This document shows, in pieces, positions 1 through 46,180 of a stretch of 46,180 bases of DNA. A model generated the notes under the pieces. It did not search any database and was not told the DNA's origin. It was given only the letters and a program-made list of their open reading frames with translations. Within the stretch, counting starts at the first letter, position 1. The number at the start of each line of letters is the position of its first letter. The stretch spans positions 1-46,180 of the forward strand of contig CAYZKT010000002.1 of the NCBI GenBank assembly GCA_964478885.1, in the 5' to 3' direction. Origin of the DNA: an uncultured Syntrophaceae bacterium. GTDB taxonomy: Bacteria; Desulfobacterota; Syntrophia; Syntrophales; UBA2192. The position numbers were made by a program, and so were the translations under genes.

Positions 1-637
1 CGGCGTACTTCGTGCCGCGCACGGCGAAGCCCTTGAGCTTCTTGTCGCCGAAGACGGACCCCGCGTTGCTGCGCGCAGCGGCGCGGAAGCGCTCGACGAT
101 GAGGCAGGAATAGGGGACTCCGTTCTCGCCGGCGGGGCCGATGACGATCGAGCGGATGCGGGAGTCCTTCATCGCCTTGATCATCATCTCGTGGGTCTCG
201 TCCGTCGTCTTGCCCCACATCTTCGAGGCGTCCCGGAACTCCACCTTGTCGTTGACGACGGAGAACCAGACGGGTTTCTTCGCCCGTCCTTTTATGTAGA
301 TGCCGTCCCAGCCGGCCCACTTCAATTCGCTCGCCAGGTGAGCGCCGCACTCGCCGTGGTTCAGAAGGCCCGTGTAGGGGTTTTTGTTGACGATGCTCGT
401 CCTGGGGGAGACGCACATCGTTCCTGCCAGGGGCCCGGAACCGACGAACACGAAGGCGTCCTCGTCGAGGGGGTTCTTGCCCGCCTTGTACTCCGTCACG
501 GCGAAGTAGGCCCCGAGGCCGCGGGCGCCGATGTACTGCTGATAGATTTCCGCGGAGACCGGCCGTGTCTTAAAGGTCTGCTTGCTGAGATCGATCTCCA
601 GTACCTTTCCGAAATTTCCGCCTTTGGATGTTGCCAT
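1..637 (-). CDS. aldehyde:ferredoxin oxidoreductase (AOR) family tungsto/molybdopterin enzyme, N-terminal part; gene continues beyond the window start
   Basis: Absent from the ORF track (no stop in window). Hand translation of the minus strand from ATG at 635-637 gives MATSKGGNFGKVLEIDLSKQTFKTRPVSAEIYQQYIGARGLGAYF...GSGPLAGTMCVSPRTSIVNKNPYTG...IGPAGENGVPYSCLIVERFRAAARSNAG, typical of the AOR N-terminal domain. GGAGG lies about 8 nt upstream. Confidence 0.85.
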   Translation of the reverse strand, partial: MATSKGGNFGKVLEIDLSKQTFKTRPVSAEIYQQYIGARGLGAYFAVTEYKAGKNPLDEDAFVFVGSGPLAGTMCVSPRTSIVNKNPYTGLLNHGECGAHLASELKWAGWDGIYIKGRAKKPVWFSVVNDKVEFRDASKMWGKTTDETHEMMIKAMKDSRIRSIVIGPAGENGVPYSCLIVERFRAAARSNAGSVFGDKKLKGFAVRGTKYA

Positions 638-642
638 GGTGA

Positions 643-1389
643 TCACCTCCCTTTCCGGGTCTTCGCGGGCACGACCCTCTTGCCCTCGACGTTGGGATAG
701 AACAGGAGGCTCGCGAGGTCCTTGCCTGCCTCTTCAGGCGTCACGTTCCGGTGCGACATGTTCACGCCGATGCCCACGGGCCGGCTCATGAGGCAGGGAC
801 CCTGCGGGTTGCCCGCCTGAGCGTGGCAGGCCTTGACGCACTGGGGGTCGCCGCCGCAGAGATCGCAGATCAGGGGCTGGCCCGTGTCGGGGTTGCCGCG
901 GATGTACTTCGCCGGGCAGGCCTCCTGGCACTTCATGCACTTGGCGCCCAGGCAGATCTTCTCGTTGAGGATGATGCCGTTGCTCTTGGCGTCGCGCGTG
1001 ATCGCCTTCGGCGTTGTCGGGCAGGCCGCGATGCAGGGCGCGTCGTCGCACTGCCAGCAGATGACAGGCACATCGACGATGTCCTTGTACTTGTCGATCC
1101 AGATCCGGGCCAGGTCGGGCCGGACATTGCCGGTGTGGAACAGCGAGCAGGCCAGCTCGCAGCTCCGGCAGCCCGTGCAGTTCTGGCGCCCGGCGTAGAG
1201 GAACTTCTGCGCGTAGGGCTTGGTGCCCGGTGCGGTCTGGACCGAGTACTGGGCCTCGGCCTTCTTCGGGGCGATGCCGCCGATGGCGGAGATCGCAAGC
1301 GCGCCTCCCGCCGCAGCGGCACTCCCTCTCAAGAAGTCACGACGGCTCGTTTCCTTCTTGAGAACATCAGGCAGTTTCTTTTCTTCCAT
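643..1389 (-). CDS. Tat-signal 4x[4Fe-4S] ferredoxin-like subunit (DmsB/YdhX-like), upstream partner of the AOR gene
   Basis: 248-aa ORF. Twin-arginine motif SRRDFLRGSAAAAGGALAISA. Cys clusters CTGCRSCELAC, CWQCDDAPCIAACP, CLGAKCMKCQEACP, CDLCGGDPQCVKAC. Stop is 5 nt before the AOR start. Confidence 0.85.
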   Translation of the reverse strand: MEEKKLPDVLKKETSRRDFLRGSAAAAGGALAISAIGGIAPKKAEAQYSVQTAPGTKPYAQKFLYAGRQNCTGCRSCELACSLFHTGNVRPDLARIWIDKYKDIVDVPVICWQCDDAPCIAACPTTPKAITRDAKSNGIILNEKICLGAKCMKCQEACPAKYIRGNPDTGQPLICDLCGGDPQCVKACHAQAGNPQGPCLMSRPVGIGVNMSHRNVTPEEAGKDLASLLFYPNVEGKRVVPAKTRKGR

Positions 1390-1423
1390 GTCTGACCTCC
1401 ATGTGGATTGCCTCGTGTTAACG

Positions 1424-1437
1424 GCTTGACGTCAAGC
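1424..1437. promoter_or_regulatory. perfect 14-bp palindrome GCTTGACGTCAAGC in the AOR-operon leader (candidate operator)
   Basis: Read directly. Lies 35-50 nt upstream of the ferredoxin ATG (1389). No known regulator assigned. Confidence 0.3.
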
Positions 1438-1877
1438 GGATAAAAGGTGATCCCCCCTTTCCAGCATTTTCTTTGGTGAATCGGTTCGAAATGGCGGCTG
1501 CTGTCTTCCCGGCGAGGTACGGGGAATGTGAAAAGGCTACGGGCGGACATTGCCGTGCAGGGCGGAAAGAAGAGAAGGGGTCTGTGTGGCAATCATCCGG
1601 GATCCGTCACGATGACCGTCTGTTCTCGATCGCGTTGCGCGGCATTGCCGACCCTTGCCGAACGGATCGAGCAACGCTTCCCGCACCGATGACCCCCAGA
1701 TTGTATTGACCCCGTGAATACGCTCAGGGCGGTGAACCCTGAATAAAAATCGGTCCGGGAAAGCGGAAGTGCCGTGCGTGACGGTCTTCGTTCGGGAGGC
1801 ACTATACGCGTATCCCGGGAAGGAAGTCAACTTTTATTTTCTGAAAAGCGCAATTAAATCAGCTAGTTATGCCATGT

Positions 1878-1906
1878 TTGACATAGGCGGCCTCGTCGTG
1901 CAGAAT
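1878..1906 (+). promoter_or_regulatory. sigma70-like promoter for the ModE-type regulator gene
   Basis: TTGACA (1878-1883), 17-nt spacer, CAGAAT (1901-1906), about 60 nt upstream of ATG 1969. Confidence 0.35.
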
Positions 1907-1968
1907 AGCAAACGATTCCGCGGCTACTGAAATGCGGATGCGAATCAGGAGGACGAAAAGGAGCGGAC

Positions 1969-2286
1969 ATGGAGATCAAACACAAGCTGTGGCTCGAAAA
2001 GAATGACCGCGTCATCTTCGGGCCGGGACGGTTCGAGTTGCTCGAGGCGATCGAGGAGTGCCAGAGCCTCAGCGCCGCTGCGAAAAAGCTCAAGATGTCC
2101 TACCGGGCTGCCTGGGGGCGTCTGAGGGCGTCCGAGGACAGGCTGGGGATGCCGCTCGTGGAACTGACCGACAACCGCCAGGGCATGCGCCTGACAGATG
2201 AGGCGAAGAAATTGAAGGATGCCTTCTTGGAGCTGGAATTCAAGATCGACGGGCTGCTGAAGGAGTACCAGGCGAAGCTTCCCTGA
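1969..2286 (+). CDS. ModE N-terminal-domain-type (winged-helix, molybdate/tungstate-responsive family) transcriptional regulator, without Mop domains
   Basis: 105 aa. FGPGRFELLEAIEECQSLSAAAKKLKMSYRAAWGRLRASEDRLGMPLVE resembles the ModE HTH region. Divergent from the AOR operon. Confidence 0.75.
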   Translation: MEIKHKLWLEKNDRVIFGPGRFELLEAIEECQSLSAAAKKLKMSYRAAWGRLRASEDRLGMPLVELTDNRQGMRLTDEAKKLKDAFLELEFKIDGLLKEYQAKLP

Positions 2287-2287
2287 A

Positions 2288-2368
2288 GAAGTGGGGGAAG
2301 TGAGAGAAGTGCAGGAAGTGCAGGAAGTGCAGGAAGTGGAAGAAGTGTAGGAAGTGATAGAAGTGAAA
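2288..2368 (+). repeat. nine head-to-tail copies of a 9-bp unit GAAGTGNNR
   Basis: gaagtgggg gaagtgaga gaagtgcag gaagtgcag gaagtgcag gaagtggaa gaagtgtag gaagtgata gaagtgaaa. Starts 2 nt after the regulator stop codon. Confidence 0.95.
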
Positions 2369-2538
2369 ATGAAAGATGCCCGGTGTGAGAACGCCGGGTA
2401 TTTTTTTGTCTCTGCAAAATGTCGATTTACAGGGCCCACGCGAATTGCTATTTTATGCGCACCCGTCTTGCGTGCGGTTCGTAAAGACGTCACCAGGGTC
2501 AGGAAACACCCAACGGTTTTCAGGAAAGAGCCAGGTTC

Positions 2539-4350
2539 ATGAAAAAGGAGCACAAATTTTCCCTGTTCTACATTCTTCTGGCGGTCTGGGCGGTCCTGCT
2601 CATCCAGAGCTACCTCGCCTCCATGATGAGCTCGCAGGTCGTCCCCTACAGCCAGTTCCTGAAGCTGCTCAAGGAAGGCAAGGTCACCGAGGTGGCCATT
2701 TCGGCCAACCGCATCGAGGGGAAGATGAAGGTGGAAGGAAAACCCGGCGAGACGCAGACCTTCCGGACCAACCGGGTGGACCAGGACCTCTCGGAGCTGC
2801 TCGACAAGTACCAGGTAACCTTCAAGGGGGAGGTGGAGAGCACGTTCCTGCGCGACCTGTTCTCGTGGGTCTTCCCGATCGTGATCTTCTTCGGCATCTG
2901 GTACCTGCTCATGAAGCGCATGGGCGGGCAGCAGGCCGGCTTCATGACGCTGGGCAAGAGCAAGGCCAAGATCTACATGGAGAACGAGATCAAGATCACC
3001 TTCAAGGACGTGGCCGGCGTCGACGAAGCGAAGCAGGAGCTCCAGGAGGTCATCGAGTTTCTCAAGAACCCGAAGAAGTTCACGGGGCTCGGCGGCCGCA
3101 TTCCCAAGGGCATCCTTCTCGTGGGGCCCCCGGGGACAGGAAAGACCCTGCTCGCCAAGGCCGTGGCGGGAGAGAGCGCCGTTCCTTTCTTCAGCCTCAG
3201 CGGCTCCGAGTTTGTCGAGATGTTCGTCGGCCTGGGCGCGGCGCGGGTCCGGGACCTCTTCGACCAGGCAAAACAGAAGGCCCCCTGCATCATCTTCATC
3301 GACGAGCTCGACGCGCTCGGGAAGGCGCGCGGGTTCGCCATGCCGGGCGGCGGCCACGACGAGCGGGAACAAACCCTGAACCAGCTGCTGACCGAGATGG
3401 ACGGCTTCGACGCCAATGCGGGGGTCATCCTCATGGCCGCGACGAACCGGCCCGAGATCCTCGACCCGGCCCTGCTGAGGGCGGGGCGCTTCGACCGGCA
3501 CGTCCTCGTCGACCGTCCCGACAAGAAGGGCAGGGAGGACATCCTGAAGGTGCATGTCCGCAACGTGAAGCTCGGCTCCGACGTAGACCTGGAGAAGATC
3601 GCGGGCATGACGCCGGGCATGGTGGGCGCCGACCTGGCCAATCTCATCAACGAGGCCGCCCTGCTGGCCGTCCGGCACGATAAACAGGAAGTGGGGATGG
3701 CGGAATTCGTCGAGTCCATCGAGCGGGTCGTGGCAGGTCTCGAAAAGAAGAACCGCCTCATCAACCCCCAGGAGCGGGAGATCGTGGCCTACCACGAACT
3801 CGGCCACGCCATCGTCGCCCTGTCGCTGCCGGGGACGGACCCGGTACAGAAGATCTCGATCATTCCCCGCGGCATCGCCGCGCTGGGCTACACCATGCAG
3901 GCTCCCACGGAGGACCGCTTCCTCATGAAGAAGACGGAGCTCCTGAACCGTATCGCGACGCTCCTGGGCGGACGTGCCTCCGAGGAAACCGTGTTCGGCG
4001 ACATCTCCACGGGGGCGCACAACGACCTGGCCCGCGCCACGGACATCGCCCGCAGCATGGTCAAGGAGTACGGGATGAGTTCCGAGGTCGGGCAGGTCTA
4101 CTTTGCCCGGGAGAAGCGCTCCGCCTTCCTCGACACCATGGTCCCCGAGGGCGGCGACTACAGCGAGGCAACGGCGGAGCTCATCGACCGAGAGATCCGG
4201 ACCATCATCGATTCCCAGTACGCGGTTGCAAAGTCCATCCTTGCCGGCAAAAGGGTTGTCCTCGACCGGGGGGCGAAGCTTCTGCTGCAAAGGGAGAAGA
4301 TCGAGGGCTCGGAGTTGAAGGACCTCATGGACGGGAATGCGGCCTCCTGA
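2539..4350 (+). CDS. ftsH: ATP-dependent zinc metalloprotease FtsH
   Basis: 603 aa. N-terminal TM segment, Walker A GPPGTGKT, zinc site HELGHA, conserved AAA and M41 regions throughout. Confidence 0.97.
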
Positions 4351-4409
4351 AGGCGGTCGTACAATGCTGTGACGCAGCCTCTCCAGCCACGCTCAAACCA
4401 TGCGATAGC

Positions 4410-4465
4410 GAAGTGAGGAAGAGCGGAAGGCAGGAAGAGCGGAAATACGGAGAACGCGGAGACAA
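4410..4465 (+). repeat. purine-rich tract with 8-bp GAAG periodicity
   Basis: gaagtgag gaagagcg gaaggcag gaagagcg gaaatacg gagaacgc ggagacaa. Overlaps the 5' end of the tracked resB ORF. Confidence 0.6.
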
Positions 4466-5855
4466 CCTTTTGCAGGAAGAGAAAAAGAACTTGAAAAACC
4501 CGGTCTGGTCGTTCTTCTCGTCGGTCAGGCTGACCATCGCCCTGCTGATCATCATCGCCCTCGCCGCCGTCATCGGGACCGTGGTCCCGCAGCAGGAAGC
4601 GGCGAGCGAGAGCCTCCAGAAGCTGCCGCCCGCCCTGGCGGGGATCGTCAAGGCCCTGCAGGTCACCGACCTGTACCATTCCCCGTGGTTTCTTCTCCTG
4701 ATGGGGCTGCTCACGGTCAACCTCGTCGTCTGCTCGCTGAACCGCCTGCCCGTTTCGCTTCGACTCTACAGGAGGAAACCGGAGCCCGACCGCGCAGGCC
4801 TCTACGAGGATCTGCCCCCGGAGCGCGTCTTCGCGGCTGAGGGCGGCACGGAGGACGCCGCGGCCCGGATGGAGCAGGTCCTGAAAAAATCCCTCGGCCC
4901 CGTCGAGCGAAAGCAGGAGGGCGAGACCGTCTGGCTTTCGGCCCACCGGGGCGCCTGGTCCTACTTCGGGGTCTACGGGATCCACGCAGGCGTTCTCGTC
5001 ATCATCCTCGGCGCCGTCATCGGCTCCATCCTCGGTTTCGACGGGTACGTGAACATACCCGAGGGGGGCGCGGCCGACGCCATCGAGCTGAGGGGCGGCA
5101 AGGGGGAGATGAAACTGGGGTTCGACGTGCGGTGCGACGACTTCAACGTCGAGTTCTACGACAGCGGCATGCCCAAGCTCTACCGGTCCGACCTGTCCTT
5201 CCTGAAGGGCGGGGAGATCCGGGCCCGGGGCGTCCTGATGGTGAACCACCCCCTCGAGTTCGAGGGGATCCGCTTCTACCAGTCCACCTACGGCGCAATC
5301 CCCGGTGAGGCCGTCCTCTCGATCGAAGGGAAGGGACAGAGAACCGTCAAGCGGGCCCGGCAGGGGGAGCGCTTCGCCATCGACGGAGGGAAGGCCCACG
5401 TGGAGATCCTGCGCATCGAGGGGAACCTGATGCGGATGGGGCCGGCCGTCAAGGTCGGCATCACGGCCGGCGACAGGGCCCTCTCCTTCTGGGTGTTCAA
5501 ATTCATCGAGGCCATCGAGGAGCAGAACCCGGGCATCACGAGCCAGGTGCCGCAGTTCAATGCGGGCCTCTACAGGCCCTACCGCTTCGGCCTCGAGGGG
5601 ATCGAGACCTCTTTCTACACGGGGCTCAAGGTCAACCGCGACCCCGGGGTCCCGGTCGTTGCGGCGGGGGCCTTTCTCCTGGTGGCAGGCTTTCTGCTGA
5701 CCTTTTTCTCATCCCACCGGCAGGTTTTCGTCCGCGTGGACCGCAGGCACGGCAAGACGCGCCTGTCCGTCGCGGCGCGCTGCAACCGGGACGCCGTGAA
5801 GCTCGATCGGGAGATCGGACGGATCGTCCGTCTCTACAGGGGTGAAACCGCATGA
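4413..5855 (+). CDS. resB: cytochrome c biogenesis protein ResB/Ccs1 (system II); true start uncertain (GTG 4413 or TTG 4470)
   Basis: NPVWSFFSSVRLTIALLIIIALAAVIGTVVPQQ is the typical ResB N-terminus. Large periplasmic domain and C-terminal TM. Stop overlaps the ccsA start (ATGA). Confidence 0.85.
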   Translation: MRKSGRQEERKYGERGDNLLQEEKKNLKNPVWSFFSSVRLTIALLIIIALAAVIGTVVPQQEAASESLQKLPPALAGIVKALQVTDLYHSPWFLLLMGLLTVNLVVCSLNRLPVSLRLYRRKPEPDRAGLYEDLPPERVFAAEGGTEDAAARMEQVLKKSLGPVERKQEGETVWLSAHRGAWSYFGVYGIHAGVLVIILGAVIGSILGFDGYVNIPEGGAADAIELRGGKGEMKLGFDVRCDDFNVEFYDSGMPKLYRSDLSFLKGGEIRARGVLMVNHPLEFEGIRFYQSTYGAIPGEAVLSIEGKGQRTVKRARQGERFAIDGGKAHVEILRIEGNLMRMGPAVKVGITAGDRALSFWVFKFIEAIEEQNPGITSQVPQFNAGLYRPYRFGLEGIETSFYTGLKVNRDPGVPVVAAGAFLLVAGFLLTFFSSHRQVFVRVDRRHGKTRLSVAARCNRDAVKLDREIGRIVRLYRGETA

Positions 5856-6691
5856 ACACGAAAATGCTCGGCTGGGCGACGGTCATCTACCTTCTTGCCA
5901 TGGCCTTCTACCTGATCCGCCTGCTGCGCGACGACGAATACTGGGGAAAGCTCGCCACGGGGACGGCCTCCGCAGGCCTCGCCCTTCACACGGTCGGCAT
6001 CGTCGTGCGCTGGTGGGAATCCTACCGGCTGGGCATCGGGCACGCGCCGCTGGCGAATTTCTACGAATCCATGATCTTCTTCTCCTGGGCGATCATGCTG
6101 CTCTACCTCATCACGGAGTGGAAGATCAAGAACCGGGTCATCGGCCCCTTCGTGACGCCCGTGGCTTTTCTCTCGATGGCTTACGCGTCCCTTTCCCCCG
6201 ACGAGGCGACGCGGATCCAGCCCCTTATCCCCGCCCTGCAGAGCAACTGGCTGACGAGCCACGTGGTGACCTGCTTCATGGGGTACGGCGCCTTCACGAT
6301 CGCCTTCGGGCTGGGCGTGCTGTTCTTCGCCCGGCGCTTCGTTTCCGGCTCGGGGAACCCCGGGAAGGGCGGCGGGCATTTCCCAGACGAGGGGACCATC
6401 GAGGAACTGATCTACCACAGCACGATCATGGGCTTCATCTTCCTGTCGCTGGGGATCATCACGGGCTCGGTCTGGGCCAATTTCGCCTGGGGGGCCTACT
6501 GGAGCTGGGACCCGAAGGAGACCTGGTCGCTCATCACCTGGCTCATTTACGCCGCGCTGCTCCACGCGCGCCTCGTCCGCGGATGGAGAGGCAAGCGCGT
6601 CGCGATCATGGCCATTGCGGGCTTTGCGTCGGTGCTCTTCACCTACCTCGGGGTGAACTACCTCGACAGCCTGCACAGCTACCTCCTGTGA
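5852..6691 (+). CDS. ccsA: cytochrome c-type biogenesis protein CcsA/ResC (haem-handling WWD protein)
   Basis: 279 aa, polytopic. Trp-rich motif WANFAWGAYWSWDPKETWSLITW. Confidence 0.9.
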   Translation: MNTKMLGWATVIYLLAMAFYLIRLLRDDEYWGKLATGTASAGLALHTVGIVVRWWESYRLGIGHAPLANFYESMIFFSWAIMLLYLITEWKIKNRVIGPFVTPVAFLSMAYASLSPDEATRIQPLIPALQSNWLTSHVVTCFMGYGAFTIAFGLGVLFFARRFVSGSGNPGKGGGHFPDEGTIEELIYHSTIMGFIFLSLGIITGSVWANFAWGAYWSWDPKETWSLITWLIYAALLHARLVRGWRGKRVAIMAIAGFASVLFTYLGVNYLDSLHSYLL

Positions 6692-6735
6692 CGGGGAGCT
6701 CCGACAGGAACAGTGACGAAGAAACGGAGGAAACC

Positions 6736-7221
6736 ATGCTGCACCTGAACCGAATCGCCATCCTGCTGATCGTTTTGGGGGCCCTGCTGGGCGCACCCGC
6801 GTTCGCGTCGGCCCAGGGCGCTGCCCCGAAGCCCGACCTGGTGGTCGACAGGATTTATCTGAACCAGGAGGGGAACATTGTCGTGGACATCCGCAACGCG
6901 GGCCCGGGAGCGCTTCCCGACAACGCCTACCGGTCCACGGAGTCATACGCGGCCTGTTTCGTGATCATGATCGGCGTGCAGTTCGTGGATTACGCGACCC
7001 TGTGGTCCGCGGACCCGGACCGTGCCCTGCTCAACCCGGGCGGAGCGGTGACGTACACGAGCCCCGTCAAGATCACGGAGCCCACGGCCGTCCGGGTCTG
7101 GATGGACATCACCGAGCAGATCGAGGAGGCCAGCGAGGGAAACAACATCAAGCAGGTCCTCCTGAAACCCGAGACTGCGAAGGCGCCCGGCGACGACCCC
7201 GGGAAGGGACCCGGTCGATGA
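6736..7221 (+). CDS. secreted hypothetical protein with a CARDB-like beta-sandwich signature
   Basis: In-frame ATG at 6736 inside tracked ORF 5842..7221, GGAGG 5 nt upstream. Signal peptide MLHLNRIAILLIVLGALLGAPAFASAQG. PDLVVDRIYLNQEGNIVVDIRNAGPGALP is CARDB-like. Confidence 0.6.
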   Translation: MLHLNRIAILLIVLGALLGAPAFASAQGAAPKPDLVVDRIYLNQEGNIVVDIRNAGPGALPDNAYRSTESYAACFVIMIGVQFVDYATLWSADPDRALLNPGGAVTYTSPVKITEPTAVRVWMDITEQIEEASEGNNIKQVLLKPETAKAPGDDPGKGPGR

Positions 7222-8015
7222 GGCAGAAAATCTTTGTCGTGGACGCCTTCACGGACCGGGCCTTCGCGGGAAACCCCGCAGCCGTCTGCATTCTGCCCGG
7301 GCCGCGAGATGACGGCTGGAGGCAGGACGTGGCCCGGGAGATGAACCTCTCGGAAACGGCCTTCCTGGAAAAACGGGACGACGGAAGCTACACGCTGCGC
7401 TGGTTCACCCCGGCCGTCGAGGTCGATCTCTGCGGCCACGCGACACTCGCGAGCGCCCACATCCTCTGGGAGACAGGGGATGCGGAGACGGGCGAGCCCG
7501 TGCGGTTCCACACCCGCAGCGGGATCCTTTCCTCGTTGAAGAAAGGCGATTGGATCGAGATGGACTTCCCCGCCGAGCCTGAAGAACCGGCCGTTGCCCC
7601 GCCGGAACTGGTCGAGGCCCTCGGCGTGGAGCCCCTGTACACGGGGCGCAACCGGTTCGACGTTCTCGTCGAGGTGGGCGACGAGCGCATCGTCCGGGAA
7701 ATCGTTCCCGACATGACCCGCCTTAAGAAGGTGAACATGCGCGGGGCCATCGTCACCAGCCGCAGCCGCTCGGCGGGCTTCGATTTCGTCTCGCGCTTCT
7801 TCGCCCCCGCCGTGGGCGTCGACGAGGACCCGGTGACGGGGTCGGCACACTGCTGCCTGGGGCCTTACTGGGGGGCGAAGCTCGGCAAGACGTCCCTGTC
7901 GGCCCTGCAGGTGTCGGCGCGGGGAGGGATCCTCCGCGTCGGCCTGAAGAAGGACCGCGTCCTGATCGCCGGGCAGGCGGTCACGGTGCTGCGGGCCGAG
8001 CTTGTGGGAGGGTGA
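7218..8015 (+). CDS. PhzF-family (phenazine biosynthesis-like) isomerase
   Basis: MRQKIFVVDAFTDRAFAGNPAAVC...NLSETAFL...RWFTPAVEVDLCGHATLASAHIL...FFAPAVGVDEDPVTGSAHC. ATG overlaps the previous stop (ATGA). Confidence 0.85.
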   Translation: MRQKIFVVDAFTDRAFAGNPAAVCILPGPRDDGWRQDVAREMNLSETAFLEKRDDGSYTLRWFTPAVEVDLCGHATLASAHILWETGDAETGEPVRFHTRSGILSSLKKGDWIEMDFPAEPEEPAVAPPELVEALGVEPLYTGRNRFDVLVEVGDERIVREIVPDMTRLKKVNMRGAIVTSRSRSAGFDFVSRFFAPAVGVDEDPVTGSAHCCLGPYWGAKLGKTSLSALQVSARGGILRVGLKKDRVLIAGQAVTVLRAELVGG

Positions 8016-8027
8016 CCCCTTGGACAT

Positions 8028-8127
8028 GAAGTTGTGAAGTTGGGAAGCTGAGAAGCTCGGACATGATTCCGGCAAGGATCTGTTGAGAGTTGTCCCAAGC
8101 TTCTAAACTTCAAAACTTCCTAACTTC
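8028..8127. repeat. about 100-bp imperfect palindromic element built from 8-bp GAAG-periodic units
   Basis: Left arm gaagttgtgaagttgggaagctgagaagctcgg (8028-8060). Right arm cccaagcttctaaacttcaaaacttcctaacttc (8094-8127) is its imperfect reverse complement, with roughly three quarters of positions pairing by eye. Confidence 0.7.
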
Positions 8128-8171
8128 GCATCGCTCGTCCGAAACCGGGCCAGAGAGGACGTATCGATGGG

Positions 8172-8939
8172 ATGATCGAAGGTGAAAAAAGCTCACTGTA
8201 CGTCGGGACGTCGGGCTTCTCCTATCCCTCCTGGCGGGGTTCGTTCTACCCGGACAACATGCCCGCCCGGGACTTCCTGGCCCACTACAGCTCGCGGTTC
8301 CTTAGCCTGGAAGTCAACAGCACCTTCTACCGGTTCCCCCTCGAATCGACCCTGGCCCGGTGGCGCGACCTGACCCCCGAAGGCTTCGTCTTTGCCGTCA
8401 AGGCGAGCCGCTATATCACCCACATCAAGAGGCTCGGGGAGCCCGAAAACACGGTCGGGCCCTTCCTGGACCGGGTTCGCACACTGGGAACGAAGCTCGG
8501 TCCGATCCTCCTTCAGCTCCCCGCAAAATTCTCTTTCAATAAGGAAGTGTTAGCCTCGTTCTGTGAGGTGCTGGACAAAGGGTTCCTCTACGCCTTCGAG
8601 TTCCGCGATCCCGGCTGGTTTCGGGAGGAGACCTGTGATATTTTGAAACGGCACGGCATGGCGTTCTGCATCTATGACTTTGCGGGGTTCCGCTCGCCCG
8701 ACACGGTGACGTCCGATTTCGTCTACATCCGACTCCACGGCCCGCTGAAGGAGCCCTACCGTGGCGCTTACCCCGTCTCGTTTCTGAAGGACCGCGCGAA
8801 GGCGATCCGGGGATGGCTCTCCGAGGGGAGGGCCGTCTATGTTTTCTTCGACAACACGATGGAGGGCGATGCGGCACGCGATGCTTTGAAACTATCACGC
8901 CTGATGGGCGGCGAGAGAAACCCTGAGGAAATACATTAA
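8172..8939 (+). CDS. DUF72 (UPF0759/YecE-like) family protein
   Basis: 255 aa. GTSGFSYPSWRGSFYP...FLAHYSSRFLSLEVNSTFYRFP...YIRLHG pattern is typical of DUF72. Confidence 0.85.
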   Translation: MIEGEKSSLYVGTSGFSYPSWRGSFYPDNMPARDFLAHYSSRFLSLEVNSTFYRFPLESTLARWRDLTPEGFVFAVKASRYITHIKRLGEPENTVGPFLDRVRTLGTKLGPILLQLPAKFSFNKEVLASFCEVLDKGFLYAFEFRDPGWFREETCDILKRHGMAFCIYDFAGFRSPDTVTSDFVYIRLHGPLKEPYRGAYPVSFLKDRAKAIRGWLSEGRAVYVFFDNTMEGDAARDALKLSRLMGGERNPEEIH

Positions 8940-8942
8940 AGG

Positions 8943-10448
8943 ATGAAAGCAGCCAGGCGAAGCGGGATTCTCCTGCACGTGACGTCGTTGCCGACGCCCT
9001 TTGGCATCGGCGACCTCGGGCCCGGGGCCTACCGGTTTGCCGATTTCCTGCACCGGTCCGGACAGGCGATCTGGCAGATGCTCCCGCTGGCCCCGACAGA
9101 CCTGCTCATGGGCAGCTCGCCCTACAGCAGCTCGTCCGCCTTTGCCGGAAACCCCATGCTCGTGAGTCCCGAGAAGCTCGTCGAGGACGGGTTGCTGACG
9201 AAGCGTGATCTCTCCCGCCCGCCCCGGTTCCCCGAGGGTCGCGTCGACTACCGTCTTGCCGCCGCCTACAAGGAGCACCTGCTTTCGGAGGCGTGGCGGC
9301 GGTTCTCGGCCTGCTCGGGGCGCCTGCAGTACGATTACGAGGGTTTCTGCCGGTCCGAGAGGCACTGGCTCGACGAGTATGCCACGTTCAGGGCCCTGAA
9401 GACGCTCTTCGGGAAGACGCCCTGGAATCGCTGGCCGGAGGGTTTTCGCAGCCGCAGGCTGAAGATCCTGGCGCGGCACGTCCGGGAAATCGCCCCCCTG
9501 ATTGAGGAGGAGAAGTTCAGGCAGTTTGTCTTCTTCAGCCAGTGGGACGCCTTCCGCGCGTACTGCAGAGGCCGCGGCATACGGGTCATGGGGGACCTGC
9601 CCTGCTATGTCCAGCACGACAGCGCCGACGTGTGGGGGAACCCAGCCCTTTTCAAGCTGGATGCCGAAGGACGGCCCGCCTTCGTGGCCGGCGTCCCGCC
9701 GGATTACTTCAGCCGGACGGGGCAGCTGTGGGGCAACCCTGTCTACGACTGGGGCGCCCACCGGAGGAGCCGGTTTGCCTGGTGGGTTGCGCGGATCCGC
9801 CACAACCTGAAGCTCTTCGATCTCGTCCGGATCGATCACTGCCGGGGTCTCGTGTCGTACTGGGAGGTGCGCGCCGGCAGCCGGACCGCAGCGCGCGGGC
9901 AATGGGTGCCGGCGCCCACGTCGGAGCTGTTCCGGGCCGTCACGCGCGATGCGCCGCGAAACGCCCTGGTGGCCGAGGACCTGGGAACCATTCCCCCGGA
10001 CGTGCGCGACGCCCTCGACCGGCTCGGGCTGCCCGGGATGCGGGTCCTGCTCTTTGCCTTCGGCTCCGATGACGGGTCGGAGCATCACGCCCCACACCGC
10101 CACGTCGAGAAGGATTTCGTCTACACGGGCACCCACGACAACAACACCGCCCGCGGCTGGTTCGAGAGAGAGGCGCGCAAGGAGGAAAAAGAAAAGCTCT
10201 TTGCCTACCTGGGCCGCCGGGTTCCGGCGGGTCGTGTCCACGAGGCGATGATCCGCCTGGCGTTGATGTCCGTGGCGTCGACGGCGATCATCCCCATGCA
10301 GGACGTGCTGGGCCTGGGCGAGGAGGCCCGGATGAACAAGCCCGCGGGCAAGGGCGGCTGGTGGCGCTGGCGCTTGCTGCCCGGGCAGCCGGACCGGCGG
10401 CTTGAGCGGTGGCTGCTCGAGCTCACGGGAACCTACGGAAGGACATAA
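8943..10448 (+). CDS. malQ: 4-alpha-glucanotransferase (amylomaltase, GH77)
   Basis: 501 aa. RRSGILLHVTSLPTPFGIGDLGPGAYRFADFL, SPYSSSSAFAGNP, RIDHCRGL, VYTGTHDNNT. Confidence 0.93.
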   Translation: MKAARRSGILLHVTSLPTPFGIGDLGPGAYRFADFLHRSGQAIWQMLPLAPTDLLMGSSPYSSSSAFAGNPMLVSPEKLVEDGLLTKRDLSRPPRFPEGRVDYRLAAAYKEHLLSEAWRRFSACSGRLQYDYEGFCRSERHWLDEYATFRALKTLFGKTPWNRWPEGFRSRRLKILARHVREIAPLIEEEKFRQFVFFSQWDAFRAYCRGRGIRVMGDLPCYVQHDSADVWGNPALFKLDAEGRPAFVAGVPPDYFSRTGQLWGNPVYDWGAHRRSRFAWWVARIRHNLKLFDLVRIDHCRGLVSYWEVRAGSRTAARGQWVPAPTSELFRAVTRDAPRNALVAEDLGTIPPDVRDALDRLGLPGMRVLLFAFGSDDGSEHHAPHRHVEKDFVYTGTHDNNTARGWFEREARKEEKEKLFAYLGRRVPAGRVHEAMIRLALMSVASTAIIPMQDVLGLGEEARMNKPAGKGGWWRWRLLPGQPDRRLERWLLELTGTYGRT

Positions 10449-10483
10449 AACAGGGTTCAGGGGACAGGGATGAAGGAAGTGGA

Positions 10484-11617
10484 ATGTTTGGGAATCGCGT
10501 GACGCTGTTCAAACTGCTGGGCTTCGAGGTCAAGCTCGATTCGAGCTGGATCGTCCTGGCCGTTCTCATCACCTGGTCGCTTGCCAAGGGGATCTTCCCC
10601 GCCTACTATGAGGACATGCCGGCGGCGAATTACTGGGCCATGGGTGTGGCGGGCGCCGTGGGGCTCTTCCTGTCCATCATCTTCCACGAGCTGAGCCACT
10701 CTCTCGTGGCCCGGCGTTTCGGCATCCCCATGAGGGGGATCACCCTGTTCATCTTCGGGGGTGTGGCCGAGATGAGCGAGGAGCCGCCCAGCGCGAAGGC
10801 GGAGTTCCTGACGGCCATCATAGGCCCCATTTCCAGCCTGGTCATCGCGGCGGTATTCTACGGCCTCCTACAGGCCGGCGAGTCCGTCGGCTGGCCCGCG
10901 GCGATCAACGGCGTCCTATTCTACCTCGTCTGGGTGAATGTCGTTCTGGCCCTGTTCAACCTCCTGCCGGCCTTTCCCTTGGACGGGGGCCGGGTGTTCC
11001 GCTCCGCCCTGTGGCTCTGGAAAAAGGACCTGCGCTGGGCCACGATGATCTCCTCGCGGGTCGGTTCGGCCTTCGGGCTCGTGTTCATCGCGCTGGGGCT
11101 CTGGGAGATCATCGAAGGCAATTTCATCGGAGGGCTCTGGCAGGCGATGATCGGCATGTTCCTGCGCGGCGCCGCCCGGTCGTCGTACCAGCAGGTGCTG
11201 ACGCGTGCTGCCCTCTCGGGCCTCAAGGTAAGCCGCTTCATGACTCCCGACCCCGTCACCATCCCGCCGGATATCACGCTGCAGATCTTCGTGGAGGAGT
11301 ACCTCTACCGGACACACCACCAGATCTATCCCGTCGTGCGAGGCGGGGAACTGGTCGGCTGTCTCACCATCCGGTCGCTCAAGGACGTGCCCCGGGGCGA
11401 GTGGCCCCGGCGGACCGTGGGGGAGGTGGCCGCTGGCTGCAGCGAGGCGACCGTCATCGGGCCCGAAACGGAGGCCATGGCAGCACTCAGCCTGATGAAC
11501 GAGACGGGCAACAGCCGTCTCCTGGTCGTCGAGAATGGCCGCCTTGCGGGGATCGTCACGCTGAAGGACATGATGGAAGTGCTGGCCCTTCGGATGGAAA
11601 TGGAAACGCCGAGATAG
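10484..11617 (+). CDS. M50-family (site-2 protease type) zinc metalloprotease with a C-terminal CBS pair
   Basis: Start taken at ATG 10484 (MFGNRVTLFKLLGFEVKLDSSW), since the tracked start at 10409 overlaps malQ. HELSHSL zinc motif, LLPAFPLDGGRV, two CBS-like segments at the C-terminus. Confidence 0.85.
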   Translation: MFGNRVTLFKLLGFEVKLDSSWIVLAVLITWSLAKGIFPAYYEDMPAANYWAMGVAGAVGLFLSIIFHELSHSLVARRFGIPMRGITLFIFGGVAEMSEEPPSAKAEFLTAIIGPISSLVIAAVFYGLLQAGESVGWPAAINGVLFYLVWVNVVLALFNLLPAFPLDGGRVFRSALWLWKKDLRWATMISSRVGSAFGLVFIALGLWEIIEGNFIGGLWQAMIGMFLRGAARSSYQQVLTRAALSGLKVSRFMTPDPVTIPPDITLQIFVEEYLYRTHHQIYPVVRGGELVGCLTIRSLKDVPRGEWPRRTVGEVAAGCSEATVIGPETEAMAALSLMNETGNSRLLVVENGRLAGIVTLKDMMEVLALRMEMETPR

Positions 11618-11650
11618 CGTACTGTTGACAGGGGACATCCCTCACAAACA

Positions 11651-11760
11651 GGAAGTTACAAAATTGAGAAGTTATGAATCTTGTATGAGCGGAAAGCCGG
11701 CAAAAGCTGTATGCATTTCCGAGCTTATTAACTTCAGAGCGTCCTGACTTCCATCCGTTC
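11651..11760. repeat. GAAG-repeat palindromic element, homologous to the element at 30359-30460
   Basis: The reverse complement of 11742-11760 is gaacggatggaagtcagga, matching 30359-30377 gaacggatggaagttagga at 18 of 19 positions. Shared core g[ag]aagccggca. Confidence 0.6.
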
Positions 11761-11832
11761 AGGGTGCCCTGCACCCGGGCATTCTCGAACAGCCTGAACG
11801 AGTCTCTCATCGGTCACGAAAGGCCGTCGGGA

Positions 11833-12774
11833 TCACGGGCTGACGAAGGCCTTCCAGCCGGCAAGAATAGAGCCGGGGGCGAGATCAAAGGCTCCCGAAA
11901 GCTCGGCCACGGGTGTGAACCCGCAGTCGCTGCAGCGGACCTCGCCGCGGCTGCGGACGTAGCACCCCTGGGTGATCGACCCGTCGGGGTCCACATTGGC
12001 CAGCAGCCGGTCGCGGCACGTCCAACCGTTGGCGATCATCCTCTCGAGGGTGCGCCGGGAGTTGATGATCGGGTAGCCGCGCTCCTTGAGGCGGATTGCC
12101 AGGCCGATAGCAGCGCGCCTCTCGGAGGGGGCCAGCGCCAGGTCGTCCTCGCCCTGCCCGTAAGGGTAGAAGAGCTGCAGCGTCACGCCCCGCACTGCGG
12201 GTCTCTGCTTCAGCGCATCCAGCAGTCCCTCCAGGTCCCGCCAGTTTTCCCGGTTCAGCGTGCAGTGGACGAGCAGTTTCCCTTGGGGCGGCTTCCGGAG
12301 ATTCTCCCACACCCGGTCGAAGGAGCCGCTCCGCAGCCGGTTGTGCGTTTCCCTCGTTCCGTCGAGACTCACCCACAGGACGTCGACGGGCACGTCGAGG
12401 GGCAGGGTGCCGTTCGTCGTGGCCGCCGTGCAGAGAAAGCGATCGCGTGCGTAGCGAGCGAGATCGGCGAAGTTCCGCTCGCCGTCGCGCCAGAGCAGGG
12501 GCTCCCCCCCCTCGAAGACGACGATCCGGCACCCGGCACGATGCAGGGCGTCGAGGGCCGCCGTGGCGGACTCCCAGCGGATGGCGGCCCTGTCAGCGTC
12601 GTCCCGCCTATGGTACGGGCAGGGCGCGCATTTCAGGTTGCAGCGGTAGGTGAGCTTGAAGCTGGCCAGCAGCGGCAGGTCCCGGCCGAGGATCTTCCTG
12701 AGGACGTAAAAACCGGCCAGACCCCTGACCCTTTCCAGGGATGTGCGGATGGGGGTGATGGAATTGTCGCTCAT
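11833..12774 (-). CDS. radical SAM protein with a Cys-rich C-terminal (SPASM/twitch-like) region; substrate unknown
   Basis: 313 aa. CNLKCAPC (CX3CX2C) at the N-terminus, GGEPLL. C-terminal Cys residues in [17 protein letters not shown]. Confidence 0.8.
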
Positions 12775-13030
12775 GGGCGTTCTGCTGTGGACACCGGCAA
12801 ACGTAGAGGGGTTGCATGGAGCTCGTCACGGGGACCGCGGGTCACCGCAGCCCGGGGCGACTATAACGAAACTTCGGGGAAGCTGCAAATCATTTCCACG
12901 CCACGCCCGGGAGGGCGGCGGTCGCAGGCGCGAAGGCCGGCCCTGTTCTTTCCCGCCCGATTTTGTTAGCATGGAAGAGACGTCGGCGGGTTGGACCGTC
13001 GCGCGGAACGTACCGAACAGGAGGAGCGCC

Positions 13031-13753
13031 ATGGAAGAACGGGTCATCGCAAGCGGCCTCACGAGGCGTGAGTTCATGAGGGCGTCCCTGGCGGGGTGCA
13101 CCCTGCTGGCCCTTTCCCCCGCCCTGATCCCCGCGGAGGCATCCGCTCAGGCGAAGGGGCCCTTCGAACTGCCACCGCTGCCCTACGCGCAGGACGCCCT
13201 GGCCCCGGTCATCTCGGCCGGGACGATCGGCTTCCACTACGGGAAGCATCACCGGGGCTACCTCGACAATCTCAACGGCCTCGTGAAGGGCACGCCCTAC
13301 GAGAAGATGAGCCTCAAGGATGCGATCCGGGCCTCCGCATCGAGCCCGGCGCAGGCGGCCGTGTTCAACAACGCGGCCCAGGTGTGGAACCACACGTTCT
13401 ACTGGAACGGCATGAAGCCGGGGGGAGGCGGAAAGCCGGCGGGCGAGATCGGCAGACGGATCGACCGGGATTTCGGGGGCTATGAGAACTTCCGGAAGGA
13501 ATTCCTCGCGGCGGCCCTGGGGCAGTTCGGAAGCGGCTGGGCGTGGCTCGTTGCGGACGGCAGGGCCCTGCGGGTCGTGAAAACCGCGAACGCCGAAAAC
13601 CCGATCACGCAGGGGCTGCGGCCGCTGCTGACGATCGACGTCTGGGAGCACGCGTACTATCTCGACTACCAGAACCGCAGGAAGGACTTCGTGGAAGCCT
13701 CCCTCGACAGGTTGGTGAACTGGGCATTCGCGGAGAAGAACCTGCCAAGATAG
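13031..13753 (+). CDS. sodB: Fe-type superoxide dismutase with a twin-arginine signal peptide
   Basis: Start at ATG 13031 with AGGAGG 8 nt upstream. [62 protein letters not shown]. Confidence 0.9.
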
Positions 13754-13768
13754 CCGGAAGGCGCCTGC

Positions 13769-14713
13769 CTACTTTGCGTAGAGGGGCTGCTGCCCGCGTT
13801 CGGCCCGGTGGATGTTGTCGGCCACGATCCCGGCGATGCCCCCGATGGAAATGTCCGTCGAGCCGCCGATGTGGGGCGTCACGAAAACGTTGTGACGGAA
13901 GATCGGATCGGCCGGGTCGACCGGCTCCTCCCAGAACACGTCGAGGCCCGCGCCTGCAATCCTGCCCGTGGCGAGCGCGTTCTCGAGGGCGTTGCGATCG
14001 ACGAGACCGCCCCGCGACAGGTTGATGAGGAAGCTGCCCTTCTTCATGGCGGCAAACGTCCCGTCGTTGAACAGATTGCGGCTCTCCGCGGTGAGGGGGA
14101 GGCAAAGAACGACGAAGTCCGACATCCCGAGCAGGCGCTCGAGATCCCCGCGGCTTCCCACCCAGTCCAGGCCCATCTCCCCGGCGGACGCACCGGCGGC
14201 GTCGCGCTTGACCCCGATGATCTTCATGTCCAGTGGGCGAAGCCTCCGGATCAGGGCTTTCCCGATGCCGCCCAGTCCCACGATCCCCGCCGTTTTTCCC
14301 ATCAGGGTCGTTCCGCGCGGCTCGCCGATCTTTCGATTGGCAAAACTCTTCGCCATGCCGCGGACGTTGCGTGCCAGCCCGATCATCAGGTAGATCCCAA
14401 GTTCCGCCACCGAATCGGCGTTGCCGCAGGCGTCTGTCGGGACGTTGGCAACCTGGATGCCTCTTTTTTTCGCCGCCTCGATGTCGACCCCTTCCAGACC
14501 GGATCCGACCTGCTGGATCAGGCGCAGCCGGTCCGCCGTACCGAGGAGCGTCCCCGTGATGCGGGACATCGTCGGGATCACGACGTCATAACCCCGGAGG
14601 CTCTCGGGCGCATAATGGCCGAGGGCAACGAATTCCTGCTCCGGCAGCGCCGCCCGGAGCAGGCCCAGGACCCCGCCCCAGGCATTCTCGGGTGCGGCAA
14701 ACAGGATCTTCAT
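13769..14713 (-). CDS. D-isomer-specific 2-hydroxyacid dehydrogenase family protein
   Basis: Start at MKILFAAP (ATG 14711-14713), inside the longer tracked ORF. NAD motif GIVGLGGIGKALIRRL, catalytic-region pattern NLSRGGLVD...VTPHIGG. Confidence 0.85.
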   Translation of the reverse strand: MKILFAAPENAWGGVLGLLRAALPEQEFVALGHYAPESLRGYDVVIPTMSRITGTLLGTADRLRLIQQVGSGLEGVDIEAAKKRGIQVANVPTDACGNADSVAELGIYLMIGLARNVRGMAKSFANRKIGEPRGTTLMGKTAGIVGLGGIGKALIRRLRPLDMKIIGVKRDAAGASAGEMGLDWVGSRGDLERLLGMSDFVVLCLPLTAESRNLFNDGTFAAMKKGSFLINLSRGGLVDRNALENALATGRIAGAGLDVFWEEPVDPADPIFRHNVFVTPHIGGSTDISIGGIAGIVADNIHRAERGQQPLYAK

Positions 14714-14881
14714 CGCGCTCTCCCTCTCACGGGTGATAAAAACTGGTTTATCCTTTCCACAGCCGGGGTGGAATGTCCAGTGAAAACGGGATGGTGCTGC
14801 TGTATGAAATGTGTTACCGTCGGTCCGTGCCGCGGGCTGCGCGACCGGGGCGGGACAAGAAAACGGAAGGGCGGGCCGGTG

Positions 14882-15232
14882 ATGGGTCAACAGCAGAGGG
14901 AGGAACGTCCCTGGGGATATTTCAGCGTCCTGATGGAGGACGCGCAGCACAAGCTAAAGCGGATCGTCGTGTACCCCGGCAAGCGGCTGAGCCTGCAGCG
15001 GCACCGGCACCGGGACGAGCACTGGACGATCGTGTCCGGCGAGGCGCGGATGACCGTCGACGGAAGGGAGTTCACCCTGCTGAGAGGGCAGTCCGGCGAC
15101 ATACCCCGGGGTGCGTTCCACCGGGTCCTGAACGCGGGGAAGGCGGACCTGGTGATCGTGGAGATACAGACCGGGGACTCCTTCGATGAAAACGACATCG
15201 AGCGGGTCGAGGACGATTTCGGCCGCGCTTGA
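14882..15232 (+). CDS. cupin-domain protein resembling the C-terminal (type II mannose-6-phosphate isomerase) domain of ManC
   Basis: 116 aa from ATG 14882. RPWGYFSVL...KRIVVYPGKRLSLQRHRHRDEHWTIVSGEA...GDIPRGAFHRVLN. Confidence 0.75.
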   Translation: MGQQQREERPWGYFSVLMEDAQHKLKRIVVYPGKRLSLQRHRHRDEHWTIVSGEARMTVDGREFTLLRGQSGDIPRGAFHRVLNAGKADLVIVEIQTGDSFDENDIERVEDDFGRA

Positions 15233-15266
15233 GACGAGCCCCGTGGCGGAAGGGGCGGGAGGCTGA

Positions 15267-16337
15267 ATGTCCGCAGTCGAGAAGAATCTTGTGGCCGTCA
15301 TCATGGCCGGCGGAATGGGGACGCGGTTCTGGCCGCTTTCCACCCCCGCGAGGCCCAAGCAGTTCGTCACCCTGTTCGGCGAGCGAAGCCTCCTGCAGAT
15401 GAGTTTCGACCGGCTGCGGGGTCTCGTCCCTCCCGAGCGGGTCCTGGTCCTCACCAATGCCGCCCACGTCTCGCTGGTCCGCGAGCAGCTTCCGGAGCTG
15501 CCCGACGGCCACGTCGTCGGCGAGCCTATCCGTCGGGACACGGCGGCCGCCGTCGCGCTCGCGGCCGTCCTGGTGCGGGAGCGGTTCGGCGACAGCGTCA
15601 TCCTGACCCTCGCAGCCGATCACCTGATCGAACCGACGGATCTCTTCCAGCAGAACCTGCTGTCGGCGGCTCGACAGGTTTCAGCCGCCGATGTCTTCTA
15701 CACCTTCGGGATCCGGCCCACGTACCCGGCCACCGCCTACGGCTACCTCGAGACCGGCGAGGCCGTCGTGGACGACGGCGGCATAGAGCATTTCGAATTG
15801 AGGCAGTTCAAGGAGAAGCCCGACCTTGAGACTGCGAGGCGCTACGTGGACTCGGGGCGCTTCCTTTGGAACTCGGGCATGTTCGTCTGGAAGGCCGCGC
15901 CCATCCTGGAGGAGATCCGCACCTGGCTGCCCGGCCATTACGACGCCCTGCGGCCCCTGGGCGGCTACGACGGGACGCCCCGGTGGCAGGAAGCCCTCGA
16001 GAAGGCCTTCTCGGCCATCCATCCCATCTCCATCGACTACGGCGTGATGGAGAAGACGCGGACGCCGCTGCGGTGCGTGTCCTCCCGGTTCTCCTGGAGC
16101 GACGTGGGCGGCTGGCCGGCACTCGGTGAACTGCTTTCCAAAGATACCGGCGGAAACGTAATTCGGGGTTGCGTGAAGGCCCTCGACGCATCGGGCAACC
16201 TCGTGTTCTGCGAGCAGCCCGACGAGACGGTGGCCCTCATCGGTGTGGACGGTCTGATCGTGGTACGTTCGGGGAACCGGACCCTGGTGGCAAGAAAGGA
16301 TCAGGTGGACCGCCTGAAGGACCTCGGCGATGTCTAG
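15267..16337 (+). CDS. manC: mannose-1-phosphate guanylyltransferase (nucleotidyltransferase part only)
   Basis: 356 aa. VAVIMAGGMGTRFWPLSTPARPKQF, NSGMFVW, SIDYGVMEK. Confidence 0.85.
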   Translation: MSAVEKNLVAVIMAGGMGTRFWPLSTPARPKQFVTLFGERSLLQMSFDRLRGLVPPERVLVLTNAAHVSLVREQLPELPDGHVVGEPIRRDTAAAVALAAVLVRERFGDSVILTLAADHLIEPTDLFQQNLLSAARQVSAADVFYTFGIRPTYPATAYGYLETGEAVVDDGGIEHFELRQFKEKPDLETARRYVDSGRFLWNSGMFVWKAAPILEEIRTWLPGHYDALRPLGGYDGTPRWQEALEKAFSAIHPISIDYGVMEKTRTPLRCVSSRFSWSDVGGWPALGELLSKDTGGNVIRGCVKALDASGNLVFCEQPDETVALIGVDGLIVVRSGNRTLVARKDQVDRLKDLGDV

Positions 16338-17308
16338 CCGGTTGTTTCGAGTTGGCGAACTATCTCCAGGGAGAGGGCCCAGGCCGGCAGGGGTGGCCTT
16401 CCGTCCCGGTGCCCGGACACCGTGGCGGGAAACCCTTCTATCTCGCATCCGTCGTGAAATTCGTCGCGCTGCTTGACGAGCGTACCCGCCTTTACGACGC
16501 AGTTCGAACCGAGCCTGCTGTAGTCGCACACGATGGCGCCCGGCTCGACGATGCAACCGCTTCCGATGTGACAGCCGTGAATCATTGCACCCGGGCCGAT
16601 GACCACGTCGTCTTCGACGATGAGCCTGTTGTCCGGCAGGAGATGAAGGACGGTGTTCTCCAGGATCTGGACGCGCCGGCCGATCCGTACCGGCCCGTGG
16701 CTGTCCCCGATGATTTTGACGCCCGCCCCGATGATGCATTCTTCGCCAATGGTCACATCTCCCGTGATCTCCGCCGAATCAAACAGGTAAGCCGTGGGAT
16801 GAACCCGGGGATGCCTGTCCCTGTAGGCATAGAGTCTGCCCATAGTCCGTGTCCTCCGAAGCGGGTAATCGTATCGGTTCAGCTTGCCGGAGGGGATCGC
16901 GATGTCACCGGCCCGGAGCCGCAGAACCCGCCGTTTGTCTTCATCCGAGGTGCTGCGGATGATCTTCCCCGGGCGGCCGACCACCACGGAATCGTCGGGG
17001 ATCGCCACACCCGCCGGGATCAGGGTGCCCTCGCCGGTCATGCACCCTTTCCCCAGCCGTGCCCCCGGCATCAGAATCGTGCTGTTTCCCACTTCGCAGA
17101 GATCCCCGATCGTCGCTCCGATGACCAGGCATCGATGGCCGAAGACGACTTTCGAATGGACGGCAGCCGGGATTCCGGGGCTGCCGATCAGAACCCCGTT
17201 CTCGAGGAACAGGCTGCCGTGGCCAATACGGATGCATCCGTCCACGGACCGCAGGACGGCACCCTGTGCGATGACGGAACCGATCCCGAGATAGACGGTC
17301 CCCATCAC
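16334..17308 (-). CDS. fusion of two left-handed beta-helix (gamma-carbonic-anhydrase/PaaY-like hexapeptide) domains
   Basis: 324 aa. The second half starts MGRLYAYRDRHPRVHPTAYLFDSAEITGDVTIGEECIIGAGV and looks like a complete gamma-CA-like unit. The first half carries hexapeptide repeats, but the IHG-type His positions are replaced (VIG). Confidence 0.7.
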   Translation of the reverse strand: MMGTVYLGIGSVIAQGAVLRSVDGCIRIGHGSLFLENGVLIGSPGIPAAVHSKVVFGHRCLVIGATIGDLCEVGNSTILMPGARLGKGCMTGEGTLIPAGVAIPDDSVVVGRPGKIIRSTSDEDKRRVLRLRAGDIAIPSGKLNRYDYPLRRTRTMGRLYAYRDRHPRVHPTAYLFDSAEITGDVTIGEECIIGAGVKIIGDSHGPVRIGRRVQILENTVLHLLPDNRLIVEDDVVIGPGAMIHGCHIGSGCIVEPGAIVCDYSRLGSNCVVKAGTLVKQRDEFHDGCEIEGFPATVSGHRDGRPPLPAWALSLEIVRQLETTG

Positions 17309-17401
17309 AGCGGCGGATGCGCTGATGCCCGCCTTGCGTTCGTCCCCGTTGCGTGACGGGATATGCCCGGTGTCCTGATCGATGGGGCTTCACGCTCCAG
17401 A

Positions 17402-17644
17402 TTACTTTCGGAGATCGAAGTTCCCGGCGGCGACGTGCTGCTTCAACTCTTCGATGAGCATGTCGAGTTCCTTCTCACGCTGCGCCTTGAACTTCAACCA
17501 GATCTGCCGGCAGGATTCGCAGCCGGCACCTCCCGTGGCTGGACCTCGTTCTTCCAGGTCGGACAGATAGGTGTCGTACCGGTGAAGGCCCTTGGAGATG
17601 ATGGAGATGGTTTCAATCAGGTTGTAATCGAGATTCTTAAGCAT
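17402..17644 (-). CDS. hypothetical 80-aa protein with a single CxxC (CESC); likely co-transcribed with the LbH gene
   Basis: ORF only: MLKNLDYNLIETISIISKGLHRYDTYLSDLEE...CESCRQIW...LIEELKQH. I recognise no family. Confidence 0.45.
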   Translation of the reverse strand: MLKNLDYNLIETISIISKGLHRYDTYLSDLEERGPATGGAGCESCRQIWLKFKAQREKELDMLIEELKQHVAAGNFDLRK

Positions 17645-17878
17645 GACTCATTCCTCCTTTCGGAGCCGGTCGTTGAAACGGAGGGTACGGGATTGTTACC
17701 CCTCGTGGAGCGGTGACCGCGGGGATCGGGAGCTGGAAGGGGGAAACGTGCGGGAAAAAGGGCGACGGGCATGTCGAACAGGCTGTGCAGGGCAAGATGA
17801 GTAGGAAATCCCCTGTACAAATTTTATCCCTCAGGTAAGGGCGGGTCAAGGTTTTTTTGCCCAAAATGCCCGTTAGCA

Positions 17879-17907
17879 TTGATTTTCCGGGTCTTCTGCG
17901 CTATAGT
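17879..17907 (+). promoter_or_regulatory. sigma70-like promoter for hisHF
   Basis: TTGATT (17879-17884), 17-nt spacer, TATAGT (17902-17907), about 34 nt upstream of the hisH ATG. Confidence 0.45.
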
Positions 17908-17940
17908 CCGTCATCTTCATAACGCGAAAACGAGAAGGCC

Positions 17941-18579
17941 ATGATCGCCATCGTCGACTACCGGGCGGGTAACCTGACGAGCGTTGCCCGCGCCCTCCAG
18001 CATCTGGATGTCCCCTGCGTCGTCACGGACCGCGGCGGTGATCTGCGCCGTGCCGAGCGGGTCATTTTCCCCGGCGTCGGGGCCGCAGGCGAGGCGATGC
18101 GCAATCTCCGAGAAAAGGGGCTGGCGGTCTGCATCCGGGAAGTGTTCGACTCGGGCAAACCGCTGTTGGGCATCTGCCTGGGCACGCAGGTCATCTTCGA
18201 GTACAGCGAGGAGGACAACCGGACCGAGTGCCTGGGGATTATCCCCGGCGGTGTCAGGCGCTTTCCCGCCGGCATGCGGGAGGCCGGCGATCCCCTCAAG
18301 ATCCCCCACATGGGCTGGAACCGCGTCTCGTTCCGGGGCGGTCACCCCGTCTTTGCCGGGCTGCCGGAGAATGCCGAGTTCTACTTCGTGCACTCCTACT
18401 ACCCGGCCCCGTCGAACGGGGCGGACGTGGCGGGGGAGACGGAGTACGGCATCCGCTTCGCCTCCGCCGTTGCGCGGAAGAATCTCGTCGCGGTCCAGTT
18501 CCACCCCGAGAAGAGCGGGCGCTTCGGCCTCAAGATCCTCGAGAACTTCAGTCGCTGGGATGGCAGCCATGCTCAGTAA
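17941..18579 (+). CDS. hisH: imidazole glycerol phosphate synthase, glutamine amidotransferase subunit
   Basis: 212 aa. [26 protein letters not shown] (catalytic Cys), HMGWN, FHPEKS. Confidence 0.95.
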
Positions 18580-19348
18580 ACGGATCATCCCCTGCCTCGA
18601 CGTGAGGGACGGGAAGCTCACCAAGGGGGTCAAGTTCAAGGGCAACGTCGACATCGGCGACCCCGTGGAAGTGGCGCGGCAGTACTACGAGCAGGGGGCC
18701 GACGAGATCGTCTTCTACGACATCACCGCCTCGTCGGAGGGTCGCGACATCATGATCGACGTGGTGAAGCGCGTCGCCGAGACGATCTTCATCCCCTTTT
18801 CGGTTGGGGGGGGCATACGCACCCTCGAGGACATGCGCAGGGTCATCCTGGCGGGCGCGGAGAAAGTCAGTGTCAACTCCGGCGCCGTGGAGAACCCGAG
18901 AATCATCAACGAGGGCGCCGTGGCGTTCGGAAGACAGTGCGTCGTCCTGGGGATGGACGTGAAGAAAGTCGAACGCAGCGCGAAGATCCCCTCGGGCTAC
19001 GAGATCGTCATCCAGGGCGGCCGGAAGTACATGGGGATCGATGCCCTCTGGTGGGCGAAGGAAGCCGAGAACCTCGGGGCGGGGGAGATCTGCCTCAACT
19101 CCATAGACGCCGACGGGACCCTCGACGGCTATGAGCTGGAACTCACGCACCGGATCGCGACGCAGGTGAACATTCCCGTCATCGCGTCGGGCGGGGCGGG
19201 CCGGAAGGAGCACCTGCTGGACGTACTCACGAAGGCGAAGGCCGACGCGGCGCTCATCGCCTCCATCGTGCACTTCGGGACCTGCACGATCGCCGAGCTC
19301 AAGGAATATCTCTCCGGCAGCGGCGTGAAGGTGCGCGAGATCTGGTAA
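18569..19348 (+). CDS. hisF: imidazole glycerol phosphate synthase, cyclase subunit
   Basis: In-frame ATG 18569 inside tracked ORF 17984..19348. [23 protein letters not shown]...[12 protein letters not shown]...GGGIR...ASGGAG. Overlaps hisH by 11 nt. Confidence 0.95.
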
Positions 19349-19421
19349 CGCGCCTCCGGCGCAGGATCGAGGATCCAGGCTCGAGGTCTTTTCTTTGTGC
19401 CTCGTTCCTCGGACCTCCAAC

Positions 19422-20906
19422 TTAGAATTCTAAGAAGTGATATCCCCACGGGGGCAGGTCCACAAACAGCCCCGGGTCCGTCATCTCGCCGCCGTCTCGT
19501 TCGAAGACATCCCCCGACATCAGATCCGTCAGCCTCCAGGTCCGTTCGGCGAGCGAAAGGCCAGGCATCCGGACCCGCCCCTGGGATGAAGTGTCCGCCA
19601 GGTTGCCGACGATCAGGTGGTGCCTGCCTGAACCGGCCCATCGCCAGGCAACGAGGCGGCGGAAGCTTTCGTTGTCGGGCCAGCCTGAGATTTCGCAGAG
19701 GGACCAGTCCCCGTCGCGGAGCCGTGCATCCCGGACGGCAGGGAGGAGCCTGGCGTAGAAGGCCCGCACGGCGGAGTCCGGCGCTTCGTCGGGCTGCCGG
19801 CCGAGTTGCACCGGCAGCTTCAGCCTGCGCCCCTCGAGCTGCCCGTCGTGAAAGAGCCGCGCACCCGGCAGCGTTGCGATGACGACGGCGGCTGCGGCGA
19901 CTTTCGAGGCATCGAATACCGATGCCGCGCGCGGCTCGTCGTGATTCTCGATGAAGCGGACGAGTTTCCGCTGGTACCCCGGGTCGCCCGAGAGATGGAA
20001 GCGAACCGCCCCGGCCGGCTCGCGGACGAGGCAGTCGTAGAGCCGCTTGTCGTAGCAGTAGTCGAACCCCTGCCGCTGCAGTTCCCGTTCGAGGTCCCAG
20101 TAGGCCTCGGCGAGAAAGGTGAATCCGGGGTATCGTCCGCGGACGGCCCCGATGATTTCGTCCCAGTACTCGCGCTGCGGTTCCCGTCCCGCCCGGTCGA
20201 CCCATGTCTTGCGGAAGATGCGGTTGACGAGCAGCATGGCCATGTCGCAACGCACCCCGTCGCACTGGTCGGCAATGCCGAGCAGCGCCCCGGCGGCGGC
20301 CTCGCGAAGCCCCGGGTGAAAGGCGTTCAGCTGGGCCACGTCCTGCCAGGGCGGGTAGTTGGGGTCCCGGCCGCAGGCGAAGACCCGCCCGCCCGACTGG
20401 AAGAACTCCCGCGGCGCCCGGATGAGGTCCGCCGCATCTCCGCGGATGAAGAACTCGGGGTGTTCGAGGACCCAATCGTGGTCCTGCGCCACGTGGTTCG
20501 GCACAAAATCCAGGAACAGGCCGAGCCCGCAACGGGCCAGGGCCGCGCGCGCCTCGGCAAGGGCGCCGGGTCCCCCGAGGCGCTCGTCCACGGTGTAGTC
20601 CCGGATGCAGTAAGGCGAGCCCTGGATATCGGCGGGGGTGAAATCGGGGAGGATCGTGCGGCACTCCTCGAGAAGGGGCTGAAGGCTTCGGGCCAGTCTC
20701 GTTCCCGCCGGGCTTCTCTGCCAGACCCCCATGAGCCAGACGGCATCAAAGCCCATGGATGCGATGGCTTGCCATTCGGCGGGCGGAACGTCCGACAGCG
20801 TCACACGCCTGTCGTGCTTGCGGCTCAATGCCTCAAGCCAGACCCAGGTGTTGATCTCGTAGATGAGCGGCTGTTTCGGCAGGACGGGCATGTCGGCCCC
20901 CTCCAT
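19422..20906 (-). CDS. alpha-amylase-family (GH13-like) glycoside hydrolase
   Basis: 494 aa. The four GH13-like regions are LFLDFVPNHVAQDH, GVRCDMAMLL, FLAEAYWD, FIENHDEPR. Confidence 0.8.
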   Translation of the reverse strand: MEGADMPVLPKQPLIYEINTWVWLEALSRKHDRRVTLSDVPPAEWQAIASMGFDAVWLMGVWQRSPAGTRLARSLQPLLEECRTILPDFTPADIQGSPYCIRDYTVDERLGGPGALAEARAALARCGLGLFLDFVPNHVAQDHDWVLEHPEFFIRGDAADLIRAPREFFQSGGRVFACGRDPNYPPWQDVAQLNAFHPGLREAAAGALLGIADQCDGVRCDMAMLLVNRIFRKTWVDRAGREPQREYWDEIIGAVRGRYPGFTFLAEAYWDLERELQRQGFDYCYDKRLYDCLVREPAGAVRFHLSGDPGYQRKLVRFIENHDEPRAASVFDASKVAAAAVVIATLPGARLFHDGQLEGRRLKLPVQLGRQPDEAPDSAVRAFYARLLPAVRDARLRDGDWSLCEISGWPDNESFRRLVAWRWAGSGRHHLIVGNLADTSSQGRVRMPGLSLAERTWRLTDLMSGDVFERDGGEMTDPGLFVDLPPWGYHFLEF

Positions 20907-20934
20907 CGGTATCGGGTTCTTTGACCCGACGTCG

Positions 20935-22923
20935 CTAGTGCCGGACCGGGGAGTCCTCTCCGGATGAACTGCCCCCTTTACGTTTTCTCAGGGTCTGCGA
21001 GAGAAAAACGAGTAAAAAGAAGAAAAGACCGGCGACGTCGGTCATCCAGCCCGGTTTGATGAGCAGCAATGCAGCCGTCATGAGAGCCGCCGACTCGTAC
21101 CATGTCGCCCTGATCATCATGCAGCGCTGCACGGATGCCGCGAGACAGGCGACACCGAAGGCCGCCGTGCATGCGGCCAGAAGGATTGCCGGCCAGCTGC
21201 CGATCATCAGGAGTTCCGGGGCGTAGACGAACATGAAGGGGATGATGAACCCCGCGATGCCGAGCTGGAAGGCCGCTAACCCGGTCTTCCAGGGATCGGA
21301 CCGCGCGATTCCCGCTCCGGCATAGGCAGCCAGCGCAACGGGGGGTGTGATGTCGGCCCGCGTCCCGAAATAGAGGATGAACAGGTGGGCGGCGATGGCC
21401 AACACGCCCATGTCGACGAGCGCGGGCGCCACCAGCGACGTGATGATGATGTACTGTGCCGTCGTCGGAACGCCCATTCCCAGGAACAGGCAGGCGATCA
21501 TGGTGAAGGGCAGGGCGAGGAAGAGATACCCCTGGGAGGCGTCGACGACGAAGGACGAGAACTTGAGGCCCAGGCCCGTCATGGTGATGCTCCCGATGAT
21601 GATCCCCGCGGCCGCGCAGGCGGCGGCGACCTGGACCGACCCGATCGCCCCCTCCCGCAGCCCGTCCAGGATCGCCAGGCCGAAGTCCTTCAGGGATTCC
21701 CGCCTCACCAGCGCCATGACCAGCGAAGTGAGGACCGTCACGGTTATGGCCCAGAAGACGGCGCGCTCGGGTGAATAGTCCTCCATGAGGAAATAGATGA
21801 GCGCAAAGACGGAGAAGAGGTGGTGCCAGCCCCGCCCCAGCGTGTTGCGGATGCTGGGGAGCTCGGACTTGGGCAGACCCGTGAGGCCCAGAGACACGGC
21901 CCGAAAGTGAACCTGCATGAACGTGGCGAAGAAGGCCAGCGTCGCGGGGATAAACGCGGCCACACAAACCTTGAAGTAGGTGATTCCGAGGAACTCGGCC
22001 ATGATGAATGCCGCCGCACCCATGATCGGCGGCATGATCTGTCCCATTGTCGATGCCGAGGCCTCGACGCCCGCCGCGAAGTGGGCGGGATAGCCCGTTC
22101 GCTTCATCAGGGGGATCGTGAAGGAGCCCGTTGTCACCGTGTTGGCAACGGAACTGCCCGAGATCATGCCGAAGAACGTGCTCGATACGACGGCCGCCTT
22201 CGCCGGCCCTCCCCGGGCCCAACCTGTCAGAGCGAAGGCGATGTCCGTGAAGAATTCGCCCGCCCCTGTCTTTCGCAGCAGGGTTCCGTACAGGATGAAG
22301 AGCAGGATGAAGTTGGCCGAGACCCCGATCGGGACCCCGAAGATCCCGTCCGTCGACAACGCCAGGTAGGTCGAGAGCCGCTTGACGCTGTACCCTTTGT
22401 GCGAGATGACGTCCGGGAGCCAGGGACCGAGCAGGGCGTAGAGGATGAACACGATGGCGATCAGCGTGACTGATAGTCCCGTGGACCGCCTCGAGGCCTC
22501 CAGGACGAGGAGCACCATAAGGGATCCCATGACCACATCGAGGGTCTCGTAAGACCCGGCCCGGTTCATGATCGGCGTGGAGTAGAGGAAGAGCCAGATG
22601 CAGATGGCTCCCGACGCGACCAGGAAGACGCCGTCGAACACGGACATGCGATGCCACGGCGAGTGTTTCTTCGTCAGGGGGTAGAGGGCGAAGACGAGAA
22701 TGGACATGAAGAACCAGTGCAGGGCGCGGTGGTCGAGGGCGAAGAAGGGGTGCGTGTAGGCGTAGTACAGGTGGTAGAGGCTCGCCGCGACGGCGAAGAC
22801 GGTGAGCAGGACGTTTGCCGGCCCTTTGTAGGTCCGGACCCGTTCGAACTTTTCGAGGATTTCCTGGCCGCGCTTTTTCTCCTCCTCGAATTCGTGCTGG
22901 AGCGCTTTTTCGATTTCAGCCAT
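20935..22923 (-). CDS. TRAP transporter fused 4TM/12TM permease (TAXI-associated type)
   Basis: 662 aa, highly polytopic. Follows the TAXI receptor and DUF1850 genes in the same orientation. Confidence 0.9.
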   Translation of the reverse strand: MAEIEKALQHEFEEEKKRGQEILEKFERVRTYKGPANVLLTVFAVAASLYHLYYAYTHPFFALDHRALHWFFMSILVFALYPLTKKHSPWHRMSVFDGVFLVASGAICIWLFLYSTPIMNRAGSYETLDVVMGSLMVLLVLEASRRSTGLSVTLIAIVFILYALLGPWLPDVISHKGYSVKRLSTYLALSTDGIFGVPIGVSANFILLFILYGTLLRKTGAGEFFTDIAFALTGWARGGPAKAAVVSSTFFGMISGSSVANTVTTGSFTIPLMKRTGYPAHFAAGVEASASTMGQIMPPIMGAAAFIMAEFLGITYFKVCVAAFIPATLAFFATFMQVHFRAVSLGLTGLPKSELPSIRNTLGRGWHHLFSVFALIYFLMEDYSPERAVFWAITVTVLTSLVMALVRRESLKDFGLAILDGLREGAIGSVQVAAACAAAGIIIGSITMTGLGLKFSSFVVDASQGYLFLALPFTMIACLFLGMGVPTTAQYIIITSLVAPALVDMGVLAIAAHLFILYFGTRADITPPVALAAYAGAGIARSDPWKTGLAAFQLGIAGFIIPFMFVYAPELLMIGSWPAILLAACTAAFGVACLAASVQRCMMIRATWYESAALMTAALLLIKPGWMTDVAGLFFFLLVFLSQTLRKRKGGSSSGEDSPVRH

Positions 22924-22935
22924 GGGACCCCGAAC

Positions 22936-23406
22936 CTACCGTTTCGCGACTCGAAGTTGAAGGAGGCTCCCGCCCGGTGCAAGGTCGGTCAATGCAACCC
23001 GCGAATCGCCCGACTCAATCACCTGCCGGCAGACCCGGCCGACCCGGATCAGGAGGTCCTGGAAAGGCCTGTTTACAGCGACTCGCGTCCAGTCGCCGTC
23101 GAAGGAGATCCTCGCCTGCGGGTGCGATTCCAGCCCTGCTCCATACCACAGATACTGCTCTTCCAACAGGATGAAGTGACCGTCCCCCTCGACCCTGAAG
23201 ATGCCTCGAACGGGGGTCCCGTCGGAGGAGTGGGTATATTCGAGCCGGAAAAGACTCCCCGGCGCGACAGGCGCATGCCACAGCAGGCCGCCTTCCGGGT
23301 GGCTCAGGATCTCGAGCTGCAGGCCGCCCGTGCCCTCCGCAAGGCAGGAAGGGAGAGGCAACAGCAGGGATGCGGCAAGGACCAGTATCGCGATCGGGCG
23401 CATCAT
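22936..23406 (-). CDS. DUF1850-like small periplasmic/membrane-anchored protein typical of TAXI-TRAP operons
   Basis: 156 aa. Signal-like N-terminus MMRPIAILVLAASLLLPLPSCLA. Lies between receptor and permease. Family assignment is from memory of the operon context. Confidence 0.6.
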   Translation of the reverse strand: MMRPIAILVLAASLLLPLPSCLAEGTGGLQLEILSHPEGGLLWHAPVAPGSLFRLEYTHSSDGTPVRGIFRVEGDGHFILLEEQYLWYGAGLESHPQARISFDGDWTRVAVNRPFQDLLIRVGRVCRQVIESGDSRVALTDLAPGGSLLQLRVAKR

Positions 23407-23410
23407 CGAA

Positions 23411-23442
23411 GAAAAGCCCGGCCGGGTCCCGCCCGGCCGGGC
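23411..23442 (-). terminator. GC-rich hairpin plus U-rich tract between the TAXI receptor gene and DUF1850 (intra-operon attenuator or partial terminator)
   Basis: 11-bp stem GCCCGGCCGGG (23416-23426) / CCCGGCCGGGC (23432-23442), 5-nt loop. The minus-strand RNA continues UUUUCUU. Confidence 0.5.
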
Positions 23443-23451
23443 AGGGGGGCG

Positions 23452-24420
23452 CTACTTAAGCGCCTTGATTTCCTTGAAGTACTTCACCGAGCCGGGATGA
23501 AGGGCGATCGGGCTGTTGACGCCGTTTGCCGGCGTCAGCTGTGCCGCGACCGGGTGGATGTTGACAAGCGCGTACTTGCCCTCCTTGACGTTGCTGAAGA
23601 TGGCTTTCGTGATCTTGTACGCCACGTCGTCCGGCATCTTCTTGTTTGCCACGAGCACGTTGGAGTCGCCGAGGCAGAGGATATCTTTGTCCTGGCCGGG
23701 GTAGGTTTTGGCCGGGATGGTGTTCTTGATGTAGTACGGGTATTTCTTGATGATCCGGTCGGCATTGGCCCGATCGATGGGAACGAGCACGATCTCCCGC
23801 GAGGCCGCCAGATCGAGCACGGCGGAGCCCGGGTAGGCGAAGTTGAAGAACACGGCGTCGACGACCCCGTCCTTCAGGGCCTGAACGGACTCATTCTGCG
23901 AGAGGTTGGCGATGGTCACGTCCTTGTTGAGCGTGAATCCGTGCTCCTCGAGGATGATCTTCGCCATGTTGGCGCAGCCGCTGCCGGGAACATCGATGGA
24001 GACCTTCTTGCCCTTCAGATCCCTGATCGATTTGATCCCCGACTGCTTCGTCGTCACGATGTGCTCCGGTGCGGGGTACATCTGGAAGAGGGCGACGAGG
24101 GGGAGCTTCTCCTTGAAGGGGTCCTTGCCCTGGGTGGCGTTGTAGGCAATGCTGCCCATCACCATCCCCATGTCCGACTCCCCGCCTCCGACGAGGCGGC
24201 TGTTCTCGACGGACGCGCCCGTCGATTCCGATGCGCAGCGGAACCCTTCGACGGTCTTCTCGATGATGACCGCCATGCCCCCGCCGAGCGGATAGTAGGC
24301 GCCGCCGGGGCTGCCGGACGAGAGCGTGAGGAACGTTTTCCGTTGTGCCAGGGCATCGTCCCCGCCGGTCAGCGCGAGGACGAGCATGACGGCCGCGACG
24401 CACAGGAGAGCTCGTTTCAT
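23452..24420 (-). CDS. TAXI-family TRAP transporter solute receptor
   Basis: 322 aa. Signal peptide, then TLSSGSPGGAYYPLGGGMA, typical of TAXI (TIGR02122-like) receptors. Confidence 0.9.
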   Translation of the reverse strand: MKRALLCVAAVMLVLALTGGDDALAQRKTFLTLSSGSPGGAYYPLGGGMAVIIEKTVEGFRCASESTGASVENSRLVGGGESDMGMVMGSIAYNATQGKDPFKEKLPLVALFQMYPAPEHIVTTKQSGIKSIRDLKGKKVSIDVPGSGCANMAKIILEEHGFTLNKDVTIANLSQNESVQALKDGVVDAVFFNFAYPGSAVLDLAASREIVLVPIDRANADRIIKKYPYYIKNTIPAKTYPGQDKDILCLGDSNVLVANKKMPDDVAYKITKAIFSNVKEGKYALVNIHPVAAQLTPANGVNSPIALHPGSVKYFKEIKALK

Positions 24421-24584
24421 AATCCCACCTCCATTCTGGTATTGCCTGTTTTTATAGCGGCTGATACCGGATCCGTCCAGCTTTTTCGAGGCTCGAACGG
24501 TGGAACGGCCGAGAGGCGCGCAGGCGCATGGCAGGAGTTCGAAAAAAAACGGTCAAAAGGGCGCAGATGCGGGGTGCCCTGAAA

Positions 24585-24604
24585 GGATGGAAGTTAGGAA
24601 GCTG
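24585..24604. repeat. partial copy of the GAAG-repeat element
   Basis: ggatggaagttaggaag (24585-24601) is identical over 17 nt to 30363-30379. Lies immediately 3' of the DapB-like ORF. Confidence 0.6.
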
Positions 24605-24616
24605 CACAGTTTCTTC

Positions 24617-25150
24617 TTACTTCAGGCCGAGGACGTCCTGCATGTCGTACAGCCCATTCTTCTGTTTCACAATCCACTTCGCGGCGGCGATGGCCTCGCG
24701 GGCGAAGGTGTCCCGGATGAAGGAGCGGTAGATCAGCTCCACCCCGGCGCCCATTTCGCTGAAGAGGGCCGGGCTCACATTCGGCACGAGGACGCAGCGC
24801 GTCTTTTTCGTCAATTCCCGGATGCGCTCCATCTCGTCGAGCATGAACCCCATGGTCCCCATCACCATGGAGGTCTTGAACTCGGCGGCAATGCGCAGAT
24901 GGGCAAGGGACGATTCCTTGTCCGTGAAGTCGATGACCACGCAGCTGTTCCGGATGCAATCGCGTAAATCGTCCACGACAGGCACGCCAAAGAAGCCCAT
25001 GCGATTGAACTCGCCGGCATCCTGCCCGACAAAGTGGCTTCCCTTGACGTCCACGGCCCCGATCAGCTCGATGCCGTCCGTCTCGTTGACGAACTGCATC
25101 AGCCTTGCCCCCATCTTGCTGCTCACGCCCGTCACAATCGCCTTGACCAT
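24617..25150 (-). CDS. DapB (4-hydroxy-tetrahydrodipicolinate reductase)-like protein with an in-frame internal deletion of the catalytic/substrate domain; possible pseudogene or neofunctionalised remnant
   Basis: 177 aa from MVKAIVTG (ATG 25148-25150). Both ends align with DapB: GIELIGAVD..VGQDAGEF, VVIDFT, MGTMGF, and C-terminal FAREAIAAAKWIVKQKNGLYDMQDVLGL. The E-x-H-H-x2-K-x-D-x-P-S-G-T-A block is absent, and GxxGxxG reads GVSSKMG. Confidence 0.7.
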   Translation of the reverse strand: MVKAIVTGVSSKMGARLMQFVNETDGIELIGAVDVKGSHFVGQDAGEFNRMGFFGVPVVDDLRDCIRNSCVVIDFTDKESSLAHLRIAAEFKTSMVMGTMGFMLDEMERIRELTKKTRCVLVPNVSPALFSEMGAGVELIYRSFIRDTFAREAIAAAKWIVKQKNGLYDMQDVLGLK

Positions 25151-25328
25151 GGCTTTCCTCTCTTCCGACCCCGTCCTCTCTATACATGCAACGGAGCCGT
25201 TAACGCAGCCCTTTGTCGGGTGCGGGACCAAGGAGCGGCAAAACGGGGACCGACCGTCCGTGTCGTGTCAGACCTCCGGGTTCCCGCAACACGAGCCGCC
25301 CCCGGGGCTTGCGTCCGCAGTGGCACGG

Positions 25329-25344
25329 AGCAAGAGGGGTGCCA
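25329..25344 (-). promoter_or_regulatory. sigma54 (-24/-12) promoter, perfect consensus, facing the DapB-like gene and TAXI-TRAP genes
   Basis: Minus strand reads TGGCAC-CCCTC-TTGCT (consensus TGGCAC-N5-TTGCW), about 180 nt upstream of ATG 25150. Confidence 0.6.
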
Positions 25345-25498
25345 GAGACATGAAATTTCAAAAGGGTTCGATATAAATGGGGAAAGAGCATTCGGGCAGG
25401 AATCTCGGAGGAGGGGAAACCTCACAAAAATGTAGTACCGGCCCCGGGAGCAGACAAAATCGTCTGCCATGCGCTGCGACGGGCCGGTGCGGCGGGCT

Positions 25499-25530
25499 CC
25501 GCATCCCGGCGCCCGGGCACCGGGATGCGG
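25499..25530 (-). terminator. strong hairpin downstream of glnK (no clear U-tract)
   Basis: 11-bp perfect stem CCGCATCCCGG / CCGGGATGCGG with a 10-nt loop, about 55 nt after the glnK stop. Confidence 0.3.
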
Positions 25531-25584
25531 GAAGGTGCGGCTTCCTTCCCGAAACCCGATGCCCGAATCCCGCTTCCCGTCGGT

Positions 25585-25926
25585 TTACCCGATCGCCTGA
25601 CCGCCCCGCTCTGACGTGCGGATCCGGATGACGTCCGGGAGGTCCAGGACGAAGATCTTCCCGTCGCCGATCTCCCCGGTCCGGGCGCTCCGGGTGATGG
25701 CCTGGATGGTGGGTTCCACGAAGTCCTCGTTGACGGCGATCTCGAGTTTCACCTTCTTGAGAAGGCTCCCCGCTTCCTTCGCGCCCCGGTAGACTTCCGT
25801 CACCCCCATCTGCCGGCCCCTGCCGAGTACGTTGGAGACGGTCATCAGGTTCACGTCGACGTCTTCGAGCGCTTTCATCACGTCGTCGAGCTTGTGCGGT
25901 TTGATGATGGCGATGATGTATTTCAT
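25585..25926 (-). CDS. glnK: P-II nitrogen regulatory protein (GlnK type, amt-linked)
   Basis: 113 aa. [16 protein letters not shown]...[15 protein letters not shown]...[11 protein letters not shown]. Starts 12 nt after amt. Confidence 0.93.
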
Positions 25927-25938
25927 GGTCTCAGCCTC

Positions 25939-27174
25939 CTAGTCCACCAGGGTGTAGGCCGACTCGCTGTGCTGGGTCAGGTCCAGACCGACGATCTCCT
26001 TGGTCTTTTCCACCCGGACGCACATCAGGGAGTCGACGAGCTTGAAGATGGCCCAGGTCATGGCCGCCGCGAAGACAACCGTCACCAGCACGAGCATGCA
26101 CTGCACCCCGAAGAGCTGGGCGTTGCCGAAGAGCAGCCCGTTGGCGCCGGCCTCGTTGACGGCCTTCTCGGCGAAAAGACCCGTGGCCAGCGTTCCCCAG
26201 ATGCCGCCGACGCCGTGGATTCCGAAGACGTCGAGCGAATCGTCATACTTGAAGAACGACTTCACCCTGGCGATGGCGAGGTAGCAGAAGACGCTCGCGA
26301 ACATCCCGATGAAGATGGCGTTCATGGGGTTGACGAAGCCGCAGGCCGGGGTGATCGCGACCAATCCTGCCACCGCACCGGACACGGCGCCCAGGGCGGT
26401 GGGGGCCTTGTGCGTCATCCACTCGATGACGGCCCAGGTCAGCCCCGCCGCCGCCGTGGCGACCGTCGTGGTCACGAAGGCGTTGGCCGCAAGCTCGTTG
26501 GCCGCCAGGGCGCTCCCCGCGTTGAACCCAAACCAGCCGAACCACAGCAGGGCGCCTCCCAGCACGGTGAAGGGAAGGTTGTGCGGCGTGAAGGTCCTCT
26601 TCTCATACCCGATTCTCCGGCCGATCAGCAGGGCGAGCACCAGGGCCGAGATGCCCGAGCTGGTGTGGACCACGATCCCCCCGGCGAAGTCGAGAGCCCC
26701 GAGGTCCCGGAGCCATCCGCCCATTCCCCAGACCCAGTGTCCGAGCGGGTTGTACACGAAGGTGGCCCAGAGGACGGTGAACGCCAGGAACGCGGAGAAC
26801 TTGATCCGCTCGGCGTAGGTCCCGATGATCAGGGCCGGCGTGATCACCGCGAACATGCATTGGAAAATCATGAAGGCGTAGTGCGGGATCGTGGCCGCGT
26901 AATCGGTGTTGGGCTGCATACCCACGTTCCGCAGCCCGGCCCAGTCGAGGCCGCCGATGATCCCCTTGTACGCGTCGGGGCCGAAGGTCAGGGAGTAGCC
27001 GTAGAGCACCCACTGCAGCGTGATGACGCAAAGGATGATCAGGCACTGCATCAGGATGGAAAGGACGTTTTTCCTTCTCACGAGCCCGCCGTAGAAAAAG
27101 GCCAGTCCGGGGATGGTCATGAGAAGAACGAGTGCCGACGATATGAGCACCCATGCGGTGTCGCCCGAGTTCAT
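25939..27174 (-). CDS. amt: ammonium transporter (Amt family)
   Basis: 411 aa. GDTAWVLISSALVLLMTIPGLAFFYGGLVRRKN, DFAGGIVVHTSSG, GFNAGSA, GIHGVGGIWG. Confidence 0.95.
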   Translation of the reverse strand: MNSGDTAWVLISSALVLLMTIPGLAFFYGGLVRRKNVLSILMQCLIILCVITLQWVLYGYSLTFGPDAYKGIIGGLDWAGLRNVGMQPNTDYAATIPHYAFMIFQCMFAVITPALIIGTYAERIKFSAFLAFTVLWATFVYNPLGHWVWGMGGWLRDLGALDFAGGIVVHTSSGISALVLALLIGRRIGYEKRTFTPHNLPFTVLGGALLWFGWFGFNAGSALAANELAANAFVTTTVATAAAGLTWAVIEWMTHKAPTALGAVSGAVAGLVAITPACGFVNPMNAIFIGMFASVFCYLAIARVKSFFKYDDSLDVFGIHGVGGIWGTLATGLFAEKAVNEAGANGLLFGNAQLFGVQCMLVLVTVVFAAAMTWAIFKLVDSLMCVRVEKTKEIVGLDLTQHSESAYTLVD

Positions 27175-27222
27175 GTTCGTACCCTCCTGAGATGGATTTG
27201 GATAATGACTGATTCAGAGTAG

Positions 27223-27238
27223 GGCAAATAGGGTGCCA
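27223..27238 (-). promoter_or_regulatory. sigma54 (-24/-12) promoter, perfect consensus, for amt-glnK
   Basis: Minus strand reads TGGCAC-CCTAT-TTGCC, about 50 nt upstream of ATG 27174. An AT-rich island lies immediately upstream. Confidence 0.6.
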
Positions 27239-27418
27239 AGAGGGGATGTGATCGTAAGGTATCGTATATAAAGAATATTATATATCACGGTTTCTGGCGG
27301 AGCAAAATATGAAACACAATAATGTAATTATAATATTATAAAATAACGATAATGTTTATTATATTGCAAGAGACACAAGAGTGAGAGAGTAGACGGTACG
27401 ACGAGCGCCGGGAAACGG

Positions 27419-27451
27419 AAAAAAGAGGCAGGGCGTTCGCTGCCCTGCCTC
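27419..27451 (-). terminator. rho-independent terminator of the upstream amt-PII unit
   Basis: 10-bp stem GAGGCAGGGC / GCCCTGCCTC (27425-27451), followed on the minus strand by UUUUUU (27419-24). Lies 33 nt after the PII stop. Confidence 0.7.
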
Positions 27452-27483
27452 TTCACTCACATGTTCGAACGGTGCGGGGTTGT

Positions 27484-27870
27484 CTAGCCCGTGCTCTGTT
27501 TTTTCCGATCGTCGATGTCGCCCGGGTACATCATGGCGTCCTGGCCTCGCTCCCGCGTCCGTATCCGGATCACCTCCTGGACGGGCGTGACGAAGATGAG
27601 ACCGTCTCCCGGTTCACCCGTGTGCGCCGATTTGAGGATGGCCTCGATGGCGGGCTCGAGGTTGCGTTCGCTCAGGACGATGTTGACCTGGATCTTGGGC
27701 AGCATGTTTACCTGGTAGGTACCCGCTCGACCGACCAGCTGTATGCCTCCCTGGCGGCCATGGCCCCGCACCTCGAAGGTGTTCAGTCCCATGATGCCGA
27801 TCTCCTTCAGGGCGTCTATGACGTCATTGACCTTGTCTTCGCGAATGATGGCTTCGACTTTTTTCAGCAT
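27484..27870 (-). CDS. P-II family protein, second amt-linked paralogue with a C-terminal extension
   Basis: 128 aa. MLKKVEAIIREDKVNDV...GHGRQGGIQLVGRAGTYQV...TGEPGDGLIFV, plus an extra tail ERGQDAMMYPGDIDDRKKQSTG. Confidence 0.9.
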   Translation of the reverse strand: MLKKVEAIIREDKVNDVIDALKEIGIMGLNTFEVRGHGRQGGIQLVGRAGTYQVNMLPKIQVNIVLSERNLEPAIEAILKSAHTGEPGDGLIFVTPVQEVIRIRTRERGQDAMMYPGDIDDRKKQSTG

Positions 27871-27933
27871 GTTCTTCTCTCCATGAGTTGAATCGTGTGA
27901 CGGATGGCAGGCGGTCGCTGCGATCGCACCCGG

Positions 27934-29160
27934 TCAGGAGTAGGATCTCTCCCCGTGTGAGCTGATGTCCAGCCCGACTTCCTCCTCCATGGGTTGGACC
28001 CTCAGGCCGATACTGGCGTTCAGCGCCTTGGCGAGCACGTAGGTCACGCAGAAGGAGTAGACCATGGTGACGGCGATGCCGAGAAACTGGATGCCCAGCT
28101 GTGCAGGGTTTCCGAAGAAGAGGCCGTTTGCGCCGCCGCCGTTGACGGACACGGTGGCGAAAAGGCCGGCGGCAACCATGCCCCAGGTGCTGGAGATACC
28201 GTGGCAGGCCCAGACGTCGAGCGATTCGTCGAGCTTGCGCTTGTCCCGGAAACGGATGGCGTAGTAGGAAAGCGGTGCCGCCACGGCCCCCACGACCATG
28301 GATGCCATGGGGGTGATGAAGCCCGAGGCCGGGGTGACGGCGGCCAGGCCGACGACCATTCCGGTAGCGATGCCCAGGGTGCTGGGCCTTCCGTCGAGCC
28401 AGGAGAGAACCATCCAGACCAGTCCCGCCGTGGCCGCGGAGGTATTAGTCGTCAGCAGGGCGTTGACAGCGACGCCGTTTGCGGCCAGGGCGGAGCCGGC
28501 GTTGAAGCCGAACCAGCCCACCCACAGCAGACCCGTTCCCAGCACGGTCAGGGGGATGTTATTCGGCTCCATCGGGGCCGATCCGAATCCTTTGCGGGGG
28601 CCGATGACCAGGGCAAAGGCCAGGGCGGAAAAGCCGGCCGCGATGTGAACCACCGTCCCGCCGGCAAAGTCGAGGACACCCATGTTCTTGAGCCAGCCGC
28701 CCTGTCCCCATACCCAGTGGCACAGGGGATCGTAGACCAGCGTGGCCCAGAGGAGGCTGAACAGCAGGAAGCTCTTGAAGCGCACGCGCTCCACGAAGGC
28801 GCCCGTGATCAGGGCCGGCGTGATGACGGCAAACATCATCTGGAAGGCCGCGAAGAGCCCCTGGGGAATCGTTTTCGCGTAGTCGGGGTTGGGCGCCGCG
28901 TCGACCCCCTGGAAGCCGATGAAGTTCAGGCCGCCGATGAGGCCGTTGATCGAGGTGCCGAACGCCAGCGAGTACCCGTAGGCCACCCATTGCACCCCGA
29001 TGAGGGCCATGAAGACGTAACTCAGGGTCAGCGTGGAGAGGACGTTTTTCCTGCGTACCATGCCGCCGTAGAAGAACGCGAGGCCCGGCGTCATCAGGAG
29101 AACCAGAGCGCAGGAGACAAGAATCCAGGCTGTATCGCCCGTGTCGATTTGAGGAACCAT
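27934..29160 (-). CDS. amt: ammonium transporter (Amt family), second copy
   Basis: 408 aa. GDTAWILVSCALVLLMTPGLAFFYGGMVRRKN, DFAGGTVVHIAAG, GFNAGSA, ACHGISSTWG. Confidence 0.95.
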   Translation of the reverse strand: MVPQIDTGDTAWILVSCALVLLMTPGLAFFYGGMVRRKNVLSTLTLSYVFMALIGVQWVAYGYSLAFGTSINGLIGGLNFIGFQGVDAAPNPDYAKTIPQGLFAAFQMMFAVITPALITGAFVERVRFKSFLLFSLLWATLVYDPLCHWVWGQGGWLKNMGVLDFAGGTVVHIAAGFSALAFALVIGPRKGFGSAPMEPNNIPLTVLGTGLLWVGWFGFNAGSALAANGVAVNALLTTNTSAATAGLVWMVLSWLDGRPSTLGIATGMVVGLAAVTPASGFITPMASMVVGAVAAPLSYYAIRFRDKRKLDESLDVWACHGISSTWGMVAAGLFATVSVNGGGANGLFFGNPAQLGIQFLGIAVTMVYSFCVTYVLAKALNASIGLRVQPMEEEVGLDISSHGERSYS

Positions 29161-29198
29161 GATTTCCCTTCCCCCTAGAAATGGAATGCTCTCCGGAT

Positions 29199-29214
29199 TG
29201 CAAGACGCCGGCCA
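29199..29214 (-). promoter_or_regulatory. candidate sigma54 promoter for the second amt-PII unit (imperfect -24 box)
   Basis: Minus strand reads TGGCCG-GCGTC-TTGCA. GG/GC spacing is correct. About 40 nt upstream of ATG 29160, with AT-rich DNA upstream. Confidence 0.4.
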
Positions 29215-29510
29215 TTTAAATTCCCTCTACAATACAAAGACTTATCGAATAAGCGGCGACATTTGATAGTACGGTAATGTATGATTATGAAAAAATAACA
29301 CGAATATGTTCATTTGGACTGGTAATGGCACGTTCAGGAGGGAAAAACAGGGTCGGAAAAGTGTGAGAAGTGCCGGGGCTGACGGTCATCCCCTCTCGTT
29401 TAAGGGGGGAGAGAGGACAGGCTCGATCGATCCCGTTCGGCCGGGAAAGGCCGGAGGCGGGATAGGGCACCGTACGTGCCCCGGCACCGATCGTTCTTCT
29501 CGTTTTGGCG

Positions 29511-29699
29511 CTAGCCCTTTTCAGGCAGGGGCCGTTCGTAGTGCACGGCGGCGAGCCCCAGGATCGACAGCGCAACAACCACGGCCAGCAGAGGGTAGGT
29601 GAACCATGCCGTCAGTCCAAGCACCTTGATGACGGCGATGGCGCCGATCGCGCACAGGAGGACGAGAATCTGCAGGAGAATGACCTTCATGGTTTTCAT
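29511..29699 (-). CDS. small (62 aa) two-TM membrane protein, hypothetical
   Basis: MKTMKVILLQILVLLCAIGAIAVIKVLGLTAWFTYPLLAVVVALSILGLAAV. AAAGGTGA lies 6 nt upstream of the ATG. Confidence 0.5.
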   Translation of the reverse strand: MKTMKVILLQILVLLCAIGAIAVIKVLGLTAWFTYPLLAVVVALSILGLAAVHYERPLPEKG

Positions 29700-29883
29700 C
29701 GCGTTTCACCTTTCTTGGCCGTGTCTTTCCCAGGCCGACTGTCATCGTCGTCCCCGGCGGCCGCTTCAACCGTCTCCAGAGGCGATTGGATTTGGAATCG
29801 CCTCGATTTTTCGGTTCGTCCGGCCGCTGCGGAACCGTTTCCATGCCGCGGCAATCCTCTACACTCCGTTCGCGCAGCCATAT

Positions 29884-30085
29884 AAAAAGCCGCCGGCCGA
29901 ACAAACTGTCCGACTGGCGGCCCGACCATGCCTTCTATCCCTTCAGGACTGACCCGCAGGCCCATCCCGAACCCTCACCCCCCATGCATCGCGGGATGCA
30001 CGGCTTGCCATCGCGTGTAGTGTCGACTTTACCGTTCCGGGAAGAGATCCTCCTTCGTGTGAGCGGCCGTGGTAATGCGATCCAC
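29884..30085 (-). ncRNA. candidate structured RNA B (sRNA or leader element) ending in an intrinsic terminator; 5' end not defined
   Basis: Terminator: 14-bp stem (one mismatch, two G-U pairs) at 29889-29921 plus UUUUU (29884-88). Shares blocks with RNA A (see findings). No credible ORF. Confidence 0.35.
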
Positions 30086-30350
30086 AAAAAAAACCGCCAG
30101 TCGAACACGAGGTTCGACTGGCGGCCCGACCATGCCTTATCTGTCACCTCCGGAACGCAGCATCGTTCCGGACCCGAAAGCTATTCAATTTCGGCTTGTT
30201 CTTACCACACCCGCAGGCACACGACAAGAACAAATTGCGTGAATCCCGACGAACGCGGCAGCGGGTTCCTTCTCAATATTTGTTCCGCTTCGCGGCGCTC
30301 CTCGGTCACCTGCTATTCCAAATCGGTCTCGTCAAAAAGGGTTAGATGCG
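30086..30350 (-). ncRNA. candidate structured RNA A (sRNA or leader element) ending in an intrinsic terminator; 5' end not defined
   Basis: Terminator: perfect 13-bp stem CCGCCAGTCGAAC / GTTCGACTGGCGG (30094-30124) plus 8 U (30086-93). Internal hairpin at 30149-30172. No credible ORF. Confidence 0.35.
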
Positions 30351-30358
30351 AGTCACTT

Positions 30359-30460
30359 GAACGGATGGAAGTTAGGAAGTTGAGAAGCTCGGAGAAGCCG
30401 GCAGCATGCAATTTGTTTTCAATTCATCCAAGCTTCACAATTTTTCAGCTTCTCAACTTC
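30359..30460. repeat. about 100-bp GAAG-repeat palindromic element immediately 3' of purF
   Basis: gaagttgagaagct (30376-30389) and agcttctcaacttc (30447-30460) form a perfect 14-bp inverted repeat. Shares sequence with 11651-11760 and 24585-24604. Confidence 0.75.
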
Positions 30461-30481
30461 TTTCTCGGCGCGCATCGCGCG

Positions 30482-31942
30482 CTAAGAAATGAAGGGGAGA
30501 TCGTCCTGCTGCGGTTCGCAGGATAGCCTGTCCTCCATGCAGAACTTGTCGAGCTCTTCCTCGACGGGGATGGGGTACTTGCCGGAATAGCAGGCCAGGC
30601 AAAAGCTCCGGGGGTCCATCTGGGTGGCCTCCACCATGCCCCTGATGCTGAGGTAGTAAAGGGAGTCGAGCCCGATGAATCGTCCCACGGCGTCCACCGC
30701 GCCCTTCTCGGCCGCGACGAGTTCCCCCTTCGAGGAGAAGTCGATCCCGTAGGGGCAGGGGTTGCGGGTGGGGGGGCAGCTGATGGCCATGTGGATTTCC
30801 TTCACGCCGATCTGCCGGAGGTTGCGGATGCGGTTGCGGCTCGTGGTGCCCCGGATGATGGAGTCCTCGACGATGAGGACGCGCTTTCCCTGCAGGAGAG
30901 GCTTGACGGGGTTGAGCTTCACGCGCACGCCGAAGTCACGGATCGCCTGGGAAGGCTGGATGAACGTGCGGCCCACGTAGTGGTTGCGGATCATGCCCAT
31001 CTCGAAGGGCAGCTTGCTCTCCTCGGCATAACCGAGTGCGGCATAATTCCCCGAGTCGGGAAAGGGCATGACGAGGTCCACGTCGGGGCAGTACTCGCGG
31101 GCCAGCTGGTGGCCGAAGCGCTTGCGGCAGAGGTAGACGTTCTGGCCGAAAATGTGGCTGTCGGGTCGCGCGAAGTAGACAAGCTCGAAGATGCAGTGGG
31201 CGGGCCGGACCTTCCGGAACGGCTTGAGGCTGCGCATCCCCGTGTTGTCGACGATGACGATCTCGCCGGGCTCCACGTCGCGCACGTAAGTGGCGCCGAG
31301 CAGATCGAAGGCGCAGGTCTCCGAGGCGACAACGGTCGCCTCGCCGAGCCTGCCGATCGCCAGGGGCCGGAACCCCCGCGGGTCGCGGGCGGCGATGACC
31401 TTGTCCTTGGTCAGCATCACGAGGCAGTAGGACCCTTTCACCTTCCCGAGCGCCTTGACTAGGGCCTCGTCGAAGCCGTTGCGGAGGTGGTGGGCCATGA
31501 GGTGGACGACGATCTCGCTGTCCATGGTGGACTGGAAGATGGAGCCCTGATTCTCGAGCTGCGAGCGGAGCTGCCGGGCGTTGATGAAGTTGCCGTTGTG
31601 ACCCAGGGCGTAGGGCTCGCCGGCGTGGTGGACCAGGAAGGGCTGCGCGTTCGACAGGGTCGAGGAGCCCGTCGTGGAGTAGCGGACGTGCCCGATGGCC
31701 ATGTGTCCCGGGAGTTTTTGAAGCGTGTTCTCGTGGAACACCTCCGAGACCAGGCCCATCCCTTTGTGCTCGTGCACGGTCTTTCCGTCGGCCGTGGTGA
31801 TGCCGGCGCTTTCCTGTCCGCGGTGCTGAAGCGCGAAGAGCCCGAAGTACGTCAACCGTGCCGCCTGTTCGTGGCCGTGCACGGCAAAGATCCCGCACTC
31901 CTCGCGGGGCCCGCCCTCACTCATCCAGTCATTGAGCATCAT
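30482..31942 (-). CDS. purF: amidophosphoribosyltransferase
   Basis: 486 aa. CGIFAVHGHEQAARLTYFGLFALQHRGQESAGI, PRPP-binding VEDSIIRGTT, C-terminal Cys ligands (CLACYSGKYP). Confidence 0.95.
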   Translation of the reverse strand: MMLNDWMSEGGPREECGIFAVHGHEQAARLTYFGLFALQHRGQESAGITTADGKTVHEHKGMGLVSEVFHENTLQKLPGHMAIGHVRYSTTGSSTLSNAQPFLVHHAGEPYALGHNGNFINARQLRSQLENQGSIFQSTMDSEIVVHLMAHHLRNGFDEALVKALGKVKGSYCLVMLTKDKVIAARDPRGFRPLAIGRLGEATVVASETCAFDLLGATYVRDVEPGEIVIVDNTGMRSLKPFRKVRPAHCIFELVYFARPDSHIFGQNVYLCRKRFGHQLAREYCPDVDLVMPFPDSGNYAALGYAEESKLPFEMGMIRNHYVGRTFIQPSQAIRDFGVRVKLNPVKPLLQGKRVLIVEDSIIRGTTSRNRIRNLRQIGVKEIHMAISCPPTRNPCPYGIDFSSKGELVAAEKGAVDAVGRFIGLDSLYYLSIRGMVEATQMDPRSFCLACYSGKYPIPVEEELDKFCMEDRLSCEPQQDDLPFIS

Positions 31943-31979
31943 GGTCGAGTCGAACCTTACCCTGTCAAAAGGGAATTCT

Positions 31980-35307
<3,328 letters not shown>

Positions 35308-35315
<8 letters not shown>

Positions 35316-36453
35316 CGCTGCGTTTCTCTCTGAGCATGAGGTCGGTGAATTCCGTGAAGAGGTACTCGGCGTCCTGCGGGCCCGGCGCCGCCTCAGGGTG
35401 GTACTGGACGCTGAAGGCCTTCAGCTCCGGGACGATGAGGCCCTCGAGGGTGTCGTCGTTGAGGTTCACGTGCGTGGCCACGACCAGGTTCCCGAGGGTC
35501 TCCGGCAGGACCGTGAAGCCGTGGTTCTGGGAGCTGATCTCGACCTGGTTGCGGGTCACGTTCTTGGCGGGCTGGTTGATGCCGTGGTGGCCGAACTTGA
35601 GCTTGGCCGTCTTTCCCCCCAGCGCCTGTCCGAGGATCTGGTGACCCAGGCAGATCCCGAAGATCGGCGTCCGGCCCAGGAGGTCCCGCACCGTCTTGAC
35701 GATGTAGGGCAGGGTGGCCGGGTCGCCCGGCCCGTTGCTGAGCAGTACGCCGTCGGGGGCGTAGGCGCGGATCTCGGGGGCCGTCGCCCGGCAGGGGACC
35801 ACGACGACCGCGCAGCCCCGTTTCTCGAGGTTGCGCAGGATGTTGTACTTCACGCCGCAGTCGATGACGACGACGCGCAGTCGCGATTTCGTTTTTTCCA
35901 GCTCTTCGATGGGGCGGGGGCCGTTGTCTTTCCAGAGGTAGGGCCTCTCGCAGGTCACGAAGGGGATGAGGTCCCGGCCCACGAGCCCCGGGTAGGCCCG
36001 GACCCGTTCGAGCAGAAGCGTCGTGTCGTCCGTCTCCGTGGAGAGGATGCCCTTCATGGCGCCCGCCAGCCGGATCTTCCGCGTGAGGGCCCGCGTGTCG
36101 ATCCCCTCGACGCCGAGCTTACCGTGTTCCTCGAGGAACTCCTTGAGGGTGCGGGTGGACCGCCAGTTGCTGGGGTGCGGCTGGTACTCCTTGACGATGA
36201 ACCCCTCGAGGTGGATCCGGGACGACTCCATGTCCTCGGGGTTGATCCCGGTGTTGCCGATGAGGGGGTAGGTCATCGTCACGATCTGTTCCTTGTAGGA
36301 GGGGTCCGTGAGGATTTCCTGGTAGCCCGTCATCCCCGTATTGAAGACGACTTCGCCCATGGACTGCCCCCGGTGCGCGAAGGCAACGCCGCGGTAGACG
36401 CTCCCGTCCTCGAGGACGAGCAGGGCTCGTGGACGTTTCTTGAGCAGGTGCAT
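35308..36453 (-). CDS. carA: carbamoyl-phosphate synthase small (glutaminase) subunit
   Basis: Start at [22 protein letters not shown] (ATG 36451-36453), inside the longer tracked [10 protein letters not shown] catalytic Cys, HHG...QYHPE. Overlaps the carB start by 8 nt. Confidence 0.93.
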
Positions 36454-36486
36454 GATGTTCGTGTTCCCGATGTTTCCGTGTGCGTG

Positions 36487-36515
36487 AAAAGGGGCAGCCC
36501 GGAGGCTGCCCCTTT
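36487..36515 (-). terminator. terminator-like hairpin between glnA and carA
   Basis: 9-bp stem GGGGCAGCC / GGCTGCCCC (36491-36512) with a 4-nt loop. U-run on the minus strand (36487-90), and TTT on the plus side as well. Confidence 0.5.
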
Positions 36516-36521
36516 CGCCGT

Positions 36522-37853
36522 TTACAGCATCGGCAGGTACCGGCTGAGCTCGAAGTCCGTGACGTGGGTGCGGAACATGTCCCACTCCTTCTCCTTGTTG
36601 GCGATCACCTTGCCGAAGATGTGATCGCCGAGCACCTCGTTGGCCAGAACGCTCTGCTTGAACTCCTCCGTGGCCTCCCAGAGGCTTCCGGGCAGGGAGG
36701 TGATCCCGGCCTCGGCGCGCGCCCTGGCGTCCATCTCGAAGATATCGTGCTCCACAGGCTCGGGAAGGGCGTACTTGCCCTCGACACCCTTGAGGCCCGC
36801 GCCCAGCATGAGGGCAAAGGCCAAATAGGGGTTGCAGGTGGGGTCGGGCGAGCGGAACTCGATGCGCGTCGCCTTTTCCTTGCCGGGTTTGTACATGGGC
36901 ACGCGGATCATGGCGGAGCGATTGCGGCGGGCCCAGGCGCAGTAGACGGGCGCCTCGTAGCCGGGCACCAAACGCTTGTAGGAGTTCACCCACTGGTTGG
37001 TGACGGCCGTGATCTCGCGGGCATGCCGCATGATCCCGGCTATGTAGCTCTTGGCCATGGCGGAGAGGTGGTAGGGGTCCTTGGCGTCGAAGAAGGCGTT
37101 CTTGCTGCCCTTGAAGAGCGACTGGTGAACGTGCATGCCGCTTCCGTTCTGGCCGAAGATGGGCTTGGGCATGAAGGTGGCGTACACGCCGTTTTGCCGG
37201 GCGATCTCCTTGACGGCCACCCTGTACGTCATGACCGTGTCGGACATCTGGAGGGCGTCGTCGTAGCGCAGGTCGATCTCGTGCTGGCTCGGGGCCACCT
37301 CGTGGTGGCTGTACTCGACGCGGATGCCCATGCTCTGCAGGGCGAAGATCGTCTGGCGGCGCAGGTCGGTGCCCCGGTCCACGGGGAGGCCGTCGAAGTA
37401 GCCGGCCTGGTCGATGATCTCGGCGTCGGTGTCGTTGGCGAAGTAGAAGTACTCGAGCTCGGGGCCCACGTAGAAGGTGTAGCCCTGCTTGGCGACCTTG
37501 GCGAGGATCCGCTTGAGGGCGTAGCGGGGGTCGCCCGTGTAGGGGGAGCCGTCGGGGCTCAGGATGTCGCAGAACATCCGTGCCACGGGGCGGTCGCTGG
37601 GGCGCCAGGGGATGAGCTGGAACGTCTTGGGGTCCGGCATGGCGATCATGTCGCTCTCCTCGATGCGGGCGAACCCCTCAATGGAGGAGCCGTCGAACCC
37701 CATGCCCTCCGCCATGCCTTCCTGAAGTTCGGACGGGGTCACGCTGAAGGTCTTGAGCCTGCCGAGGACGTCGGTGAACCAGAACTGAATGAAGCTGACG
37801 TTCTTGTCCTTGACGAATTTCTGTACATCCTTTGCGTCTCGTATGTTGGTCAT
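36522..37853 (-). CDS. glnA: glutamine synthetase, type I
   Basis: 443 aa. FIQFWFTDVLGRLK, GFDGSSIEGF, KPIFGQNGSGMHVHQSL, NPYLAFA. Confidence 0.97.
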   Translation of the reverse strand: MTNIRDAKDVQKFVKDKNVSFIQFWFTDVLGRLKTFSVTPSELQEGMAEGMGFDGSSIEGFARIEESDMIAMPDPKTFQLIPWRPSDRPVARMFCDILSPDGSPYTGDPRYALKRILAKVAKQGYTFYVGPELEYFYFANDTDAEIIDQAGYFDGLPVDRGTDLRRQTIFALQSMGIRVEYSHHEVAPSQHEIDLRYDDALQMSDTVMTYRVAVKEIARQNGVYATFMPKPIFGQNGSGMHVHQSLFKGSKNAFFDAKDPYHLSAMAKSYIAGIMRHAREITAVTNQWVNSYKRLVPGYEAPVYCAWARRNRSAMIRVPMYKPGKEKATRIEFRSPDPTCNPYLAFALMLGAGLKGVEGKYALPEPVEHDIFEMDARARAEAGITSLPGSLWEATEEFKQSVLANEVLGDHIFGKVIANKEKEWDMFRTHVTDFELSRYLPML

Positions 37854-37994
37854 CGGGGCCTCCTTCGTTGGATGTGAGTTCCTTCATTCAGTCCGGGCGC
37901 GAACGGCGCCCGCATCGGAATGGAGAATTTTGACAGAGCCTGCCTAAAAATCAAGTATTTTCGCTTCGACCGTGTCCCGCCCGCCCCGTTGACG

Positions 37995-40376
37995 CTACTT
38001 TGCTCCGGCGGTGCTCTCGAGCGGCTCGTTCTCCACCAGCTGCCAGATCCCGCAGGGACAGGCCCCCGCACAGAACCCGCAGCCGATGCAGCGATCCGCA
38101 TCGACAACGTACTCGTAGGCGCCGGAGCCCAGGTCCTTCCGCGAGATGGCGTTCTGCGGGCAGACCGTGACGCAGATCGAGCAGTCGCGGCAGGAGCCGC
38201 AGGAGGCGCATTCGGCGGCGCAGTCGTCCGCGTCGCCGAACCCCTTCACACGGGGGTCGTAGTACTCGAGCTTGATCCGGGCCGTCGGGATGGGCGGCAG
38301 CGTGTCGAGAGCGAGGTCGCGGCCCTGCAGCAGGGCGTCGATGGCTTCTGCGGCCTTTCGGCCGGCGCCGATGGCCTCCGTGAGGAGCCCCAGCCGCACC
38401 GAATCTCCCACGGCGAAAACCTTGGGGTCGCTCGTCTGGAAGCGCTCGTTGACGACGACGAACCCGCGCTCCGTCGCGATCGACTTGGGCAGGAAGCCCA
38501 GGTCGGGCATATCCCCGATCGCCACGACGACCGTGTCGGCGGGCAGCACGTCGCCCCGCGTGAGCTCGACGCCCTCCGCGGTGATCGCGCGCGCCGCGAC
38601 GGGCCAGAGGAATTTCGCCCCCGCCGCCTCGGCGTGCTCGCGTTCCTTCCCGAAGGAGGCGGGCTCCTGGATGTCGATGAGCGTGATCTCCCCGGCGCCG
38701 AGGCGGGCCGCCTCCGAGGCCGCGTCGCAGCCCACGTTGCCCGCGCCGATGACGACGACGCGCCTGCCGACGCGGATGAGGTTCGACTTGGCGGCCCGGA
38801 GGAAGTCGAGGGCCGGCAGGGCCCGCTCGATCCCGGGGATGGGGAGCATGCGGGGTTTCTGGGCCCCCGTGGCGATGACCGTGAAGTCGAACTCGTCGCG
38901 GATCTTCGTAAACTCCTCCCGGGTCATCTCCCGGTTGAGGTGGACCTTGGGAATGAGGCCCTTCACGCGGTCGATCTCGTGGCGGACGATCTCGTCGGGG
39001 ATGCGCAGGCTGGGGATGGAGCTCGTGATTTTGCCGCCCAGCTCCTCCCCGCGGTCGTACACGACGGGCTGGTGCCCCTTGAGGTAGAGCTGCCAGGCGA
39101 TGGAGAGGCCCGCGGGGCCCCCGCCGACGACGGCGACCCGGTAGCCCGTGGCCGGGGCCGGCTCGGGCGGTTTAGCCCGGAGGCTCGACTTGCCCAGGAC
39201 GGTGATGTCCACCGGTTTCATGCCCTCGACGGCGCGCGTGCAGTGCTGCATGCAGACGTTCGGGCAGAGGTAGCCGCAGACCGTGACGGGGAAGGGGGTG
39301 TAGGCCAGGGCGATGTCGACGGCCTCGTCGACGAGGCCCTTGCGAACCATCTCCCAGCGTTTCTGCACGGGGATGCCCGTGGGGCAGCTGGCCTGGCAGG
39401 GGGGCAGGAACTTGAGGTTTTCCCACACGGGGACGTAGCGCCGCAGGGTCCCCGTCGTGATGACCGGGATCGGGCTGCGGTCCAGGTCGGTCAGGTCCCC
39501 GATGAGGCCGCCTCTGCCCAGTTCCTGGTCCCAGACGAACCGGCGGAAATCGCCCATCCTGCGGACGGCCTTGACGCCCTTTTCACCGGGCTTGCGGGCC
39601 ACGAGGAGCTTCCACTCCGCGCGGTCCGAAAGCAGCGTCTCCTGCAGACTGACGCGGCCGATGGCGCGGAGGAACTCCTTCATGTTGGCGGCGAGCCAGT
39701 TCCACTCGCCGTCGCCGATTTCGGCGAGCCGGGCATCCTCGTTGCTGAAGCCCCTGTGGGGGCCGCGGAAGAAGATCCGGCCCCCCACCATGCCCACGCA
39801 GGGCCGGTGGCCGAGGACGTTGTCCCGGTGGTGCGCCTCGTGACCGCAGATGACGGCGGTGCCGCCCGCCATGAACTCCGCGAAGGAGTCCCCGGCGCCG
39901 CCGAGCACCCACAGCTCAGGCGCGGCGAACCGCGGGTTCTGCTTCGTCATCGTCATGCCGCGGGCCCCGATGTCGCCGGCCACGTAGATCTTCCCCTGCG
40001 CCATGGCGTTGCCCACACCGTTGGTCGCCTGGCCGTGGACGACGATCCGCGCCCCCGCGTTGAGCCAGCCCACGTCGTCCGAGGCGGGGCCCATGACCTC
40101 GATGAGGGTGTTCGGGAACCCCATGGAGCCCACGCGCTGCCCGGGGGATCCCGTGACCCGGACGGTCACGGCCTCGTCGCCGGCCTTCCAGAGCCGGCCG
40201 CCGATGCCGTGCTGCCCGAAGGCCTGCACCTCGATGAGGCGGTGGCCTTCGGCGACGGCCTTCTGAATGCGCTCCTCAAGGACGCGGGTCTCGACGCGCC
40301 TTCCGCTCTCGACGCCGTGGATCACCGCCGGCGCGCGCGCGGCTTCCTGTATTCTCTTCGGTGCGTTTTTTCGCAT
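37995..40376 (-). CDS. glutamate synthase GXGXG domain (GltB domain 3) fused to a GltD-like FeS/FAD-NAD(P)H oxidoreductase and a C-terminal 2x[4Fe-4S] ferredoxin
   Basis: Start at MRKNAPKR (ATG 40374-40376). GXGXG-type region QAFGQHGIGGRL...VTGSPGQRVGSMG...VHGQATNGVGNAM...VAGDIGARG. GltD-like CQASCPTGIP...CGYLCPNVCMQHC and VAVVGGGPAGLS. C-terminal CASCGSCRDCSICVTVCP and CIGCGFCAGACP. Confidence 0.85.
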   Translation of the reverse strand: MRKNAPKRIQEAARAPAVIHGVESGRRVETRVLEERIQKAVAEGHRLIEVQAFGQHGIGGRLWKAGDEAVTVRVTGSPGQRVGSMGFPNTLIEVMGPASDDVGWLNAGARIVVHGQATNGVGNAMAQGKIYVAGDIGARGMTMTKQNPRFAAPELWVLGGAGDSFAEFMAGGTAVICGHEAHHRDNVLGHRPCVGMVGGRIFFRGPHRGFSNEDARLAEIGDGEWNWLAANMKEFLRAIGRVSLQETLLSDRAEWKLLVARKPGEKGVKAVRRMGDFRRFVWDQELGRGGLIGDLTDLDRSPIPVITTGTLRRYVPVWENLKFLPPCQASCPTGIPVQKRWEMVRKGLVDEAVDIALAYTPFPVTVCGYLCPNVCMQHCTRAVEGMKPVDITVLGKSSLRAKPPEPAPATGYRVAVVGGGPAGLSIAWQLYLKGHQPVVYDRGEELGGKITSSIPSLRIPDEIVRHEIDRVKGLIPKVHLNREMTREEFTKIRDEFDFTVIATGAQKPRMLPIPGIERALPALDFLRAAKSNLIRVGRRVVVIGAGNVGCDAASEAARLGAGEITLIDIQEPASFGKEREHAEAAGAKFLWPVAARAITAEGVELTRGDVLPADTVVVAIGDMPDLGFLPKSIATERGFVVVNERFQTSDPKVFAVGDSVRLGLLTEAIGAGRKAAEAIDALLQGRDLALDTLPPIPTARIKLEYYDPRVKGFGDADDCAAECASCGSCRDCSICVTVCPQNAISRKDLGSGAYEYVVDADRCIGCGFCAGACPCGIWQLVENEPLESTAGAK

Positions 40377-40398
40377 GGCCACGTTGAGGTTCCTTCCG

Positions 40399-42033
40399 TT
40401 AGACGACGTATTTGATCTGCAGCCTCTCCGCGGCGCTGCGGTCGGAGATGCCAAGGGCGTCGGACATCCCGATGGGCAGCGACGTCGAGCGGCCGAGGGG
40501 GGCCACGATCTTCTTGAGCTCCGTGTCGAAGCTCAGGTAGACGTCCACCAGCCGCTGGGCCACGTGCTCGGGGTCGAGGCGCCTGTACAGGCGCGGGTCC
40601 TGGGAGGTGATGCCCTTGGGGCACTGGCCGATGTTGCAGATATTGCAGCGGTCGCTCTCCGAGCCCAGGCATCCCGCCGCGGCCTGCATGATGTACTTGC
40701 CCACCTGGACGCCGCTGGCGCCGAGCATGATGAGCGCCGCCGCGTTGGCCCCGAGGTTGCCGTTCTTGCCGATTCCCCCGCCGGCGAAGAGGGGAATCTC
40801 GTTCTGCTTGCCGATCTTGACGAGGGTCAGGTAGGCGTCGCGGATGTTGCTCGCGATGGGGTGCCCCATGTGGTCCATGGAGACGTTGTAGGCCGCCCCC
40901 GTGCCGCCGTCCTCGCCGTCGATGGCGAGCCCCGCCGCGATGGGGTTGCGGGCCAGGTTGTTCAGGACGGCCAGCGCCGTGCTGGTCCCGGAGATCTTCG
41001 GGTACACGGGCACCCGGAAGCCCCAGGCCATGTACATGGACTGGATCATCTTCGCCACGGACTCCTCGATGGAGTACTTCGTCTGGTGCGTGGGCGGGCT
41101 CGGCAGGCTCACGCCGGGGGGCACGCCGCGGACGCGGGCGATGAGGTTGTTGACCTTGTACCACATCAAGAGGCCCCCGTCGCCGGGCTTGGCGCCCTGG
41201 CCGTACTTGATCTCCACGGCGCAGGGGTCCTCCTTCATCTCGGGCAGGGCGCGGATGATCTCGTCCCAGCCGAAGTAGCCGCTGGCGATCTGGAGGATGA
41301 CGTACTTGAGGAAGCGCGAGCGCAGCAGGCGCGGCGGGCAGCCGCCCTCGCCGGTGCACATCCGCACGGGCATGCCCATCTCCTCGTTCAGGTAGGCAAC
41401 CCCCATCTGCAGACCCTCCCACATGGTGGGCGAGAGCGCCCCGAAGGACATGCTGCCGATGACGAGGGGGTAGATCTCCCGGACGGGCGGGATCCACCCG
41501 TTCTCGCGGCTGAACGCCAGGGCCTCCTCGGGGGGCAGGATGCGGCCGAGCAGCGTCCGCATTTCGAACTCGTGGCGGCCCGCGTCCAGGGCGGGGTCCG
41601 TCAGCATGGAGATGCGGATGAACTTGATCTGGTCGAGAAAGCTCCCGGGGGCGTTGCGCCTGCCGCCGCGGCGTCGCGGGATGCCGCCGTTATTGATGTG
41701 GAAGCGCTGCTTGTCCACGTCCTCGTTGAGCACGGGCAGGATCGCGTCGTTGGGGCACACCATGCTGCACATGGCGCAGCCGACGCAGGCGAAGGCGGCG
41801 TCGGTGCGCTGGTCGATGCCGTGGTAGACGGTGAACGCCGTGGCCGGCGTGTCCTTGATCCCCAGGGGCACGGTCACGAGCCGCTTGCGGTGAACGCCGA
41901 GCTCGATGGCCTGGACGGGGCAGGCGGCGGTGCAGCGCCCGCAGAGGGTGCACTTCTCCTTGTCCCACAGGATCCGCCAGTGCAGGTCCTTCGTGCTCAG
42001 TGCGGATGGGTGAAGGGTTCCCATTGGTTCCAT
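40399..42033 (-). CDS. glutamate synthase FMN-binding domain (GltB domain 2) with an N-terminal 2x[4Fe-4S] ferredoxin domain
   Basis: Start at MEPMGTL (ATG 42031-33; alternative ATG 42022-24). The rest of the tracked 932-aa ORF is out-of-frame overlap. CTLCGRCTAACP, CVGCAMCSMVCP. IGSMSFGALS, KYGQGAKPGDGG, GEDGGTGAA, AGGGIG. Confidence 0.85.
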   Translation of the reverse strand: MEPMGTLHPSALSTKDLHWRILWDKEKCTLCGRCTAACPVQAIELGVHRKRLVTVPLGIKDTPATAFTVYHGIDQRTDAAFACVGCAMCSMVCPNDAILPVLNEDVDKQRFHINNGGIPRRRGGRRNAPGSFLDQIKFIRISMLTDPALDAGRHEFEMRTLLGRILPPEEALAFSRENGWIPPVREIYPLVIGSMSFGALSPTMWEGLQMGVAYLNEEMGMPVRMCTGEGGCPPRLLRSRFLKYVILQIASGYFGWDEIIRALPEMKEDPCAVEIKYGQGAKPGDGGLLMWYKVNNLIARVRGVPPGVSLPSPPTHQTKYSIEESVAKMIQSMYMAWGFRVPVYPKISGTSTALAVLNNLARNPIAAGLAIDGEDGGTGAAYNVSMDHMGHPIASNIRDAYLTLVKIGKQNEIPLFAGGGIGKNGNLGANAAALIMLGASGVQVGKYIMQAAAGCLGSESDRCNICNIGQCPKGITSQDPRLYRRLDPEHVAQRLVDVYLSFDTELKKIVAPLGRSTSLPIGMSDALGISDRSAAERLQIKYVV

Positions 42034-43127
42034 GTCTTGATCTCCCTGCGGTTGTTGTCCACGTACGCCACGTCGTATTTCATGGGCTGAAAATCCTTGC
42101 TGCGGTCCCGGTCCGGGATGGCGGCGTCGAGGCCGCACAGCTCGGAGGAGACGGCGTACAGGCCGGGCTTGCCGCCGATGATGCCGGGGCGCAGCTTCTT
42201 GCTGTCCTGGACGACGAACAGCGTCCTGTCGGGCGTGAAGCCGATGACGCAGTTGGGTCCGTCGATGATCAGCGGCCGGCAGGTGTGCTTCAGAAGCCGC
42301 AGCCTCGACGTTTCGGGGTGCCTGGCCAGCTCGTCGTCCCTGAGCGGCGTGATGATGTGCTTGTAGCCCTCGAGGCCCATGCCGAGGTTGTAGAAGGTGT
42401 AGTGCAGGATGTGGGTGAAGACCTCCGAGTCCGACTGGTAGCCGATGTAGCCGGGGAACTGCCTCGACAGGAGAAACTCGCGGATCGGGGTGAAGGCCGT
42501 GTTTTCCCCGTTGGTCATCGTCGCCACGCCCTGGACGAAGAAGGGGTGGCATGCGTAGAGGGTGATGGCGTAGTTGGTGTTCTGGCGGCCCTGGGCCAGC
42601 ATGCTCCGGGCCAGGATGTTGCGGTCGCCCAGGTCGAGGTAGTCGGCGATCGCCAGGGGGTCGCCGATCTCCTTGAGCATGATCGTGTCGGGCCAGAAAC
42701 TGAAGACCATCATCGAGCCGTCCTCGAGCCCCATCTGGCGCAGGGTGACGCGGGTGAGCATGAGACGAAACCGGACCTCGGCCTTGGGGAGGTACTTCCA
42801 GTCGTCCGGGTAGTCGTAGACGCTGATCAGGTAGACGTCCCTGCGGGGCGTCCCCGCCGGGGCCGGCTTCGAGGGGCGGATCGTCCGCTCGAACTTCGGC
42901 CTGAAGCCCCGGGCCAGCATGTAATCGTCGAGCTTCTTCATGCCCGCATTGCTGAAGATGCCGGAGAGCGTGGGGAAGTCCTTGTAGGGCTCGAAATCGC
43001 CCGCCAAGTCCGTGAGGTACAGGCCGACACCCGATCCGTCGTGCCCCTCCTTCATGAGGTTGAGTGCCTCGAGGGCGACCATGGGGGAGATAGGGGCCTG
43101 GCTCGTGATGGCAAAAAGTCTGCACAT
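41997..43127 (-). CDS. glutamate synthase glutamine amidotransferase domain (class II/Ntn, GltB domain 1)
   Basis: 376 aa. N-terminal nucleophile MCRLFAI, GHDGSGVG, QGRQNTN. First gene of the three-gene set. Confidence 0.85.
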   Translation of the reverse strand: MCRLFAITSQAPISPMVALEALNLMKEGHDGSGVGLYLTDLAGDFEPYKDFPTLSGIFSNAGMKKLDDYMLARGFRPKFERTIRPSKPAPAGTPRRDVYLISVYDYPDDWKYLPKAEVRFRLMLTRVTLRQMGLEDGSMMVFSFWPDTIMLKEIGDPLAIADYLDLGDRNILARSMLAQGRQNTNYAITLYACHPFFVQGVATMTNGENTAFTPIREFLLSRQFPGYIGYQSDSEVFTHILHYTFYNLGMGLEGYKHIITPLRDDELARHPETSRLRLLKHTCRPLIIDGPNCVIGFTPDRTLFVVQDSKKLRPGIIGGKPGLYAVSSELCGLDAAIPDRDRSKDFQPMKYDVAYVDNNRREIKTWNQWEPFTHPH

Positions 43128-43260
43128 GATGCTGAATCCTCTGTGTATGCGGTGAGACGCGGGACAATCGCGCAGGTCCGTCGCAAATTAAGGACAATAT
43201 TGTTCTACTCGAATGCCGATGAACGAAATTGTAATTGCCGCCGCTTCCGCGTAAGGCGCC

Positions 43261-43470
43261 TCATTGGTCCATTCTGAAACGGCGCGGATCGATCCCGTAC
43301 TTGTGGATCTTGTAATGGATCACCCGCTTGGACGTCCCGAGCAGTTTGGCCGCCTGGCTTTGATTTCCCTGCGTGCTCACGAGGGCATCGATGATGAGGG
43401 CCCTTTCGTAGGCGTTCATGAGGCTCGCCAGGGAAGACACCGTCCTGCTTTCTATGGTCTGCGCTTTCAT
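43261..43470 (-). CDS. stand-alone Fis-type (HTH_8) DNA-binding protein, paralogous to the C-terminus of the adjacent sigma54 activator
   Basis: 69 aa. LMNAYERALIIDALVSTQGNQSQAAKLLGTSKRVIHYKIHKYGIDPRRF. GGTGGA lies 5-6 nt upstream of the ATG. An in-frame stop 17 codons upstream excludes a longer ORF. Confidence 0.7.
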   Translation of the reverse strand: MKAQTIESRTVSSLASLMNAYERALIIDALVSTQGNQSQAAKLLGTSKRVIHYKIHKYGIDPRRFRMDQ

Positions 43471-43525
43471 GATTTTCCACCCCGTCTGGTCATTGTGGAA
43501 TGCTGAACCGATGCAGACTCAGTTG

Positions 43526-43540
43526 ACAAGAAGCGTGCCA
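43526..43540 (-). promoter_or_regulatory. weak candidate sigma54 promoter upstream of the Fis-like gene and glutamate synthase genes
   Basis: Minus strand reads TGGCAC-GCTTC-TTGT. The -12 box is GT instead of GC. About 55 nt upstream of ATG 43470. Confidence 0.3.
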
Positions 43541-43762
43541 TGCGCTGCCCCGAGTCAATCCGATTGAAGGGCACATGCAAGTTAGCATGCCATGTATATG
43601 AAATGATTAGAGGTGTTCAGGATGCCAATGCCGGGTTCAGAATTCGGTCACGGCTGGAAACGCGCTGTGCAGCGGAAGTGGAAGAGATAAAGAGAACACA
43701 ATTGTTCCAAATCGATGTCGAGTCGAAAATCGTCCCGAATCCCTTTCAGCCGCCGGGCGGCC

Positions 43763-45286
<1,524 letters not shown>

Positions 45287-45361
45287 GTTCTGTCCTGACA
45301 GGCTCGGCAATTACACGTTTGTTCCTATAACGAAAAACAGCACAAAAAACAAGGATTCATC

Positions 45362-45375
45362 TTGTACATGTACAA
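45362..45375. promoter_or_regulatory. perfect 14-bp palindrome TTGTACATGTACAA in the divergent intergenic region (candidate operator)
   Basis: Read directly. Lies between the activator gene (minus) and the VIT-domain gene (plus). Confidence 0.25.
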
Positions 45376-45391
45376 AATTGTCACGTGAAGA

Positions 45392-45431
45392 CAGGGTTCA
45401 GGGGCCAGGGTTCAGGGTACAGGGGCAGGGG
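45392..45431. repeat. heptamer-periodic CAGGGKN microsatellite
   Basis: cagggtt caggggc cagggtt cagggta cagggg cagggg. Confidence 0.8.
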
Positions 45432-45537
45432 AAAAAGAATTCGTCCAGAAACCAGGCCATCCTCTGTACGGTGGGAACTTTTTTGGAATCACCTCTGTCT
45501 AATACATCAGAAGTCCCGAATCCAAAGGAGGTACCCC

Positions 45538-46180
45538 ATGAAACCGGCGATTCGAATGTTTGCCCTTCTCTTTCTCGTCGTGTCGATGATGCCCTGGGGC
45601 GCGGCCTATGCCCGCCCGGAGACGTCGGACGACCGTACCCTCTCCCCGTACTTCTTCGTGAAAAGCGACGATGCCTCGCTGGACCGGCTTCCCCTGAAAT
45701 CCACGTTCGCGTCGGTGCGGATTTCCGGGGTGATTGCCGACGTCCTCGTCACCCAGCTCTATAAAAATGAAGGGAAGAAGCCCATCGAGGCGGTCTATGT
45801 CTTCCCCGCCTCGACCCGGGCCGCCGTCTACGGAATGAAAATGACGATCGGCAAGCGCGTCGTCGAGGCGAAGATCCGGAAGCGCGACGAGGCCCGCCGA
45901 GACTACGAAAAGGCCCGCGGCGAGGGACGCAGCGCTTCCCTGCTCGAGCAGCACAGGCCCAACGTCCTCCAGATGAGCGTGGCCAACATCATGCCCGGCG
46001 ACGAGATCCGGGTGGAGATGCGGTACACGGAGCTGATCGTCCCGACGGACCGCGTCTGTGAATTCGTCTTCCCCGCCGTGGTCGGTCCCCGATACACCAA
46101 CCAGGCAGCCGAAAGGGCGCCCGCCCCGGAGCGCTGGGTGCAGAACCCGACCCTGCGGCAGGGCGAGGCCCCGAATTATG
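45538..46180 (+). CDS. secreted VIT (vault inter-alpha-trypsin) domain protein, N-terminal part; continues beyond the window end
   Basis: Absent from the ORF track (no stop in window). GGAGG 7 nt upstream. Signal peptide MKPAIRMFALLFLVVSMMPWGAAYA. LPLKSTFASVRISGVIADVLVTQLYKNEGKKPIEAVYVFPASTRAAVYGMKM...SLLEQHRPNVLQMSVANIMPGDEI...VVGPRY. Confidence 0.8.
   Translation, partial: MKPAIRMFALLFLVVSMMPWGAAYARPETSDDRTLSPYFFVKSDDASLDRLPLKSTFASVRISGVIADVLVTQLYKNEGKKPIEAVYVFPASTRAAVYGMKMTIGKRVVEAKIRKRDEARRDYEKARGEGRSASLLEQHRPNVLQMSVANIMPGDEIRVEMRYTELIVPTDRVCEFVFPAVVGPRYTNQAAERAPAPERWVQNPTLRQGEAPNY

Follow-up and report, generated by a model that had tools for sequence, protein, structure and literature searches.

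A short DapB-like protein without the catalytic domain, encoded beside amt-glnK in Syntrophales, as a putative accessory protein of ammonium uptake and assimilation

PII/GlnK signalling is among the most widespread regulatory systems of microorganisms, and its output partners are lineage-specific. To our knowledge, these partners are mostly unknown beyond a few model organisms, and none is known for bacteria of syntrophic methanogenic consortia such as the Syntrophales. PipX, PirC, the glutamine synthetase (GS) inactivating factors IF7/IF17 and the archaeal sP26 are small, lineage-restricted accessory proteins, encoded together with PII or GS or co-regulated with them, that modulate nitrogen assimilation through protein binding. 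NmrA-type Rossmann regulators, which take part in fungal nitrogen metabolite repression, are non-catalytic and bind both a protein partner (AreA) and dinucleotides. In Arabidopsis, the chloroplast NDH complex reportedly requires the DapB-like protein CRR1, a recruitment away from lysine synthesis; this plant protein keeps both DapB domains and is not known to be linked to nitrogen genes. Our literature search returned no DapB-like protein tied to GlnK or Amt, and no description of a truncated DapB form.

DapB itself consists of a cofactor domain, formed by residues 1-127 and 235-264, and of a substrate-binding and tetramerisation domain (residues 128-234) connected through two hinges. Gly8, Gly11 and Gly14 make up the G-x-x-G-x-x-G loop, the nicotinamide ribose is bound by Thr100, and the tetramer is built through the sheet of the C-terminal domain (PMC5962572). 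Here we describe a short DapB-like protein, mini-DapB, encoded next to amt-glnK in a stretch of 46,180 nucleotides of a Syntrophaceae genome (the window). We regard it as fairly probable that mini-DapB is a functional, non-catalytic DapB paralogue with an accessory or regulatory role in the ammonium uptake and assimilation module.

The mini-DapB reading frame, its missing domain and its predicted fold

The features of the locus are collected in Table 1. The coding sequence starts at ATG 25150, preceded by a GAGG Shine-Dalgarno sequence at about 25157-25160, and the protein begins MVKAIVTGVSSKMG. An alternative TTG start at 25231, which would give 204 aa, was rejected, as all homologues begin with MVKAIV or MIKIIV and show a conserved GAGG just upstream.

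Table 1. Coordinates of mini-DapB, its parts and the surrounding features in the window
Feature	Coordinates	Strand	Remarks
mini-DapB CDS	24617..25150	-	177 aa plus stop; dinucleotide-binding domain of DapB, catalytic and tetramerisation domain missing
mini-DapB residues 1-126	24773..25150	-	Rossmann part up to VPNVS; GVSSKMG loop; GTTGF changed to GTMGF
mini-DapB residues 127-141	24728..24772	-	Remnant of the last two lost C-domain strands; variable, low-confidence linker
mini-DapB residues 142-177 (RSFIRDTFAREAIAAAKWIVKQKNGLYDMQDVLGLK)	24620..24727	-	C-terminal helix and strand that fold against the Rossmann part; nearly invariant in clades 1 and 2
glnK-type PII, 113 aa	25585..25926	-	Upstream of mini-DapB; invariant companion
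amt, ammonium transporter of the amt-glnK pair	25939..27174	-	Upstream of mini-DapB
TAXI receptor	23452..24420	-	Downstream of mini-DapB
DUF1850	22936..23406	-	Downstream of mini-DapB
Fused TRAP permease	20935..22923	-	Downstream of mini-DapB
Sigma54-type -24/-12 element TGGCAC-CCCTC-TTGCT (TGGCACCCCTCTTGCT)	25329..25344	-	Upstream of mini-DapB; canonical spacing
Second exact sigma54 element	27224..27238	-	About 50 nt before amt; kept in L008, L010, L011, L013 and L014
Candidate activator-binding region	25424..25467	-	Two ACRNTTTTGT copies (25454-25463 and 25424-25433)

A Pfam profile search returned a complete DapB_N domain (PF01113; residues 3-124 on profile positions 2-123 of 124, E 3.5e-29), while DapB_C (PF05173) was matched over its last 57 positions only (residues 118-174 on profile positions 65-121 of 121, E 3.2e-7). 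The TIGR00036 profile (DapB/HTPA reductase, EC 1.17.1.8) aligned in two pieces, 2-132 and 224-270 of 270, with a score of 110.9 bits that falls below the curated equivalog cut-off of 122 bits, compared with 295.8 bits for the real dapB of the same genome. The latter is full-length and is located on another contig within a dapA-dapB-aminotransferase cluster. Since a normal dapB occurs elsewhere in the genome, the short form is an extra paralogue, and a real dapB was also present in all five of the other mini-DapB carriers checked. The database name of all short forms, '4-hydroxy-tetrahydrodipicolinate reductase', is wrong for pathway reconstruction.

Comparison with the structure of P. aeruginosa DapB (4YWJ) aligned residues 4-126 of mini-DapB with 12-135 and residues 127-177 with 226-276, showing that exactly 90 residues are absent in frame, with the junction falling between codons 126 and 127 (24773|24772). 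In the alignment with Syntrophales DapB, the two helices and the strands bearing EAHH..KKDAPSGTA are gone, and the substrate-site columns that are 100% conserved in the full-length proteins are all gaps in mini-DapB. Both segments of the cofactor domain are retained, and the inserted domain is lost save for about 15 residues corresponding to its former last two strands. The glycine loop reads G8-V-S-S11-K-M-G14, with Ser at position 11, where all 84 full-length relatives have Gly, and Thr100 of the ribose contact is replaced by Met. These results bear out an earlier sequence-only reading of the stretch, which had described an ORF matching DapB at both ends, lacking in frame the central ~90 residues with the E-x-H-H-x2-K-x-D-x-P-S-G-T-A signature and carrying a degenerate dinucleotide motif; the full-length dapB that it had proposed to look for is the gene reported above.

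AlphaFold2 modelling from a 102-sequence alignment returned a single domain with a pLDDT of 92.1 and a pTM of 0.88, in which residues 121-140 are the only weak part (pLDDT 66-71). When the model was submitted to Foldseek, the top matches were all DapB (4YWJ with E 2e-14 and a query TM score of 0.83), and next came amine dehydrogenases, whose N-domain is the same. In silico, mini-DapB is predicted to adopt the fold of the DapB N-domain.

Distribution, selection and redistribution of the constraint

A search of 5.8 billion proteins for the short form returned many clusters of 177 aa with 73-99% identity and a second set of 178 aa with 53-56% identity, after which the next matches were full-length DapBs. 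A degenerate DNA pattern designed on a short-form-specific peptide retrieved 15 species-representative genomes, all of them Syntrophaceae or Syntrophales MAGs. Of the 22 species genomes in the family of the window, 17 carry the short form. Sixteen of these copies are intact and of the same length, and the 17th (G161/L022) shows a TGA or a frame break; four of the remaining five genomes have no copy and one, G031, contains a relic. The search among relatives proposed by the earlier reading was thus positive, with the same deletion in two clades. The deletion boundary VP(N/D)VS|P is identical in clade 1, to which the copy of the window belongs, and clade 2, about 55% identical to each other, and the two were joined in one clade with a support of 100/99 in a tree built without the junction columns.

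In a sample of 151 genomes, covering 24 families of the order, the 177/178-aa form was limited to the family of the window, and a DapB-like ORF of 158 aa was found in two genomes of another Syntrophales family. The latter defines a third clade of 158-160 aa, with relatives at the same length down to 47% identity, in which the whole C-domain is excised, leftover strands included, and APSV runs straight into the C-terminal helix; its model is a compact domain (pLDDT 96.0, pTM 0.92). In the free tree the third clade forms a group of its own (support 91/84) apart from clades 1 and 2; a topology in which all short forms are monophyletic is compatible with the data (AU p = 0.38). Domain excision may have produced mini-DapB on two occasions, or on a single one followed by additional trimming. 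The synteny amt-glnK-glnA-Band_7-mini-DapB and the residues FTD[KR]E..HLKTAS recur among the short forms and hint at a single origin.

The selective pressure on the short form was evaluated by the Nei-Gojobori method. Against its clade-1 orthologues, mini-DapB of the window gave dN/dS values of 0.06-0.13 at dS values of 0.36-1.2, compared with 0.07-0.14 for full-length dapB within the same genus; between two genera the values were 0.2-0.36 for the short form, where dS is saturated, and 0.12-0.21 for dapB. The C-terminal part showed 0-2 non-synonymous versus 10-18 synonymous changes. Residues 127-177 gave a dN/dS of 0-0.03 within clade 1 (dS 0.35-0.85), and residues 139-177 gave 0.01-0.08 against the clade-2 member L004, with dS between the clades of about 0.8-1.5. 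Judged from these alignments, mini-DapB is a pseudoenzyme, i.e. an enzyme homologue lacking the catalytic residues whose coding sequence is under purifying selection.

The sequence-only reading had left two alternatives, a decaying pseudogene or a repurposed non-catalytic domain. A plain pseudogene of a duplicated dapB, open by chance, would account for the missing catalytic core, the degenerate glycine loop, the dispensability of mini-DapB in some relatives and the damaged G161/L022 copy, but it is hardly credible in view of the intact, same-length copies in the 16 species genomes and in many metagenome clusters, of dN/dS values equal to those of the essential dapB at dS up to ~1.2, and of the nearly unchanged C-terminal part. 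A true relic looks quite different: the G031 copy has lost its start, its first ~100 nt are unalignable, the codon of the invariant Cys119 has become TGA, a 2-nt deletion occurs near the end, and the nucleotide identity is 68% compared with 85% for intact orthologues. Decay is thus refuted for the intact gene, and the repurposed domain fits all the evidence.

The constraint is distributed differently along the short form and along DapB. Between two genera, the Rossmann part is 47-48% identical in the short form and 63-70% in full-length DapB, the leftover strands are 20-33% versus 80% identical, and the last 36 residues 94-100% versus 75-81%. As the synonymous sites of this last stretch diverge freely (dS ~0.35-1.5), the constraint acts on the protein and not on the DNA. 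Nucleotide-level constraint or gene conversion was rejected as the cause of the frozen C-terminus on the same dS values and because its residues differ from those of full-length DapB at specific positions (RSFIRDTFAREAIAAAKW versus RAHSRDNFAKGAIRAAKW). We infer from this shift that the old tetramer-forming and catalytic roles were lost and that the C-terminal helix-strand surface acquired a new, probably protein-binding, role.

The positions that contact the cofactor changed in a clade-dependent manner. Position 11 is Ser or Thr in clade 1, Gly in clade 2 and Arg in most of clade 3; position 100 is Met in clade 1, is kept as Thr in clade 2 and is mostly Lys or Arg, also Gly, in clade 3. Position 124, Asn in DapB, is Asp in clade 2 and Ser, Tyr or Gln in clade 3, where position 74, Asp in DapB, is Gly in half of the members. 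Since the losses among these invariant NAD(P)H contacts differ from clade to clade, a common ligand is uncertain.

The same positions bear on whether mini-DapB might still be an NAD(P)H-dependent oxidoreductase, acting on another small substrate or completed by a partner protein that brings the substrate site, for instance within the archaeal-type GOGAT or GS cluster. Clade 2 retains GxxGxxG, the acidic residue after strand 2, DFT and GTTGF, clade 3 adjoins Fer4/Glu_synthase, Pyr_redox_2, GATase_2 and GXGXG genes, and amine dehydrogenases share the fold of the domain. However, every DapB substrate and acid-base residue is missing, and outside clade 2 the replacements described above affect Gly11, Thr100, which is the nicotinamide-ribose contact (PMC5962572), and Asp74; moreover, a flavin-less Rossmann domain is unable to feed Fe-S proteins. 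We consider such an activity rather unlikely.

Gene neighbourhood, co-occurrence with PII and the upstream region

A PII gene lies upstream of mini-DapB at every locus with enough sequence, and the amt-glnK neighbourhood is common to the three clades, sometimes with the addition of glnA, Band_7 or GOGAT genes. In clade 1 the order is carB, a purF-like gene, amt-PII (128 aa), amt-PII (113 aa) and mini-DapB, followed by a variable gene; in clade 2 it is carB, a purF-like gene, amt, PII (113), glnA, Band_7, a divergent Gly-zipper gene and mini-DapB, 2.6 kb beyond which lies a gene for a sigma54 activator. Three arrangements were observed in clade 3: amt-PII (113), a 40-nt gap, mini-DapB and a Fer4/Glu_synthase gene; amt-PII-glnA-Band_7-mini-DapB followed by archaeal-type split glutamate synthase genes; and PII followed by mini-DapB. 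By gene order and co-occurrence, mini-DapB is assigned to the genes for ammonium assimilation in a small number of Syntrophales lineages.

The TAXI-TRAP block of the window (20935..24420, minus strand) lies on the same strand as mini-DapB at a distance of 196 nt, and neither a sigma70-like promoter nor a terminator-like site was seen between 24300 and 25700; here the transporter genes are possibly co-transcribed with mini-DapB. This arrangement, which recurs in several relatives, would suit an accessory or leader gene of a TAXI-TRAP operon for the uptake of a nitrogen-containing substrate. That explanation is very improbable, as 6 of 13 clade-1 loci and every clade-2 and clade-3 locus have an intact mini-DapB with no such transporter downstream. 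At the other seven clade-1 loci TAXI-TRAP is found, its place being otherwise taken by an amylase-like gene or a convergent dehydrogenase gene. The position between amt-glnK and a TAXI-TRAP transporter noted in the sequence-only reading is hence correct for the window, but the TAXI-TRAP link is not conserved and the transporter was rejected as a functional partner.

Within the family, PII (PF00543) was found in exactly the 17 genomes with mini-DapB and in none of the other five, a concordance of 22 out of 22; three of the five genomes without PII are 99-100% complete. These data represent only about two independent loss lineages, relatives are not independent, and the genes are linked, so that part of the co-loss could be due to their physical linkage. 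G009, in which the whole block is absent and the purF-like gene borders immediately on the amylase-like gene, is uninformative on the question of dependency. In G031, amt-PII-glnA-Band_7 is deleted between purF and the Gly-zipper gene, and the flanks of mini-DapB are intact (80% identity for the Gly-zipper gene and 86% for a 518-aa gene). The decay of mini-DapB in this genome is the strongest pointer that it might be useful only together with Amt, GlnK, GS or Band_7. Of the 151 genomes of the order, 93 have the 113-aa GlnK type, and the majority of these lack mini-DapB; GlnK therefore does not need mini-DapB and the dependence is one-way.

These observations also weigh on a possible role as regulator of the real DapB, in which mini-DapB would form a mixed oligomer or act as a decoy, tuning diaminopimelate and lysine synthesis to nitrogen supply. 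Mini-DapB is a paralogue of this target, dapB coexists with it in every carrier checked, and its expression is predicted to come from a nitrogen-type locus. However, the sheet that builds the tetramer (PMC5962572) has largely gone in clades 1 and 2 and entirely in clade 3, the leftover strands are the least conserved part of the protein, mini-DapB is never next to dapA or dapB, and it decays after the loss of amt-glnK-glnA though dapB stays. We judge this role quite improbable.

Upstream of mini-DapB, the sequence-only reading had noticed a perfect sigma54 element pointing at the ORF. Exact matches to TGGCAC-N5-TTGC are only two in the window (25344..25329 and 27238..27224, both on the minus strand), and copies with one mismatch number 5 against 2.5 expected, a count that is not significant alone. 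The support for the element comes instead from its conservation: at 11 of the 14 loci of clade-1 species, TGGCAY-N5-TTGCT is kept at a distance of 120-345 nt from the ATG, amid strongly diverged intergenic DNA, so the observation stands as a conserved sequence island. Among the three exceptions, two have only 127-160 nt after glnK, and there mini-DapB is probably read through from amt-glnK; in the third, the C-terminal end of an activator gene occupies the site. No sigma54 element of their own was found upstream of mini-DapB in clades 2 and 3. From the position of the GC at -13/-12, transcription in the window would start at about 25318, leaving a leader of ~168 nt. A structured RNA in this leader was rejected, as the only Rfam match of the window above the gathering threshold is nhaA-I at 30117-30175 and the leader varies both in length (~100-330 nt) and in sequence.

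Farther upstream, the two ACRNTTTTGT copies of the candidate activator-binding region are located ~106 and 136 nt from the inferred start, the one at 25454-25463 inside the dyad GCAGAC-N6-GTCTGC (25450-25467), and their AC-N6-GT cores align in relatives. The motif has 3 matches in the window versus 0.21 expected; the third lies 62 nt before a gene for a GAF-AAA+-HTH_8 sigma54 activator (43763..45310), next to the palindrome TTGTACATGTACAA. This gene, in a genome with 25 activators, provides a lead as candidate cognate activator. As the motif was not found before the amt promoters, nitrogen control of mini-DapB is a tentative suggestion drawn from its position next to amt-glnK.

Proposed role and comparison with known systems

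In the model that we favour, an old in-frame deletion would have taken the 90 residues of the C-terminal domain that bind the substrate, carry the catalytic His-His-Lys and form the tetramer, leaving a two-segment dinucleotide-binding domain in which the C-terminal helix and strand pack back on residues 1-126. Such a protein would make no tetrahydrodipicolinate. In clade 1, as mini-DapB has its own predicted sigma54 promoter, its expression probably rises and falls in step with amt-glnK. The protein would then serve as an accessory or regulatory subunit of the Amt/GlnK/GS module acting by partner binding, a role that gene order, co-occurrence and constraint make moderately probable. Its frozen C-terminal surface probably binds a protein partner, with GlnK as the first candidate and GS as the second. 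Direct binding to GlnK is plausible but tentative, and so is the sensing of a nucleotide such as NAD(P)(H), which mini-DapB may still perform. A doubtful extension is that mini-DapB could be a previously unrecognised receptor or adaptor of GlnK-type PII or glutamine synthetase in syntrophic Deltaproteobacteria, a dead DapB Rossmann domain that senses a dinucleotide or the redox state and relays this signal to the uptake and assimilation of ammonium.

Mini-DapB represents a concrete candidate for a PII partner, being a small soluble protein with a confident model, present in three clades and accompanied by a natural experiment, its decay after the loss of amt-glnK-glnA. It also offers a clean case in which excision at the hinges can convert an essential two-domain enzyme into a protein of one free-standing domain.

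Among the known systems, DapB (TIGR00036; P. aeruginosa 4YWJ, E. coli 1ARZ) is the closest, with ~50% identity between mini-DapB and Syntrophales DapB over the retained parts, a common N-domain fold (TM score on the query ~0.8) and the C-terminal NGLYDMQDVLGL motif kept. Mini-DapB differs from it in lacking the 90 residues of the substrate-binding/tetramerisation domain and every catalytic residue, in the replacement of several cofactor-contact invariants, in scoring under the family cut-off, in its context of amt-glnK instead of dapA-dapB and in its redistributed constraint pattern. With CRR1 it would share the recruitment of a DapB homologue outside lysine synthesis. NmrA offers a working analogy, that of a dehydrogenase-derived dead Rossmann protein, and no homology is claimed: NmrA belongs to an SDR-like branch of the superfamily, is eukaryotic and has AreA as partner, whereas the fold search with mini-DapB gave only DapB and amine dehydrogenases. 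Finally, PipX, PirC, IF7/IF17 and sP26 have folds unrelated to mini-DapB, and its likeness to them rests on gene order, co-occurrence and decay after the loss of the cluster.

Decay of mini-DapB and PII-less genomes

The clade-2 copy of mini-DapB, the short DapB form devoid of the catalytic core, at locus L032 is a true relic, having lost its start codon and 2 nt and showing a TGC to TGA change at the Cys119 codon, with intact neighbours on both sides. The genome carrying this relic, G031, has undergone deletion of the amt-PII-glnA-Band_7 block, and no PII gene was found anywhere in it. Within family f1, to which the window belongs, a PII gene was not found in 5 out of 22 species genomes (G009, G031, G096, G158 and G162), three of which are 99-100% complete; the missing block in G009 is amt-glnK. 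Free-living bacteria without a PII gene are unusual.

The clade-1 (window-type) copy at L022 is split over two frames with a single TGA near residues 36-50, which is due either to recent breakage of the gene or to misassembly, and both PII genes are still present in its genome, G161.

Coordinates of the features in the window and in related loci
Feature	Location	Strand	Details
TAXI-TRAP cassette	window 20935-24420	-	receptor, DUF1850, fused permease
nhaA-I riboswitch match	window 30117-30175	-	Rfam, 42.5 bits
GAF-AAA+-HTH_8 sigma54 activator gene	window 43763..45310	-	
Third ACRNTTTTGT copy	window 45372-45381	-	beside 14-bp palindrome TTGTACATGTACAA
Broken clade-1 mini-DapB	L022, G161:C36:64138-64666		two reading frames, one TGA
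Clade-2 mini-DapB relic	L032 (G031:C46), about 2600-3140		start lost, TGA, 2-nt deletion
158-aa DapB-like ORF	L034 2448-2924	-	C-domain wholly excised
158-aa DapB-like ORF	L037 8001-8477		C-domain wholly excised

Candidate activator and variable surroundings

The third ACRNTTTTGT copy and its palindrome lie 62 nt upstream of the GAF-AAA+-HTH_8 gene, which may encode the cognate activator for the mini-DapB promoter and may itself be autoregulated. At L017, the locus of one clade-1 species, the sigma54 element is absent before mini-DapB, and the space between glnK and mini-DapB (about 450-970) holds the 3'-terminal part of a gene that resembles activators and has a Fis-type HTH (...AAKLLGTSQRIVNYKIHKYGLD).

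Between mini-DapB and an amylase-like gene, the TAXI-TRAP cassette forms a variable insert, carried at this locus by about half of the clade-1 species. The riboswitch match falls between amt and a purF-like gene.

The 158-aa clade and the naming of short forms

In public protein databases the short forms are labelled '4-hydroxy-tetrahydrodipicolinate reductase' or 'dihydrodipicolinate reductase', which is a systematic mis-annotation. The 158-aa clade (L034, L037) is directly preceded by amt-glnK and adjoins archaeal-type split glutamate synthase genes (Fer4+Glu_synthase, Fer4, Pyr_redox_2, GATase_2 and GXGXG).

Follow-up and report, generated by a model that had tools for sequence, protein, structure and literature searches.

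Two riboswitches of the nhaA-I fold, arranged in series, are the likely leader of a small membrane-protein gene next to amt in a Syntrophales genome

Introduction

Two consecutive terminator-ended RNA units occupy the gene-free gap between purF and the amt-glnK genes of a Syntrophales genome, which raises the question of what they are and whether they belong to nitrogen assimilation. The original prediction had offered two readings, a duplicated sRNA or a tandem leader of the riboswitch type, both embedded in a nitrogen-assimilation cluster. The window analyzed here, a stretch of 46 kb, is an entire contig of this genome; the Syntrophales are a group formerly included in the Deltaproteobacteria. 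On the minus strand, the genes are arranged in the order carB, purF, the gap, an ORF of 62 aa, amt, a PII/glnK gene, and a second amt:

31980-35315, minus strand, carB
30482-31942, minus strand, purF
29700-30481, gene-free gap with both RNA units (the sense strand is the minus strand)
29511-29699, minus strand, ORF of 62 aa
27934-29160, minus strand, first amt
27484-27870, minus strand, PII/glnK gene
25939-27174, minus strand, second amt

It is likely, in our assessment, that the gap holds two monovalent-cation riboswitches of the nhaA-I fold, placed in series as the 5' leader of the gene for a 62-aa membrane protein, and that their position next to amt is coincidental. The riboswitch family and its occurrence as doublets are both already known, and this tandem joins that family.

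Results and discussion

Two aptamer-terminator units in the purF-amt gap

Two units follow each other on the minus strand of the gap, each consisting of an aptamer and then an intrinsic terminator. They have the same orientation and a spacing of 204 nt, and the sequence between them is not plausibly coding. The repeats and hairpins originally described for these terminator-ended units are all present at their coordinates on the minus strand. The features of the leader are as follows:

30199-30227, minus strand, candidate sigma-70-type promoter (TTGTCG at 30227-30222, 17-nt spacer, TGG-TAAGAA with the -10 element at 30204-30199)
30117-30175, minus strand, aptamer 1, nhaA-I class (Rfam RF03057, 42.5 bits, model positions 1-55, full-length)
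30175-30172, minus strand, GGGU of aptamer 1
30171-30164 paired with 30157-30150, minus strand, helix P1 of aptamer 1
30149-30147, minus strand, AGG of aptamer 1
30132-30129 (UGGU) paired with 30122-30119 (GCCA), minus strand, helix P2 of aptamer 1
30128-30123, minus strand, P2 loop CGGGCC of aptamer 1
30086-30127, minus strand, intrinsic terminator 1 (perfect stem of 13 pairs that G.U pairs can extend, followed by U8)
29913-29974, minus strand, aptamer 2, nhaA-I class (RF03057, 28.3 bits, full-length)
29884-29923, minus strand, intrinsic terminator 2 (14 pairs interrupted by one A.C mismatch, plus two G.U pairs, followed by U5)

The nhaA-I motif was described by Weinberg et al. (2017; PMC5737381), who noted occasional adjacent copies. 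When the complete window was compared with Rfam, aptamer 1 was the sole match at the gathering threshold (42.5 bits, against a curated gathering score of 37 bits for RF03057), and its orthologues score between 41.3 and 42.2 bits. Aptamer 2 was found in a permissive scan (E = 0.0019 for a search space of 1 kb) and lies below the gathering score; its counterparts in relatives reach 32.5-34.6 bits. The minus strand of the gap thus matches nhaA-I in both units, the second one below threshold, in keeping with the structured RNAs that had been expected there. All core nucleotides are present in aptamer 2. Its P1 is longer (12 positions, including one G.A mismatch) and AGGG replaces AGGU, while P2 and its loop are identical in the two aptamers. 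The elements GGGU, AGG, and CGGGCC occur in both units and occupy invariant columns in an alignment of 41 aptamers, which comprises those of the window, of the related contig L001, and of the genome-scan loci described below, together with the Desulfobulbus propionicus RNA and three validated Li+-I RNAs. Mutations M1-M3 in this nhaA-I core abolish function (PMC9646797).

The hairpin noted at 30149-30172 proved to be real and corresponds to helix P1 of aptamer 1. Both terminators have the form originally described: terminator 1 has a perfect 13-bp stem (30112-30124 with 30094-30106), a 5-nt loop, and 8 U at 30093-30086, and in terminator 2 (29889-29921) one internal A.C mismatch interrupts a stem of 14 pairs, which is followed by 5 U at 29888-29884. 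The 5' arm of terminator 1 (30127-30112) includes the loop and the 3' arm of P2 from aptamer 1, and terminator 2 overlaps the same parts of aptamer 2. In each unit these nucleotides serve both structures, and P2 and the terminator are mutually exclusive. The minimum-energy fold is P1 plus terminator for unit 1 (-45.7 kcal/mol) as well as for unit 2 (-45.5 kcal/mol). The full units are more stable than their shuffled versions (z = -3.8), and the 4-bp P2 (UGGU/GCCA) is thermodynamically unstable when the aptamer is folded alone.

The two units are true paralogues, because they share a similarity of 57 nt at 82% identity, which spans P2, the terminator, and the U-run. A 24-nt block, AAGGCATGGTCGGGCCGCCAGTCG, which consists of P2 plus its flanks, has exactly two copies in the 46-kb window (29911-29934 and 30115-30138), as had been reported; no further copy was found there even with 3 mismatches allowed, and none is expected by chance. 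A second shared string, acccgcaggc, does exist in two copies: one belongs to the P1 loop of unit 2 and the other is found upstream of aptamer 1, at a distance of 257 rather than 204 nt, and since the register differs between the units the match is probably due to chance. A dispersed repeat was considered and rejected, as neither the 24-nt block nor the core GGYCGGGCCGCY has more than two copies in the window. The ORFs crossing the gap, which had been taken for junk, are probably spurious. Those at 29786-30526 (plus strand), 29935-30147 (minus strand), and 29696-29965 (minus strand) have no match in Pfam, and the close relatives carry indels of 1, 2, and 3 nt between the units which break the reading frame and thus argue against coding.

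Conservation in relatives and covariation

The tandem is conserved in eight related metagenomic contigs from Syntrophales relatives, which were recovered via the small ORF. The longer ones retain the order carB-purF-[aptamer, terminator, aptamer, terminator]-small ORF-amt-glnK-amt-glnK; the shorter ones are partial, and two of them start inside the leader. Where a contig covers them, the first aptamer scores 41-42 bits and the second 32-35 bits. The structure is maintained across changes between lineages: L001 has a G-C pair in place of the G.A mismatch of P1 in aptamer 2, and a U.G pair of terminator 2 is replaced by C-G in relatives.

Upstream of the aptamers, the candidate -35 hexamer is retained or nearly so in the relatives and the -10 element is one base off (TAAGCA). 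A consensus promoter scanner made no call at 30199-30227, and the candidate is weak by consensus. Tentatively, transcription of the leader may be driven by this weak sigma-70-type promoter at about 30199-30227, which would place the predicted start site approximately 20-25 nt upstream of aptamer 1.

More distant counterparts were sought in one genome per GTDB species by a pattern with the CGGGCC loop and a P2 3' arm that is repeated in a terminator. The scan returned at least 120 loci, of which about two thirds are false positives; the eight false positives checked were all c-di-GMP-I riboswitches with similar terminators. The genuine terminator-coupled nhaA-I aptamers number at least about 35, a convenience sample selected for pairing of the terminator with the 3' arm of P2. 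They extend beyond the Deltaproteobacteria to metagenome-assembled genomes labelled Omnitrophota, Nitrospirota/Nitrospiraceae, Planctomycetales, and Treponemataceae/Spirochaetaceae.

Conserved secondary structure, which had been expected for these RNAs, is supported for P1 and P2 by covariation among the 41 aptamers. In these two helices, 91.6% of the alignment cells pair, compared to 34-52% when the partners are slid, and in 12 of the 15 pairs both partners have changed. The observed covariation score, 0.532, exceeds that of shuffled alignments (0.233) and is reached by none of 500 shuffles; it is to be read with the fact that the genome-scan pattern itself selects for the P2 3' arm.

Predicted mode of action

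The overlap between P2 and the terminator is the design expected of a ligand-stabilized anti-terminator. At low cation concentration, the strong terminators would form and transcription would end at 30086 or 29884. Once a cation is bound, the aptamer would hold the weak P2 around its CGGGCC loop and thus withhold the 5' arm of the terminator, so that RNA polymerase reads through. Each unit would accordingly act as a transcriptional ON switch, and at high cation concentration both terminators would fail and the small membrane protein would be made. The most likely trigger would be a raised intracellular Na+ level, as under salt or osmotic stress, with Li+ as the alternative. Because both terminators need to be passed, the response should be steeper and more switch-like than that of a single unit; two gates in series may thus produce a sharpened, "pseudo-cooperative" dose response, as is established for tandem riboswitches.

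The small ORF and the genes under terminator-type aptamers

The gene controlled by the tandem riboswitch is most likely the 62-aa ORF. It is preceded by a ribosome-binding site (AAAGGTGA) and codes for two hydrophobic segments which resemble two transmembrane helices. Neither Pfam nor NCBIfam assigns it to a family. Among all fetched loci, its best remote matches are small ORFs in L121, L060, and L119. A profile built from the small ORFs (alignment A3, with A20, I24, K25, and L29 invariant) retrieved 29 protein clusters, none of which has a Pfam or NCBIfam family; homologues in other lineages show 27-45% identity. Compared to relatives, the ORF has 4-5 synonymous and 9 non-synonymous codon changes, and its nucleotide differences are distributed over the three codon positions as 4/1/7 (L001) and 5/1/6 (L002); both counts are low-powered.

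An nhaA-I aptamer with terminator is found directly upstream of several of these homologues (L060, L129/L130, L131/L132, and L119; 43.7-52.1 bits), and since these are independent of the window, riboswitch and small ORF form a recurrent unit. The neighbors in L129-L132 are genes for a P-type ATPase, otsA/otsB, MgtE, and MscS. More distant homologues have no aptamer; these are L121 and the small-ORF arrays beside TetR genes in L133 and L134.

At other loci with terminator-type aptamers, which were drawn from a convenience sample among the matches listed, the 3' genes code for MscS, Na+/H+ exchangers (one with TrkA domains), a Rnf/Nqr subunit, a P-type cation ATPase, pairs of SPFH proteins (HflK/C-like), trehalose-6-P synthase, NhaA, a CitMHS/NhaD-like transporter, pentapeptide and DUF4412 proteins, a DapB-like protein, and several tiny membrane proteins. 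This is a sodium and osmotic-stress set. Cation riboswitches thus repeatedly have as their direct target an unannotated family of proteins of 57-69 aa with two hydrophobic segments, whose members often adjoin P-type ATPase, trehalose, MgtE, and MscS genes. This family provides a handle on the class of "hypothetical" genes that was left unexplained in the original Na+-II paper.

The ligand

In most of its members, the nhaA-I motif precedes nhaA and acts as an ON switch that senses Li+ (White et al., 2022; PMC9646797). According to the same study, rare variants with intrinsic terminators were confined to Deltaproteobacteria, where they precede hypothetical genes, and the variant from D. propionicus is a Na+-activated anti-terminator, named Na+-II, in which C replaces U at the loop-closing pair (position 54), a replacement tied to selectivity for Na+ over Li+. 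In both units of the window the loop-closing nucleotide is U (GGUCGGGCC) and not the C of Na+-II; across the alignment, 37 of the 41 aptamers have a U.G closing pair and four have C-G. Selectivity for Na+ can therefore not be claimed from the sequence. In vitro, the C54U mutant of the D. propionicus RNA (M4) showed a response to Li+, Na+, and NH4+ (PMC9646797), and it is plausible that units of the U type would respond as broadly to Li+ and Na+, and possibly to NH4+, in vitro.

Sequence cannot settle the identity of the ligand; Na+ is the most likely candidate, and Li+ or NH4+ are possible. Na+ is favored by the terminator platform and the host group, by the gene associations and a target that is "hypothetical", and by the first pair of P1. 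This pair is C-G or U-A in the units of the window, in the D. propionicus RNA, and in all 38 terminator-type aptamers aligned; in the three validated Li+-I RNAs and in the Rfam consensus it is G-C. A scan of metagenomes for U-carrying GGUCGGGCC together with AGGU gave 25 genuine aptamers among the 120 loci listed. Eight of the aptamers in this sample start P1 with G-C, and all eight are without a terminator by a crude pattern test; two of them precede NhaA, a weak statement at best given the crude ORF calling. Since terminator-coupled aptamers mostly carry U and have a wider host range, the rule by which a single nucleotide separates Li+ from Na+ sensing needs re-testing.

We regard it as extremely unlikely that the U-type, terminator-coupled units of this Syntrophales lineage are, after the manner of the C54U mutant, natural NH4+ switches which couple the small protein and, by read-through, amt-glnK to intracellular NH4+. 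If this were true, the tandem would be the first natural NH4+-sensing riboswitch and might mediate a response to ammonia stress in an ammonium-rich habitat.

Probable independence from amt and alternative explanations

The gene amt has a promoter element of its own, which lies outside the riboswitch unit:

29199-29214, minus strand, sigma-54 -24/-12 element (TGGCCGGCGTCTTGCA), 39 nt upstream of the amt start

Three matches to this element occur in the window, against 0.49 expected, and the copy before amt is invariant in the relatives. Upstream of it lie an AT-rich spacer and GC-rich palindromes; the latter could be the binding site of an activator protein. Judging from these motifs, amt-glnK is probably driven mainly by its own predicted sigma-54 promoter. 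The decisive evidence on the independence of amt comes from a sister lineage (L135-L137), whose PurF falls into the same 90%-identity cluster as that of the window. Its gene order is glnA-carA-carB-purF, a spacer of 608 nt, and amt-glnK-amt-glnK, with the same sigma-54 promoter and ribosome-binding site before amt. The spacer contains no aptamer, no small ORF was called on its sense strand, and it has no similarity to the small-ORF region. As this lineage lacks them, riboswitch and small ORF appear as an autonomous cassette of about 900 nt that was inserted or deleted beside amt.

These data bear directly on a nitrogen role, in which the aptamers would sense NH4+ and read-through would co-regulate amt-glnK-amt-glnK as part of nitrogen control. 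The element does lie directly upstream of amt-glnK, no canonical terminator was found between the small ORF and amt, so that minor read-through into amt is possible, and both aptamers carry the U which in mutant M4 broadened the response to NH4+. Against this stand the conserved sigma-54 promoter of amt with its upstream palindromes and AT-rich spacer, and the sister lineage with the same operon and promoter in the absence of riboswitch and small ORF. Among the matches listed, amt adjoins none of the approximately 35 other terminator-type loci and none of the loci with small-ORF homologues; by tblastn it was found only in the window's own lineage (L001-L008). An NH4+ ON switch would moreover turn on uptake at high ammonium, opposite to the way in which amt is normally controlled, and the validated Li+-I aptamer binds NH4+ poorly (PMC9646797). 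We therefore reject the amt-regulon reading as very unlikely. Of the setting given in the original prediction, the position beside amt-PII and a small membrane ORF stands, and the implied link to nitrogen assimilation is not supported. The locus is a cautionary case, as an RNA that adjoins nitrogen genes is not thereby a regulator of nitrogen assimilation.

Two further explanations were considered. That unit 2 is a decaying duplicate, with unit 1 as the only working switch and unit 2 as a constitutive terminator or attenuator, or that both units merely terminate transcription from purF, is unlikely. Such decay would agree with the sub-threshold Rfam score of unit 2, its AGGG in place of AGGU, and the G.A mismatch in its P1. 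Unit 2 is retained in all relatives, however, with the mismatch repaired in L001 and the terminator pair changed from U.G to C-G; AGGG also occurs in well-scoring aptamers (L016, L072, L089, and L121); and with a constitutive terminator in the leader, the conserved small ORF would be silent. Terminated riboswitch transcripts that act in trans are known elsewhere, and each unit would indeed yield a discrete terminated transcript, so that the units could be conceived as two paralogous sRNAs, possibly nitrogen-stress sRNAs, each ending at its own terminator and base-pairing with other mRNAs. The only sRNA match is a weak one to NsiR1, a cyanobacterial nitrogen-stress sRNA (RF02399; 30086-30146, 23.6 bits, E = 0.04); it is far below the 39-bit threshold and is driven by the terminator stem and U-run, so that identity with NsiR1 was rejected. 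The conserved nucleotides are those of the riboswitch core (GGGU, AGG, and CGGGCC), the helices covary as an aptamer, the units are always sense-oriented directly upstream of a gene, and a riboswitch of the same architecture was experimentally validated as cis-acting (PMC9646797). This makes the trans-acting reading highly improbable. Of the two alternatives originally proposed, the tandem leader of the riboswitch type is thus upheld, as both units match nhaA-I and their terminators compete with P2, and the duplicated sRNA is not.

Comparison with known riboswitches

The preferred reading, two cation riboswitches of the nhaA-I fold in series, has its closest counterpart in Na+-II. The published D. 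propionicus template (GGGGUCC-P1-GGAGGU...UUAGCCGGGCCGCUAACCGAAGC-loop-GCUUCUGUUAGCGGCC-U8) aligns element for element with unit 1 of the window (GGGUCC-P1-GGAGGU...UGGUCGGGCCGCCAGUCGAAC-loop-GUUCGACUGGCGG-U8). Common to both are the fold, the core nucleotides, and the P1 ends GGGUCC...GGAGGU, as well as a terminator platform built on the loop and 3' arm of P2; this platform, a terminator 5' arm overlapping P2, is found in both units of the window. In both cases the host belongs to the former Deltaproteobacteria and the 3' gene is without known function. The window differs in its closing pair (U.G instead of C-G), in its shorter P2 (4 bp), and in having two units in series. Two complete units of aptamer and platform in one leader constitute a tandem, and Na+-II has been listed as not seen in tandem (PMC9481103).

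With Li+-I, represented by the nhaA leaders of Pseudomonas monteilii and Ralstonia eutropha, the units share the Rfam family RF03057 and the U.G closing pair (GGUCGGGCCGCC). For Li+-I, six doublets and one triplet have been reported (PMC9646797; the 2022 tandem-riboswitch review PMC9481103), and the published doublets and triplet with terminators resemble the arrangement described here. Canonical members, in contrast, precede nhaA and are thought to act at the ribosome-binding site; neither an nhaA-type target nor this type of control is found for the units of the window, which have terminators and a small membrane ORF as target. The P1 of Li+-I also starts with G-C (GGGUGC...GCAGGU), that of the window units with C-G or U-A.

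Two complete units of one class in a single leader are likewise known from Bacillus anthracis, in the form of its tandem TPP riboswitches (Welz & Breaker, 2007, cited in both PMC9646797 and PMC9481103); these belong to another ligand class and are, as cited, OFF switches, compared to the ON switches predicted here. Na+-I (the DUF1646 motif; White et al., 2022; PMC9337991) also switches transcription on in response to a monovalent cation, and the functions under its control overlap with those found here, namely Na+/H+ antiporters and osmotic-stress genes. Its fold and consensus are unrelated to nhaA-I, and the Rfam scan of the window gave no match to it.

Distribution of terminator-coupled aptamers

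The 2022 paper (PMC9646797) reported terminator-coupled nhaA-I aptamers from Deltaproteobacteria only. Their range extends well beyond this group, as they are encountered in Omnitrophota (loci L027, L031, L074, L103, L104, and L123), Nitrospiraceae (L087), Planctomycetales (L072 and L089), and Treponemataceae/Spirochaetaceae (L068 and L098). The selectivity position, which closes the CGGGCC loop, is U and not C in nearly all of these non-deltaproteobacterial aptamers. At loci with annotated downstream genes, the aptamers are followed by genes for MscS, trehalose synthase, SPFH, and Rnf/Nqr proteins.

Several loci from the genome scan (L013, L023, L043, L055, L057, L062, L081, and L120) are not nhaA-I but c-di-GMP-I riboswitches (49–62 bits). 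Such loci recur as false positives because their aptamer end and terminator happen to read CGGGCCGCCAG...CUGGCGG followed by a U run.

Small hydrophobic ORFs

Distant homologues of the small two-helix membrane protein are encoded in arrays of 4–8 consecutive small ORFs at two loci:
L133, 3341–4372: array of small two-helix protein homologues
L134, 2927–5438: array of small two-helix protein homologues

Both arrays adjoin genes for TetR-family regulators, and no nhaA-I aptamer is found at either of them. At three other loci with a homologue (L130–L132), a 32-aa ORF follows the small-ORF gene. In Desulfobacterium sp. N47 (L124), a hydrophobic mini-ORF of 29 aa (MLKGIVFLVIFIAILGVPFIIAILKGKKK) is located between the riboswitch terminator and nhaA, and tiny hydrophobic ORFs resembling it follow the aptamers in L068, L098, L143, L149, and L237.

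Sequences flanking the riboswitch units

Immediately past the purF stop, the window carries a stretch (~30350–30481) which is missing from relatives of the L001 type, the related contigs with the same tandem. A portion of it (CTTCTCAACTTCCTAACTTCCATCC) is still recognisable in L135, the sister locus devoid of riboswitches and small ORF. This stretch may be a small element, mobile or repetitive, or else a 3′ structure of purF. An insertion of ~85 nt (~29735–29820), located between terminator 2 and the ribosome-binding site of the small ORF, is confined to the window, being missing in all eight related contigs. Each stretch contains an inverted repeat:
30376–30389 and 30447–30460: arms of an inverted repeat inside the ~30350–30481 stretch, 14 bp without mismatch and separated by 57 nt
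29779–29804: 9-bp hairpin within the ~85-nt insertion, terminator-like on the plus strand only

The amt promoter and other sigma-54-like elements of the window are:
29199–29214 (−): sigma-54 promoter of amt, TGGCCGGCGTCTTGCA, of textbook form
29465–29488 (−): overlapping GC-rich palindromes GGTGCCGGGGCACGTACGGTGCCC, ~250–290 nt upstream of the amt promoter and followed by an AT-rich stretch
25329–25344 (−): sigma-54-like −24/−12 match TGGCACCCCTCTTGCT, downstream of the second amt-glnK pair
44731–44746 (+): sigma-54-like −24/−12 match TGGCCCTCGTGTTGCT

Relatives conserve the amt promoter, as does the sister locus that lacks the riboswitches. The palindromes and the AT-rich stretch resemble an activator-binding site with a bending region.

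Relation to known riboswitch contexts

In a Smithellaceae locus (L097), the first gene past a terminator-type nhaA-I aptamer codes for a DapB-like protein (DapB_N and DapB_C). Weinberg et al. (2017) described c-di-AMP riboswitches with dapB downstream, which themselves follow DUF1646 (Na+-I) RNAs (PMC5737381). This may point to a connection with an osmolyte pathway.

In the 2022 review of tandem riboswitches, Na+-II is listed as never observed in tandem (PMC9481103). Desulfobacterales bacterium GWB2_56_26 (L121) carries the following pair:
3589–3757 (−): tandem of two nhaA-I aptamers, scoring 45.0 and 48.9 bits

In both, the pair that closes the loop has a C, as in Na+-II, and each has its own terminator, with a gene for a CitMHS/NhaD-like transporter downstream of the tandem.
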